The notes under the pieces were generated by a model that saw only the letters and a program-made list of their open reading frames with translations, ran no database searches and was not told the origin of the DNA. Shown in pieces: positions 1 to 64,000 of a DNA stretch of 64,000 bases. This stretch comes from Octopus vulgaris. Its lineage: Eukaryota. Each line of letters opens with the position of its first letter. Position 1 is the stretch's first letter. The translations under genes and the position numbers were made by a program. The DNA lies in assembly GCA_951406725.2 (NCBI GenBank), contig OX597825.1, positions 60,078,001 to 60,142,000 on the forward strand. Direction: 5' to 3'.

Positions 1-242
1 TTTTTGCGGCAATATCTCTAACAAAATAATTCCAGAAGCAGTATTAGAACTAGAATGAATACTACTACGCTCACAATATATAATTAAGTCTTCGCATCTT
101 TCATGAAGTATCCAATTCAGTTTCGCAACTCTTAATTGCAAAAACAAACTACTTTATCCATCATATTCTCATAAAGAAAATTCCATCGTAACGTATTATG
201 AACTTTCTATGAAGATAGGACGACAGCATTAAGCATATATTA

Positions 243-638
243 CTCTTCACTCTTTTACATGTTTCAGTCATTTGACTGTTACCATACTGGAGAACTGCCT
301 TTAGTCGAGCAACTCGACCCCAGGACTTATTCTTTGTAAGCCTAGTACTTATTCTATCGATTTCTTTTGCCGAACCGCTAAGTTACGGGGACGTAAACAC
401 ACCAGCATCGGTTGTCAAGTGATGTGGGGGGCGGGAGGGGCAAACACAAACACATAAACACACACACACATATGTATATACGACGGCTTCTTTCAGTTTC
501 CATCTACAAAATCAACTCACAAGGCTTTGGTCGACCCGAGGGTATTGTGGAAGACACTTGCCCAAGGTGCCACATAGTGGGAATGAACCCGCAACCAAGT
601 GGCTGGTAAGCAAGCTACTTACCACACAGTCACTCCTG
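243..638 (-). mobile_element. tRNA-derived SINE, family A (CORE-like body, internal (TA)/(TG) microsatellite)
   Basis: The minus strand starts with a tRNA-like head carrying A/B boxes (GAGTGACTGTGTGGT...GGGTTCATTCCC). It continues with CORE-like GGCACCTTGGGCAAGTGTCTT and a short-repeat tail. Close copies lie at 4.4, 17.6, 36.3, 39.9 and 46.1 kb. Confidence 0.9.
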
Positions 639-1499
639 ACAGTAAGGCAAAAATATGTTTCTGACACGAATATCTGAACAGAGCCAACGCTTGTTACGCA
701 TGTCACATGTTTTACTCGATAGAATTTAACTGTTTGAGTTTTATAATTATGACTTGTTTCAGCCAAATTTCAGAGGCCAACCCTGGACCGCCTCATGCAC
801 AATACATCAACTGCTTGCACAAGCTTTCTTTTAGAACCACAACAAAAGATTTCTACAACAACCAAGTTGCTAATTTTGTCATTATTCCGTTTTTGTAAAC
901 GCAAATATTTTATTGCAATAAAAAGTTTAAAAAATAAATATTCCACAGCTGTAAATGCATCAACTTAACGAAAATATTAAATATTTGCTGACCTTTTATA
1001 AAAATGTCATGCAGAATATGTCAAACGTACATGTTTCTGTTTCGGTTTATTGATTAGTTACCTATTCAAACAGGCAAGCGAATGGTGTATTGTTTAGGCT
1101 GTTGGACTCACGATCGTAAATTGATGGATTCAACTTTCGGGCAGGCGACCAGTTATGTTCTTGGTTAAGACTTTTACAATGAATTAGTTCAGTTCTCTGA
1201 AAGCTAAGAGATATAATGAATGATTACAACCCTGATATATAATCATACACTAACGTTACTGATCTTGGACGAATGAAAGAAAAAACAACAAAAGGTTGGA
1301 TTTGAAAACCTTCCAACTACAGGCCATTTGTTACAAGAAACATAGTTGTGTATTCTTATTAATAACGGAAGAATAAAGTTATGACTATTATTCTTTAAAC
1401 CTATACCGTAAATTAACACGATGTAAATAAAGTAAATCACAACCTCGGTGTGTAGCTCTGTGTATAAGAAACACGAATTCTATGTTATGTTTTTTACTT

Positions 1500-1686
1500 T
1501 TATACTGATTTCGTCCTTAGCCACTACACACATTTTTTTCTCTCCTTGTTTTTTTCTGTGTCCCTTTCTGTAGAAGAGGGTAGGCTCGAAACGTAAAAGA
1601 CTTTTTCTATTCCTGAGCGTTATTCTAATACATCTGTTTGTATTGTACACCACCTGTCTTCGTCTTTTGTTATTTCCATAAACTGT

Positions 1687-1690
<4 letters not shown>
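1500..1690 (+). mobile_element. HHR-bearing Penelope-like/retrozyme 3' fragment (family F1)
   Basis: Homologous to 16735-16872 (+) and 61074-61260 (-). It contains an HHR motif and its 3' end runs directly into (TA)n at 1690. Confidence 0.7.
1564..1599 (+). ncRNA. Minimal type I hammerhead ribozyme motif, CUGUAGA core variant
   Basis: CUUU-CUGUAGA-A-GAG(gguagg)CUC-GAAAC-GUA/AAAG. Stem I is CUUU/AAAG and stem III is the loopless palindrome ACGU. Confidence 0.65.
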
Positions 1691-1753
<63 letters not shown>

Positions 1754-2159
1754 TATACATATATATACATATATACATATATATATAAATTTAAGTCACA
1801 TTATCTGGATTTAAGTAACACGTTAGTACTCATAAAGTATCGTTCTAAAAACATATGGAAGATATAGTAAGATAAAATTGAAAACGATAAGCTTAAATTC
1901 CACATTATTTTGAAGAATTTTCTTCACTTAGCATTAATGCAGACATGTAAGTAATTTATTTATCATTAAATATAATAGTATGAATTATTTACATATTTTT
2001 AAGTTAAGAAACAATTTGTCCTGATATTAGAACTTTGTTATTGCTAAATACAATTTCATCAAACTATGTCTCTGTCGTAGGAATTCATGCTAGATGTGTC
2101 GAAATAATGGTCGTGATTAATAATAAATTCTCGTAAATGTCATTTTCTATCTTTCATTT

Positions 2160-2228
<69 letters not shown>

Positions 2229-2231
<3 letters not shown>

Positions 2232-2430
2232 CCAAACATGAACAAAAGAGAAAACACAACAACGCGAGGACCTGGAACATGTACAGCGTTATTGGACGCT
2301 CAGAAAAGGAAAGAAAGAAGGAGGAATTAGCGTTTCGAGCTGAGCTCTTCGTCATAAACATAGAAAAAGGAAAGGTCCAAGGAAGGGAAGACGGAAAAAG
2401 AAAATCACCAACGATACACGCGCGGTTACA
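2229..2430 (-). mobile_element. HHR-bearing element family F2 with a degenerate ribozyme (2325-2359)
   Basis: Reverse complement of 60096-60279. The motif reads GUUU-aUGACGA-A-GAGC(uca)GCUC-GAAAC-GcU, with substitutions in the core. The 3' end abuts (TA)n. Confidence 0.7.
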
Positions 2431-4019
2431 TACTCGGGATTTCTCAAAATTCTTCTCAATGATATCTGGTTCTACTCGTTATACACGATGAAATACCTTG
2501 GATAAATTTGCTGAGGGCTGATTATTGGATATTGTTAACCAAATTCATATGAAATCTAATGCTTTATTGATAAATGCATAGATTTTTAAAGCAATTCGTT
2601 TCTTCTAACTATCTCCCTCTCTTCTCGCTCTCCCTTTCTTCTCGCTCTCGCTCTCCTCCTCTCTCTCTCTATTGTTTGTTGAATCTTCATGACAGTTGAT
2701 GGGCGTTCCGCTTCTTTGTTATGCTATATGCTTCCCTGGCCATTTTTAAACTTCTCAATCCACTCAAATACACTGTAATGAGAATAGTCAATGAATTTCA
2801 GCCACTGATACACCTTCTGGCCTGAGAAATCGGACTACTAATCTCTGTTACTCATTCATACACACTGCAGTAGTTGCTTTGGAACACAAGAAAGAAATCC
2901 GGGGCGATCAATTACAAACTTAGGTTACGTAACCACTTTGTTGTTTAGCCACATTGCCTTCGGCAATGTGGGTAAGCTAAAGAAAGCTTTGCAAAAATGC
3001 GAGTAACTGTTAAGTCACTCCTGTGTGTGCGTGTGTGTCTATGTATGCATGTATATAATGTATATATGTATGTATATAGCCATGTATCTATGTATGTATG
3101 TTTGTGTGTGCGCGCGTACGTGTGTGTTTATTCTAAAGCAGAGAAAGATAGAACGAGCGAAACGATTTGCTTTCTGCATAGTTTTGAGTTTGTTTGCAAC
3201 GAGCAGGTTTCATATAATTCTCTGACAATCATATTTCAAAATCTGTATCATTATAACAATAGATCTATATAACAATTTCTCACGCGTACGCATTGACTAG
3301 AATGTTCCAGAAAAAGTCAGAAATTGTTAAGCAATCATTTACACTGTGCGTTTACTTCGAATCAGTAATTTTCTAAAATATTATCAATAAAATCAACTTA
3401 AACTTTGACTCTCCTGTCTACAGTACAAATCTGATATCATATGCCAAGTGCAGAATACCATTTGTATTTCTTAAGGACCTTTAAGTAACCAACAAAGAAC
3501 TTTCCCTCTCCAGGCATATATTTCAATATCACTATAGATTCTCCTACACTAATATTGTCCAGTTTATTGCATTTTTTCTGCTTCATTGTATCAATTTCTT
3601 GAGGATTAAGTAATCGATCGAGTAGCAATTTACCGGCATTACGAAGGAAATTGTCTTGTCAAAACTGATGGCAGCTGCTTGAATCCGAAAATCCCCTGAG
3701 AAAATTCTCATGTTCACATAATCCAATATATGTATTGAGATAGTTGAGGAATATTTTACCTATCAATGTTATCTATACATTTGTTTATTCATCATATTGT
3801 GTAATGAAGCAGAGTCTATTGTAAAGTTTAATTGGTTTCAAGCATACGATATAATATCTGTTAGTGATCAGCAGTTAATGCCTTCCTTATTTATATAATG
3901 TCTCTTTAAATATTATATACGCAACGCATGAAACTCCACAGATATCTTGATATTCTATGAACTTAATAATGCGTACGATGCAGCCAAAATTATCCTTGCC
4001 GGGAATATACATTAACACA

Positions 4020-4120
<101 letters not shown>

Positions 4121-4333
4121 TGCTAGATAGATATTTACACGCAAGGATAAAGGAACAAGTACATATGAACAAGTATACACATGACTACGAATTTTCAATT
4201 TTTCAAAGATTTGGCGCGCCATGGAAAGAATATAGCCATATCATGAAACGTGCAATACATGCGATTTTAAAGGTGACAATCTTCTTCTTGGTTATTTTAT
4301 AAATATTTAATGTGCTAATACATATGTTTATAA

Positions 4334-4394
<61 letters not shown>

Positions 4395-4395
<1 letters not shown>

Positions 4396-4812
4396 TTTAT
4401 TACTTTTACCTCGTTTCAGTCATTTGATAGCGGCCATGCTGCAGCACCGCCTTCAGTCGAACAAATGAACCCCAGGACGTATTCTTTGTAAGCTTAGTAT
4501 TTATTCTATGGTTCTCTTTTGCCGAACCGCTAAAGTACGGGAATGTAAACACACCAGCATCGATTGTCAAGCGATGGTGGCGGGACAAGCACAGGCGCAC
4601 GAACATACACATACACACACACGCACACGCACACGCACACATACATGGTTATGAGACGGGATTCTTTCAGTTTCCATCTACCAAATCTACTCACAAGGAT
4701 TTGGTCGACCTGAGGCTATAGTAGAAGACACATGCCGAAAGTCCCACGCAGTGGAACTGAACTAGGAACCATGTGGTTGGGAAGGAAGTCTCTTACCACA
4801 CAGCCACTCCCA
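4395..4812 (-). mobile_element. SINE family A
   Basis: Colinear with 243-638 and 46051-46464. Confidence 0.88.
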
Positions 4813-5005
4813 CGGCTCCCTCTATATATCGACTTATAGTTATTAGTGTGTTTAAGTGTTGAATAGAACACTGGCACAGTTTGGGTTGAAACGAACGCTG
4901 TACAGAATAAAATTTAATACCAAGTCCATTTTCTCGTTACATAATCAATGTATATCTATATATATAAAATTAAATAAAGTTTTATTATTAGTGTTGTTCT
5001 TGTTC

Positions 5006-5007
<2 letters not shown>

Positions 5008-5078
<71 letters not shown>

Positions 5079-5132
5079 TTTATTATTTTTATTATTATCA
5101 TTCTTCTTCTTCTTCTTCTTCTTCTTCTTCTT

Positions 5133-5197
<65 letters not shown>

Positions 5198-5200
5198 CAT
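5008..5200. repeat. Compound microsatellite (TTA)n-(TTC)n-(TTA)n
   Basis: Read directly from the sequence. It explains the poly-Y/S/N/K/I/R ORFs here. Confidence 0.97.
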
Positions 5201-5626
5201 CATATACATATATATCCATACAAATGTTTAGTGGTTGGAAACTTTAATAATATTTTATTTCTGTCGAATAAATCTTGCAAATCAGGAGATTTACTTCTGT
5301 TCAAAGATTCTTCAGTCAAGTTATGAGTGACAAGCATTTCCGTCATGAGGGAGGTATAATCTGTTGTGTAACAACTTTGCTTTTATATCACAATAAGTGT
5401 ATTTCATGAAAATATTATTTATAATTTACAGTTCATTATTCACCACTCCAACGTACACACAGACACAAACGGACACAGACACACACACATGCACACACAG
5501 ACACCCCCACACAAACACACACGCACACACACACATATATATGTATATGTATATATGTATCTAAGGATATACATATGTGATTATATATCTTTGTGTGTAT
5601 GTATGTATGTATGTATATATCTATCT

Positions 5627-7586
5627 AATGGGAAATCTCCAGGTATGGATGGCATATATGCGGAGTTGTTACAACATGATGGTGAGAAACAGTTGTAGCA
5701 ACTTCACTCTTTGTTTGGTAAGATATGGGCTAGTGAATCTGTACTGGAGAGATACAGTAATCGTGGTCTTGTATAAGGGAAAGGGCAATAGGAATGATTG
5801 TGGTAACTATAGGGGAATATCATAGCTTTCTGTCGTAGGAAATGTTTTATGCTGGGTACTTCTGGATCGTCTTCTGAAACACGTTGCACATTGTGTTCTT
5901 CCAGAAAGTCAATCTGGCTTTCGTGTGGGCCGTGGCACTGCTGATATGATCTTCTCAGCTAGAGAGCTTCAGGAGAAGTGTGTGGAACAGGGTGTGGATT
6001 TGTATCTGTTTTTTTGTCGATCTGACAAAAGCCTTTGATACCGTTAATAGAAAAGCATTGTTGAAAGTCCTCTAGAAACTTGGGTGTCCTGAAAAGTTCC
6101 TTACTTTGGTTAGGTCTTTCCATGAATACATGAAGAGTAGGGTTACTGTTAGAGGGAAAATGTCGGAGCCCATTTCAATACAAATTGGAGTGAAACGGGG
6201 ATATTCTGGCACCGACCCTATTTGCCATATATTTTGTGATGGTTTTATGTATTGCATTCAAAAACTGCAGATATGGTGTCTAATTCCATTATCGAACCTC
6301 AATATCAGGCGCTTTGCTGCAAAAAGAAAGGTATTTACCTCTATCATAAGAGATCTTTTGTATGCAGATGATTGTGATCTAGTAGCGCACACAGAGATTG
6401 ATATGCAACACATTTTGAATGCATTCTCTGATGCTTGCACTGCCTTACGATTGACAGTCAGTCCCAAGAAAAATGTTGTCATGCACCTACCTGCCCCTGG
6501 TAAGAAGTATAGTGTACCAAATATCTATGTGTATGGTAAACGACTTGACGTAGTTGATCAGTTTGTCTACCTGGGAAGCACTATTAATAGATATAGCAAT
6601 TAGGATGATGAAGTTCGATACAGAATTAGGAAAGCAAGTGATGCTTTCGGAAGGTTAGAAAGGCGACTGTGGAGTCGGCGAGACATATGCAGAAAGACAA
6701 AGATAAAGGTGTACAAGGCATGTGTGCTCCATTCTTTTCGCTATGCCTGCGACCCGTGGGTCACATATTGATACCACCTTAAACAGCTGGAACGTTTCCA
6801 TCAGATGTGTCTCAGACGGATCTACGGCATTAACTGGGAGGACCGCATCAGTGATCTTGAAATATTGGAAGGCTCTCGGTGCGAAAGTATAGAAGGCTCA
6901 GATGGAGTGGTCATCTGGTCAGGAGGAAGGATTCAAGGATGCCAAAACAACTCTTCTATGGAGAGTTAGCTAAAGGAGAACTACCTCCACATAAACCAAA
7001 AAAGAGGTATAGGGACTTTCTGAAGGCTTCCTTAAGAGATGCTTGCATCTCTCCTGACACATGCAAGGGCATAGCTATTGATCGTAGCAGGCGGAGAAGG
7101 ATTATGCACGAGGGGACAGGTACATTTGAGAAATCTTGAGTTGCGCATGAGAATTAAGTGGTGATGTCAGGAAGGGCATCGCTGTTACACTTTCGGATGG
7201 GAAGGGTCTTTCTATTATGCTGACATGCAGTGTCTGTGCAAGACCCTGCCTCAGTAAAGCTGAACTCAAGAGTCGTCTTCGTAGTCATAAAGCGAGACAG
7301 ATGAGTGACAACCTGGCCACTGGTGGTGGTGTTAAATACCATACTAATCATATCTGTCAGGCATGTAGAAGAGAGTGTAATTCGGCAGGAGAACTTAAAT
7401 GACATACAAAGGTACATGAAGCCCAGTTACAACTACAGCCGGCTACTGCCGGTAAAGGTTTTAGCTGCCAATTCTGTACAAGGCATTGTAGATCTTTAGC
7501 TGGGCTAAAATGTCACATTCGATCACAGCACCAATAACAGTTAAGCTTCGTGCAATGGCAATACTCGATAACGTGGGGCAGCCATC
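5627..7586 (+). mobile_element. 5'-truncated, decayed RTE-clade non-LTR retrotransposon (reverse transcriptase plus C-terminal C2H2-like zinc fingers)
   Basis: Frameshifted fragments read GKSPGMDGIYAELL, VVLYKGKGNRNDCGNYRGIS, PESQSGFRVGRGTADMIF, VDLTKAFDTV, LLYADDCDL, VVDQFVYLGSTI and RLRWSGHLVR..SRMPKQLFYGEL. Three CxxC-x12-HxxxH-like motifs lie at 7217-7530. The element ends in an (ATCT)n tail. Confidence 0.93.
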
Positions 7587-7676
<90 letters not shown>

Positions 7677-7680
7677 GTAG

Positions 7681-7730
<50 letters not shown>

Positions 7731-7777
7731 ATATATATATATAAAATCAAAATAAGCGACAGGATATCAAATAGTGA

Positions 7778-7863
7778 TGCAGTACGACCGTTTCTAGCGA
7801 CTCCATTTAATTGAACAATGCAATCATTACATAAATTTAAATGCAGTGCTATCTTCGACTGCA
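7778..7863 (-). ncRNA. Type I hammerhead motif with a long stem II (family F3)
   Basis: UGCAG-ucGAAGA-UAGC.ACUGCAUUUAA...UUAAAUGGAGU.cGCUA-GAAAC(gguc)GUA/CUGCA. The first two core bases deviate. The 3' flank ends at (TA)n near 7742. Confidence 0.65.
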
Positions 7864-8331
7864 CAAATAAATAAATAAAATTTTAACAAGTAAAACACAC
7901 TAATATTATTTTTCTAAAATATTCTCACAAAGCAAGAACATGGAAGAAATCCATATTGTGGCTATTGTAGCTAAAAATAGACTACTCTTTCAAGAATCGC
8001 ATGGAACCTGGTGGGGTCATAGTGTTGCAAGGGATTGTAATTCATTTCTAATTCATTTATTTCTTTATCGACTACTAAATCTCAGACTAGAAATTGTGTG
8101 CCTATTGTGAATAAAGGACAAGAGTGAGTTGGCAGCTCATGGCTAGGTATGGTCATAAATATTGTCATATGTATATCTTTCCTCAAGGAGGAAATAAGAC
8201 ATTAGGAATAGTGAGTTGGTTATAAGTAACTGTCTATAAAAAGAGGAAAGGGTAGACTTTAAATGATGCTAATTACCAGTTAAAATGGCTTATAATCACA
8301 CACACACTCACGCGGGCACACGCACACACAC

Positions 8332-8391
<60 letters not shown>

Positions 8392-8407
8392 GAGACGGAT
8401 ATCGTGT

Positions 8408-8771
8408 GACTCTGACGGTTACGATGAGAAGATTTCAAGTTGATCTCATCAACAGAACAGCTTGCTTGCGAAATTAACGGGCAAGTGGCTGAGCACTCCA
8501 CATACACGTGTACCCTTAACGTAGTTCTCGGGGAAATTCGGCGTGTGACAAGGCTGGCTCTTTGAAATACAAGTACAACAGAAACAGAAAGAAAGAGTGA
8601 AAGTTGCGGTGAAAGAACACAGCAGAGTCCACCACCCCACCCGTCGCCGTAGCCTCGTGGAGCTTTAGGTGTTTTCGTTCAGTAAACACTCGCAACGGCT
8701 GGTATGGGAATCGAAACCGCGATCCTACGACCGCGAGGCCGCTGCCCAAACCACTGGGCAATTGTGCCTCC
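8408..8771 (-). mobile_element. tRNA(Arg-like)-derived SINE, family C
   Basis: The head reads GGAGGCACAATTGCCCAGTGGTT...GGTTTCGATTCCC. The 3' half is shared with 62347-62666. Confidence 0.85.
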
Positions 8772-8861
8772 ACGATTGATATAGTAATGGAAGTATATAT
8801 GCATGTGTGTATATTTTTACATGTGTGTGCATACATTTATGCAAGTGAATGTATATGTATG

Positions 8862-8920
<59 letters not shown>

Positions 8921-8923
<3 letters not shown>

Positions 8924-9198
8924 GGAGTAAACACATAAATGTGAAACAAGGTGGAAAAAAGAGTACTCAAATACCAGTGGTAGAGTAATATGCTTTATTT
9001 TAAGCAGCAGAAAATTCAACAAAATCTGTTACTCTGAGTTTCTCGTTGCCGTTCATCAGACAGTTTTTGCTAGAATGGAACCGATATATCAATTCAAATT
9101 GATATATCTGTTCCATTCTAGCAAAAACTGTCTGATGAACGGCAACGAGAAACTCAGAGTAACAGATTTTGTTGAATTTTCTGCTGCTTAAAATAAAG
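8921..9198. mobile_element. HHR element family F4 forming a fold-back palindrome (arms 8993-9094 and 9097-9198) inside (TA)n
   Basis: The 102-bp arms have one mismatch and a 2-nt spacer. (TA)n lies on both sides. A second copy is at 45399-45573. Confidence 0.85.
9128..9165 (+). ncRNA. Type I hammerhead ribozyme (mirror copy at 9026-9063 on the minus strand)
   Basis: CUGU-CUGAUGA-aCG(gcaa)CGa-GAAAC(ucaga)GUA/ACAG. The core is fully canonical and stem I can extend through GCAAAA/UUUUGU. Confidence 0.85.
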
Positions 9199-9222
9199 TA
9201 TATATATATATATATATATATA

Positions 9223-9960
9223 TTATACATGCTTGTGTAGGGATATATATATATGTATGTATGTATGTATGTATATATATATACGCTTGTGTAGGAATAT
9301 AATATATACCTACATCTATACAAACATGCATACCTACATACATAAGGACACATCCACACACTTATTGAGTGCCAGCACTTACAGGGTGACAGTGTGAACA
9401 CACAGACAAAACTCCTGTATATACCTATATGTATGTGTCTAAGTAGTGCTTAAATACATTGGGCTATGTATATGAATACATAATAAATGGAAGTGTTGTT
9501 TCACATCACATGTATGCATATGCACTTCTATGCATATACATGAACATGTGTTTGCACATACATATCTTTATGAGGAGCAATCATCTTGCCCCAAAATCTA
9601 TACCTGTATTGTGGTGTGCTCATTTAACAGGGGAGAAAATCGACGTGGTTCCTATCACTCGTATCTCTTTCAATTAGTGAATCTGTAAAATATTGGAAGC
9701 ATAAAAATCTTCATAAATTACAACAGATTAGGAGATCGAAAATCCACCTGACGAATGTCATTGAAGACATGAAACGATTGTAGTGGCGGTTTATTTCTTT
9801 ATATTAAAATTTTTTATGTATTGATTAAGTCTTTCCTTGTTTGTTTTGCAAAATAGTGGTTTTGTCTCGAATTATATTACATAATATTTTACTATAAAAT
9901 TGGATTTAATCCTAAATCTGATTTTTCCCTGTAAATTTAGATTTATTCCCTAATATTTAT

Positions 9961-10000
<40 letters not shown>

Positions 10001-10011
10001 CATGCTTGTGT

Positions 10012-10053
<42 letters not shown>

Positions 10054-10469
10054 ATATATATACGCTTGTGTAGGAATATAATATATACCTACATCTATAC
10101 AAAAATGAATACCTACATACATAAAGACACATCCACACACTTATTGAGTGCCATCACTTACAGGGTGACAGTGTGAACACACAGGCAAAACTCCTGTATA
10201 TACCTATATGTATGTGTCTAAGTAGTGCTTAAATACATTGGGCTATGTATATGAATACATAATAAATGGAAGTGTTGTTTCACATCACATGTATGCATAT
10301 ACATGAACATGTGTTTGCACATACATATCTTTATGAGGAGCAATCATCTTGCCCCAAAATCTATACCTGTATTGTGGTGTGCTCATTTAACGGGGGAGAA
10401 AATCGACGCGGTTCCTATCACTCGTATCTCTTTCAATTAGTGAATCTGTAAAATATTGGAAGCATAAAA
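9223..10469 (+). repeat. About 480-bp direct duplication (9223-9706 and 9996-10469) flanking an HHR-containing insert
   Basis: The copies are near-identical, with a few SNPs and one indel of about 16 bp. They are separated by 9707-9964 plus (TA)n. Confidence 0.93.
9744..9786 (+). ncRNA. Canonical type I hammerhead ribozyme (family F5)
   Basis: CCAC-CUGACGA-AUGUC(auugaa)GACAU-GAAAC(gauu)GUA/GUGG. Stem I extends through an AAAAU bulge to GAUCG/CGGUU. Confidence 0.9.
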
Positions 10470-13400
10470 CAAGGAGGGACTCGGTATATATTAAGGAAAT
10501 ATTAATATTGCTACGTGTCATGAAATGTTTCGTTTATTAGAATCAGGTTTATAGAAAAGAAGCTGGCAACTGTAAGTGTAATTCACACCTTCGCATGAAT
10601 TCAGTCTATTTCTCTATTTTTGATACATTTCTCATCCATTTCATATCTTTGTGTTTCTCACTTATAATGACAGAATAGGGAGAGAAATATATTTATCATT
10701 GCTTCATAAATTGTTGATTTTTCAGCCATTATCATACTGTTTATACATTTCTTTTCTGATGAATCTTTATCGTTAATAGATGGTTCCTATGGCATCTAAG
10801 CAAACATGATAGGAAGACGATAATGGAATAAACTTCACAATGAATTTACAACCGTCAAAACCGATCTAATAGCTTCCATTATCCAATTCCTGTTTACAAG
10901 TGTTCCGTTAATGTGGTTCTGAACAAGAGCTTGAGCATCCAGCATTTGCCGCGTTTGATTACATGTCACTCCATATATACGCTAAAATAACATTTTGAAG
11001 TATTAAGTACTGCATTTTAATGAAACACGCTAGCTTTAGTCTACTATACTGTAACAGATCTGAATCACTGACTTGACAAACACAAGCTGGAAATTATGGA
11101 AGCTTTCACTATTTCATTGTAGGCTAAAGGCCATTTATCTTTTGTTCTTTCACTCTTTTGCCAGCAAAATCTACCTTGTGGTTTCAGAATTCAATAGATA
11201 AACTAATTAACTGGTGTAGGTGGTGAAAATTGTGGATGAGATTAATATCTTTATTTAGGCCAATGGTCTTTTGTTCCTTACAATTTACATTAAACGTATG
11301 AGAAACTAAATTTTAGAGCTATAGTACATCCACTTCACCCATCTAAGAGAGTATTAAGGTGATCGTCATGATATTGCTAAACGTAATATTTCTTGTGGGG
11401 GTGGAAACGATCGTTTGAACAGCAGGTAATTCTATGTTAGACGAAATTACAAAAGCCAAGCATTAACACCGAAGTTTGTTAAAATTCTTTAGAGATTTAC
11501 TTGTTAAAGGTTCCATTTCCTCTCCCTTAAAATGTATAGACCTTTGTCAACCCAGAACTAACCTATACCTTCCTGCAAGCTTGTTTTAGGCCGTGTTAAT
11601 CCTTACACGTGGTTTCTACTACCTATGTTCACTTTCGTTTTGAAATTATTTTATACTACTTACAATAATCTGTTTGGCCAGTGATCACACGAAAAAAAAA
11701 CCAAATCAAAAAGAACAAAACAAAACAAAAGTGTCTCAAACTAATTAGTGTTGTACTCTGTACAGGAAGTATTTAGTTTGCATACACAGTAAATAAAAAA
11801 AAGATTTGAAACTCATCAAAGTGATGTAATCATTGTCAAATTATTCTATTAAATTAAATCAGAATAGTAGAGATAATTTTCTTGTGGAATCCGGTAAAAT
11901 CGTCAAACTGGTACAGCGATCATTGCCTGTATGCAGCACTCATCGTTGGAGAATAATTGTTTTTCGGATAGCAGAAATCAACATATCTAATCCTGATCTC
12001 TAACGTACTTTGCAGGATGCCTTTTAGAGATTCAAATCCCCCAGGATTTCACTGAAAATAGCTTTTCCGAAGAAAGAAATATAGTATTCTAAGCCAATGA
12101 AACTCTTGACAAATCTAACGCGAAACAGCGTTGATACAGATGTGAATGTCCAGTATAAATGTCCAACGAAGTGATAACCCAATACCATATTAGTAAAGCG
12201 ACATAATCAGCAATGAACTCGAGATAATATAATGCAAAACAATGGAATAAATTATAAGCCTTTAAAAAGATAAGAAATCTAAGGTTTCGAGCAGAGTTTT
12301 TCACCAGAGATAGATACAAAATCAATGAAGTTGAAGTAATTACAGAGGGAGACGCAAAAGTCAGAAGTTAGTTGGTTATCGAGTACCGTTTCCAATCAGT
12401 CACCTGAGATCCTGTTTTTTTTTTTTAACTAATGGAATCAAATAAAAGACGACACAAGATTACATAAACAGAGACTAGTAATAGAAATAAAACTCTACCA
12501 TCTTTGAACAGAAATAGAAATTTTAAACGTGTAGTACTGTCGAGATGTATAAGAAGAAAAATAAACAGTGTAGCAGACGATTGCTATTTTGGTTGTATCG
12601 TGAACTTGAATGGTAAATGTTTTCGACAGTTTCACATTTTCAAAACACTGCAGCAGATAGGAAATAATTTTCCGGAAGAATGAGAGGATGTTAAAGAAAC
12701 GATAAAAGAGAAAGCAGTCCGATTTTGCCAGGCTTAACATCCTTTCACATCAATGTTCATTGTTCATTACGTCAGATCGTGAGAGCAGGTTAAAAGTTTA
12801 ATCTTAGAATAAAACATATTTAGCTTGAACTTAGAATGTCAGTTTAAGGGGTTTGCTAGAACTTCCGTGACTGTTAAGAGTAAAGAAAGGAAAGAAAAAA
12901 AATTCTATATCCATGAAATCCAAATTGTAAAATACTAAAGTTGCTAAGATGAATATCAACATGGTACCTTTCCTTTTCCAATGTACTCTTTCCATTAACG
13001 GAAACAAATCTGTCGACCACAATTTGGATATTTGCATCGGCAGTAAAAGGAAAAAAGTAGCGTAGTGTAACTTGAAGACAGTAAATAACATGCTGGCAGC
13101 AGGAAGAAATGAATGTAAAATCTTGACTGTCAAGAATTACGAAAGGAAAAGTGTTTGCAAAGTAACTTTTATTAGTTTAGTAAAATTGTTCAGATTAGTT
13201 TTGGTGTAAAAGGGTTGCAAACAGAATTTGGAGAGTTGTTGAAGTTACAGAGATATTTGAGCTACGACTTGTCGAATGCCGTTGCTGGCTGACAGTTCAC
13301 AAATCAATCATATATAACTGTAGCAATGTAATTAAATCCCTCACTTTGTATGCATGAAATATAACTGTGTATGTGTATGTGTATTTGTGCATATGTATAT

Positions 13401-13806
13401 GTGTGTATACGTGTGTTTGCATATATATGTGTATGTGTGACTCTGTGTGCGTGTATAAAACGTCCCTGTCTAATGGTAAATGAGTTGAATCTTCAAACAT
13501 AAAAGCCACGAGTTTGATTTCTGCGCCTGTCAGCATGTTCTGTACTTATGTAACACACTCAATTTTGCAGTGCCCCAGATACTCACCTAAAAGTGAATAT
13601 TGAACTAGTGCTTTTCCACCGTTCTCATCATCCCGCCGTCTCATCCCGGATACTGCACTGCGGCAAAGTATGGGACTGCCGACAGAATATCTTCCTCTAC
13701 TCGGAAATACATAGTTCTTAAAAAAAACGAAGAAGATCCTGCTACATGCTATCAACTCATAGCATACGTGTAATCTCCATAATATACGCGCGCGTGCACA
13801 TACACA

Positions 13807-15027
13807 TGAGGGGTGTTCATTAAAAATTTCCCCAGACCACTTCTGGTTATTGCAGTAAACAGAACTTATAAAGGTATAATCATGCGTGTTTCTACATGCC
13901 ACATATATTGCAGCTTTCCACTAGTATTCTTCTGTCTTTTACGGCTGCTGAAGTGGACTAAGGTGTTATGATGGAGGCAGTTGAATGCAAATCAGTGATC
14001 AGGTTCGTATTCTTGAAAGGGTGTACACCGAAAGAGACTTTCGATGAGACGAAAGAAGTTTATGGTGACAATGCACCATCATATGACGTAGTCTAGCACT
14101 GTCATCACCAGTTCAAATGTGGTCGGTCATCAGTGGAATCAGCTCATATTCCTGGACGACTGCATTCTGCCGTTGATGACGATACCATCGATAAAGTGGA
14201 AGCCGCCATTTCAGGGGATCGCCGAATAGCTATTCGGCACTAGTCGAAGAAGTGAAGATAAATGTAGGGTCCGTGGAAAAAAATCATTCAAACATTTCTA
14301 CATGCGAAAGTTGTCAGCACGATGGATTTCCCGGATGCTCACACCTTTTTAGTAGCAGAAACGAGTCAATTTCTCACAGGACCTTATGGCAATATGCTAA
14401 GAAAACAAGGAGGACTTTTTCGGCAGACTTATCACACAAGATGAAACATGGGTCCATCACTAAGATCTTGAGACTAAAGTCCAGTCGAAGCAATGGAGGC
14501 ATGACAACTCACCACCTCCAAAGAAAGCTCGTGTCTAAACCTCAGCAGGTAAGGTTATACAGTCTTTTGGGTCCTGTGCGGAGTAGTGATGATGGATTTT
14601 CTGGAAAAGGCCACCACAATTAACGGGGCATGTTTTGCTTTGCTGCTGCAGAAATTACGGGATGTCATCAAAGCAGAGAGGCGTTACATTCTGACCAAAG
14701 ACGTCCGTCTCCTCCAAGAAAACATCCCAGATCACAATGCGCATGTTGTCCAGATGAAATCCTTCCTGATTACCCTTAATCTCCCGTCCTCGCACCATCT
14801 CACTTCCATCTCTTTCCAACTAACTATGAAGTCTTTTTTGAAGGGGAAGCACTTTTTGGATCATGACGCAACCTACCGACTTCTACAGACGATGTCTTCA
14901 TAGCTGCATAAAGAGATGGCAGAAGTGTGTGGCGGCTATGTAGAGAAGGACTAAAAATTATGTCAAGTTTCGTTTATCCCATTCCTTGGGAAGTTGGTCA
15001 AAGGAAATATTTAATGAACACTCCTCG
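13807..15027 (+). mobile_element. Decayed mariner-type DNA transposon
   Basis: Imperfect TIRs of about 35 bp ((C)GAGG(G/A)GTGTTCATTAAA.ATTTCC), with a TA at the right end. Broken transposase fragments read LSARWISRMLT, RLITQDETWVHH, RLLQENIPDH and P*SPVLAPSHFHLF (a decayed YSPDLAPSD). Confidence 0.92.
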
Positions 15028-15125
15028 TATATGCGTGCGTGTGCATGTGTGTATTATACATATACACACACACATATACGATGGTTGTTCATTATAGATT
15101 TCCTCCGTGTATAAATATATATATA

Positions 15126-15266
15126 CGTTTGAAATCTGACGGGTGATTACCGGTGCTGCCACCTGCGGTTGTTTTTAGTGTAAGAGGCAGAGAGGAATAA
15201 GGTTCGCTAAGAAATAAAAGAGGGGGAGAAATAAATTTTCGTCAAGGGAAAAGAATTGCTGAGAAA

Positions 15267-15361
<95 letters not shown>

Positions 15362-16210
15362 CTTATTTATTATGCTTCTACATAGTTCATTTTTGTTTGT
15401 TTCTTTTCTCAAGTAGATGCAGATAAATTTAAATCTATTTCATTCTAATTTGGAAATTATCAATACACCGCAACATGAGATAAGGCTACATGGTCATTTA
15501 AAACATTTAGAAACTATATAAACGATCGACTTACTCTTCTTTAAAAAAATAATGGTGGGGAGAAAAGATGTGAGAGAAGATGGCGGGCATTAAAAGCCCC
15601 TAAGTAACTTACAATTAAGATTACTATTAACTTTATACAGAGTACGGTCGATATTTTCTATTTCTCCTACTGTTAACAGTGGAGGAGAGGAGATTGATTG
15701 ATACAAATTCACTTGCGTGTTGAAGATTTCATTCTCGGAGTATTTCAAGGGTCTAATTTTATTCAATTTATCATTGTTCTTTTCTTCTCCAGTGCATATT
15801 GGTCTCGTTTGTTAGCTCTTCATGTAAATACGATTACCGTTCTCTCTTCAAACTACATATAAGCCCCCCTTTGTTCTTTTCGTGAGCGAATGCGGGGTCT
15901 ATGATCGTTTTTTCTATTGCTGTATATCATATCGAGATGATTTTTTATTTGCTTCCAAAGTTTCATCTCGTCATTGCTTCTTGCTATCAGTGTACTGTGA
16001 TGCATTCAGATTTCGACCATTGTTTAACACATACGTGTGAAATTTGACTAGCGATCACCGCTGCTGCTACCTGCGGTTGTTTTTACTGTAAGAGGCAGAG
16101 AGAAATAGAATTTGCTAAAAGATAGAAATGGGGAGAAATTTTCTTCAAGGGGAGAGAATTGCTGAGACACATGTTTTATATACTTCTTTTATTATGCTTC
16201 TATATATAGG
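15126..16210 (+). repeat. Diverged direct repeat of about 170 bp (15126-15385 with a microsatellite insert, and 16033-16210)
   Basis: Both copies share CCTGCGGTTGTTTTTA.TGTAAGAGGCAGAGAG...GAGAATTGCTGAGA...TTATTATGCTTCTA. Confidence 0.8.
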
Positions 16211-16332
16211 TAAACAGACAGGCACATCCACATAGATATATGCTTCAGCCACAGCAACTATTGGCATCAATGTTTTTAAATATAAGTACTGTGGTCGCAG
16301 CTCAGTGACAGAAGCACAATAAATACATCCAA

Positions 16333-16408
16333 CGCCCGGTCTGGGAATCGAAACTGCGATCCTACGACCGCGAGTCCGCTGCCCTAACTACTGTGCAATT
16401 GCGCCTCC
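16333..16408 (-). mobile_element. SINE family C head fragment
   Basis: The tRNA-like head matches 8700-8771. Confidence 0.8.
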
Positions 16409-16429
16409 ACACACACATATATATATAAA

Positions 16430-16486
<57 letters not shown>

Positions 16487-16534
16487 CATGTATAAGTACA
16501 TATATGCGTGTGTGTATAAATGTATATATATATG

Positions 16535-16568
<34 letters not shown>

Positions 16569-16636
16569 TTGATAGATACATACATACACACATACATACA
16601 TACACGCATACATACATACATACATACATACATACA

Positions 16637-16667
<31 letters not shown>

Positions 16668-16734
16668 GTATGTAAGAAGCACCAAGTCAGTCCGGTATTT
16701 TCTGCACATTACATGGAGTGTCTTCGCTATATCC

Positions 16735-16872
16735 ACAAGTTGTTTTTTTTTTATTCTCTCCCTGTTTATTTCATCGTTTTCTTTACTGTTGATGAGCGTA
16801 AGCTCGAAACCCGGAAGACTTTCTCACCTTCAAACTAATACACCTGCTTGTTTGTTTATACACCTGTCTACG
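16735..16872 (+). mobile_element. HHR element family F1, degenerate (motif 16782-16818)
   Basis: CUGUUGA-U-GAGC(guaa)GCUC-GAAAC with the cleavage triplet lost. The flanks match 1540-1660. Confidence 0.6.
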
Positions 16873-16874
16873 TA

Positions 16875-17082
16875 GGCGGTGAGCTAGCAAAAGCGTTAGC
16901 ACGCCGGGCAAAATGCTGAGCCGCATTACACAATCTATACGTTTTCAGTTCAAATTCCGCCGAGATCGACTATGCCTTTCTTCCTTATGAAGTCGATAAA
17001 ATAAATACCAGTTGATCAATAGGTTCAATGTAATCAACTTGCCCCAGTCCCCTGAAGCTGCTGGTCTTGTAAACAAATTTGA
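16875..17082 (+). mobile_element. SINE family B
   Basis: Carries the GGCGGTGAGCT(G/A)GCA head, a GTTCAAATTCC B box and a decayed version of the conserved GCCTTTCATCCTTTCGGGGTCGATAAA..AGTACCAG block. Many copies occur in the window. Confidence 0.85.
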
Positions 17083-17560
17083 AGCTCATGTTAGTTCCTA
17101 CGTCCGTTTCACGATTAAAGTTGTTTCCAACTCTGTATTGAATGTTTCTTTCAGTTACACTCTCTTATTATGTATTAAAAGACAAGAACTGTCATTACTG
17201 TAGCGTGATAGCTATTCTATTTATTTATGCATGTGTGTACGTTTGCATGCATGTATGCATGCAATTCTAACTATTGACGTAGCTTATATATCAGCAGACA
17301 ATTCCCGAATTGATGAGAATACAAGACACAAAATATTCGCACACGAAAAATGTATACAAATACATAAACACAACATACTTGTATGTGCCATCTTGAGGTG
17401 CTTAGCGGATATCATCATTATTTCGATACAAGGGCAATAATTTAATCTGTTAGTATCAACATCGTCACTATTAAAAATGCTGCTGAGAAAGCTGAATGCA
17501 TTCGTTGCTCCGGCAACGGCATTTGTTTACACAACACACACACTAATACTAAATCTTCAA

Positions 17561-17900
17561 GGTGCAGACTCGGCAGCGTGGTAAGAAGCTTGCTTCCCAA
17601 CCTCATGATTCCCGGTTCAGTCCCAGTGCATTGCATTTTGAACAAGTGTTTTATCCTCAGGGTAACCAAAACCTTGTGAGTGGATCTGGTAGATGGAAAC
17701 TGAAAGATAGCCATCGTGTATATATGTATATATATGTCTGTGTTTCTGTGTTTGCGTCACCGTAACTTAGCGGTTCGGCAATACACCGCGATATAATAAG
17801 TACCAGGCTTTAACTAAAATAAGTAGATTCATTTGTTTCAAAATTCAAGGTAGTGCCCCAGTATGGTTGCAGTCAAATGATTGAAACTAGTAAAAAATAG
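17561..17900 (+). mobile_element. SINE family A with an internal deletion
   Basis: The head, body and tail match the other family A copies. Confidence 0.8.
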
Positions 17901-17904
17901 CATA

Positions 17905-22990
<5,086 letters not shown>

Positions 22991-23752
22991 ATGTTTACAT
23001 AACTTTCATTACCACATCTATTTTCTACTATAATAAACGTTGAACTGAAAGCTGAATACGCATTCGACATCTTGTGGATAGCAAAACATGTCGGTTGCAT
23101 GCAAAAGCACATATATTACATAATACAGTTTAAGGGTAAAAATCCTGTCACAGAAATTAATGTGCGTATGTGTGACTGTGTGTGTGTGTGTATGTGTGTG
23201 TGTGTTTGTGGGTGCGTGCGTTTGTGTGGATATTCTCTTAAATCTTGAGCAGCCACCTTCTTGGTGACAAGGTTGCGAAGGAAAGTACCTTGTTTTAACA
23301 GCCATCTCTTAAACCTGAAAATGTTTTTGCAGATTTTTATAGTCCCAAATATCGTATGTATCCATGCTTTGAAGTATTCGTATAAATGTATGGGATGGAA
23401 TTTTAGCTAACACATTTAATATAGATTTATAAACATTTTATATCCTATGCATCTTCGATACAGCTTGCTAAATACTGGATTTCCCTCTCGTAAACTACAG
23501 ATGTGGGGTCCTGAGTTTCTTGATAAACAACCTGCACCGACGATTGTTCATTTCGATCAAATATTTGTGGTGTACATTAACTTCCTCTATTAAATCGACA
23601 TTGAATGTGAATATGCACCGTGTCTCACAAGTTGGATATCGAAGGTATCGCATACATAAAACTTGCATGCACTCATACACACACACACACCCATCCACCC
23701 ACACAACACATACGTATGTGTATATATGTATGTGTATATATATAAATATACT

Positions 23753-24286
23753 TCACAATTTAGGTTAGTTGAAATATGTTTGTCACACCTTTCAACTGCT
23801 AAAGGCAAATACACAGCAGCAATCGGGGAGAAAATAATCACTTTTATGGTAAACTTATGGTAAAAAGGCGTGAAACCACCCAGTTCGTTCAGTGTCGCCA
23901 TCTCTAGGGAATCTCAGACATCGATGTTTCGAGTTTATTGATTCTTGTCGGTGATATGCACCTAATAGAGATAACTCTAAACGAGCTTGTAGCTTTATAT
24001 ATAATTCAGCCAACGCGTTGACTAATTTGCGTTAGTAGATCGCTCGATCGAGAGTAAATAACGAAGTAATGGCGCAAAGCAGTGTTTACGTACAATTACA
24101 ATTCAAGTTAGTTGAAATATGTTTCTCATATTTCAACCGCTAAAGGCAAATACACCGCAGTTCCCGTGGAGGAAAAATCACTCTTATGGTAACACGGTGT
24201 AAAAACACCCAGTTCATTCAGTGAAACATGCGTCAAATATATTTCAACAAACCTAAATCGTGATTATACGTAATCACTGATTTGCG

Positions 24287-24290
<4 letters not shown>
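23753..24290. mobile_element. Old tandem (period about 343 bp) plus inverted repeat with a degenerate HHR on the minus strand (23914-23954; family F7)
   Basis: 23753-23894 resembles 24096-24223, and 24223-24290 is an inverted copy of about 24068-24130. The motif reads UCA-CcGACaA-GAaU(caauaa)ACUC-GAAAC(aucgau)GUC/UGA. Confidence 0.6.
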
Positions 24291-24338
<48 letters not shown>

Positions 24339-24457
24339 TTACGAGAGGTAATAGTGTCAGTGAGACCCAAAGGTGTCAGGTAATGCTGAATAAGTGCTAT
24401 GGATAGTCCACAGTTAATTTCCAGGTTCGGTGATTACGCGAATAAGGGTCCCTTATT

Positions 24458-24493
<36 letters not shown>

Positions 24494-24543
24494 TCCAGCT
24501 CTAAGTCTACATTTATATATATAGTCATTCAGTCATATAATAC

Positions 24544-24595
<52 letters not shown>

Positions 24596-24636
24596 TGTGC
24601 GTGCGTATGCATATTTATATATGTTATTAAATAATT

Positions 24637-24666
24637 CTAGCAATGCACCGCGGCGTTGCCCGGGTG
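24637..24666 (-). mobile_element. Helitron-like 3' end fragment
   Basis: On the minus strand a GC-rich hairpin ACCCGGGCAACGCCGCGGT lies a few nt before CTAG. It resembles 37612-37640. Confidence 0.5.
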
Positions 24667-24895
24667 TTAAGAGCTATAGCCATATTGTGTTATTTGTTCC
24701 TTTCTTATTGATAGAATCTGGACACGGGGAATATAAAGCAAACAACGCCTTTTTATAAACATATTTTTCGGTCATTTTCTGATGAACAACGCTGCAGTTT
24801 CCTTCTACGAAATTCAGTCAAACTTCTGTAGTTCTCCTAGGGCTGTATTAGAAAATACTTTAGGAATGAGAATCCAGGTTCGAAATTTCCCCAAC

Positions 24896-24939
24896 GCACC
24901 TGGTGAAGGCTGGAGGGTATATCAGCCGAAACGTTGTGT
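24896..24939 (+). ncRNA. Minimal type I hammerhead motif (family F8) with one core substitution
   Basis: GCAC-CUGgUGA-A-GGCUG(gaggguauau)CAGCC-GAAAC-GUU/GUGU. (TA)n begins about 11 nt downstream. Confidence 0.72.
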
Positions 24940-24947
24940 TAACAATA

Positions 24948-24992
<45 letters not shown>

Positions 24993-25802
24993 TGCATGCA
25001 TACATATGCATACACACATACATAAATGCAAATATATATATATATGTAAAAGTATAAAGGTGTTTACTTTATTATACTGCAATATAAAGTAGAAAGATAC
25101 AACATAAATTACAATTTAGCATATTGCACCGAAGTGCAATATGCTAAATTAAGTAAAATAGATTACGTTCAGAATGGAGGAGAATGCTTTAAGCATTGAG
25201 TACTTGTTAAGCTTCCTATTGAGTCTGATGTATGTTTGCTGCCGTCTTTTTCTTGAGGGGGATACGCATAGTTATAATTTATTTAAAGTAATCGTACATA
25301 ATTAAATTTTTGCGCATAGTTATAATGTATTTAATATATTCGCACACCTTTTTTCGAATATAGTTTTCATTATTTCCTCTACGTCTCCATAATGAAATTT
25401 TGCAGTCTCATACTTTGAAATTAAGAATTTACTTTCATATATGTATTTAGGTTTAGGATGTAAACCAACAGAGACCACTATTAAGGAAAAGGCGCCCTAT
25501 CAGCTTTTTTTTTGTATTATATGCGCGTCTCCTCATTGAACTGTAAATCAAATATACCAAAAATACCTTTCATGCTTATGCGTAAAATCTTCCATATCCA
25601 CGAACGGTATAAATAAATTGACTGCAACAGCCCTAAAATAGTTATAACTGTAGAAGAAATGTTCAGAATATGTCATCTAGTATATACCCGTAAGGACAGA
25701 TATATATTTATGTATCACGATCATCATATAAAGAGGAAATGTCAATATAATTTTCCGACTTAAACATAACGCGATGTCACGGAAGAATTATATCTAGACA
25801 AT

Positions 25803-26100
25803 ATCTTTTATATAAAATCTGTTCTGTCTGTGTGTGTGTGGCTTCTAGGATCTCGGGCATCCTTGATCCGATTGCGCTCAAATTTGATATGTAGATACCG
25901 ATGGTATAAGAGCTTGTATAAGTATTGAAAAAATTACAAAAATCGATTCCAGGTGAGAATGCGATCGATAAAGCCATGGGAAATCGTTTTTCTCTAGAAT
26001 AGAAAAAAAAGTCTATCTTTATTTCTTCTTTTGCTGGTGTCTCAAGTTTAGGTTAAATCAGGGTTTCTCAAAGAGGAGGCCTATGGGACGGTCGGACAAG
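25803..26100 (+). mobile_element. Probable non-autonomous Helitron-like element, 5' part
   Basis: Starts A/TCTTTTATATAAAA, followed by a (CTGT)/(GT) tract and a CCGATTGCGCTCAAATTTG motif typical of such elements. The 3' end is not clear. Confidence 0.4.
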
Positions 26101-27046
26101 TCGTTTTGAGAAAATTTGCTTTAAATGTTTGACATCTTTTGCTCGTATTCATATAACTTGCCGTAAAGTTAGGATCATTGACAAATGCATAAATTTGCAT
26201 TCCGAAATGAATAGAAGAAAAATACTATATCGCTTTTATGCGGTAGAAGAACTCAACTTCAGATCCAAAAAACGCATAGACAATAGTAAACTATACAACG
26301 TTTGAAGCAAGTGATAACTTGTGTATTACAGTAAGCCATGATATAGTACAAAACCTTGTAAACTCAAGTTTATTCCCCAATAAATTATATGCAATTGGCT
26401 ATATTCACTAAATTGAAACTCGTTTTATTCATTAGATTATAACTAAATAATTAAGAGGCGATTGTATAGTGCAAATTAGCTGAAACTTTTTTAGAATAGG
26501 TGTTATTTATAAAACATTTGTCAATACTATCGACTACGAGATACTCACTGTACAGACCCTTACATATTTCATCATTCTCTGAATTGTAAAATATTTGAGC
26601 ATACCACATATATTTGATGACAATAATGTTACACACACACAATTGTATATATTCGTATAAATCGAAGAACAGCTTTTCTTTTATACATATATCCTTAAAT
26701 AGGCGATTGTGCTCAAGTTTGACTTATTTGATTTTAGATTTTTCGCATTTTCTTATTTCGTTTTTACAGTTATTTGAAAATGTAAATTTTCCAAACTGAC
26801 ACTCAACGTTTTTCCAAACCTCCCCTTCACAATTTATTTTCAAGAGACTTTTACATGTGACTGCTAGCATAGGAGACTTTCGATCAAAATACTTTGGCGA
26901 ACATGTCGAAATCAATTCAAACCACATATACAAAACGAATTAGACACGAGCTTAATCTATTCTCAACAATGTAAGTGTGAATATCTGGAAAAGCTGAATT
27001 TGAATTTAGGATTATTGTTGTTCTAAATAAAACAAAACAAGCGGCA

Positions 27047-27082
<36 letters not shown>

Positions 27083-27238
27083 ACGAATAAGAAAATGTGA
27101 AAACTGAACACAGTCAATGATGCAGTAAAGGCTTGTGTAAGACCCGCCACATTTCTTTAGAAAAGCTGAAAGCAGAAAGAAACCCGTGCATATTTGCCGC
27201 CACATAGCTAAACAGCAGCGAAGCTGAAGGTTTTCTAC

Positions 27239-27316
<78 letters not shown>

Positions 27317-27329
27317 ATCTACCTACCTG

Positions 27330-27404
<75 letters not shown>

Positions 27405-27637
27405 GTCTGTCTGTCTGTCTGCCTGTTTATCTGTCTCTCTGTCGGGCTGGCTTTTTGTCTGTCTGTCTGTCCCTCTCTCACTATATATAAACACAAATAT
27501 TTACACAGACACACACACACACAAACACACACACACAGACACTCACATATATATAAAATACATATATCGTGACTGCATGACCATTGAATCCCCTGCTAGA
27601 AATAACAGCATATTATTTTGTTAGATAACACTGTAGT

Positions 27638-27968
27638 AGGCGCTTGGCTCAGTGGTTAGAGCGTCGAGCTCACGATCATGAGGTTGTGAGTTCGAATCCT
27701 GGGCCAGAATGCCTGTTGTGTTCTTGAGCAAGACACTTCATTTTACGTTGCTGCAGTTCACTGTAGAAATGAGTTGCGAGGTCACGGGTGCCAAGCTGTA
27801 TCGGCGTCTTTGCCTTTACCTTGGATAACATCAGTGGCGTGGAGAGGGGAGGCTGGTATGCATGGGCGACTGCTGGTCTTCTATAAACAACCATGCCCGG
27901 AATTGTGCCTGGGAGGGTAACTACCTAGGTGGAATCCCACGGACAGTCATGACCGAAGAGGGGGTCTC
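27638..27968 (+). mobile_element. tRNA-derived CORE-like SINE with a distinct 3' tail
   Basis: A box TGGCTCAGTGG, B box GTTCGAATCC, then GTTGTGTTCTTGAGCAAGACACTT. It is flanked by the direct repeat TGTAGTAGGC (27632-27641 and 27975-27984). Confidence 0.88.
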
Positions 27969-28502
27969 AAAAATTGTAGTAGGCTGTTATATAGCATATT
28001 TTCAAAATCATTTGATACAATTTACTGGGTGCGCATGGGATACCTAATAATCTAATGTCAACAAAGATATATTTGAGGGTCATAGCTGAGAGATAGTGCA
28101 CAAAAACAAGCATATACTGGACTATCTCCTTATTCCTTTGAGGTGTTGATAGAAAGACAGAGTTAGCGATACAATGGTCATATCTCAGTTACATGAGATT
28201 CACTGTTTAAATTGCAGCACATATGGAAGCTGAAGGAGGTTTACACCCTGTGTAATTTTATTACAGCAGTTACCTGAATTCTATGCAGGTTGAGGCGAAC
28301 ATGAACATTCCACGCGCATATTAAAAATGAATAACCACATGAATCAAACTCAAGTAACCGACTTCACATACACAGGCACAGCACGTATATACCGCAAACC
28401 CCAAAAGACAAACAGATCAGCGGTCGCCAACTATATATATACATACGTGTGTGAGTGTATTTTTGAGCGTGTGTTTGAGTATGTGTGTGTGTGAGTATAT
28501 GC

Positions 28503-28533
<31 letters not shown>

Positions 28534-29582
28534 TCTACATATAAGCACATATACATTTACACACACAGACGCACACGCACACATATATATGGGGTGGGGC
28601 AACTATGTTGTTCTCTGTTACAAACTCACTGACAGCCCATGCTACATCGAAAGCACGGCACCGTTTTCAGCTGCGTCTCATTATCAATTTCTCTATTTCT
28701 ACCAATTCTGCATCCATGCATTCGACACTCAGTCTCAACGTGTAGTCCAGCCGAAGTCGCCAGCCCCACGTTGATGATTTGAATTACACCTCATTTGCTG
28801 TAACAAATTCAGCCTAAGTATACACATATATGCGAAACGAGACGAAGAACAGGTGAAAAATTATCGAAGAATTCCAGGGACATTCGACTAAATTTATGAG
28901 CTGCCATTTGTCAGTTGTGAAAAGCATATCATACATCACTGCACCGTTTCGGTTTCTGTTTTCTAACCAACAGCTGCACCAAATTTAATGAGCAACGTGA
29001 TCAGTCACAAATGCTCCATTTTAGAGGAACTTGATCCTATGAATAAATTATTCATACAGGTAATATTTAATAGCATACGTCGAGAAAATGTTTATATGCT
29101 AGCCAAAAACATATACACATATATTATTATAATCTACTAAAAACATTAACAAAATATAACGTGATAAACGTGCATACATTTATAAATTCATAACACAGGT
29201 ACAAAACCTATTGTTTACACATAAACATTATGTACGAGACAGATAATGATAATCGTAAATCTGTCATGCACACCGATTGACCTCTATAATTTACAGAAAC
29301 TCTTTTCTCACTCAGTTGGAAACTGTAGCCAATCTCTCTTTTCAGTTTCAACGTGCTTATTTACTAACGTGGCATGTGTTTTAATTCCTTACTACATCTC
29401 CATTATTTTGCTTTTCATCTTTCTCCGAGGAGGGAAAATAATCCGGAGCGTAAAACATTATACGATCAATTTCCTTTAGTCTAATATCAAACTAACAAGC
29501 GAAATTTGTGCTTCTGATCAAATTTTTCTTCTGTTAAGATACCGTATATGATACATACTTACATACATACATACATACATAC

Positions 29583-29753
29583 ATTATTATTATGGCTGCC
29601 TCCTCGTTATCGAGTATGACCATTGCACGAAGCTTAACTGTTACTGGTGCTGTGATCGAATGTGACTTTTAAGCCCAGCTAAAGATCTACAATGTCTTGT
29701 ACAAAATTGGCAACTAAAATCTTTACCGGTAATAGCCGGCTGTAGTTGTAACT
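29583..29753 (-). mobile_element. 3'-terminal fragment of the same RTE LINE family
   Basis: Reverse complement of about 7425-7585 with an (AAT)n tail, inserted in (TACA)n. Confidence 0.92.
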
Positions 29754-29933
29754 ACATACATAAATACTACATACATATATCTATATATACCAAATGAAAG
29801 ACGAAAGATGGAATATACAAACATTTATTAATCCGACAATTATTTCGACACATCTAGTAAGCTAAAAGGCATAAGGCATTCGTTTTATTATCCGTTATAT
29901 ATATATGTTTTATATATATATATATATATATAT

Positions 29934-32416
29934 TTCAACAATTGAGGGTAAAATTAATTAATTATTAATCAATTTCACCAAGTATTCGGTATGTAAAGGG
30001 ACCATTTTAGGCGAATTCAAAATATTACATTATGTATAAGGGCTTAGTAAAATAAATTACTTTGCCACATACTGAACTCATTAGAAATAGCAGCTAAAGA
30101 AATTTCTTCAGCTATTTCTAATACTTAAAGAAGATCTCTCTCAGATAGTGTTTGCCTAAACCAACTCACAAAGGTATGGGGGAAAAAACATTAAAAAATC
30201 AAGTGCAAAGGTTATTTGAGAACGTACGTTTCTAGATTAGTCAATTCGACATTTCTTTCGTCAGCTCAGAATTCCTTGAATCGGATTTGGGAACACTGAA
30301 AGTTGGGAGCATACCCTTTCGGCTTCTTATCACTTCTAGAATTCTGCTCGAACTAAAAGTGCTACCAAATTCGAATATGCAAGCGAAGAATTTCTGCTCT
30401 CCCCTTTCCACCAGCGTGGGTTAAAATTGACAAACACCATGTATTAACGGTGAAAACCTCAGCATTTAACAGAGAAAGATGAATTATAATTTCAACAATT
30501 GAGGGTAAAATTAATTAATTATTAATCAATTTCACCAAGCATTCAGTATGTAAAGGGACCATTTTAGGCGAATTCAAAATATTACATTATGTATAAGGGC
30601 TTAGTAAAATAAATTACTTTGCCACATACTGAACTCATTAGAAATAGCAGCTAAAGAAATTTCTTCAGCTATTTCTAATACTTAAAGAAGATCTCTCTCA
30701 GATATGTTTGCCTAAACCAACTCACAAAGGTATGGGGGGAAAAACATTAAAAAATCAAGTGCAAAGGTTATTTGAGAACATACGTTTCTAGATTAGTCAA
30801 TTCGACATTTCTTTCGTCAGCTCAGAATTCCTTGAATCGGATTTGGGAACACTGAAAGTTGGGAGCATACCCTTTCGGCTTCTTATCACTTCTAGAATTC
30901 TGCTCGAACTAAAAGTGCTACCAAATTCGAATATGCAAGCGAAGAATTTCTGCTCTCCCCTTTCCACCAGCGTGGGTTAAAATTGACAAACACCATGTAT
31001 TAACGGTGAAAACCGAAAGGGTATGCTCCCAACTTTCAGTGTTCCCAAATCCGATTCAAGGAATTCTGAGCTGACGAAAGAAATGTCGAATTGACTAATC
31101 TAGAAACGTACGTTCTCAAATAACATTTGCACTTGATTTTTGAATGTTTTTTCCCCCATACCTTTGTGAGTTGGTTTAGGCAAACACTATCTGAGAGAGA
31201 TCTTCTTTAAGTATTAGAAATAGCTGAAGAAATTTCTTTAGCTGCTATTTCTAATGAGTTCAGTATGTGGCAAAGTAATTTATTTTACTAAGCCCTTATA
31301 CATAATGTAATATTTTGAATTCGCCTAAAATGGTCCCTTTACATACTGAATACTTGGTGAAATTGATTAATAATTAATTAATTTACCCTCAATTGTTGAA
31401 ATTATAATTCATCTTTCTCTGTTAAATGCTGAGGTTTTCACCGTTAATACATGGTGTTTGTCAATTTTAACCCACGCTGGTGGAAAGGGGAGAGCAGAAA
31501 TTCTTCGCTTGCATATTCGAATTTGGTAGCACTTTTAGTTCGAGCAGAATTCTAGAAGTGATAAGAAGCCGAAAGGGTATGCTCCCAACTTTCAGTGTTC
31601 CCAAATCCGATTCAAGGAATTCTGAGCTGACGAAAGAAATGTCGAATTGACTAATCTAGAAACGTACGTTCTCAAATAACCTTTGCACTTGATTTATTAA
31701 TGTTTTTTCCCCATACCTTTGTGAGTTGGTTTAGGCAAACACTATCTGAGAGAGATCTTCTTTAAGTATTAGAAATAGCTGAAGAAATTTCTTTAGCTGC
31801 TATTTCTAATGAGTTCAGTATGTGGCAAAGTAATTTATTTTACTAAGCCCTTATACATAATGTAATATTTTGAATTCGCCTAAAATGGTCCCTTTACATA
31901 CTGAATACTTGGTGAAATTGATTAATAATTAATTAATTTTACCCTCAATTGTTGAAATTATAATTCATCTTTCTCTGTTAAATGCTGCGGTTTTCACCGT
32001 TAATACATGGTGTTTGACAATTTTAACCCACGCTGGTGGAAAGGGGAGAGCAGAAATTCTTCGCTTGCATATTCGAATTTGGTAGCACTTTTAGTTCGAG
32101 CAGAATTCTAGAAGTGATAAGAAGCCGAAAGGGTATGCTCCCAACTTTCAGTGTTCCCAAATCCGATTCAAGGAATTCTGAGCTGACGAAAGAAATGTCG
32201 AATTGACTAATCTAGAAACGTACGTTCTCAAATAACCTTTGCACTTGATTTTTGAATGTTTTTTCCCCATACCTTTGTGAGTTGGTTTAGGCAAACACTA
32301 TCTCAGAGAGATCTTCTTTAAGTATTAGAAATAGCTGAAGAAATTTCTTTAGCTGCTATTTAATGAGTTCAGTATGTGGCAAAGTAATTTATTTTACTAA
32401 GCCCTTATACATAATG

Positions 32417-32417
<1 letters not shown>
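29934..32417. mobile_element. Head-to-head array of a 556-557-bp non-coding HHR monomer (retrozyme or Penelope pLTR-like; family F10)
   Basis: About 1.9 copies run in one orientation (29934-31014) and about 2.5 in the other (31013-32417). The copies are near-identical, have no ORF of 60 aa or more, and both ends abut (TA)n. Confidence 0.9.
31067..31118 (+). ncRNA. Type I hammerhead ribozyme, one per monomer (also 31623-31674 +, 32179-32230 +, 30217-30268 -, 30773-30824 -)
   Basis: UGAG-CUGACGA-aAGA.aau.GUC(gaauu)GAC.uaa.UCUa-GAAAC(guac)GUU/CUCA. Stem III is the palindrome AACGUACGUU and stem I extends through an internal loop to AAGG/CCUU. Confidence 0.85.
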
Positions 32418-32503
<86 letters not shown>

Positions 32504-32505
<2 letters not shown>

Positions 32506-33785
32506 GGGTGGGGAAGCAAAATTTACAATATTTTGAGGCAGGGATTGAAAGACAGTGTATGACTAATTAGTTTACTGAAAGTCATGAGAATTTATTTGCC
32601 GCAAGAAAATTTACATAATAGAAAATATTTTTATTCTATGTGTCCCCCTTCATTCTCAATAACTGCCTTCATATGCTTCCTGAAACTTGCACAGGCGTTC
32701 CTGAAATATTCGGGAGACAACTTATCCCATTCTTCTTTATTAGCATCTTTAAGAGAGTCGACATTGCTGTGTGATGTTCTATTGGTAGCATATTCTAAAA
32801 CGCCCCAAATAGCATCATCCAGAGGGTTTAGATCTGGGCTAGAAGCCGGCCATAAACATAAAATTGCTAAAGTTGGATTTGCAGAAATCTTTTATTTTTC
32901 TAGCTGTGTGGGCTGGAGCACCATCCCGTGTCCATACATAATTACCATCTGAGTAGTTTGCTTTAAGCCATGGCAATATCTGGTATCTCAGATTCTTGTA
33001 GTAAGTATAAACATTGATCTTTTCATCAGCTTTGTAGAATTTTATAGGCGTCTTCTTTCCGTTGGAAGCCACAACACCAAACGCCATAACTTAAGCAGGA
33101 TGTTTTGTTTTGAATGTCCCCTTAACCTCAGCTGTTGATTTTGTTATAAATCTGTCATTTCTGTGGTTCAGAACAGCATCGACAGTGAAGATCTTTTCAT
33201 CTGAAAAGATCGTTACAATGGAGGACTTTTCTTGAACCATGTAATAATTTTCTTGCACCTTTCCAATCTCTTTTCCTTCATAGCTGTTGTCAACAAGTAT
33301 TTTGGTGTTCTTCTGTAAGATTGTAACCTCAAATCATATTTTACTGCATTTCTAATGGTCTTCTTGTCTACCTCAAGTTCAATTGCTATTTTTCTCATGG
33401 ATTTGGTTGGATCCTTTAGGATTTTGGATTTGAGAGCTTTAATAAAAGCTTTGGTACGTTTTTTGTTGATTCCTCTACTTCCAGACATCCTCGTAATTGT
33501 TTTGCTAATAGTCATTCTATTCTTTAAATTATAAACAGTCTTTATAGACACTCCAACTAGTCTTGAAATCTCCTTTGGTGTGACTAGTGCATTCAGCAAA
33601 TCACACACTCTTTGACATTTGCTTTCCTGATTACTCATATGGGCTAAAAGTTTCTGCAAAGGTAAGGTTAACAGTTTTAGGTATGATTATGACATCAATA
33701 TATGCTAGGTTTCAAAACAATTGACTTAGTGCCCTCTGAGAAAAAGCAACTTAACTTTCATTGTAAATTTTGCTTCCCCACCCAA
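32504..33785 (-). mobile_element. Decayed Tc1/mariner element, maT (DD37D)-like
   Basis: TIRs read GGGTGGGGAAGCAAAATTTACAAT and sit in TA runs. Transposase pieces are the HTH ORF 33213-33659, IFSDEKIFTV, YVWTRDGAPAHTA and, after a frameshift, LWPASSPDLNPLD. Restoring an 8-nt deletion gives D37D spacing. Confidence 0.9.
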
Positions 33786-34307
33786 TATATATATATGTGT
33801 GTGTGTGTGGGGGGGGGTATGTGTGCGTGTGTGTGTATAAGTATGTATGGATATATATATATGTGTATTTATATATGTCTATAACTATCTATCTACCTAT
33901 ATACGTACATATATATATATTACTGTTGATGACTTCAATTTATACCGTAGTTGATTCAATCAATTTAACATTAAACTGAAGAATAACTCAATTCTTTTAA
34001 AGTTCTTAGTAAACTTTTATAAGGCATGCGTTGACAGTGAATTCACTGTTTCGCCTTACTCGCCGACGTCAGAAAAACTGAAGATGTCTCAAGGAGAAGA
34101 TTATGCTAACGTGATGTCATTTAAGAATATCGAGATGCGTATCGTGCTTCAGATTCTGAATTCCTTGGCATTGAAAGAGTTTCGTGTATTGTAGGGACAT
34201 CTTGGCTTTCTACATTTTTATGAAACAAATTGAATATATTGCAATCGTCAGTGATAATCGACAAGAACCCCCAACCGCACATATTTAATATAATATAATA
34301 TACTATG

Positions 34308-34341
<34 letters not shown>

Positions 34342-34612
34342 ATGTATATGTTATATATATATATACATGAGATATTTTGCATATTTATATGCACACACAT
34401 ATAAGTGTACTTTGTATTGCACATGCCGTATGCGAGTACATGGGAAAAAAGAAAATATCATATTCACATAGTAGCAAATCTTTCTATACAAATAAATTAG
34501 GTTTACATTTATCAAAGAAAATCTTGTAAAAGCGAATTTATAAAGAAATCAATAGGTTTTTATAGATAAAGAAATTTCTCTGCCTAAGCATGTGTAATAT
34601 ACATTTGCGTTA

Positions 34613-34648
<36 letters not shown>

Positions 34649-34791
34649 ACACACATATATATATATATATATTTATATATATGTATGTATATTTGTATAT
34701 ATTAGGGATATATATAATACATATATATATATATATATGTACATGCATACACATTCGCACATATACATATATATATGTACATATGTGTATA

Positions 34792-34869
<78 letters not shown>

Positions 34870-35002
34870 TGTGCATGGGATTTTATATACATATATATAC
34901 ATATGACCCTATGCACACACAGATATGATTTTATTGTATATTTATATCTTTATGTATAGTTGTATGTATATATGTATGTATGCAACTATGTATCTACATA
35001 TG

Positions 35003-35064
<62 letters not shown>

Positions 35065-35683
35065 CCTTTCTAGCGATGTATATATATATGTGTGTGTATG
35101 AGTATGTGAGCGTGGGCGCTCGTGTGTGTGTATGTATTCTTATATGTTCTCGTCAGTTCTCATAATAAGAATATATATATATATATATGCTCGCACAAAC
35201 GCAAGCATTTATATGTAATAATGACACACATTTTGTGATACGTATCAAAGATCAGCTGGAAAATATAAGATGGAATGGATAGACATTTACACGAAATCTT
35301 TTGAGATTTGTACATTAATAGAACTGAAATTTATATATTAATATAATAAGCATTAAATACGTTGAGGTATATTTGCTTAAGAAAGCATGTTACACATATA
35401 GATATCGGATTTAATACAGAACATAAACTCTAGCTACACACATCCTCTCTCTCTCTCCCTCCCTCTCAAAGAACCCACACATATACACACACCCTGAGGT
35501 ACATACAGTCATACACAGGCACAGACACATATACATACATGTACATATATATATATATATATACACATAGAGAAACACACACACACATATATGCATATAT
35601 ATATATATATATATATACATATATATATGTGTATATATATGTATTTATATATATATATATATATATGCATATATATATATATA

Positions 35684-35745
<62 letters not shown>

Positions 35746-36304
35746 TGTGTGTGTATGTGTGTGTGTGTGTGTGTGTATATGCACAAATATACACATATAC
35801 AAATATTCGTACATGTCGAGTCGACGCAATATGCTGAATCGTTATCCTGTATATTACTTTTTGTATGTTACACCAACGGTTGCTGTGAACTATTTCAGTT
35901 TATATTTAAAGCTTTGATTGTGAGAGCATCGTGATCATACATACAGAAAAAATATTCACAGCTATGTTGAAATATGTCAAATATCATAGAGAAATGATTG
36001 ACTGCAGAAAGCATGCCAAGACATGGATCGCGCATGAATCACGCATTCATTTATTCAACGGATGAGCCAAGAACTCATGCCAAGAACTCATGCAAAATCG
36101 CATGAGGCTCTCATTCTTTGTATGGAACATAAGAAACGTTTTTCGGTTGGTGTTAACGAAGCATTTGATTTGCTAAATCAGTCTTTTGAGTATACAATCG
36201 TACGTAAGTGCGCGGATGGAGAATACATAAAAATGGATAAAATACTATTGCACGAAGGCACTAATATAACCTCTGTGTTACTCAAAATGTGGATATCTAG
36301 CTTA

Positions 36305-36673
36305 TCTTATCTTTTATCTTTTACTTATTTCAGTCATGAGACTACGGTCTTGCTGGGGCACCGCCTTAAAGAATTTTTAGTCGAGTGAAATGATCCCAGT
36401 GTTCTTGTCTTTTTAAACCTGGTACTTACTCTATCGTTCTTTTTTTGGTGAGCTGCTAAGTTACGGAGACGTAAACACACCAACACCGACTGTCAAACTG
36501 TGGTCACACACACACACACGCACACTGATATAGATACACGATTGGTTTCTTTCAGTTTCCGTTTATCAAAACCACACACAAAGCATTGACAAGTTCGAGG
36601 CTGTAGTAGGAGAACTTGCCGAAAGTGTCACGCAGTAGGACTGAACATAGAATCTTGTAGCTTGGAAGCAAGC
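36305..36673 (-). mobile_element. SINE family A (diverged)
   Basis: Colinear with 46051-46464. Confidence 0.8.
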
Positions 36674-38460
36674 TATAAATTCTGCACTGATAGCTTAATC
36701 TAAGCAAATGCTAAATGATGATCGTCTGTTAGGCGAACAATTTATCAGAAAGAATTTATTACTAAATTCGCCGAACCTGCGCCTAGATGTGATTGGCACT
36801 CTCATTGTTGGTACAAATTCTGCCTATCTAAACCGAGTTCATGTGTTACACAGTATTTAATTTTGGTAGTATTAACACTTTTAAATAACGTAGCTTTATG
36901 ACCGAAACTTGGTTACGAATCGTTACATAAATAATTGAAACTAGCCCTATATACTGACATTAATGTATCCTCAATGTATGGTATATTTATATGCCTTATT
37001 GTGATACCTCTTATTTGCTACCTAAATTCTACTTTAGTCTCAGTTATAATTTAAATGTTGCAAAACATTAGATTATTTTCTATTCAAAATCGATGCTGTG
37101 TGATATCAATACTAAAATTTCTTCTATTTGCAGAATTTCGTATCATATATTTCAAAGATACAGAGAGCTTCAGGGATTATTCTGCATATAGTATTCATGA
37201 GGATGACAGAGAACTGTGCATTAACCAAAACTATGACTAGCGGTGACAGTGCACGGTTATTTTTGATGCAGAATTTGCTGGTGGTTTTAATATATTTTCA
37301 GATTAATTGATTCAACTATGTTGCTATTGCTGTCAATAGAAAAGTAATGTTGGACAAAGCCGTTGCTAAAAATATTTAGACAAGATTTAAAATAGACTGA
37401 AAAATATGAGAGTGCAAATTCATAATCATCACATTACAACAAAGCCTTTTATGACTTCTATACTTCAAATATTTATACACTATATATATATATTATATTA
37501 TATTATATTATACTATATATATAATAAAAGTTATTCCTCGGCGGCAATAAGTTTTCAATATATATGTTGCTGTCGATTATTGCAACCTACACATAGTAAT
37601 TTATATATATACTAGCAGTATCGCCCGGCGTTGCTCGGGTTTGTAAGGGAAATAACTATAAAGTATTTTTAGAGGGTTATAGCCAAAAAATGGAAAAGAA
37701 ACGATGGTAAATTTTTTTAGTTAAAAAGGTCGAGTTGCGTCCCCTAGACAGTCTGTGGTTTGTGTTTCTGATTCTCGACCCCATGTCGAATTTATCGATT
37801 TTTTTCAGAACTAACTTTTCAAAATTTTCGCTGCGTTAGTTTTGAATTATGATATATATATATATATATGCCGTTTATATATATATATATATATATATAT
37901 ATTAAGGGCATTACTATATATAAATGCCTCACGCTAGGAGGGACTTTTAAAGTCAAAACTACTATAATAACCACATTGTACCGTACGCAAAGGAATGCAA
38001 CTCTCGAAACGAACCTCCTATATATACACATGTTACTAGGTTTAGATTACAATAATCTACAGGAATATATAAATTGGAAGCTGATGCTGAGGAAAAAGTG
38101 TTTATTAAAATCGAAATAACACTTAGATCTGTCAGTGTGCGCGCTTACAAAAAAATACATAAAAGGGAATATAAGACAATGTCAAGAAGCAGATCATATC
38201 AAATAGAACGCTAAACGAAACCAGAAACTCTTTCCAATTTATTGCTTGCGAAAATTAATACGGTGTTATAAAATATAAGCTACGTTTAGAAGTTTCAATA
38301 GATTCTCATAAATTGGAGTTATATTATTAAGAAGACCGCTTCTCATTGCTGCAAAAACGTAGCTGTAAATTCTCTACTTATAGCTTAATCTATACAAGTA
38401 CTAAATGATGATTGACTGTTCGGCGAACAATTTATCAGAAAGAGTTTATTGCTAAATTCG
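36670..38460 (+). repeat. Diverged direct repeat of about 100 bp (36670-36770 and 38360-38460)
   Basis: Both copies share ATAGCTTAATCTA...CTAAATGATGAT...GGCGAACAATTTATCAGAAAGA.TTTATT.CTAAATTCG. Confidence 0.85.
37612..37852 (-). mobile_element. Short non-autonomous Helitron
   Basis: On the minus strand it starts A/TC and ends with the hairpin CCCGAGCAACGCCGGG, then about 8 nt, then CTAG/T. It is inserted at an AT site with no TSD. Confidence 0.7.
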
Positions 38461-39024
38461 GGCCAAAATGTTCAATCGAAACACGTTTTGGCTAATTGCC
38501 ATTCGAGCAAATATTATTCCCTTTTAAACTCTGTAAAATTAGCAATTTATTCAGTATCATGTCTTGGCATTTTTGAGTGTCCAAATATTATTTATATTTG
38601 TGTTGTTTCCAGCAAAATGAACATATGAAATCATTCTTTTAAAAAAAAAGAACGCACTCATTATCAAACGGAATACATTTATTAATGCGCTGCTTTCAGA
38701 AGAGAATTAATGTTCATTTTAATACGATTTTGGTATACAAACCTCCGTAATATTTAGAGATAGCACTAATTGGGTTTTACAGCATCTACTTTACAGCTAA
38801 ACTCTTCTAGGAAATATATTTCTATGTTCCGGAATAATCTAATTACAACTAGTTTTTGTTTTATTGTCACATGAGAGTTTAACTATCATGGACTGAAAAA
38901 TTATTTTTACCAAGTAATCTGTGGACAATGAAGGAAAATGCAATATTGAGGAACGCTATGGAATCTCTACGAAAGGATTTGCGATCAAATTGTACTGAAA
39001 ATTATATACATACATACATGTATA

Positions 39025-39178
<154 letters not shown>

Positions 39179-39870
39179 TACATATACATATATATATATA
39201 TATGAAAACCCTAATGTCCCTAAATAGAGAGCGCGAGATGGAGTTTCGTGCAGTGTTGTATAGTTCTTTAAATCTAGGACACTTATGGTGGAGTAGAGCA
39301 GTGATTTTTCATGGGACAAACTGATTTTAATAATGAAAGTGGGAATTAAAATATTTTGGATGGAATTTCAGATTACAGCAACATGGATTTTTTATACTAC
39401 ACTTTGTAAGATAAGTATATTTCTTCAATCCAGAACATGACCTTAATATTACTCGGAATTACATATCATTCATCTCGGCATTCAGTCCTCAAATGTTCAA
39501 TAATTGCTCAATATGTATACTAATTGTAGTCAATGGAAATTTGAAAGAATCCATTTCTATTTTAAGCAGGAAGTTTGGTCGAATAAAAGAAAATATATCT
39601 CGTGTGCATACTTCCCTTAATTATAAATACAAATGCCATTGCACAATATTATTCACACTATTATATTTAATTTGTTTCAAAAGATTTTGTGTTTTCCCAT
39701 GAAACTTGAATGTTATTAGAACTTCATAGTGTTTTAGTTTTCCTAAAGCTTAACATTGTTTATCGAATTATATAGTTTCGATTTGAACATACTTGATTCA
39801 TTGTTGTAATGAATTTTTTCCTTTGTTTGAATTTCAATGTGAACTTTGTCCCGCCCTCTCACCAAGATAT

Positions 39871-39936
39871 AGCCGAACCGCTAAGTTTCGGGGACATATA
39901 CACACCAGCATCGGTTGTCAAGCGATGTTGGAGGGA

Positions 39937-40024
<88 letters not shown>

Positions 40025-40189
40025 CACGACGGGCTTCTTCTAGTTTCCGTCTACCAAATCCATTCACGACGCTTTGGTCGGCCCGAGGCTATAGTAGAAG
40101 ACACTTGCCCAAGGTGCCACGCAGTGGGACAGAATAGTGACCATGTGGTTGGTAAGCAAGCTACTTACCACACAGCCACTCCTAAACCA

Positions 40190-40254
<65 letters not shown>

Positions 40255-40465
40255 TGTGTTTGTCATACCAACATCGATTGACAACCAATGCTGCTGGTGT
40301 GTTTACGTCCCCGTAAACAGCGGTTCGTCAAAAATCACCGATAGAATAAGTACTACGCTTACAAAGACTAAGTCCTGGGGTCGATTTGCTCGACTAAAGG
40401 CAGTTCTCCAGCATGATCGCAGTCAAATGACAGAAATAAGTAAAAGTGTTAAAGAGTAAAAAGAG
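39871..40465. mobile_element. Two SINE family A pieces in opposite orientation (39871-40183 minus, 40251-40465 plus)
   Basis: The minus copy lacks its tail. The plus copy is only the 3' half and starts at the internal microsatellite. Confidence 0.85.
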
Positions 40466-42697
40466 CAATAATATAGATTCATGTTATTGTAACTGTATAA
40501 TCTCCCATAGCTTTTAAATTCTTTGTCCCACTCTGTTAACGTTTGTCGTGACAAATCTAATGCTTCCGAACACTGAAAACTAAATTTATTTAACATTTTT
40601 TTCAAGGAAAGTTAAAAGAAAAATGCCAAGAATTTATATAAACACTAAAACTTTGAAAGTGATTGAGTTTGTTGGGTCTGAAGGTGAATGGCCGATTATA
40701 CGTCACGCTAAACATTATTTATACGGAAATTTTTATTTAAAATCCTTGCTTGCAATTTTGCTTAAATGAAAGTGTGGTAATTTTATTTCATTTTGAAAAG
40801 TCCTGATTGAGCAATCGGAAATGTTTGGCTTTTGCAGACTTTATGTGACCATTTTTCTCTGCAACTAAGCAAAGTTAAGTCAAGGCAGCCATGGTGTGAG
40901 GATTGTAATATACATTATTTCCCTAGAACTTTATTATTGTTGCACATATATTCATATATCCGTTATAGGATGTGTTTATTTTTTATGCTTGAGTCTTTTA
41001 TTTCTTTGTACAAAACATTTTTCTAACATTATTTCTATTACTCCATTGCTAAAGGTGTTCACTATGTTCTGTTGTTGTAGCAACGAACAACAGGTATATA
41101 TTTCGTATTTTACTTGGAATTAACTAAACAGTGGTTGTAATAAACTTACTCATACAATACATACACAGATGCATAAATACATACACATATCTACATATAT
41201 ACATACACATCCATATATATAAACATGTTCGTATAAATATATATATATATGCATATATATTTCAAGTTAAATAACTGCGTAGACAGCAATATCTGATATA
41301 TGATAAATGTTAGTATGTAAACTAATTTTATAATTTCTCGATAGTATTGTTTAAGTATTATCAAATATCGTGAGATATATTGGAATATGGTGAAGCATAT
41401 TTATATGTATTGTTCTACATTTCAGTAAGTGTCGTCGAATAAATTGTAAAGCAGGAATAATGAATGGGAAAGCTGAAAATCCTACATTAATTATACTTTA
41501 GAAATCTCCAAGCATTTCAAACAAAAACAATCATTTAATACTTGATAAATCTTCGTAAACTTTACCGAAAATCTAATACATATGTCTGAATTGAACATGT
41601 GGACCATTCTAGCGAAAAACCTGTCTCGCAGTATTCTGATTTTCAAAGTATTCTCTCTCATTAAAACAAAACTCTTGAGATAAGATTTCCTTCAAATCAC
41701 GTTAATTCTCGCTTTATCTATTTAATCCAGTCTGTCATTTTTGCTATACTGTTACTTAACCAATGTCCACATATTTACTGGCTACTTTCTAGATGTAATT
41801 TTCACTATTTCAAATTTGGTCTTTGAGAGAAAATCTTTTTATTACCACGTATCTCCAGTATTGTGTGTCGCACGAATCTCTCTCTTAACACAACATTTTC
41901 TTTTATTGTTAATTCTTCTCTTTCCTTACGTCTTTCTAAACAACCTCCCATCCTTCCTTTCTTATTATTTCATGCTAGTTATATCAGTGAGTTTCCAGAA
42001 TAGCTAGAATGTTGGGGAATGCACGTTACTGCATATATACAAGATATTTATGTTCGGAGTTTAATTAAACTCGAGGAAACTTTGCATTTCACTCTTGCCT
42101 GAGGTCAATAAAATAAAGTACCAGACATAAATTGGGGCCGATTTAATCGACTAAATACTCCCTCCAAATTGCTGGCAAAGCTTCATTAGTGTTTTTATCT
42201 TGTCTTGCATTCTTTAAACTGATACCTTCATCTTATATTCTCACTTCCTTATCTTTTAATTTATAATTTAAAAGCAAAAATGCAAGTCCTTTTATTTCCT
42301 TATCTTTCTTAACATGCCCTCATATGTTACTCTTTCTCATATTTTTACTTTTAATATTTTCATTTCCTTTCATCTATATCTTCGCATTTTCTACTTCGTC
42401 TCTTCCACTTCATTCATCTTCTTTTCTGTTTGTCCTTTGTTCTGTCTTCATTTCCTTCTCCCTTTTTTTTTTCTCAAATTTATTTTTGCTCTCTTCATTT
42501 CCATGTTTTTGTTCTTTTCTAGAAGGCTGTCTTCGTCTTCTTTGTCTTTCCATTTTTTTCCTCTTGATCGATCAACCTGAGATGTCTGAGAATAAAAGTT
42601 TTGTTGATGGAATCTAGAAAAAACAGCTGAGTATCTCTTACAGTGCTGGTCATATAACATTTCCATTTTTCATTTCGAATTTTCCTCTCTCTTCTTC

Positions 42698-42699
<2 letters not shown>

Positions 42700-42756
<57 letters not shown>

Positions 42757-42759
42757 ATA

Positions 42760-42816
<57 letters not shown>

Positions 42817-43048
42817 CTCTCTCTCTATATATATATCTTCTTACCTACCCGTCTAACATTCATTTTTTCCCTCTCTCTGCTGTGTCCATGACTCTTTCCT
42901 CTCCTCTCCGCCTTTTCCTTCCTTCCTCTCCCTCTTCCTCCTCCCCTTCTCCCTCTTCCTCCTCCCCTTCTTCCTCTTCTTCTTCTTCTTTTCCTTGATC
43001 TCACCCTCCTCCTCCTTTTTTTTCTGCTTCACTACCAACACAACTACC

Positions 43049-43110
<62 letters not shown>

Positions 43111-43113
43111 CAG

Positions 43114-43145
<32 letters not shown>

Positions 43146-43149
43146 GCAG

Positions 43150-43187
<38 letters not shown>

Positions 43188-43200
43188 GCTTCTTCTTCTT
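42700..43200. repeat. (ATCT)n, a CT-rich tract and (CAC)n/(CAT)n microsatellites
   Basis: Read directly from the sequence. Confidence 0.95.
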
Positions 43201-43717
43201 CTCCGCTTTTCTTTTGACATCCCCTACTCCTACCCTACCCTAGTCTTCTTCACGAATTCTCCTCGCACTATCATACACCTTTTCCTTTTTAATTATCATT
43301 ATCATTATAATTATTATTGTTGTTGTTATTATTTGATAAATTAAACTTGCGCCTCTTCTCAATAATCTTTTCACTTCACAGTGTTGTTTCAAACTTATTT
43401 TCAGTTTAAATTACAACATTTCTGAAAATTTCACAAGTTACCACTCCTTTCAATTATATCCCTATAATTGCATTATCAAACATTTTCAGCTTAATTTAAT
43501 TTCATTAATTGTAAATTATCATATGCTCCATTTAACGCAGTTGCATTGTTTAATTTAACATTAAGCCATGCGTGGTCTAGTTCACGTCTGTTGACGCTCC
43601 AGCTTGAATTTTGTAATTCACAGAAAAATCGAGTCCGTGTAATGGTGGGAATAGGTTCAAACACATAAATAACTTACACAAATACACATTTACACAGACA
43701 CAAATGCACTCGAACAC

Positions 43718-43899
43718 GCAAGCATGGCTGTGTGGTTAAGAACCACACCTTGCTTTGCAGCTGCATAGTTTGTTGTCTTTCGGCCTCATTGTCAGGTACT
43801 CTGGAAATTGTCTTCTAGTATATAATCTTTCAAATCAATGCCTTCGTGTCTTGTGAATAAATGTGATAAACGGAAATAGTATGTAAAACAGTCATAAAT

Positions 43900-43934
<35 letters not shown>

Positions 43935-44112
43935 CACATTGTATTAACAAAAACAAATTTCCACACGAAAGCACGTGATTTCTGCCCTTGGCATGGAGCT
44001 TCAACCGTGTTTTTCTGACGTGAATTTGCTACCCGGGTATCGGTTAACCGAATTATCCATACTAGGATAATTCATTCAACTACTTAAATATTTATATATA
44101 TACATATGTATA

Positions 44113-44145
<33 letters not shown>

Positions 44146-44290
44146 GTCTGTGTGTATTTATGTGTGTGTGTTTGTCGCTATCACCGTTTGGCAAACGGTA
44201 TTGGTGTGTTTACATCCCGTTAATTTAGCAGTTCAGCAAAAGAAACAGTTAGGGTTATTTTCATGTTTGAAAAAAAAAAGTACTGTGCTC
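43718..44290 (+). mobile_element. Highly diverged SINE family A, interrupted
   Basis: A head GCATGGCTGTGTGGTTAAG and a later body GGTGTGTTTACATCCCGTTAATTTAGCAGTTCAGCAAAAGA are recognisable. Confidence 0.55.
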
Positions 44291-44314
44291 TAATACGTTA
44301 AACAATTAAAAGAT

Positions 44315-44384
<70 letters not shown>

Positions 44385-45367
44385 TGTGTGCGCGTATGTA
44401 TGCGTGTTTTTGTCTTTACTCTCCATCACTGCGAAACAATTGGAGTTGTGTTTCTTGACGTCCCCGTCATGTACTCTTTCGATTTAAATGCACAAATAAT
44501 AAGATATATATAGACATACACACATACATGTGGACACACACATGTATAAGAATAATTATAGAAGTGACGAAAATTATTGCACCATACGTTATGCTGCTTA
44601 GACGTTTAAAGGCTCAAGACTCGTTTCTAATCGATCTGATATACTCAGAGAATGAAACTGTGGTAGCTTGTAGCTGAAAAAGCTTTCCACCCTTATCAGT
44701 GAGAGGTACGGTAATATCCAGCACATTTGCAATAACATCTGAGGAGAATATTTTGGGATTTCAGCTTAAATAATTGCGCGGTACAACGCTATCAGATATA
44801 GGGGAACTAACTCGGCTGAGATTAACTTTCCTTAGTAAAGACTTAGGCCCTTGAATTTCTCTGGAATTCTTTTCTGTGTGAGGTGGTAAGAAATTACCTT
44901 TAAACAAAAGCTTGTTTGTGAAAGCAATTAGACATCACATCGATTTTTCTATTATTGTAATTGTCTGCTGCCACAGGAGATGCAACGTTATCAGAATCAA
45001 AAGCTTAAAAGTAGCTAGCGGAGAGTATGTATTGATGGCATTGATGCATTAATTTCAAGACCATGAGATAATGGGTTCCGTCCTTACATACTCTTCTTTG
45101 AAAATCAGTAACAACCAAGTGCTGATCGTTCTCTCTTCATCTGTTACATATTGGAGGTTCCACTGGTTCAAATTTTAAAGGGCTGAGACGTTGTATCTTG
45201 CTAGTTACAGTTGCACTTCTGAGGATGGGAACTCAGGACTTGAATAGCTGAATTAATTGTTGCATGCAATGCATTTTGTCCCACGCACGAATCATTCTTC
45301 TCGTCTACCACAACATCAATTGTATTATATTTATTAACTTTATATATTGACTAAACTATATCGAAAA

Positions 45368-45398
<31 letters not shown>

Positions 45399-45401
<3 letters not shown>

Positions 45402-45573
45402 GCAGTAAACACATAAATGTGAAACAAGGTGGAAAAAAGAGTACTCAAATACCAGTGGTAGAGTAATATGCTTTATTTAAAGCAGCAGAAAATTCTACAA
45501 AACCTGTTACTCTGAGTTTCGCGAAACTCAGAGTAACAGGTTTTGTAGAATTTTCTGCTTGCTTTAAATAAAG
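45399..45573. mobile_element. HHR element family F4, spacerless fold-back palindrome (45471-45573) inside (TA)n
   Basis: Same family as 8921-9198. The arms are about 51 bp and centre on TTTCG/CGAAA. Only the 3' half of the HHR is retained. Confidence 0.88.
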
Positions 45574-46050
45574 TATATATATATATATATATATATATAT
45601 AACTTCTGAACCTCTATTTCATTGGTGTTTTGCAAGCAAGACTTGGAAGGCCGTCACTTAATGTTCGTGAAAGATACATTTCCAAAATGGGAGTAACTAG
45701 TTGACAAAGAGTTTCTCCGTACCTAACGAAGAATCCACTCCATAGAAAGATGGAAATAATGTCGACAAGCATCTTCGACTACCTCTGCGACTATCTCAAT
45801 AATTAGCATCCTTGGACTGACTCTTCTGCCCTAACATGGTGCTAGCTACACTTGTTGGGATTTGAATTCAAATCTTAAATAGCTGGATCAAATGCTGAAT
45901 GCAGTGTATTTTACACCACGCAAGAACGAATCTTTCCGTCTATCAATTCAACCATCTTGTATTTAATAATTTGGCAAATAGACTAAACTATATTGAATGT
46001 ACCTTTCGTTTGGAATAAATTATACTATAGTTAACAGTATAATTAACTGT

Positions 46051-46464
46051 ACTCTTTTACTCTTTTACTTGCTTCAGTCATTTGACTGCCGCTATGCTGG
46101 AACACCACCTTTAGTCGAGCAAATCGACCCCAGGACTTATTCTTTGTAAGCCTAGTACTTATTCTATCGGTCTCTTTTGCCGAATCGCTAAGTTACGGGG
46201 GTCACAAACACACCAGCATCGGTTGTCAAGCGATGTTGGGGGAACAAACACAGACACACACACATATATATATAGATAGATATAAATATATACATATATA
46301 CACGGGGCTTCTTTCAGTTCCCGTCTACCAAATCCACTCACGAGGCTTTGGTAGGCCTGAGGCTATAGTAGAAGACACTCGCCCAAGGTGCCACGCAGTG
46401 GGACTGAACCCGGAACCATGTCGTTGGTGAGCAAGCTACTTACCACACAGCCACTCCTGCGCCT
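46051..46464 (-). mobile_element. SINE family A, best-preserved copy
   Basis: Head GGCGCAGGAGTGGCTGTGTGGT..GGTTCAGTCCC and an (AAAAGAGT)n tail. Confidence 0.92.
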
Positions 46465-48692
46465 GTAGTTAATTTTTACTTAAATATATTGTACTTAACT
46501 GTATATTGTGATTAAGCATTTTCAATAATTTAGAACCAAGTGAATATATTACTCATTATTGAACTAATGCATTCGTGGCACAAATTATAGACCTTAGTAG
46601 AAGACTTGCAAATCTTCTCAATTTTAAGTTTCAACGAAAGGAATGACATGATAAAACATTTAGTCGGATATTATACGCTTCCTCGTACCCAGCAGCATTT
46701 TTATTACATAATCGTAAAGATTGACTTCTATTACTGAATCTGTTATATATCCCGTATAATATCACTTAATATCTGTATATTTACCACGCTTTCTTTACTG
46801 CTTGGTATAACATTGCATTACTTAAAATAATCATATGATATATATTAACCCCCATTTCACGAGATTTAATCGGATTAAGTTTAAGATCTAGAGGATTTGT
46901 TTCTAATTTAACACTTGATATCTCTTCCAAAGATTCAGAGTTTTGATAATCTTCTTTGCTAATTCCTCTTAATAATATTTCGTACAGAAGTCACGTCTAG
47001 TGCTATATGAAATGGAAATACTCTAACTGAAATGGATGTCTTCAATGCAGTTCCTTTTTAATTAATCAGGAAATCTTGAATTAAAGTCAACCAACATTGA
47101 TTACTCTTATCTACGAAGAATCAATAGCTATAAATTCTATCATATAAAACAGTGTGCATTGGTGAGTGGTTGGATTTACAGAAATATAAGTACACATGTG
47201 CTTTGTTTACATGTGAAATCTATGCGATTTTGTGATAAACTTGGTTCATTACCTGGTATTCAAGAATTCAGAATGTTCTTTTCGATTACAAGTTAGGAAA
47301 ACTCTCAAGTGCCATGATTCTACCAATATAAATGTATTTTGTTTTTGTTTGTGATATATGTATTGCAAAGCAAAGACAACGGTTCACTGCCACAGGTACA
47401 TAAAAATGTTTAGTTTCATGGCTTTGTCAGGAATCGAACTTTATTGTAGGCTTAATTAAATAAGAACTTGTTAAATGTCTTCCACATTCATATCCTGGAG
47501 AGGTGACTGACACCGTAAAAGATAACATGTTTGTTTTCAGTGACTAGGATATCACTAAAAAACAATGATGAGACGAGATATAACAATTTTTAATTATCTG
47601 GTATCCTTAGATATTTGATCTTAAATGAAACTCTTCGATAAAACAGTATATAGTAAATACACTGACAAATGTTAGGAAAGAAAATAGCGATATTTGAAAA
47701 GGGATACTAGGACTATCTGTATGTAAATTTCGTACAGGGGCGAGCACATACTACCCAAACACACATTGAAACACACGTACGTGCGTGCTCATTCTTTGCA
47801 ACTCACACAAGTACACATACACATTAATATTAAATTAATGCAAGGCTACCAATACGAACGTGAGTTTATTAAACATACGATCTAGTTTTACTACAACACA
47901 GCAAGATAGTATAAGACATATGCGACTGTGTAAAACTATTATAGAATATCTAGTGTAAGACTAGGAAAATATCAGGTGAAGAATGTTGGACACTAATACA
48001 AGAAGCTATAAAACACGAAGAAGAGAATAATCTGTCTTCTGTTTTAAAGGAAACCACCAGATATTAGAAAGAGACTAAATTGAATGAAAGTAGTGTGAAA
48101 AAAGGATAACGAACATATTTATTCTTAAGAAAGAAAACGGCTGAACGTTAAGCGAGGATAATGCAATACTGAAGAGAGAAAAAACTATGGAACAGAGTGA
48201 AATACAATGTAACATTATTGTATTTCTATTATATTACGGTGTTGTATAATAATATAGCATTATAGTATATTAGTTTAGCGGGTAACTTAAACTATATGTA
48301 ATAGTATAGTAATTGTGTAGTCTAATAGTATACTATTATACTATACAGTAGTAGTTTGGTATAACAGTATAGATTAAAGCGGTAGTAATAGAGTGTTTTA
48401 ATATGTTAGTATAATAGTGTAGCATAATCGTTTACTGTAATAGTATAACAGAATAGAATAGTCGTGCGGTTTTTGTATAATAGTTGCAGTGGTTTGATAA
48501 TTTTCGTTCTTGAAGTAAATGCTACTTTATGCCTCAAGCAAGAAATCATTCAAACATTCCAATATTTTTGTTGAAAAAGAAAGGAAAAGAAAACAGTTTG
48601 CAGTCTTTCTTTTTCGTAGGTGTTTACATCTGTCTGGCACTGTCTATTGCAAAGATAAGAACATTGCTAGACAGTTATTTCTGTTCACTGTT

Positions 48693-48761
<69 letters not shown>

Positions 48762-49039
48762 TATATACACATACATACATATACATGCATACATACATAC
48801 ATACATACATACATACATACATACATACATACATACATACATACATACAATACATACATACATACATGAATATATGTGTGTGTGTGTGTTGTCCATCTCT
48901 TTTTACCTGCTAGCAGAGCAGATAAAATGCTATTTTAGTAGTGTACTCATCAAGTGGTAACTGATGAGTAGTTTCTATAACTGAGATCAAATAAAGTCTC
49001 CGTATTTATAAAATTATCTTAGTACACATTTTGTTAATA

Positions 49040-49385
49040 TTGGTTTCAAATTCTGGTACAAAACAAGCAATTCGAGGGCATCGGGTAAGTATTCAATTGG
49101 TACTTATTATATCGACCCCGAACGTAAAGTCGGACGAAATAACCTCAAGCATTATGCCCGGCGTGTAAACGATTCTATCTGCTCGCCACCTCGTAAACAT
49201 TTAATGCTTTGCAGTATTATGTCCCTTTACATTTTGAGTTAAAATTCCACCGTTCCGCCAAGTTCGTCTTTGCCATTCATCTCTTTCAGTGTCGATAAAA
49301 TAAGTACCAGTTAAGTACTGTGAACGATATAACTGGATTGCCCCTCCCATCGAAATGTCTGACTTTGTACCAAAATTTGAAACCA
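49040..49385. mobile_element. Two degenerate SINE family B pieces in opposite orientation
   Basis: GGTACTTATTATATCGACCCCGAA on the minus strand and GTCGATAAAATAAGTACCAG on the plus strand. Confidence 0.6.
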
Positions 49386-50606
49386 CTATTAAATATTTAT
49401 CATTCTATTCTTGTTTCTAAGTTTCAAAGATATCGGTGCTAGCCTCCACTGCGAAATTCCTATCCGATAACAGCCTACTATCTTTGAAAAAGCGAAGGTC
49501 TCATTGAACAATGTAAACCTAGGTACTCTTTCCGAAACGATAGTATATAGTCGCCAGGACAGGGCTTTGGTTTCTCGGAGTTGACATGGAACTAAACACT
49601 AACCTCTCATACAATAGATAAACTCATTTTCTTTCGCTAAAAAAGCTTAAAAAATGTAAATAAATGCCATCATATTCAACGTCATGCTTAGCTACTTTAA
49701 AGCCGCTCTGTGGGTCAATAAAATCAATTAGCGTGTATTGAGTATTTCATCTCCTCGCTTAATCAGAGAAATATGTCAAGCATTATTGATATTCACAGCA
49801 ATGAAGAGTGTTTTATAATAGTTTGATAAGAAATGTAAATTAACGACCGGGAACAAATTCAAAAGGGAATTATTTCTAGATAAGTTTTAATTAACTTGCC
49901 AATCAATAATTGCTGGTTTAATTAATTTTTCTAGTTGCATCAATGTTCATGTGCAACATAATCTGATTACAGCTTGTAGAGGTTAGTCAATGGAAGCGGA
50001 TTCGTATTCTATAGCAACTGATTTGTCTCCAAACCAAACTAAATTTTACTCATAAACTGCCGACAGAAAATCAATGTAAATCATTCTTGTTGCTGGTGGT
50101 CTATTACATCGTTAAAGGTGCTGTGCAGAAATTGTGAAGAAATTCAACGCTAGGCAGTTATATTAAGGTCAGAATCTCTCGGCCAGAATACTCTAGAGTA
50201 ATTCTTTTTATTCCTAGTCCCAAATCTATAATCAAATTCGAACGGACCAGTCCAACCTATCGAAGCATCATTGATTGCTTATTCACTGTTCGCACCGATT
50301 GCAGTGTTGTGTTGAATCTACTAAAGTAATTATCTTCACCAATGTTCCCCATATTATAAATATTTAGTTTCTTAGCCTTCTTCAGAATGCAGGCTCATAT
50401 CAAATAAGGGTTAAACAGTCCATATTCTATCTTTGAGAAACTCATACTAAAGACTTTCTTTTCAATTAGTGAGGCACGATATTGCTGGTCTCGAAAACAT
50501 AGAATTACAATGTAATACAAAATTCGATAATCCATGCTAGGTTATTGGTACTCAGATATACTGCGTCTATGGCCAAACATTTGTTTTTCAATATCTCAGC
50601 CACCAA

Positions 50607-51065
50607 GGCGGTGAGTTGGCCGAAAGGTTAGCACGCCGGGAGAAATGCGTAGCCGTATTTCGTCTGCCGTTACGTTTGTCTGTTCTTGTTTGTCTTCTCT
50701 GTGTTTAGCCCCTTGTGGGTAGTAAAAAATAGGTATTTCGTCTGCCGTTACGTTCTGAGTTCAAATTCCGCTGAGGTCAAATTTGCTTTTCATCATTAAA
50801 TTAAGTCGATAAATTAAGTACCAGTTATGCACTGGAGTCGATGTAATCGACTTAATCCGTTTGTCTGTCCTTGTTTGTCTCCTCTGTGTTTAGCCCCTTG
50901 TGGGTAGTAAAGAAATAAGTATTTCGTGTCTGCATTTTGAGTTCAAATTCCACCGAGTTCGACTTCGTCTTTCATTCTTTCGGGGTTGATAAATTAAGTA
51001 CCAGCTGTGTACTGGGGTCGATCAAATTCCCTAAAATGTTGGGCCTTGTGCCTAGAGCTGAAGAG
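50607..51065 (+). mobile_element. Concatemeric SINE family B with a single TSD
   Basis: The TSD AATATCTCAGCCAC lies at 50590-50603 and 51066-51079. Internal units restart at GTATTTCGT. Confidence 0.88.
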
Positions 51066-51342
51066 AATATCTCAGCCACTATTTCAATATGCATGTACAG
51101 TATTCTTCTGTGTAAAAATTTCCATGAGGAGTCGCGCTCTCTCACACAGAATATGCACCAGCAGCCGACGTCCTAATCCTTAGTTATGCTAGAAAACAGA
51201 ATTTATATAGATCTGACGTACAATGGTACATTGCATCACTGATGGTGTATTCCTTCTCCATCACTTAAACATTTAACTGTCTACTGCACAGTTTATAAAA
51301 CTACAACTATACAACAGAGGACGCACTATAAACAGCAATAAA

Positions 51343-51549
51343 GGCGGTGAGCTGGCAGAAACATTAGCACACCGGGCAAAATGCTTAGCGATATTTCACC
51401 TGTCTTTACGTTCTGAGTTCAAATTCCACCGAGGTCGACTTTGCCTTTTATCCTCTCGGGGTCGATAAATTACGTACCAGTTGCGCATTGAAGTCGATCT
51501 AATCGACTGGTTCTCTCCCCCAAAATTTCGGGCCTAGTGTAGAAAAGAA
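51343..51549 (+). mobile_element. SINE family B (short-tail form)
   Basis: The TSD TATAAACAGCAAT lies at 51327-51339 and 51550-51562. Confidence 0.92.
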
Positions 51550-52885
51550 TATAAACAGCAATGAAAATATACATTTAACAACGTTCGTTTGTGCACGATA
51601 ATGAATATCAGATCCGACGTAATCTTCGCACATTGTAAAAGTACAAAAAACAGGAGGAGCATGTTTAATTCAATTACATTAGGTAATGAAAATCCCAACC
51701 AGTAATTCTTAATTTATTTGGGCTAATCTGCACTGAAAATCAGGCATAATATAGCTGGGGCTATTCTCATTGAAAAAAGTAAACAAAAAGGATTTAGATT
51801 AAAAAAAAGAATAGGGACAATATGATATACAAAAATGACCTTTCATCATGTTTTATTAATCATCACTTTTATATAATAAATTTTGGGAATATTGTGTTAT
51901 GAAAGGTAAGGTTCTTCTTAATTTTAAAATACGGTTTTAAAAATTTGCTGACCACCTCAAAGAACAGCTGATCAAAACCACAATCGGCACTTAATGGGTG
52001 ACAATGATTTGTTACATCAGACAAATCCATCTGATGAATATCCGAGGAGAGGGAAAAAAACTGTGTAGCAAAATATGGTAAATATTAAATGAAATTCTGT
52101 TAAGCATGTATTATTTCTATGTACTGTCTAGCCTTTTATTTTGCTCATCGTTTTACACTGTACGAGAATTGACTTAAAAGTATGTTTCTCAAAAATACCC
52201 TGTGGTGGAGACTGTTCAAAAATTCCTTTGGTACTATTTGAGCTCTCGATACCCATCAGTCCGATGTATACTCACACACTAACGCACATAGACACTCACA
52301 TATATTTATATACTGCGTACTCATGAATCTTAATAAATTGTAACAAAGTTAGAAGTGTACAGGCTACAATTCAGCATGCTACATTTTAAATGTCTCTCTG
52401 AATTCATTATATCACCTTAACAGTACTATATATTATTTTATTGCTTCATATGAATTATACGAGCAACATAGGAAAGACTTAATAGTATTGCTGTAAATAT
52501 ATAATAGCATGTAACACATAGTTTAAATAGATATTTTTCATATAGTAAAATAATGGCCTCACTCTACAGAAATAGTCCGTACCTATATCTGCCTGAGATT
52601 TACGACAGTTGTAAGAGTAACTTATATAGGTTTCATTTTCTCCTCTACAACTATTCAATAAACACTTATAAGATCGAAGTAGGTGCGCAGGCAAGAAAAT
52701 AACCATAGAAATATCGTATAAAACGTTCTATCAGTTACGTAATATCTTAACAGACACTGGATAGTTAATTTGTTGAAATGTCAAAATATTTAGTGTGCAA
52801 AGGTCGAAAGTAGAAACTTATTTACTGACGTTATACACAGCTAGGCTCTAATTCGTAAAATAAAAAATATAATCTAAGAGGATGC

Positions 52886-52961
<76 letters not shown>

Positions 52962-53610
52962 CCTATATATAATACACACACACACATACACACGTGTTTG
53001 TGTTTGTGTGTAAGTAAGCATGTATGTATTTCTCATGTGAATAGAACTGCGTGTATTATTTCCTACGTAAATCAAAAATTGGAAAACGGAAGAATCAAAA
53101 CGAAAGGAAATAAACTTACTTTTCTCTCAAAAAGTACAGTAAGCCATTGTAACTTTTAGAACATAAAATACACATATAAGATTAATATATGAGCGTATAT
53201 ACACACATAATATGAACATACTTGTATTTTTACTTATGCATATATATATATATATATGTATATGCATGAATACACACACATATACATACATACATACACA
53301 CACACATATATATATATATGTGTGTGTGTGAGTATGTATGTATATATATATATATATATATATACATGCATCTAATTATGTGCGTCTACATTTGTATATA
53401 TATATATATATATAAATGTATATACATATATGTATCTAATGTGCGTCTCTCTCTCTATATATATATAAATATATATATGTGTGTGTGTGTGTATGATTAT
53501 TAGAAACGAAAACAACTACAACAATAACCACATGAACACTTTCAGTCGGAGAAGCAATCCTAACATTAACAAAAGTGACGACTAAATGTATAAAGACAGC
53601 AACAAAGAAG

Positions 53611-53762
<152 letters not shown>

Positions 53763-54606
53763 ATGGTGAAAATAAATCACAACGAAAATACTTAAAGGAA
53801 GGCGGGGATGAACAAATAATGATTATTGATTAAAGATTAATTAAACTAAGCTAACGTTTAGTGGTCTTTTTTCCTCAGCTTCTCAAATTATGGGTTTCAC
53901 TACATCTCTTAAGATTCATACTTGCACCATCAACGTAAAAGAGACAGTTCTATTGAATAGATAATTGGTTGTAACTTTTCTAATATATACTTTTGTATCC
54001 AGCTTCTCTATTTTGTCAACTAATCGTAGAATTAAATAGATTAAGAAATTACTAACTACAGGTTCATTTGATTGATCACCTTATAATTTTTTCATTTATT
54101 TCGGCCCTTTTTCTCTGCTATATATTTCAGATTTTGATTGGTTCTATTGTTTTAGAGTTATTTTATTTCGTTTTTTTTTTTTAAATTTCATCTTTCATCT
54201 TTTCTGTTCAATTGTTTATTTTACCATCTCTCTCTCTCTCTCTCATTCTGTTTCTCTTTCCTCCTCTCTTACTTTGTTTCTCTTTCTCTCTCTTCCTCTC
54301 TCTCTCCCCATCTCCCTCCCTCTTTCTCCTCTCTTGCCTACGTTTGCTATAATATGATTGCTGATGTCTACAGAATAAAAGCGATTTCTCTGCACAGAAA
54401 TCTGTTACTTAATGAGCTGAACTAGGAAATCTAAGGAACACAACATAAAGATAGATGTATGAACGTGTGCGTGAGTGCATTTAAGTAAGTGTCTGTGTAT
54501 GCATATATACATTTGTGCCTGTGTATACGCAAATACATATATACATATATTACACGTATACATGCATAATAATATATAATATATATATATATATATATAA
54601 ATTTAA

Positions 54607-54690
<84 letters not shown>

Positions 54691-54913
54691 TTGTGTAAGT
54701 GAGCAGCTTGGTTGGTGGTGTACTTGGAGTGCTGCTCTGTGTAGGTTGTGATGTGGTGTCCGTGCGTCCTCGGCCCTTTACACTTTTAAGGCGAATGTCA
54801 CCAAAATCCTCTTTCATACTTTCTGTGTCAATCTATAAAGTATCCGCTCAGTACTGGGGTGTAACCATCGTACATATATATGTGCGGATTCCTGTGTGCT
54901 TGTGTATGTATGC

Positions 54914-54966
<53 letters not shown>

Positions 54967-55012
54967 CATACATACTTACATACATACATACCTACCTACA
55001 TACATACATACA

Positions 55013-55044
<32 letters not shown>

Positions 55045-55422
55045 CATACATACATAAATAGACACATACATATATACATACATCGAATGTAAAGATTGGA
55101 AAAGATGAACGGTGGACCTGAAAGAGGAAGTAAAGTGTGAGGGAGGTGGTCAAAGACCATAGCATAATCTAAATAAGTTGAAATAAGAAAAAGTGTTGAA
55201 GAATACGTTATAGACACGAATCTATCTTGAACTTTTCTTTATCACTCATTCTCATTCGGTCTACAAAGAATGAAGATGAGATAGCTTTAACACTCAAAAC
55301 TATATATGATACCTGCTCGAAAAGAAAACGAATGTTTGAAGAAATGTCTCAATCAACAAGTAAAGTGTGCATAAGAGGGGAGTACTATGCGTGAATAGGT
55401 GAGTTTTGACTGTCAGAGTTAT

Positions 55423-55848
55423 ATTGGTTTCGAATTTTGGCACAAGGGCAGCAATTTCGTGGAAGGGTTTATGTCGAATACATCGACCCCAATGTTCCAC
55501 TGTTACTTAATTTCTTGATCATGAAAGGCTAGAAGGCCAAGTCGATATCGGTGCAATTCGAAATGAGAAGGTAATTACGGATGAGATGCCACTATGCAAT
55601 TTACTCGGTCTGCTAGTGATTCCTGCCAGCTCACGGCATTCTTTGAGTGTAATATCCTTTTCTAATATAAGCACCATGCACAAAGTTTTGTAGCAGGGAG
55701 CTACTTGATTACATCCATCCATGTGTTTGGCTTGTACTTATTTCACAGACCTTGAAAGGATGAAATTCAAAGTTGGTGACGGCGGAATTTGAACACAGAA
55801 CTTGAAGTCAGACGAAATGCCGCTAAGTATTTTGCCTGCTCGCTGCCT
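55423..55848 (-). mobile_element. Two diverged SINE family B copies in tandem
   Basis: Motifs CATCGACCCC..TACTTAATTT..GAAAGG and GAAAGGATGAAA...GGCGGAATTTGAAC...CTCGCTGCC. Confidence 0.7.
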
Positions 55849-58068
55849 TCTTTCAGTTTAATATTAATTACAGATGTCTATCTTAATTACACATTTATCT
55901 ACATGTGCTAGAATGATGACTGTCTACTGCAGTTGTCGTTTTGTCATACCTTGAACAAAGCAGTGTTTGGAAGAAGGAAGTTCTCGTGTGCAATTGTATT
56001 TTAAACTGTGAAATAGTCTATAATCGTAAAGTACTGCATGACGTAAACAAAAATGGAACTAAAACACAATGTATTCAAACTTTAATATTGGACAATTCAT
56101 GTAACTATTTGATTATAGTAGTGAAACCGTTCTGCTCATACAAATACTCCATACATGATGGAAGTTCGGTAATGAATCAGAAAACGGCTGATCTCAGATC
56201 TTTCTTGTAAGAGTTATCCATCATTTAGTGCGGCAGGGTCCGAAAATTATCTACCCATAGTTTCGGATACAGTGACATGCATTTCCGACTTGAAGATTAT
56301 TGAAAGCAAGCTTTCCTCTGTACGGGTTCCCCAACAAAAACACAACTACAAACAAGGACACAAATACAAGAACTCACTCTTGAAATACAAACGGACGTAT
56401 TTTATGTGCATGGAAACAACTGCATTTGAGAGAATAGCTTTATATATATGAGACAGTGAGAAGTACGAGAGAAGTATGCATACATATATATATATATAAA
56501 TGCATCTATTTACCCACCTGACTGTCTACCCCTCTTCAGCATTGCACTTGCTCCTCTAACTTCGCCATTTGACGAAATAAGGCAATAAAAAAATATGTAA
56601 TTATAATCTTAGCAGCTGAAGTAAGAATTCGAACTCGGTACCCATTTATGATTTATCACCAGGTTATTCTCCCCTAATGAATCGAAATACAGAAACACTA
56701 TATGTCCTGTAGCATATTAGATGCTAATTGCATAATCTTAAACATTTCTGCCTGCTTAAGATAACGAATGCAAATATTCCTGATATTTCTTATTGTTATT
56801 ATAAGTTGGAAGGGGTTGGAATTTTCCTTCAGGATATTTATTCAATGTTTTCTTTTTCTTTAACGCTGTATATGTCATATTCTCCTTTCCATCACAATCT
56901 GTTAAGAATTTAGCACTAGTAACCGCATCTGCCTCAGGATAGTTGCCAGTAATGAAACTCATATGTTAATAATTCAATCATTTATGCTTGTCGATATCTT
57001 ACTTTGCTTTTCCAATAAAAAATTATTCAGCTAGATACTTGGAATTAAAGAAAACGCATATAGGAATATGTTATAGATATATACACTTTATTGTTACATG
57101 AATTCCCCAGGAAAGAGTAAAAAAAATATAGATACAGAAAAATCAAACTGGCTTAATATCTGTTGATATGCGTGCAATTATTCAGCCAAGTGACAAACTT
57201 TTAAATTACTGCTAATTTTCTACACAGCTTCAATCGATAAATACATTTACTGAAATGAATTGAGTAAAAACACTTTCTCTGATTAATGCCATAAGCTGTG
57301 GTTTTAGCGAAATAATTTTCGCTTGGAATCATCTTATTATGGAGATCATTCTGTGGCAGCTAAGATAGAAATATTTCTTCAATGAAAAATCCTATATAAA
57401 TGATTTAGAGCACTTTCTCTGAGACCAATGTAATTTAGAAGTAAAAATGTAAACATGGTTGACACGGAGCTATGCCAGATGAGATTCTTTACTAGAACTA
57501 GTTAGTTATATTACGCTATGATGCTAGATGGAAGTATTTGCTCTATTCTATATGGTAAGACTGACGCTGTCTTTAATTGTGCCGAGGGTTTAAAAGAAAT
57601 ATCAGACTTATATTGATTTGAATTCCTTTGCTTTTGCCCTATTATTTATAGATGCTGAGTATCTGGCAGGTAAAAACCTATAAAGTGAAATGAAATTAAT
57701 AAGGGTTTCTAGCATTTATAGATTGTTCTACAATTTGTTAGCATGCAGTCGGATTACAGTATTGCCAGTTGTCCTATCGCTCAAATGCAGAACCTTACCT
57801 AGGCAGGATTTGAACTCAAAAAGTAAGGAGACGTAAGTAATAGCATAAATATTTTCTATGCCATTTTATCGTCAACGAATGAGCAATGATATCCAACATA
57901 AGCCTATTTCCAAGAAATATAGGATAAGTCATTGTCGAGTATGACAGGTATTTCACTTTTCGACAGCAGAATTAAGCAACATGAAGTGGACATTTGGGAG
58001 GAATTTGTCAGAATACCAAAAGTAATATTGTCTGTTAGTCTTTCTGACGATTTTACAAACATATATAT

Positions 58069-58281
58069 TTCTTTACTACCCACAAGGGGCTAAACACAGA
58101 GGGGACAAACAAGGACAGACAAAGGGATTAAGTCGACTACATCGACCCCAGCGTAACTGGTACTTAATTTATCGACCCCGAAAGGATGAAAGGCAAAGTC
58201 GACCTCGGCGGAATTTGAACTCGGAACGTAACGACAGACGAATTTCGCCCGGCGTGCTAACGTTTCTACCAGCTCGCCGCC
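58069..58281 (-). mobile_element. SINE family B, young copy
   Basis: The 16-bp TSD TTACAAACATATATAT lies at 58053-58068 and 58282-58297. Confidence 0.93.
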
Positions 58282-59799
58282 TTACAAACATATATATAAA
58301 CCTCTTCTAATTAATGATTAGTATTAATTGGAAGAGAGTACGATATGGAAAATGGACGAATGTATGTATTATGTTATGCTCCTTTACAATGTTGAAGTTT
58401 GACATGTGTCTGTCATGACGTCTTCCTTATATTTGTGTTATAAAAATGAAACGTATCCGACTTATGTATTTAATTATAATAACACCTTCGAAAGTTGTGC
58501 TATCATAGCACTTTGAATAGGGGACAGATATTTATTTGAACAATTGCAAGAACATAGCAAGAGCAGAACATTAAAATTCATTCGCCAAAAAAAAAGTGGG
58601 AATGTAGTGGGTATGAATTTCAGCGGGAAAAATTTCACTCGTTAAACCAATGTCGGAATGAATAAAGAATATGCGAGGAGCGACACAAGAATAAGCTTGC
58701 TTGAAACTGAGAGAATTCTGCAGTAAACTCGTCAACATTCCAAATACCATCGTTAAGTTCGCTTATTGATAGCTTCTTATTGTTTTTCGGGGAGTACTTA
58801 AATCAATGCATTGTACACTCTTTGAATTAAGGGTTGTATTTCTGCTGTGATATTTACGTCAGACCTGTTTAAATTGGATACCAGAGATAATCTCATAAAC
58901 ACTTCAACAACATCTTTCAGAGATATTTTGGCCTTTCACTAAACCTTGCAAACGAAGGAGAAAAGAAAAAAAAACGAGACCATTCATTCATCCGTTTGCA
59001 AGAGCTAGTACCAAAGCAGGTGTATTGAAGTAACTTGTACTCGAGGATATAAATAATCCAGCAGTGTTACCTTCTGAACATTTTACCTATTAACATTTTG
59101 TTCAGAATATACACTGTGCTTATAATAAATTCTTTGGTTAAGGTAATGAAACTAATTTCTTGAAATAATATATTGTGCCATGGAAACTGGAACTAGCGAT
59201 GAAGAAAAAAATATGTAACTAAGAGTCATATATATTTCATAATTTTATGTCAAATAAATTATTACTTTTGATTTCCATAAACCATTACTTTCCGTCGTTA
59301 TAGTCTAAATTACAATATTTCTTCAGATTTACGGTTGTAAATACATTTCATTTCGTAATAAAAGTGGTATCCAATAAATATGTTCTTATACGTTTCTTAT
59401 GAATATTGGAGAAAGTTATATATTATTTGACGCAATATTTCTAATAATTTAAACCCGTTTAATTTTCGTTTTGATTACGGATATAAATATTATTTCTTTC
59501 AAGATTAACACGAGTTTAGTAGCTGAATGATGTACAACATTTTGCAGTTTAATAAGAATATAATAAAATAGACATAACGGTCTATAGACCCATATATACA
59601 TATATATATTTGTATGTGTCTATATATATATCACTATATACATATTTCCTACATGCATAAATCATACAAACATATACACACACACAAACACACACCTACA
59701 TATATTTATATACGAAATAGAAGCAGTGGTTGTAAAATTGAGTGTAATAAATATTATCGACCACACATACACAACGCGTATACGTTAAGAATGTACGTT

Positions 59800-59838
<39 letters not shown>

Positions 59839-60008
59839 CATACACCCGTTTATGGCCGAGTATATGTTGTATTATTATTCTTTATCGTAAATTGTTCGAC
59901 CTACCCGAATTCTCTTTTTAAATATAATATATATCTAAAATCTGGGATTATCTAACTGAGCGCTTTCCATCGCTGCCTATATAATAAGCAAAAATATAAC
60001 TATATGTG

Positions 60009-60083
<75 letters not shown>

Positions 60084-60095
60084 ATATATATATAT

Positions 60096-60274
60096 TTTTT
60101 TTTTCCTCCGTCTTCCCTTCTCTGGATCATTCCTTTTCTTATGTTTCTGACGAAGAGCTCCGCTCGAAAAGTTAAACCATACTTCTTTCCTTCTTTACTG
60201 AGTGTCCAATAATACTATACTTGTTCCACGTCCTCGCGTTGTTGTGTTTTCTCTTTGTGTTTTTAGGTTTGGAT

Positions 60275-60316
<42 letters not shown>

Positions 60317-60336
60317 ATCCAAACATGAAAACACAA

Positions 60337-60339
<3 letters not shown>
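60096..60339. mobile_element. HHR element family F2 (plus strand, 60096-60279) tail-to-tail with a 28-bp opposite-strand 3' fragment (60311-60338) across one (TA)n
   Basis: The sequence reads ...GTTTGGATTAAC(TA)nGTTAATCCAAACATGAAAACACAAAG and is homologous to 2229-2430. Confidence 0.8.
60143..60177 (+). ncRNA. Minimal type I hammerhead motif
   Basis: GUUU-CUGACGA-A-GAGC(ucc)GCUC-GAAAa-GUU/AAAC. There is one stem III substitution relative to the GAAAC of the 2.3-kb copy. Confidence 0.75.
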
Positions 60340-60403
<64 letters not shown>

Positions 60404-61073
60404 CATACATACATACATACATACATAGAAACATACGTACATACATACACACATATATATCTAACTATATGTATAGTCATATCATATGAGCGTGTCGCTA
60501 TGTAATATTTTTATCTTTTACTTATAACAGAACACTAAACTGTGGCACCTGGTGCATCACTTTGAAGGCTTCAGTTAGACAAACTGATAACTTACATAGA
60601 CAAATTATGAATATTTTAGAGAGGGAAAATTTATATTTTACAGGGGATAAAATTCACAGTTTACAAGGGATAAAAGAGAAGAATAAAGGAGTAAATGAAA
60701 GAATAAAGAGTAAAGGTAGTTAGAAGAATATAGGCAGCAGAATTATCTTCACAACTCGTCATGTGTGTATGTGTGCATGTGTATGTATGCATGTATGTAT
60801 GTATGCATGTATGTATGTATGTATATATATATAGGTGAGGAAGTTGGTGTGTGAAAGCACGTGGTTGGATGTATAAAAAATAGAAGAGAGTGAAAAAACT
60901 ACTGAAGACTTCTTCTATAAGGTTAAAGAATATATTTAAGTATATTTAAGAATATATTCTTTAATCTTATAAAAAACACTTTTATATATGGCGGTGCCCC
61001 AGCAATGGCGGTGCCCCAGCATGGCCACAGCTCATAAGCTGAAACTAGAATCAATCAATCATATATATATATA

Positions 61074-61382
61074 GAATTTACACAAAACGAAGACAGGTGT
61101 GTAAACAACAAACAGGTGTATTAGTTTAACGCCCGGGAATGCGAGAAAGTCTCTTACGTTTCGAGCCTACACTCTTCAACAGAAAGGAACACGAGAAAAT
61201 AAACAGAGAGACAAGAAGAAAGCTTTAGTGGCTAGCGGTCAATAATGGCGATGGCCGGACATAGGTGGTCAAAAGGGGGAGCTAGGCTGAAGGGGAGATA
61301 ATAAAGTAGTGGTGATCCCAACACGAAGATGCGCGTGCGTATGTAGATGACAGCGTATGTGTACGTGTGGATAGGGGCTGAA
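61074..61382 (-). mobile_element. HHR element family F1 (motif 61151-61186)
   Basis: CUUU-CUGUUGA-A-GAGU(guag)GCUC-GAAAC-GUA/AGAG. The 3' end abuts (TA)n at about 61073. Confidence 0.72.
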
Positions 61383-61560
61383 CGAGAAAAAATAGCTAGT
61401 TACAAAATCTCATGAGATATAGTAGTAACGTACACTACACAGTAAAGCGTGTAGCCACATCGAAGTGGCCAATGAATGTTACTACTAGTTTAACCCTAGG
61501 CGGATTCTTCGCCAGCTGGCTTTTGGTGCAATATCTGCACCCTTTTATATATATACACAC

Positions 61561-61615
<55 letters not shown>

Positions 61616-61637
61616 CACATATATATATATATATATA

Positions 61638-62196
61638 TAAATTGATCAAAATAAAAACATAATGCGAAGGATTCAGCGGTACATATGTTTCGGGCCTTTA
61701 TTAGACAGATTTATAACAATGCATAATGTATGTGTGTGGCCTTCTTCAGCCGCTCACAACAGCTTCCACAAGGACATGTGTTACATCAAAAATTCTTGGT
61801 TGATGCAAATCCTCTCATTCGCGTACGACATAATGCGGCAGCAGCATAGAATTGAAGCGTCCATCTCTTTCTTCTCTCATTCTACATTGAGAGAAGAAAG
61901 AGATGGACGCTGCAATTCTATGCTGCTGCCGCATTATGTCGTACGCGAATGAGAGGATTTGCATCCCCAACCAAGAATTTTTGATGTAACACATGTCCTT
62001 GTGGAAGCTGTTGTGCGCGGCTGAAGAAGGCCACACACATACATTATGCCTTGTTATAAATCTGTCTAATAAAGGCCCGAAACATATGTACCGCTGAATC
62101 CTTCGCATCATGTTTTTATTTTGATCAATTTACTCCACCACCTACACCACCAAACGGTATACACAGGTGCTTATAATTATCAAGTACTCACCCCGA

Positions 62197-62201
<5 letters not shown>
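61638..62201. mobile_element. HHR element family F11 forming a palindrome of about 490 bp (61638-62132) inside (TA)n
   Basis: The arms are about 245 bp with a few differences and centre near 61884. The right arm continues about 70 bp to (TA)n. Confidence 0.88.
62017..62094 (+). ncRNA. Type I hammerhead ribozyme with a loop 2 of about 40 nt (mirror copy at 61675-61754, minus strand)
   Basis: GCGG-CUGAAGA-aGGCC(about 41 nt)GGCCc-GAAAC(auau)GUA/CCGC, with a canonical core. Confidence 0.82.
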
Positions 62202-62259
<58 letters not shown>

Positions 62260-62346
62260 TATGTATATGTATATATATAAAGAGCAAAATAGCTAGTTAT
62301 ATAATCTGAAGAGAAAGAGTAGAAGCGTTTTTTTTTAAAAAAGGAA

Positions 62347-62666
62347 CACTCCGTCGGTTACGACGACGAGGGTTCCAGCTGATGCGATCAACGGAACAGC
62401 TTCCTCGTGAAATTAAAGTACAAGTGAGTGAGTAATCCGCAGACACGTGTACACCAAACGTAGTTCTCAGGGAGATTCAGCGTGACACAAAGTGTGACAA
62501 GGCCGGCCCTTTGAAATACAGGTACAACTCATTTTTGCCAGCTGAGTGGACTGGAGCAACGTGAAAATAAAGTGTCTTGCTCAAGGACACAACGCGTCGC
62601 CGGGAATTGAACTCACGATCTTACAATCGTGAGCCGAATACCCTAACCACTAAGTCACGCGCCTCC
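62347..62666 (-). mobile_element. tRNA-derived CORE-like SINE with a family C tail
   Basis: The head and GTTGTGTCCTTGAGCAAGACACTT resemble the 27638 copy. The 3' half resembles 8408-8580. Confidence 0.88.
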
Positions 62667-63687
62667 ACGTTAAGCGAGTAACCACATTGAAGTGGCCGAT
62701 GAATGTTACTTCTAGTTTAACCACAGGTAGATTCTTCGCCAGCTGGTTTTCGTTGCAAGCTCTGCATTCATTATGTACAATAGATCGCTAGCAGCTGACA
62801 AGATTACGGGACCGGCCGGGCTTCATCGATTTGGCCCATGTCGAAACCGGCCGGTACCGCGATCTTACAAACTAAGAAAAATAAAACCTAAAACCTAAAA
62901 ATTATTGACTTAAAATAGTTAGCTTCTAAGATATTTATGTTGATTGAGATGTTGAGGAAAACTAAGAAAGCGTGTACACACACACACACTGACACACAGA
63001 CACACACATATAAACAGTGTATAGCCACCTCAAAGTATCAGACTAATGTTACTACCAGTTTAACCCCAGGCGGATTCTCCGCCAGCTGCTTTTCGGTGCA
63101 AGCTCTGCACCCTTTATATAAAATGAATCGCTAGCTGGGGAGCAAAACCCTACTATCCCGCAGCAGCTGACAGGATCGCGGGACCGGCCGGTTGCGAGCT
63201 ATTTGACTCACGTAAGCCGGGCGCACCTGCGCAGTGGAGTGATAGCCAAGATCCGCTTCCGCCAGCGATATATTGTAATGAAAGTAATCAGCCACTGATC
63301 TGGAATAAGTAAAATAGCCAGTTACAAAATCTCAACGAGAGATAGATAAGTAACGTATACTAAATAGTAAAGCGAGTAGCCACATCGAAGTGGCCGATGA
63401 ATGTTACTACTAGTTTAACCCCAGGCGGATTCTCCACCAGCTGGCTTTCGGGGCAAATTCTTCACCCATTATACACAATACATCGTTAGCATCTGACAAG
63501 ATCACGGGACAGGCCGGTTTCGATCTATTTAGCTCACGCCGAAACCGGCCGGTCCCGCGATCCTGTCAGCTGCTGGGGATTAGTAGGTGTTCGTTCTCCT
63601 TGCTAGCGATGTATTTTATATAAAGGGTAAAGAGCTTGCACCGAAAACCAGCTGGCGGAGTATCCACCTGGGGTTAAACGAGTAGTG

Positions 63688-63907
63688 TTTGTCGTTTCAT
63701 CAACCTCTTGGCAACCGTCGTTCACCAACCTCTTGACAACCGTTGTTGATTTGTTTAACTGCCCACAATCATGCGTTTCGGCAAGAAAATAACCAACAGA
63801 TAAGTGCCAGTTTTATAAATAAGTACTGCGTGCATATTTGTCCGACTATTCTATCAGGGCCGTATCCCTCTATGGCTGGAGTCCCATTGCTTATGCAAGT
63901 AAAAGAT
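63688..63907 (+). mobile_element. Diverged 3' half of SINE family A
   Basis: Reads TTGACAACCGTTGTTG...TTCGGCAAGA...AGATAAGTGCCAG...CAAGTAAAAGA. Confidence 0.5.
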
Positions 63908-64000
63908 AAACAACAAAACGCTCTCTCTCACACACACAGAGGCGCCCGCAAACACATGTGCGTGCGAGTGTACTTACGTGCGCATGTACGTAAGTACTTA

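Follow-up and report, generated by a model that had tools for sequence, protein, structure and literature searches.

A head-to-head array of 556-nt hammerhead units in Octopus vulgaris: a candidate non-LTR retrozyme insertion with the footprint of Penelope-like elements

The hammerhead array at positions 29934-32417 of the window (the whole stretch of 64,000 nt of Octopus vulgaris DNA analyzed here) is, as judged from its sequence, real, and it appears to be one young insertion of a dispersed family, within which it is ordinary. With a slight leaning, we regard it as a non-LTR retrozyme insertion for which a reverse transcriptase, likely of the Penelope type, would have copied a single RNA molecule, probably circular, with the two strands of a cut TA repeat as starting points. 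The sequences themselves show near-identical dispersed copies, TA targets, fixed 3' ends, the pairing of two unlike ends (designated here E1 and E2), a single haplotype per insertion and a seamless predicted cut site; insertion by the machinery of a Penelope-like element (PLE) is the interpretation put on them.

The units of the array recur with a period of 555-557 nt and are 98.4-99.2% identical to the reference unit at 31433-31988 of the window; numbers preceded by "m" denote positions within this reference unit. The array and its borders consist of the following features:

29896-29933, no strand: left (TA)n target tract, adjoining the left outer end
29934-31014, minus strand: left arm, 1,081 nt, 1.94 units, running from the junction (5' end) to E1, the long end (3' end, ~m525)
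31013-31014, no strand: CC microhomology, common to both arms and joining their 5' ends
31013-32417, plus strand: right arm, 1,405 nt, 2.53 units, running from the junction (5' end) to E2, the short end (3' end, m431)
32418-32502, no strand: right (TA)n target tract, adjoining the right outer end

These measurements bear out the initial annotation, which had described near-identical units (about 1.9 pointing left and about 2.5 pointing right) joined through a CC at 31013-31014; this CC indeed belongs to both arms. The two outer ends had been said to differ and to abut (TA)n, and they do so (~m525 versus ~m431). The unit was also taken to be non-coding. In fact, no ORF of at least 100 aa overlaps the array, the longest reading frame of the unit has no Pfam match, and a tblastn search of PLE proteins against the array gave no match. 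The GC content of the unit is ~34%. In the rest of the window, a Pfam scan of 131 of the 151 filtered frames returned transposon pieces and one low-complexity match only, and nothing here points to a host function for the locus.

The array contains five type I hammerhead motifs, one per tandem unit, three of them consecutive on the plus strand and two on the minus strand:

31065-31120 (core 31071-31114), plus strand: motif 1, predicted cut after 31114 (GUU)
31621-31676 (core 31627-31670), plus strand: motif 2, predicted cut after 31670; A-A at 31634/31658
32177-32232 (core 32183-32226), plus strand: motif 3, predicted cut after 32226
30215-30270 (core 30221-30264), minus strand: motif 4, core match
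30771-30826 (core 30777-30820), minus strand: motif 5, core match

The core is complete (CUGANGA, GAAA and NUH), with stems I and III. Stem III of motif 2 is the palindromic AACGUACGUU, and in motif 5 one change at 30780 disrupts this palindrome; a short palindromic stem III is seen in hammerheads that work as dimers (available parts of PMC7229834). Stem II opens with an A-A mismatch (positions 10.1-11.1; 31634/31658); beyond it lie three pairs and then a 3x3 internal loop, and a short hairpin closes the stem. A mispair at 10.1-11.1 normally disqualifies a hammerhead candidate, with a natural U-U case being known (accessible text of PMC3088659). The Rfam hammerhead models gave no match at the gathering score, and none in 31400-32000 at E values up to 10. 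The motif had been called canonical, and this holds for all core letters but neither for the first pair of stem II nor for recognition by Rfam.

The mismatch at the base of stem II appears to be a family trait and not decay. Among 45 distinct cores, collected with a search pattern that left positions 10.1-11.1 free, A-A is present in 39, A-C in 4, U-U in 1 and G-C in 1, i.e., the position is unpaired in 44 of 45 cores, and it is unpaired as well in 13 of the 14 sequences that were hand-chosen to span the subfamilies for the covariation analysis. Note that an A>T change at 31658 is common in contigs of sequencing runs guessed to be RNA; the idea that it restores the stem II pair was considered and withdrawn, as the sister subfamily of locus L197 has U-U at this position. 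The AAU/UAA internal loop of stem II appears conserved in one comparison; the set of 45 cores is no evidence for this loop, since it was demanded by the search pattern.

Across the 14 sequences, both partners vary in 11 of the 17 hammerhead pairs. For the 3-8 contact, eight of the sequences have C-G, four have U-G and two have U-A. The covariation score was matched by none of 500 shuffles, and it dropped from 0.52 to at most 0.13 when the partners were slid. The slide control weighs more than the shuffles, because related sequences can beat shuffles even without structure. We take the hammerhead fold to be maintained by selection, with self-cleavage being predicted at most, and the stem II mismatch may weaken this predicted cleavage. 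The isolated 81-nt motif folds no better than shuffles (z 0.49). For comparison, eight of nine predicted frog retrozymes failed to cleave (available parts of bioRxiv 10.64898/2026.07.22.740005).

Cleavage at the predicted sites would delimit monomers in which further structure is predicted:

31671-32226, plus strand: predicted cut-to-cut monomer, 556 nt, used for the predicted fold
31115-31670, plus strand, and 30776 down to 30221, minus strand: other predicted cut-to-cut monomers
31768-31957, plus strand: conserved 3' domain of three helices, holding both end points and aligning across subfamilies
31864-31957, plus strand: "tail" from E2 to E1, ~95 nt, internal copy; at the outer end the tail is present in one arm only

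The monomer 31671-32226 has a predicted folding energy of -144.6 kcal/mol (z -4.87), and none of 100 shuffles was equally stable. Two additional stems had been proposed from the sequence, and both appear in the predicted fold of the monomer and in the alignment fold. Of the 24 pairs in the three putative helices of the 3' domain, most do not vary and one has a double change, so that these helices stay predictions.

Mapping of copy number and end positions throughout the genome (2.8 Gb), as suggested earlier, yielded 1,755 candidates, and two fixed ends in the 51 loci analyzed further; 40 of the candidates were scored, and these are spread over many contigs and include full-length matches of 97-100% identity. 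The core pattern of the wider superfamily has 3,375 exact matches in the genome (control, 0). Searching with diverged copies revealed sister families whose units measure 555, 565 and 578 nt; these align over the ribozyme and the 3' domain, and complete units share ~61-76% identity. Within the variable portion, only subfamilies A and D are clearly homologous (0 of 200 shuffles); the signal is weak between C and D (6 of 200) and lacks significance between A and C (60 of 200), and a comparison of subfamilies A, C and D revealed no recognizable remnants of hidden ORFs there. The set of 51 loci consists of the 40 best matches of the genome search and of 11 loci from an exact search with an 81-mer (42 matches, 30 of them with DNA; only loci new to the set were added). 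Because best matches make up 40 of these 51 loci, the set leans toward long, young copies; this selection should not favour unlike end pairs.

By sequence criteria (tandem type I motifs, non-coding units, low GC content, dispersed copies), the family belongs to the animal non-LTR retrozymes, as the initial annotation had proposed. The metazoan non-LTR retrozymes of PMC7229834 likewise form non-coding, low-GC tandems with one type I hammerhead per unit, thousands of copies and a stable predicted fold, and PLEs are named in the available parts of that source as their likely carriers. The unit had been regarded as oversized. Indeed, 556 nt exceeds the 170-400 nt given for described metazoan units (available parts of PMC7229834), but it lies within the 51-972 bp of the vertebrate retrozyme families, which are treated as non-autonomous PLE derivatives (accessible text of bioRxiv 10.64898/2026.07.22.740005), and therefore the size does not exclude the family from the retrozymes. 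Axolotl HHR_Amex2 has a comparable mismatch at the base of stem II (U-U, A-A here), a palindromic stem III and best cleavage as a dimer (PMC7229834, in the parts available). For coral, mussel and axolotl retrozymes, circles were demonstrated in the same work, whereas those of the octopus family are predicted. The family does not fit the plant-type LTR retrozymes, which have a type III hammerhead in LTRs together with PBS and PPT, as its motif is type I and its layout is tandem.

The arms of the family end in a characteristic manner. Their 3' ends (in ribozyme sense) fall at two places in the 51 loci, E1 at ~m525-530 and E2 at ~m427-437, ~95 nt apart. Two arms are present at 34 of the 51 loci, and all 34 pairs are head-to-head. 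E1 is paired with E2 in 31 of them (29 detected by script, two, L123 and L159, by reading the flanks), E1 with E1 or E2 with E2 in none, and at the remaining three loci (L002, L129, L157) one arm ends elsewhere. The single-arm loci (17 of 51) end at E2 in 12 cases and at E1 in five. Both flanks contain at least (TA)4 at 47 of the 51 loci; within (TA)n, a target duplication is unreadable. At most family junctions, the arms overlap by 0-6 nt. The arm lengths are non-integer, with fixed 3' and scattered 5' ends, and several loci are multimeric in both arms. In place of the circularly permuted ends proposed in the initial annotation, there are two fixed start points common to the family. The initial annotation had also overlooked how ordinary the inversion is: far from being peculiar to this locus, the head-to-head layout is the rule in the family (34 of 51 loci), and PLEs are known for it.

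Furthermore, 8 of the 37 E1 arms terminate within m410-450, where E2 lies (2.7 expected, p 0.005; this interval was picked after viewing the data and is one of five tested), versus 0 of 42 E2 arms. A matching stall of E2 arms at E1 was not seen (4 of 42, 3.1 expected). At locus L004, the E1 arm comprises exactly m437-530 and thus ends at E2. A second polymerase at E2 on the same RNA would give such stalling of E1 arms. In L1 twin priming, each of the two target strands provides a primer for one and the same RNA, and a 5' inversion results; L004 matches this picture exactly. Unlike in L1, the starts are internal and fixed in the octopus family, a poly(A) tail is missing, and the arms usually pass each other's start.

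The inverted 5'-truncated copy, the one-ended tail and the TA target together constitute the insertion footprint of PLEs. According to the accessible text of PMC8557442, PLE insertions comprise partial tandems, an inverted 5'-truncated copy and a tail of 30-40 bp that is often one-ended, and some PLE clades prefer a (TA)n target; of the EN+ PLEs, Neptune, Naiad and Chlamys resemble the octopus family in the inverted 5'-truncated copy, the partial tandems and the TA-repeat target, and non-autonomous Chlamys elements also in multicopy head-to-tail insertions. In Poseidon of Anolis, another EN+ PLE, the one-ended tail is the stretch between two internal reverse-transcription start sites; cutting and extension take place on both strands of the DNA, and a dimeric protein is predicted (PMC11167929, as far as available). 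Microhomology at 5' junctions is shared as well (available parts of PMC11167929 and PMC8557442). Compared with the EN+ PLEs of these sources, the octopus family lacks an ORF, has a longer tail (~95 versus 30-40 nt) and often has more than one unit in both arms. Its copies contain no ORF with RT and GIY-YIG domains, i.e., the family is non-autonomous, and the element is very probably mobilized by a PLE. The Penelope-type class of the carrier is well supported by the footprint.

Do the two arms of an insertion originate from the same RNA? At 14 polymorphic sites, 44 of 675 comparisons are discordant within an arm and 26 of 575 (4.5%) between opposite arms, versus 26,643 of 69,597 (38%) between loci. 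(These counts come from 49 loci, L021 and L026 being left out as possible duplicates of L012; arms with <93% identity or shorter than 60 nt were left out too, and site m276, which borders a homopolymer, adds noise.) The 29 fully typed loci have 19 haplotypes. As for rare variants, 25 are shared by all units of their locus that cover the site, 6 by a part of these units, and 90 are confined to a single unit. In the array at 29934-32417, the four units covering m424, on both arms, all have a C there that is private to this locus; a G at m266, present in right-arm units 1 and 3 only, speaks against a perfectly clean picture. We consider it quite probable that both arms were copied from one RNA. 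This template appears to have been continuous across the predicted cut, as arms reach up to 5.45 units, few arms start near the cut site (5 of 86, 3.2 expected), and indels are absent there in 111 passes; it would therefore have been either a ligated circle or an uncut multimer. The earlier proposal of a continuous, likely circular template agrees with these data, in that a single template explains the multimers, the shared haplotype and the seamless passage through the cut site.

The uncut multimer deserves attention. Here, the same PLE machinery would use, in place of a circle, a linear multimer transcribed from a few uniform masters, or else a linear monomer with repeated jumping from end to end. 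A linear multimer equally predicts that copies run on through the cut site and that each insertion has a single haplotype. Moreover, uncut RNA is the main template of anole Poseidon in vitro, its ribozyme requires protein, and ribozyme mutants still insert (accessible text of PMC11167929); the A-A at the base of stem II would fit with a hammerhead that is weak or protein-gated. However, with 19 haplotypes in 29 loci, many uniform masters would be required, which would have to match the length of their longest progeny (5.45 units), and this scheme offers the arrays no route for lengthening. The ribozyme fold covaries across the subfamilies, and self-jumping should have produced scars or truncations at the cut site, which are not seen. 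Other possible causes of within-locus homogeneity are uniform master arrays, gene conversion and polishing of the assembly. Many haplotypes combined with uniform long arrays favour a circle, without proving it. We thus rate a linear template as unlikely though still to be reckoned with, and lean moderately toward a circle as the template RNA.

Alternatively, a single unit might have been inserted and have grown later by unequal crossing-over or slippage, like a minisatellite, with gene conversion keeping the arms alike. Later local tandem amplification is favoured for the vertebrate retrozymes (bioRxiv 10.64898/2026.07.22.740005, in the parts available), and it does predict that units within a locus are alike. 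For the octopus family we find it quite improbable, as it fits neither the non-integer arms with fixed 3' and scattered 5' ends nor the loci in which both inverted arms are multimeric. In addition, 90 rare variants are confined to one unit, which argues against strong homogenization of the units. The structure of the arms argues that the multimers arose at insertion.

The inversion could also be explained by fold-back self-priming instead of two primers, as was suggested for the head-to-head inverted pLTRs of rotifer Penelopes (accessible text of PMC3846280). This would result in nearly equal arm starts, whereas the junction distances between arm starts are evenly spread (median 113 nt), with 2 of 34 being at most 20 nt (2.5 expected), and it does not account for the precise end of the second arm at the other of the two fixed sites; fold-back is therefore a very improbable source of the inversion. 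Finally, near-identical inverted repeats are difficult to assemble, but a chimeric or fold-back long read as the origin of the inversion has a vanishingly small chance, given that the same two-armed plan with different junctions recurs at 33 other loci (one rule with varied junctions across 34), that the arms have no mirror symmetry and stop at different fixed points, and that the units of the array differ from each other at a few sites.

With two primers on one circular RNA as the preferred reading, the insertion may be pictured as follows. A tandem copy would be transcribed, its hammerheads would cut the transcript into 556-nt monomers, and a host ligase would circularize them. The protein of an autonomous PLE would bind the conserved 3' domain and cut both strands of a (TA)n tract. 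Each freed 3' end would then prime on the same RNA, one at E1 and the other at E2, and each polymerase would continue with strand displacement for 0.1 to 5.5 rounds. The two cDNA ends would be joined by microhomology, giving the head-to-head junction; if one strand failed, a single 5'-truncated arm would result.

A broader possibility, which we put forward tentatively and hold for somewhat less probable than the insertion itself, is that of a long-lived superfamily of viroid-like RNA circles of 555-580 nt that have their own hammerhead variant, with a retained mismatch at the base of stem II, and parasitize Penelope enzymes. Each insertion would then be the fossil of a dimeric enzyme that primed both strands at two fixed sites while rolling round one circle. 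If true, this would explain the tandem, inverted and tailed structure of all Penelope-like elements and would offer a compact RNA substrate for testing.

Both the copying of retrozymes into DNA and the origin of tandem, inverted and one-tailed PLE insertions are stated to be open in the available parts of PMC8557442, PMC7229834 and bioRxiv 10.64898/2026.07.22.740005. The family supplies countable rules in this respect: E1 is paired with E2, each insertion has one haplotype, E1 arms stall at E2, and the cut site is scarless. As these rules come together with a short RNA with mapped start points, the models of a circular template and of twin priming are directly testable, and the main value of the family is that of a test case for insertion by Penelope enzymes. 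Besides, such retrozyme families may be under-counted, because the ribozyme variant is missed by Rfam and rejected by standard filters.

What sets the octopus family apart from the known retrozymes is its long tail, the strict pairing of its ends, multimeric arms to the left and right of the junction and a ribozyme with A-A at the base of stem II. The available parts of PMC7229834 mention neither fixed paired ends nor arms placed back to back. In titles and beginnings of abstracts, with subscription journals mostly outside the search, we found no description of the family, the pairing rule, the long tail, the two-sided multimeric arms or the A-A ribozyme; the supplements of bioRxiv 10.64898/2026.07.22.740005, the main text of which is accessible in part, may list similar families. 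The vertebrate retrozymes belong to the same class and also share their genome with PLEs. Their link to PLEs consists in co-occurrence and pLTR homology (same preprint, accessible text), whereas in the octopus it is the insertion footprint, and a survey of 50 out of 150 scored GIY-YIG loci revealed no pLTR homology to an autonomous element.

Among 19 listed sequencing runs (14 of them merely guessed to be RNA), no run recorded as RNA contains the unit. Contigs of four guessed-RNA runs cover it in 30, 30, 30 and 26 of 30 bins, contigs from which ends, strand, level and circularity cannot be read, and contigs of two guessed-RNA runs carry a variant head-to-tail join. An snRNA-type promoter was considered and gained no support: with a matrix built from six U1/U2 upstream regions, the best scores in four subfamily units were at most 5.2, versus 6-39 for left-out true promoters, and the best matches, all within an AT-rich hairpin, lack conservation. 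It had also been suggested that transcription across the inversion gives ~1 kb of dsRNA as a substrate for ADAR or Dicer. This is geometrically possible, but the rare variants have no excess of A-to-G changes. Fixed RNA editing in the copies accordingly gained no support, with A>G in 3 and T>C in 8 of the 25 variants common to all units, and with A>G in 9 and T>C in 7 of the 90 single-unit variants.

The octopus genome contains 6,136 candidate GIY-YIG elements, several of them with frames of 781 aa, and both RT and GIY-YIG domains are present. Based on the description in the available parts of PMC8557442, their cysteine linker may be read as Neptune-type. A profile scan of 50 (30 + 20) of the 150 scored GIY-YIG loci revealed no autonomous PLE that shares the 3' domain; the profile matches in GIY-YIG loci are separate insertions in neighbouring TA tracts (L038, L057, L173). 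Similarly, a tblastn search of 120 module loci (with one protein for 90 records and three proteins for 30) detected no case in which the module was connected to a PLE ORF. In the searched parts of the Naiad/Chlamys supplement of PMC8557442, where line breaks may hide a motif, no short motif of the module occurs. One family with RT and GIY-YIG domains, represented by locus L170, is no more than a lead to the partner: it has no sequence homology to the 556-nt unit. Its insertion follows the same plan, in that the long and the short end lie on opposite sides, the tail measures ~30 nt and the target is TA, and the family also carries a mismatch at 10.1-11.1 and an ACCC-like long end.

The retrozyme hammerhead has a conserved ATG in stem II, and in three subfamilies a stop comes two codons after it (window 31638-31649 in the array; also L074, L088 and L106, loci elsewhere in the same genome). 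A published description of anole Poseidon places the ORF start in stem II (PMC11167929). The ATG of the retrozyme subfamilies is possibly a relic start codon; possibly, too, it is there by chance.

Penelope-like elements (PLEs) that carry ORFs are present in the same genome. L170, L172, L182, L183 and L189 represent one such family, which has a two-ended tail of ~30 nt and whose hammerhead has U-U at 10.1-11.1 (the first pair of stem II); in three of the five copies, U4 of the hammerhead core is replaced by C4. The dominant PLE family (L036, L040, L042, L047, L057) possesses frames of 781 aa, and its elements terminate in a short hammerhead with the U3-A8 core variant.

Three insertions on contig C31 (L012, L021, L026) have a left flank in common, which is probably due to segmental duplication. 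L062, L064 and L065 are likewise duplicated insertions, flanks included.

At the U1/U2 loci L220-L249, the pattern AATTAA-N26-ATCAGT, ~58 nt upstream of the start, is common to U1 and most U2 genes of the genome; within this set, it is absent upstream in L225 and L232.

Further features of the window are:

28975-29058: 84-nt stretch with an open frame, preceded by AG and followed by GT
29790-29895 (-): decayed hammerhead-like string, ending at the left TA tract used by the array
32503-33786 (-): Tc1/mariner-type transposon remnant (inverted ends seen in the sequence; weak HTH_Tnp_Tc3_2 match, below cut-off)
6076-6600: reverse transcriptase fragment (RVT_1 match, below cut-off)
14553-14900: mariner transposase fragment (Transposase_1 match)

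The decayed string may be the 3' end of a different, older PLE family. It is similar to a motif in locus L051. The 84-nt stretch is a candidate exon, possibly belonging to a host gene on the plus strand. The Tc1/mariner-type remnant is independent of the retrozyme array; it adjoins the right (TA)n tract of the array without a gap.

Follow-up and report, generated by a model that had tools for sequence, protein, structure and literature searches.

The closest described counterparts of the insertion studied here are the EN+ Penelope-like elements (PLEs), which include Penelope/Poseidon, Neptune, Nematis, and Hydra (PMC3846280 and PMC8557442). In PMC8557442, inverted 5′-truncated copies are described together with a 30–40 bp one-sided tail, which was ascribed to endonuclease resolution. 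According to the same source, (TA)n is targeted by Naiad and Hydra, Neptune has a microsatellite bias, hammerheads are present in Hydra and not in Naiad, and the origin of the tandem and inverted structures and of the microsatellite bias is named as unsolved. An inverted pLTR with a 31-bp tail and palindromes at the junction was described in PMC3846280, in which self-priming was proposed. A biochemical study of a purified anole PLE (PMC11167929) revealed that the protein cuts and extends both strands, that uncut RNA is the template, and that the tail in vitro is the gap between two internal reverse-transcription start sites. A dimer was predicted in that study, initiation occurred without homology to the target, the tail length of 30–40 bp was also quoted, and the steps after priming were left unvalidated. 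Minimal and variant hammerheads exist in pLTRs, with opposite-strand pairs 100–700 bp apart (PMC4209133), tandem retrozymes have been linked to PLEs (bioRxiv 10.64898/2026.07.22.740005), and 31 recently active Penelope-like families have been reported in Octopus vulgaris (PMC13282606).

We analyzed an insertion of the family designated F4 at 45 kb in a 64-kb stretch of DNA (the window), which is AT-rich, microsatellite-dense eukaryotic DNA. The F4 architecture is already published for PLEs, that is to say, F4 is of a known kind. Minor novelties are tails about twice the usual length, an inner junction composed of a mismatch plus ATAT, and two apexes located at helix II of a hammerhead-like motif. 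Among open-access papers and preprints, neither a description of the F4 family nor a table of such junctions was found. An earlier note on this DNA rediscovered the inverted pLTR and the tail of PLEs, and its interpretation as a whole is partly supported; the hammerhead-like motif and the Penelope-like architecture were missed in it.

Ends, tail, and arms of the F4 insertions

The features of the F4 insertion at 45 kb, of its sister copy at 9 kb, and of the other tailed palindromes are listed in Table 1.

Table 1. Positions in the window of the F4 insertions, their hammerhead-like motifs, and the other tailed palindromes.
Feature	Positions	Strand	Remarks
F4 insertion, 45-kb locus	45400–45573		flanked on both sides by (TA)n
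Left half of (TA)n target	45371–45399		45399 is the final A of the repeat
One-sided tail, 45-kb F4	45400–45470	−	71 nt; 70/71 identical with 8922–8992
Long arm, 45-kb F4	45471–45521	−	5′-truncated copy, continuous with the tail
Apex, 45-kb F4	45521/45522		loopless palindrome center
Short arm, 45-kb F4	45522–45573	+	inverted, tail-less; ends at the fixed inner site
Right half of (TA)n target	45574–45601		
Sister F4 insertion, 9-kb locus	8922–9198		tail 8922–8992; long arm to 9095; short arm 9096–9198
Complete type I hammerhead-like motif, F4 short arm	9128–9165	+	motif scan; helix II atypical, 2 bp
Mirror copy of the F4 hammerhead-like motif	9026–9063	−	motif scan
Other family, 61.6 kb	61640–62201		short arm from 61640; apex ~61883; tail 62131–62201 (71 nt); one hammerhead motif per arm
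Other family, 30 kb	29934–32417		557-nt tandem units; 93-nt tail on one side; five hammerhead motifs; in (TA)n
Tailed arm, 30 kb	29934–31013		1080 nt; 1.9 units; tail 93 nt
Tail-less arm, 30 kb	31012–32417		1406 nt; 2.5 units
Older tailed palindrome, 18 kb	18122–18301		11-nt loop (18177–18187) at the hammerhead helix II position; tail ~62 nt; 3′ half of the core only

The RNA sense of the 45-kb F4 is the minus strand, and the outer end of the tail is the RNA 3′ end, which, by analogy with the anole PLE (PMC11167929), would be the outer reverse-transcription start. Comparison between the 2 insertions revealed that (i) the outer ends (45400 and 8922) and the short-arm ends (45573 and 9198) correspond base for base, both short arms ending in AAATAAAG followed by TATA; (ii) the tail is on one side only in both copies, with a length of 71 nt and 1 difference between the loci; (iii) the arms, read in the RNA sense, are 172 nt at 9 kb and 122 nt at 45 kb and have their outer end in common (2/2 loci); and (iv) the 9-kb apex (9095/9096) contains one unpaired C/A pair and sits 54 nt further in than the 45-kb apex, which is a perfect palindrome without a loop and departs from the 9-kb copy at its two central bases. 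A single deletion in the 9-kb sequence was considered as the source of the 45-kb apex and rejected, since by inspection it misses by two bases.

The second F4 palindrome described in the earlier note, with the same outer end and the same short-arm stop and a different apex, is confirmed by this comparison, the ends at 9 kb being exact at 8922 and 9198. The claim of the note that locus-specific variants are shared by both arms of a locus also held. Over the 50 nt present in all four F4 arms, the two arms of a locus are identical at 9 kb (0 differences) and are set apart by 1 inserted base at 45 kb, whereas the two loci differ by 3 substitutions, each of which is found on both arms of its locus; 2 of these variants had been named in the note and the third was added here. 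The three variants are linked and count as one haplotype rather than as three tests. The whole 9-kb arm pair differs by 1 substitution in ~101 nt, and the F4 arm-to-arm BLAST E value is 9e-47.

Collection of the F4 copies yielded these two loci, at which the short-arm ends coincide and the apexes differ; blastn and nhmmer found no third locus in the 64-kb window, and the fixity of the ends stands at 2/2 with n = 2. The two short-arm ends would coincide by chance with a probability of ~1/107 when every position is eligible and of 1/9 when the choice is restricted to TA-like sites. One scan of prokaryotic genome contigs gave 0 F4 matches.

Hammerhead-like motif and relationship to Penelope-like elements

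The F4 hammerhead-like motif includes the core boxes, a 4-bp helix I that can be extended by ~11 bp, and a near-palindromic helix III with its loop; both halves of the core are present, 12 nt apart, and a cleavage site is predicted from the sequence. Helix II has 2 bp only and does not have the usual G10.1–C11.1 pair, and the motif has no Rfam hammerhead match; the motifs at 61.6, 30, and 9.7 kb have helices II longer than that of F4. The 45-kb copy retains only the 3′ half of the core (45523–45539, positioned by alignment to the 9-kb copy) because its apex falls inside the motif, at the 3′ edge of helix II and ~13 nt upstream of the predicted cleavage site. In F4 and in three other families, the motif lies on the strand that reads toward the TA junction.

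The motif scan, the thresholds of which were set after the F4 motif had been seen, gave 11 matches in the window; four repeat families account for 10 of these. The mean in 20 Markov-simulated control windows was 0.2. A lone match at 59260 (−), outside any recognized repeat, is probably due to chance. Opposite-strand pairs in the window are 131, 337, and 410 bp apart. No hammerhead was found among the 102 Rfam matches at 9000–9200 (102/102) or among the best 150 of the 272 Rfam matches listed for the whole window. Rfam matches to microRNA-type hairpins, all below threshold, were dismissed as effects of the palindrome and the microsatellites. The predicted folds of five hammerhead regions were no more stable than those of shuffled sequences (z from −1.0 to +0.5).

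We consider a PLE-type origin of F4 highly probable. As no RT or GIY-YIG ORF is linked to F4, its membership is judged by non-coding features and no clade is assigned. Both copies are shorter than 300 nt, with no longer copy detected in the window by blastn or nhmmer. No PLE-like protein is apparent among the window ORFs of at least 100 aa, 5 of the 68 listed having been scanned against Pfam and most of the others being microsatellite read-through. The non-coding PLE traits found at F4 are (i) a variable 5′ truncation combined with a fixed outer 3′ end (2/2 loci); (ii) a head-to-head inverted 5′-truncated copy, present at both F4 loci and in three other families, with the polarity given by the hammerhead motif; (iii) a one-sided tail in both F4 copies, for which we took the published range of 30–40 bp as descriptive rather than defining; and (iv) an AT-rich or microsatellite target, found at all 5 tailed palindromes of the window. 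In these four traits F4 behaves like a PLE insertion, and, judged from its sequence, we file it as putatively PLE-mobilized. It is probably an RNA 3′ end mobilized by PLE machinery, that is, either a heavily 5′-truncated PLE or a PLE-dependent non-autonomous element. Besides F4, the window contains a decayed LINE-type RT fragment (6076–6600, +), a Tc1-like transposase fragment (33216–33686, −), and a mariner-like DDE fragment (14553–14900, +), each with a Pfam match below the curated cut-off.

F4 resembles the EN+ PLEs (PMC3846280 and PMC8557442) in its head-to-head inverted truncated copy, its one-sided tail, the palindrome at the inverted junction, a type I hammerhead-like motif near the 3′ end, and the AT-rich or (TA)n target; the descriptions of Hydra and Neptune best fit its (TA)n bias and hammerhead-like motif. 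By contrast, F4 is only 175–277 nt long, has no ORF, and has a tail of 71 nt (62–93 nt in the window families) rather than 30–40 bp. PAc, the Anolis Poseidon element of PMC11167929, shares with F4 two fixed ends parted by the tail, an AT-rich target, a hammerhead (in F4, a hammerhead-like motif) kept uncut in the copied sequence, and an ATG that overlaps the core where helix II begins. The PAc ORF starts at that ATG, whereas the F4 frame closes after 18 codons; in addition, the F4 tail is longer, and the inner ends in the window families are often located at a TA-like 5-mer, whereas PAc starts without homology. The non-LTR retrozymes (bioRxiv 10.64898/2026.07.22.740005 and PMC8969392) are non-coding, as F4 is, depend on PLEs, as F4 probably does, and carry a type I hammerhead, to which the F4 motif is similar. 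At least 2 consecutive tandem units with a type I hammerhead, by which these retrozymes are defined, exist at the 30-kb locus (557-nt units, with a hammerhead in each full unit) and do not exist in F4; F4 may have arisen by truncation of either a retrozyme or an autonomous PLE. The Naiad/Chlamys PLEs share the (TA)n target, the inverted copy, and the tail with F4, whereas Naiads are described in PMC8557442 as having no canonical hammerhead, a point on which F4 departs from them by its core motif, atypical though it is. A text search of the PMC8557442 supplement gave no match to four short motifs of the window.

Tailed palindromes elsewhere in the window

A census of inverted repeats revealed the order of TA flank, tail-less arm, apex, arm plus tail, and TA flank at 5 loci of 4 families in the 64 kb. 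All 5 tailed palindromes are flanked by (TA)n on both sides; such runs make up 4.5% of the window. The apex centers are nearly symmetric at four of the five loci (0, 2, ~8, and 11 nt), and two of the five apexes are located at or in hammerhead helix II.

The arms of the 61.6-kb element differ by 4 substitutions and one 3-nt indel in ~240 nt, and helix II of this family has a long loop. The distance from the predicted cleavage site to the inner end is 37 nt in F4 versus 40 nt at 61.6 kb, and that to the outer end is 108 versus 111 nt. The similarity between the 3′ 110 nt of F4 and of the 61.6-kb family is not significant (101 of 500 shuffles score as well), and a motif seemingly common to the 2 tails was dropped as not significant. 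None of the 6 family pairs showed significant similarity (65–500 of 500 shuffles as good). The arms of the 18-kb element differ by several indels, and its likeness to F4 is confined to the surroundings of the hammerhead 3′ half, including the helix III sequence; homology between the two is not claimed (10/1000 shuffles for the left arm and 102/1000 for the right arm plus tail).

At the 30-kb locus, the tandem units reveal the template beyond each junction, which makes this locus informative. The 2 arms meet via a 2-nt microhomology, 138 nt out of register. A fold-back of the tailed arm would give at most ~990 nt, and the tail-less arm is longer than this (Table 1), which argues against a simple fold-back there; a fold-back of the tail-less arm could not supply the terminal tail. 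Among the units, 15 columns are variable, of which 2 are common to more than one unit; both group right-arm units, and one of them is the length of a G run. The remaining pattern consists mostly of variants private to one unit and carries no lineage signal. No informative column pairs a left unit with its fold-back (mirror) partner, 0/4 variants private to unit L2 recur in the mirror unit, and the tail-less arm carries its own variant. The arm lengths and both informative columns (2/2) speak against the copying of one arm from the other, an argument that comes from another family than F4 and from a pattern that could be mimicked by later unit gain, conversion among direct repeats, or mis-assembly.

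Several other repeats lie near these elements. A single-arm hammerhead-bearing element (9707–9963, motif near 9740–9787), the 3′ end of which joins (TA)n, is located between 2 copies of ~510 nt of host DNA (9199–9706 and 9972–10469) with 7 substitutions in 421 columns compared; the duplicated flanks look like a very long target duplication or a captured flank. The 9-kb F4 copy abuts the TA run of the left ~510-nt copy. At 60252–60339, inverted arms of ~26 nt face a central (TA)n, an arrangement opposite to that of F4. The segments 61389–61551, 62669–62864, 63016–63196, and 63311–63686 are diverged copies of one repeat in both orientations, and an old palindrome-like unit (63406–63686) lies within this cluster.

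Inner junction and formation of the arms

The F4 short arm ends in AAAG, after which the template continues with CATAT and the flank reads TATAT. Neither copy has any contiguous microhomology at this junction (0 nt); a single mismatch precedes four matching bases, and the C of CATAT is missing in 2/2 copies. A fold-back strand joined at CATAT should retain this C; therefore, resolution at a CATAT microhomology, as put forward in the earlier note, is probably wrong in detail. The junction fits priming by a target 3′ end better than joining of a fold-back strand at CATAT, although the missing C is not decisive, since a folded-back DNA strand could also serve as the template for priming by the target end. 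A mismatch plus ATAT is also found at the inner junction of the 30-kb family, whereas the 61.6-kb family has a 2-nt microhomology only; the inner end of the decayed 18-kb copy lies in a TA-like tract. If a target end terminating in TATA is the primer, a mismatch followed by ATAT is expected, as seen in the two F4 copies and the 30-kb family. TA-like 5-mers occupy 12/167 positions in F4, 27/552 at 30 kb, 24/311 at 61.6 kb, and 24/110 at 18 kb, and one is located at the inner end in 3/4 families of the window; by our own arithmetic, the chance of two inner-end TA-like matches in three independent families is roughly 0.03. We regard the TA-like tract as a weak yet real signal, which is not a classical joined microhomology.

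Two-ended priming by PLE machinery is, in our assessment, the best explanation of F4 (probability roughly 0.55), and, once a PLE-type origin is granted, we lean toward it rather than toward a fold-back. By analogy with the in vitro system, the fixed inner end is most likely a second priming site and not a fold-back stop. A GIY-YIG endonuclease would cut both strands of the (TA)n tract, as it does in vitro for the anole PLE. Each target 3′ end would then prime reverse transcription inward, one at the outer start and the other at an inner start 71 nt upstream on the RNA, and two such start sites would leave the tail on one side only and fix both ends. A single source locus would have supplied both templates, either as separate RNA copies or as two units within one multimeric RNA, and the arms would therefore share the variants of that source. 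Both cDNAs would stop early and be joined head to head at self-complementary or short-microhomology spots, so that the apex would differ per insertion; a variable apex is observed. At both junctions, the target 3′ end is at the start of the cDNA-sense strand. L1 twin priming is comparable in that both target strands prime cDNA and an inversion results, the inverted part there being a different stretch of one RNA. The F4 arms, unlike those of L1, copy the same stretch, so two templates or a fold-back are needed.

F4 alone does not separate a fold-back from two-ended priming, since its shared variants are equally expected from one molecule, from two RNAs, or from two units of a multimeric RNA. 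The derivation of both arms from one template molecule, claimed in the earlier note, is accordingly not established by these variants, and it is doubtful for the 30-kb family. The fold-back model of that note, put in PLE terms, needs a single priming event: a cDNA begun at the outer site would turn back at the apex and serve as its own template, and it would then be cut, or joined to the target, at a fixed site that lies 71 nt before the start of the cDNA is reached. This model is close to the self-priming idea in PMC3846280, and we judge it possible but doubtful. It agrees with the locus variants common to both arms at 2/2 F4 loci and with the suggestion in PMC8557442 that endonuclease-mediated resolution makes the tail. 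The near-symmetric apexes (4/5) are also most simply explained by it, and the 11-nt loop at 18 kb is located where a hairpin would naturally form from helix II. For two-ended priming, it has to be assumed in addition that the two cDNAs annealed at self-complementary sites, the only ones at which identical cDNAs can do so; the product would then be the same. Also against two-ended priming are the tails of 62–93 nt in the window versus the published 30–40 bp, and the TA-like inner ends versus the homology-free initiation in PMC11167929. A fold-back, however, cannot make the 30-kb locus without later unit gain, does not keep with the loss of the C of CATAT, and would have to turn at the loopless 45-kb apex, the central 12 nt of which do not fold as DNA; moreover, the inner tail boundary in vitro is itself a reverse-transcription start (PMC11167929).

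The remaining explanations place the origin of the palindrome elsewhere. Perfect palindromes in (TA)n are unstable, and the arms might be independent or old, their likeness within a locus having arisen from later arm-to-arm gene conversion or cruciform processing that also trimmed the apex to symmetry. Such instability would explain the loopless apex, but private arm differences persist at 61.6 kb, at 18 kb, and in unit L2 of the 30-kb locus, and the fixed ends are left unexplained, which makes this course improbable. Even less probable is a MITE or fold-back DNA transposon with a TA target duplication and a center deleted to different extents: F4 is palindromic, non-coding, and TA-flanked and there are Tc1/mariner remnants in the window, but its termini are not mirror images, since in each copy 71 nt extend beyond the repeat at a single end, and the hammerhead-like motif and the 30-kb tandem units are retroelement traits. 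Palindromes beside microsatellites are hard to assemble, and a sequencing or assembly fold-back chimera at difficult (TA)n tracts might be suspected. The earlier note argued against random chimeras and for a structure made per insertion, with fixed ends, by a reproducible mechanism, and the same layout in four families of the window agrees with it on both counts. The motif polarity is the same in these families as well, two loci separated by 36 kb agree exactly in both of their ends, and the arms of the older copies have diverged by real substitutions; because of the shared ends and this divergence, a chimera appears very unlikely from the sequence, the least probable of the explanations weighed here.

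Under two-ended priming, the tailed palindromes may be read, tentatively and at less than even odds, as direct traces left in the genome by a PLE dimer that carries out target-primed reverse transcription from both ends. Of its subunits, one would act at the outer site and the other at the inner site, aided there by 4-nt ATAT pairing with a mismatched primer end; the templates would be separate RNA copies of one source locus, and the cDNAs would be joined at self-complementary spots, sometimes at helix II. If true, this reading would connect the two start sites seen in vitro with the inverted pLTR, take the place of the published ideas of self-priming and endonuclease resolution, and explain why (TA)n is targeted. 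Neither this model nor a tabulation of apex and inner-end positions was found among open-access papers and preprints; subscription papers and supplements may differ. The structure itself is expected for PLEs and will not surprise a specialist, and its value is as test material for arm formation. Since four families contribute five tailed palindromes to these 64 kb, fold-back and two-ended priming could be told apart without bench work by a survey of the ends, apexes, and arm-specific variants in this genome, the 30-kb locus being the best single locus for testing fold-back. For annotation, such loci should be treated as PLE-derived and not as MITEs, microRNA hairpins, or assembly errors.

In the RNA sense of F4 (8981–9005 and 45459–45483, minus strand), the inner end falls within the 3′ strand of a small stem-loop predicted there and immediately precedes another. 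The third F4 locus variant adds one pair to the first predicted stem near this end in the 45-kb copy.
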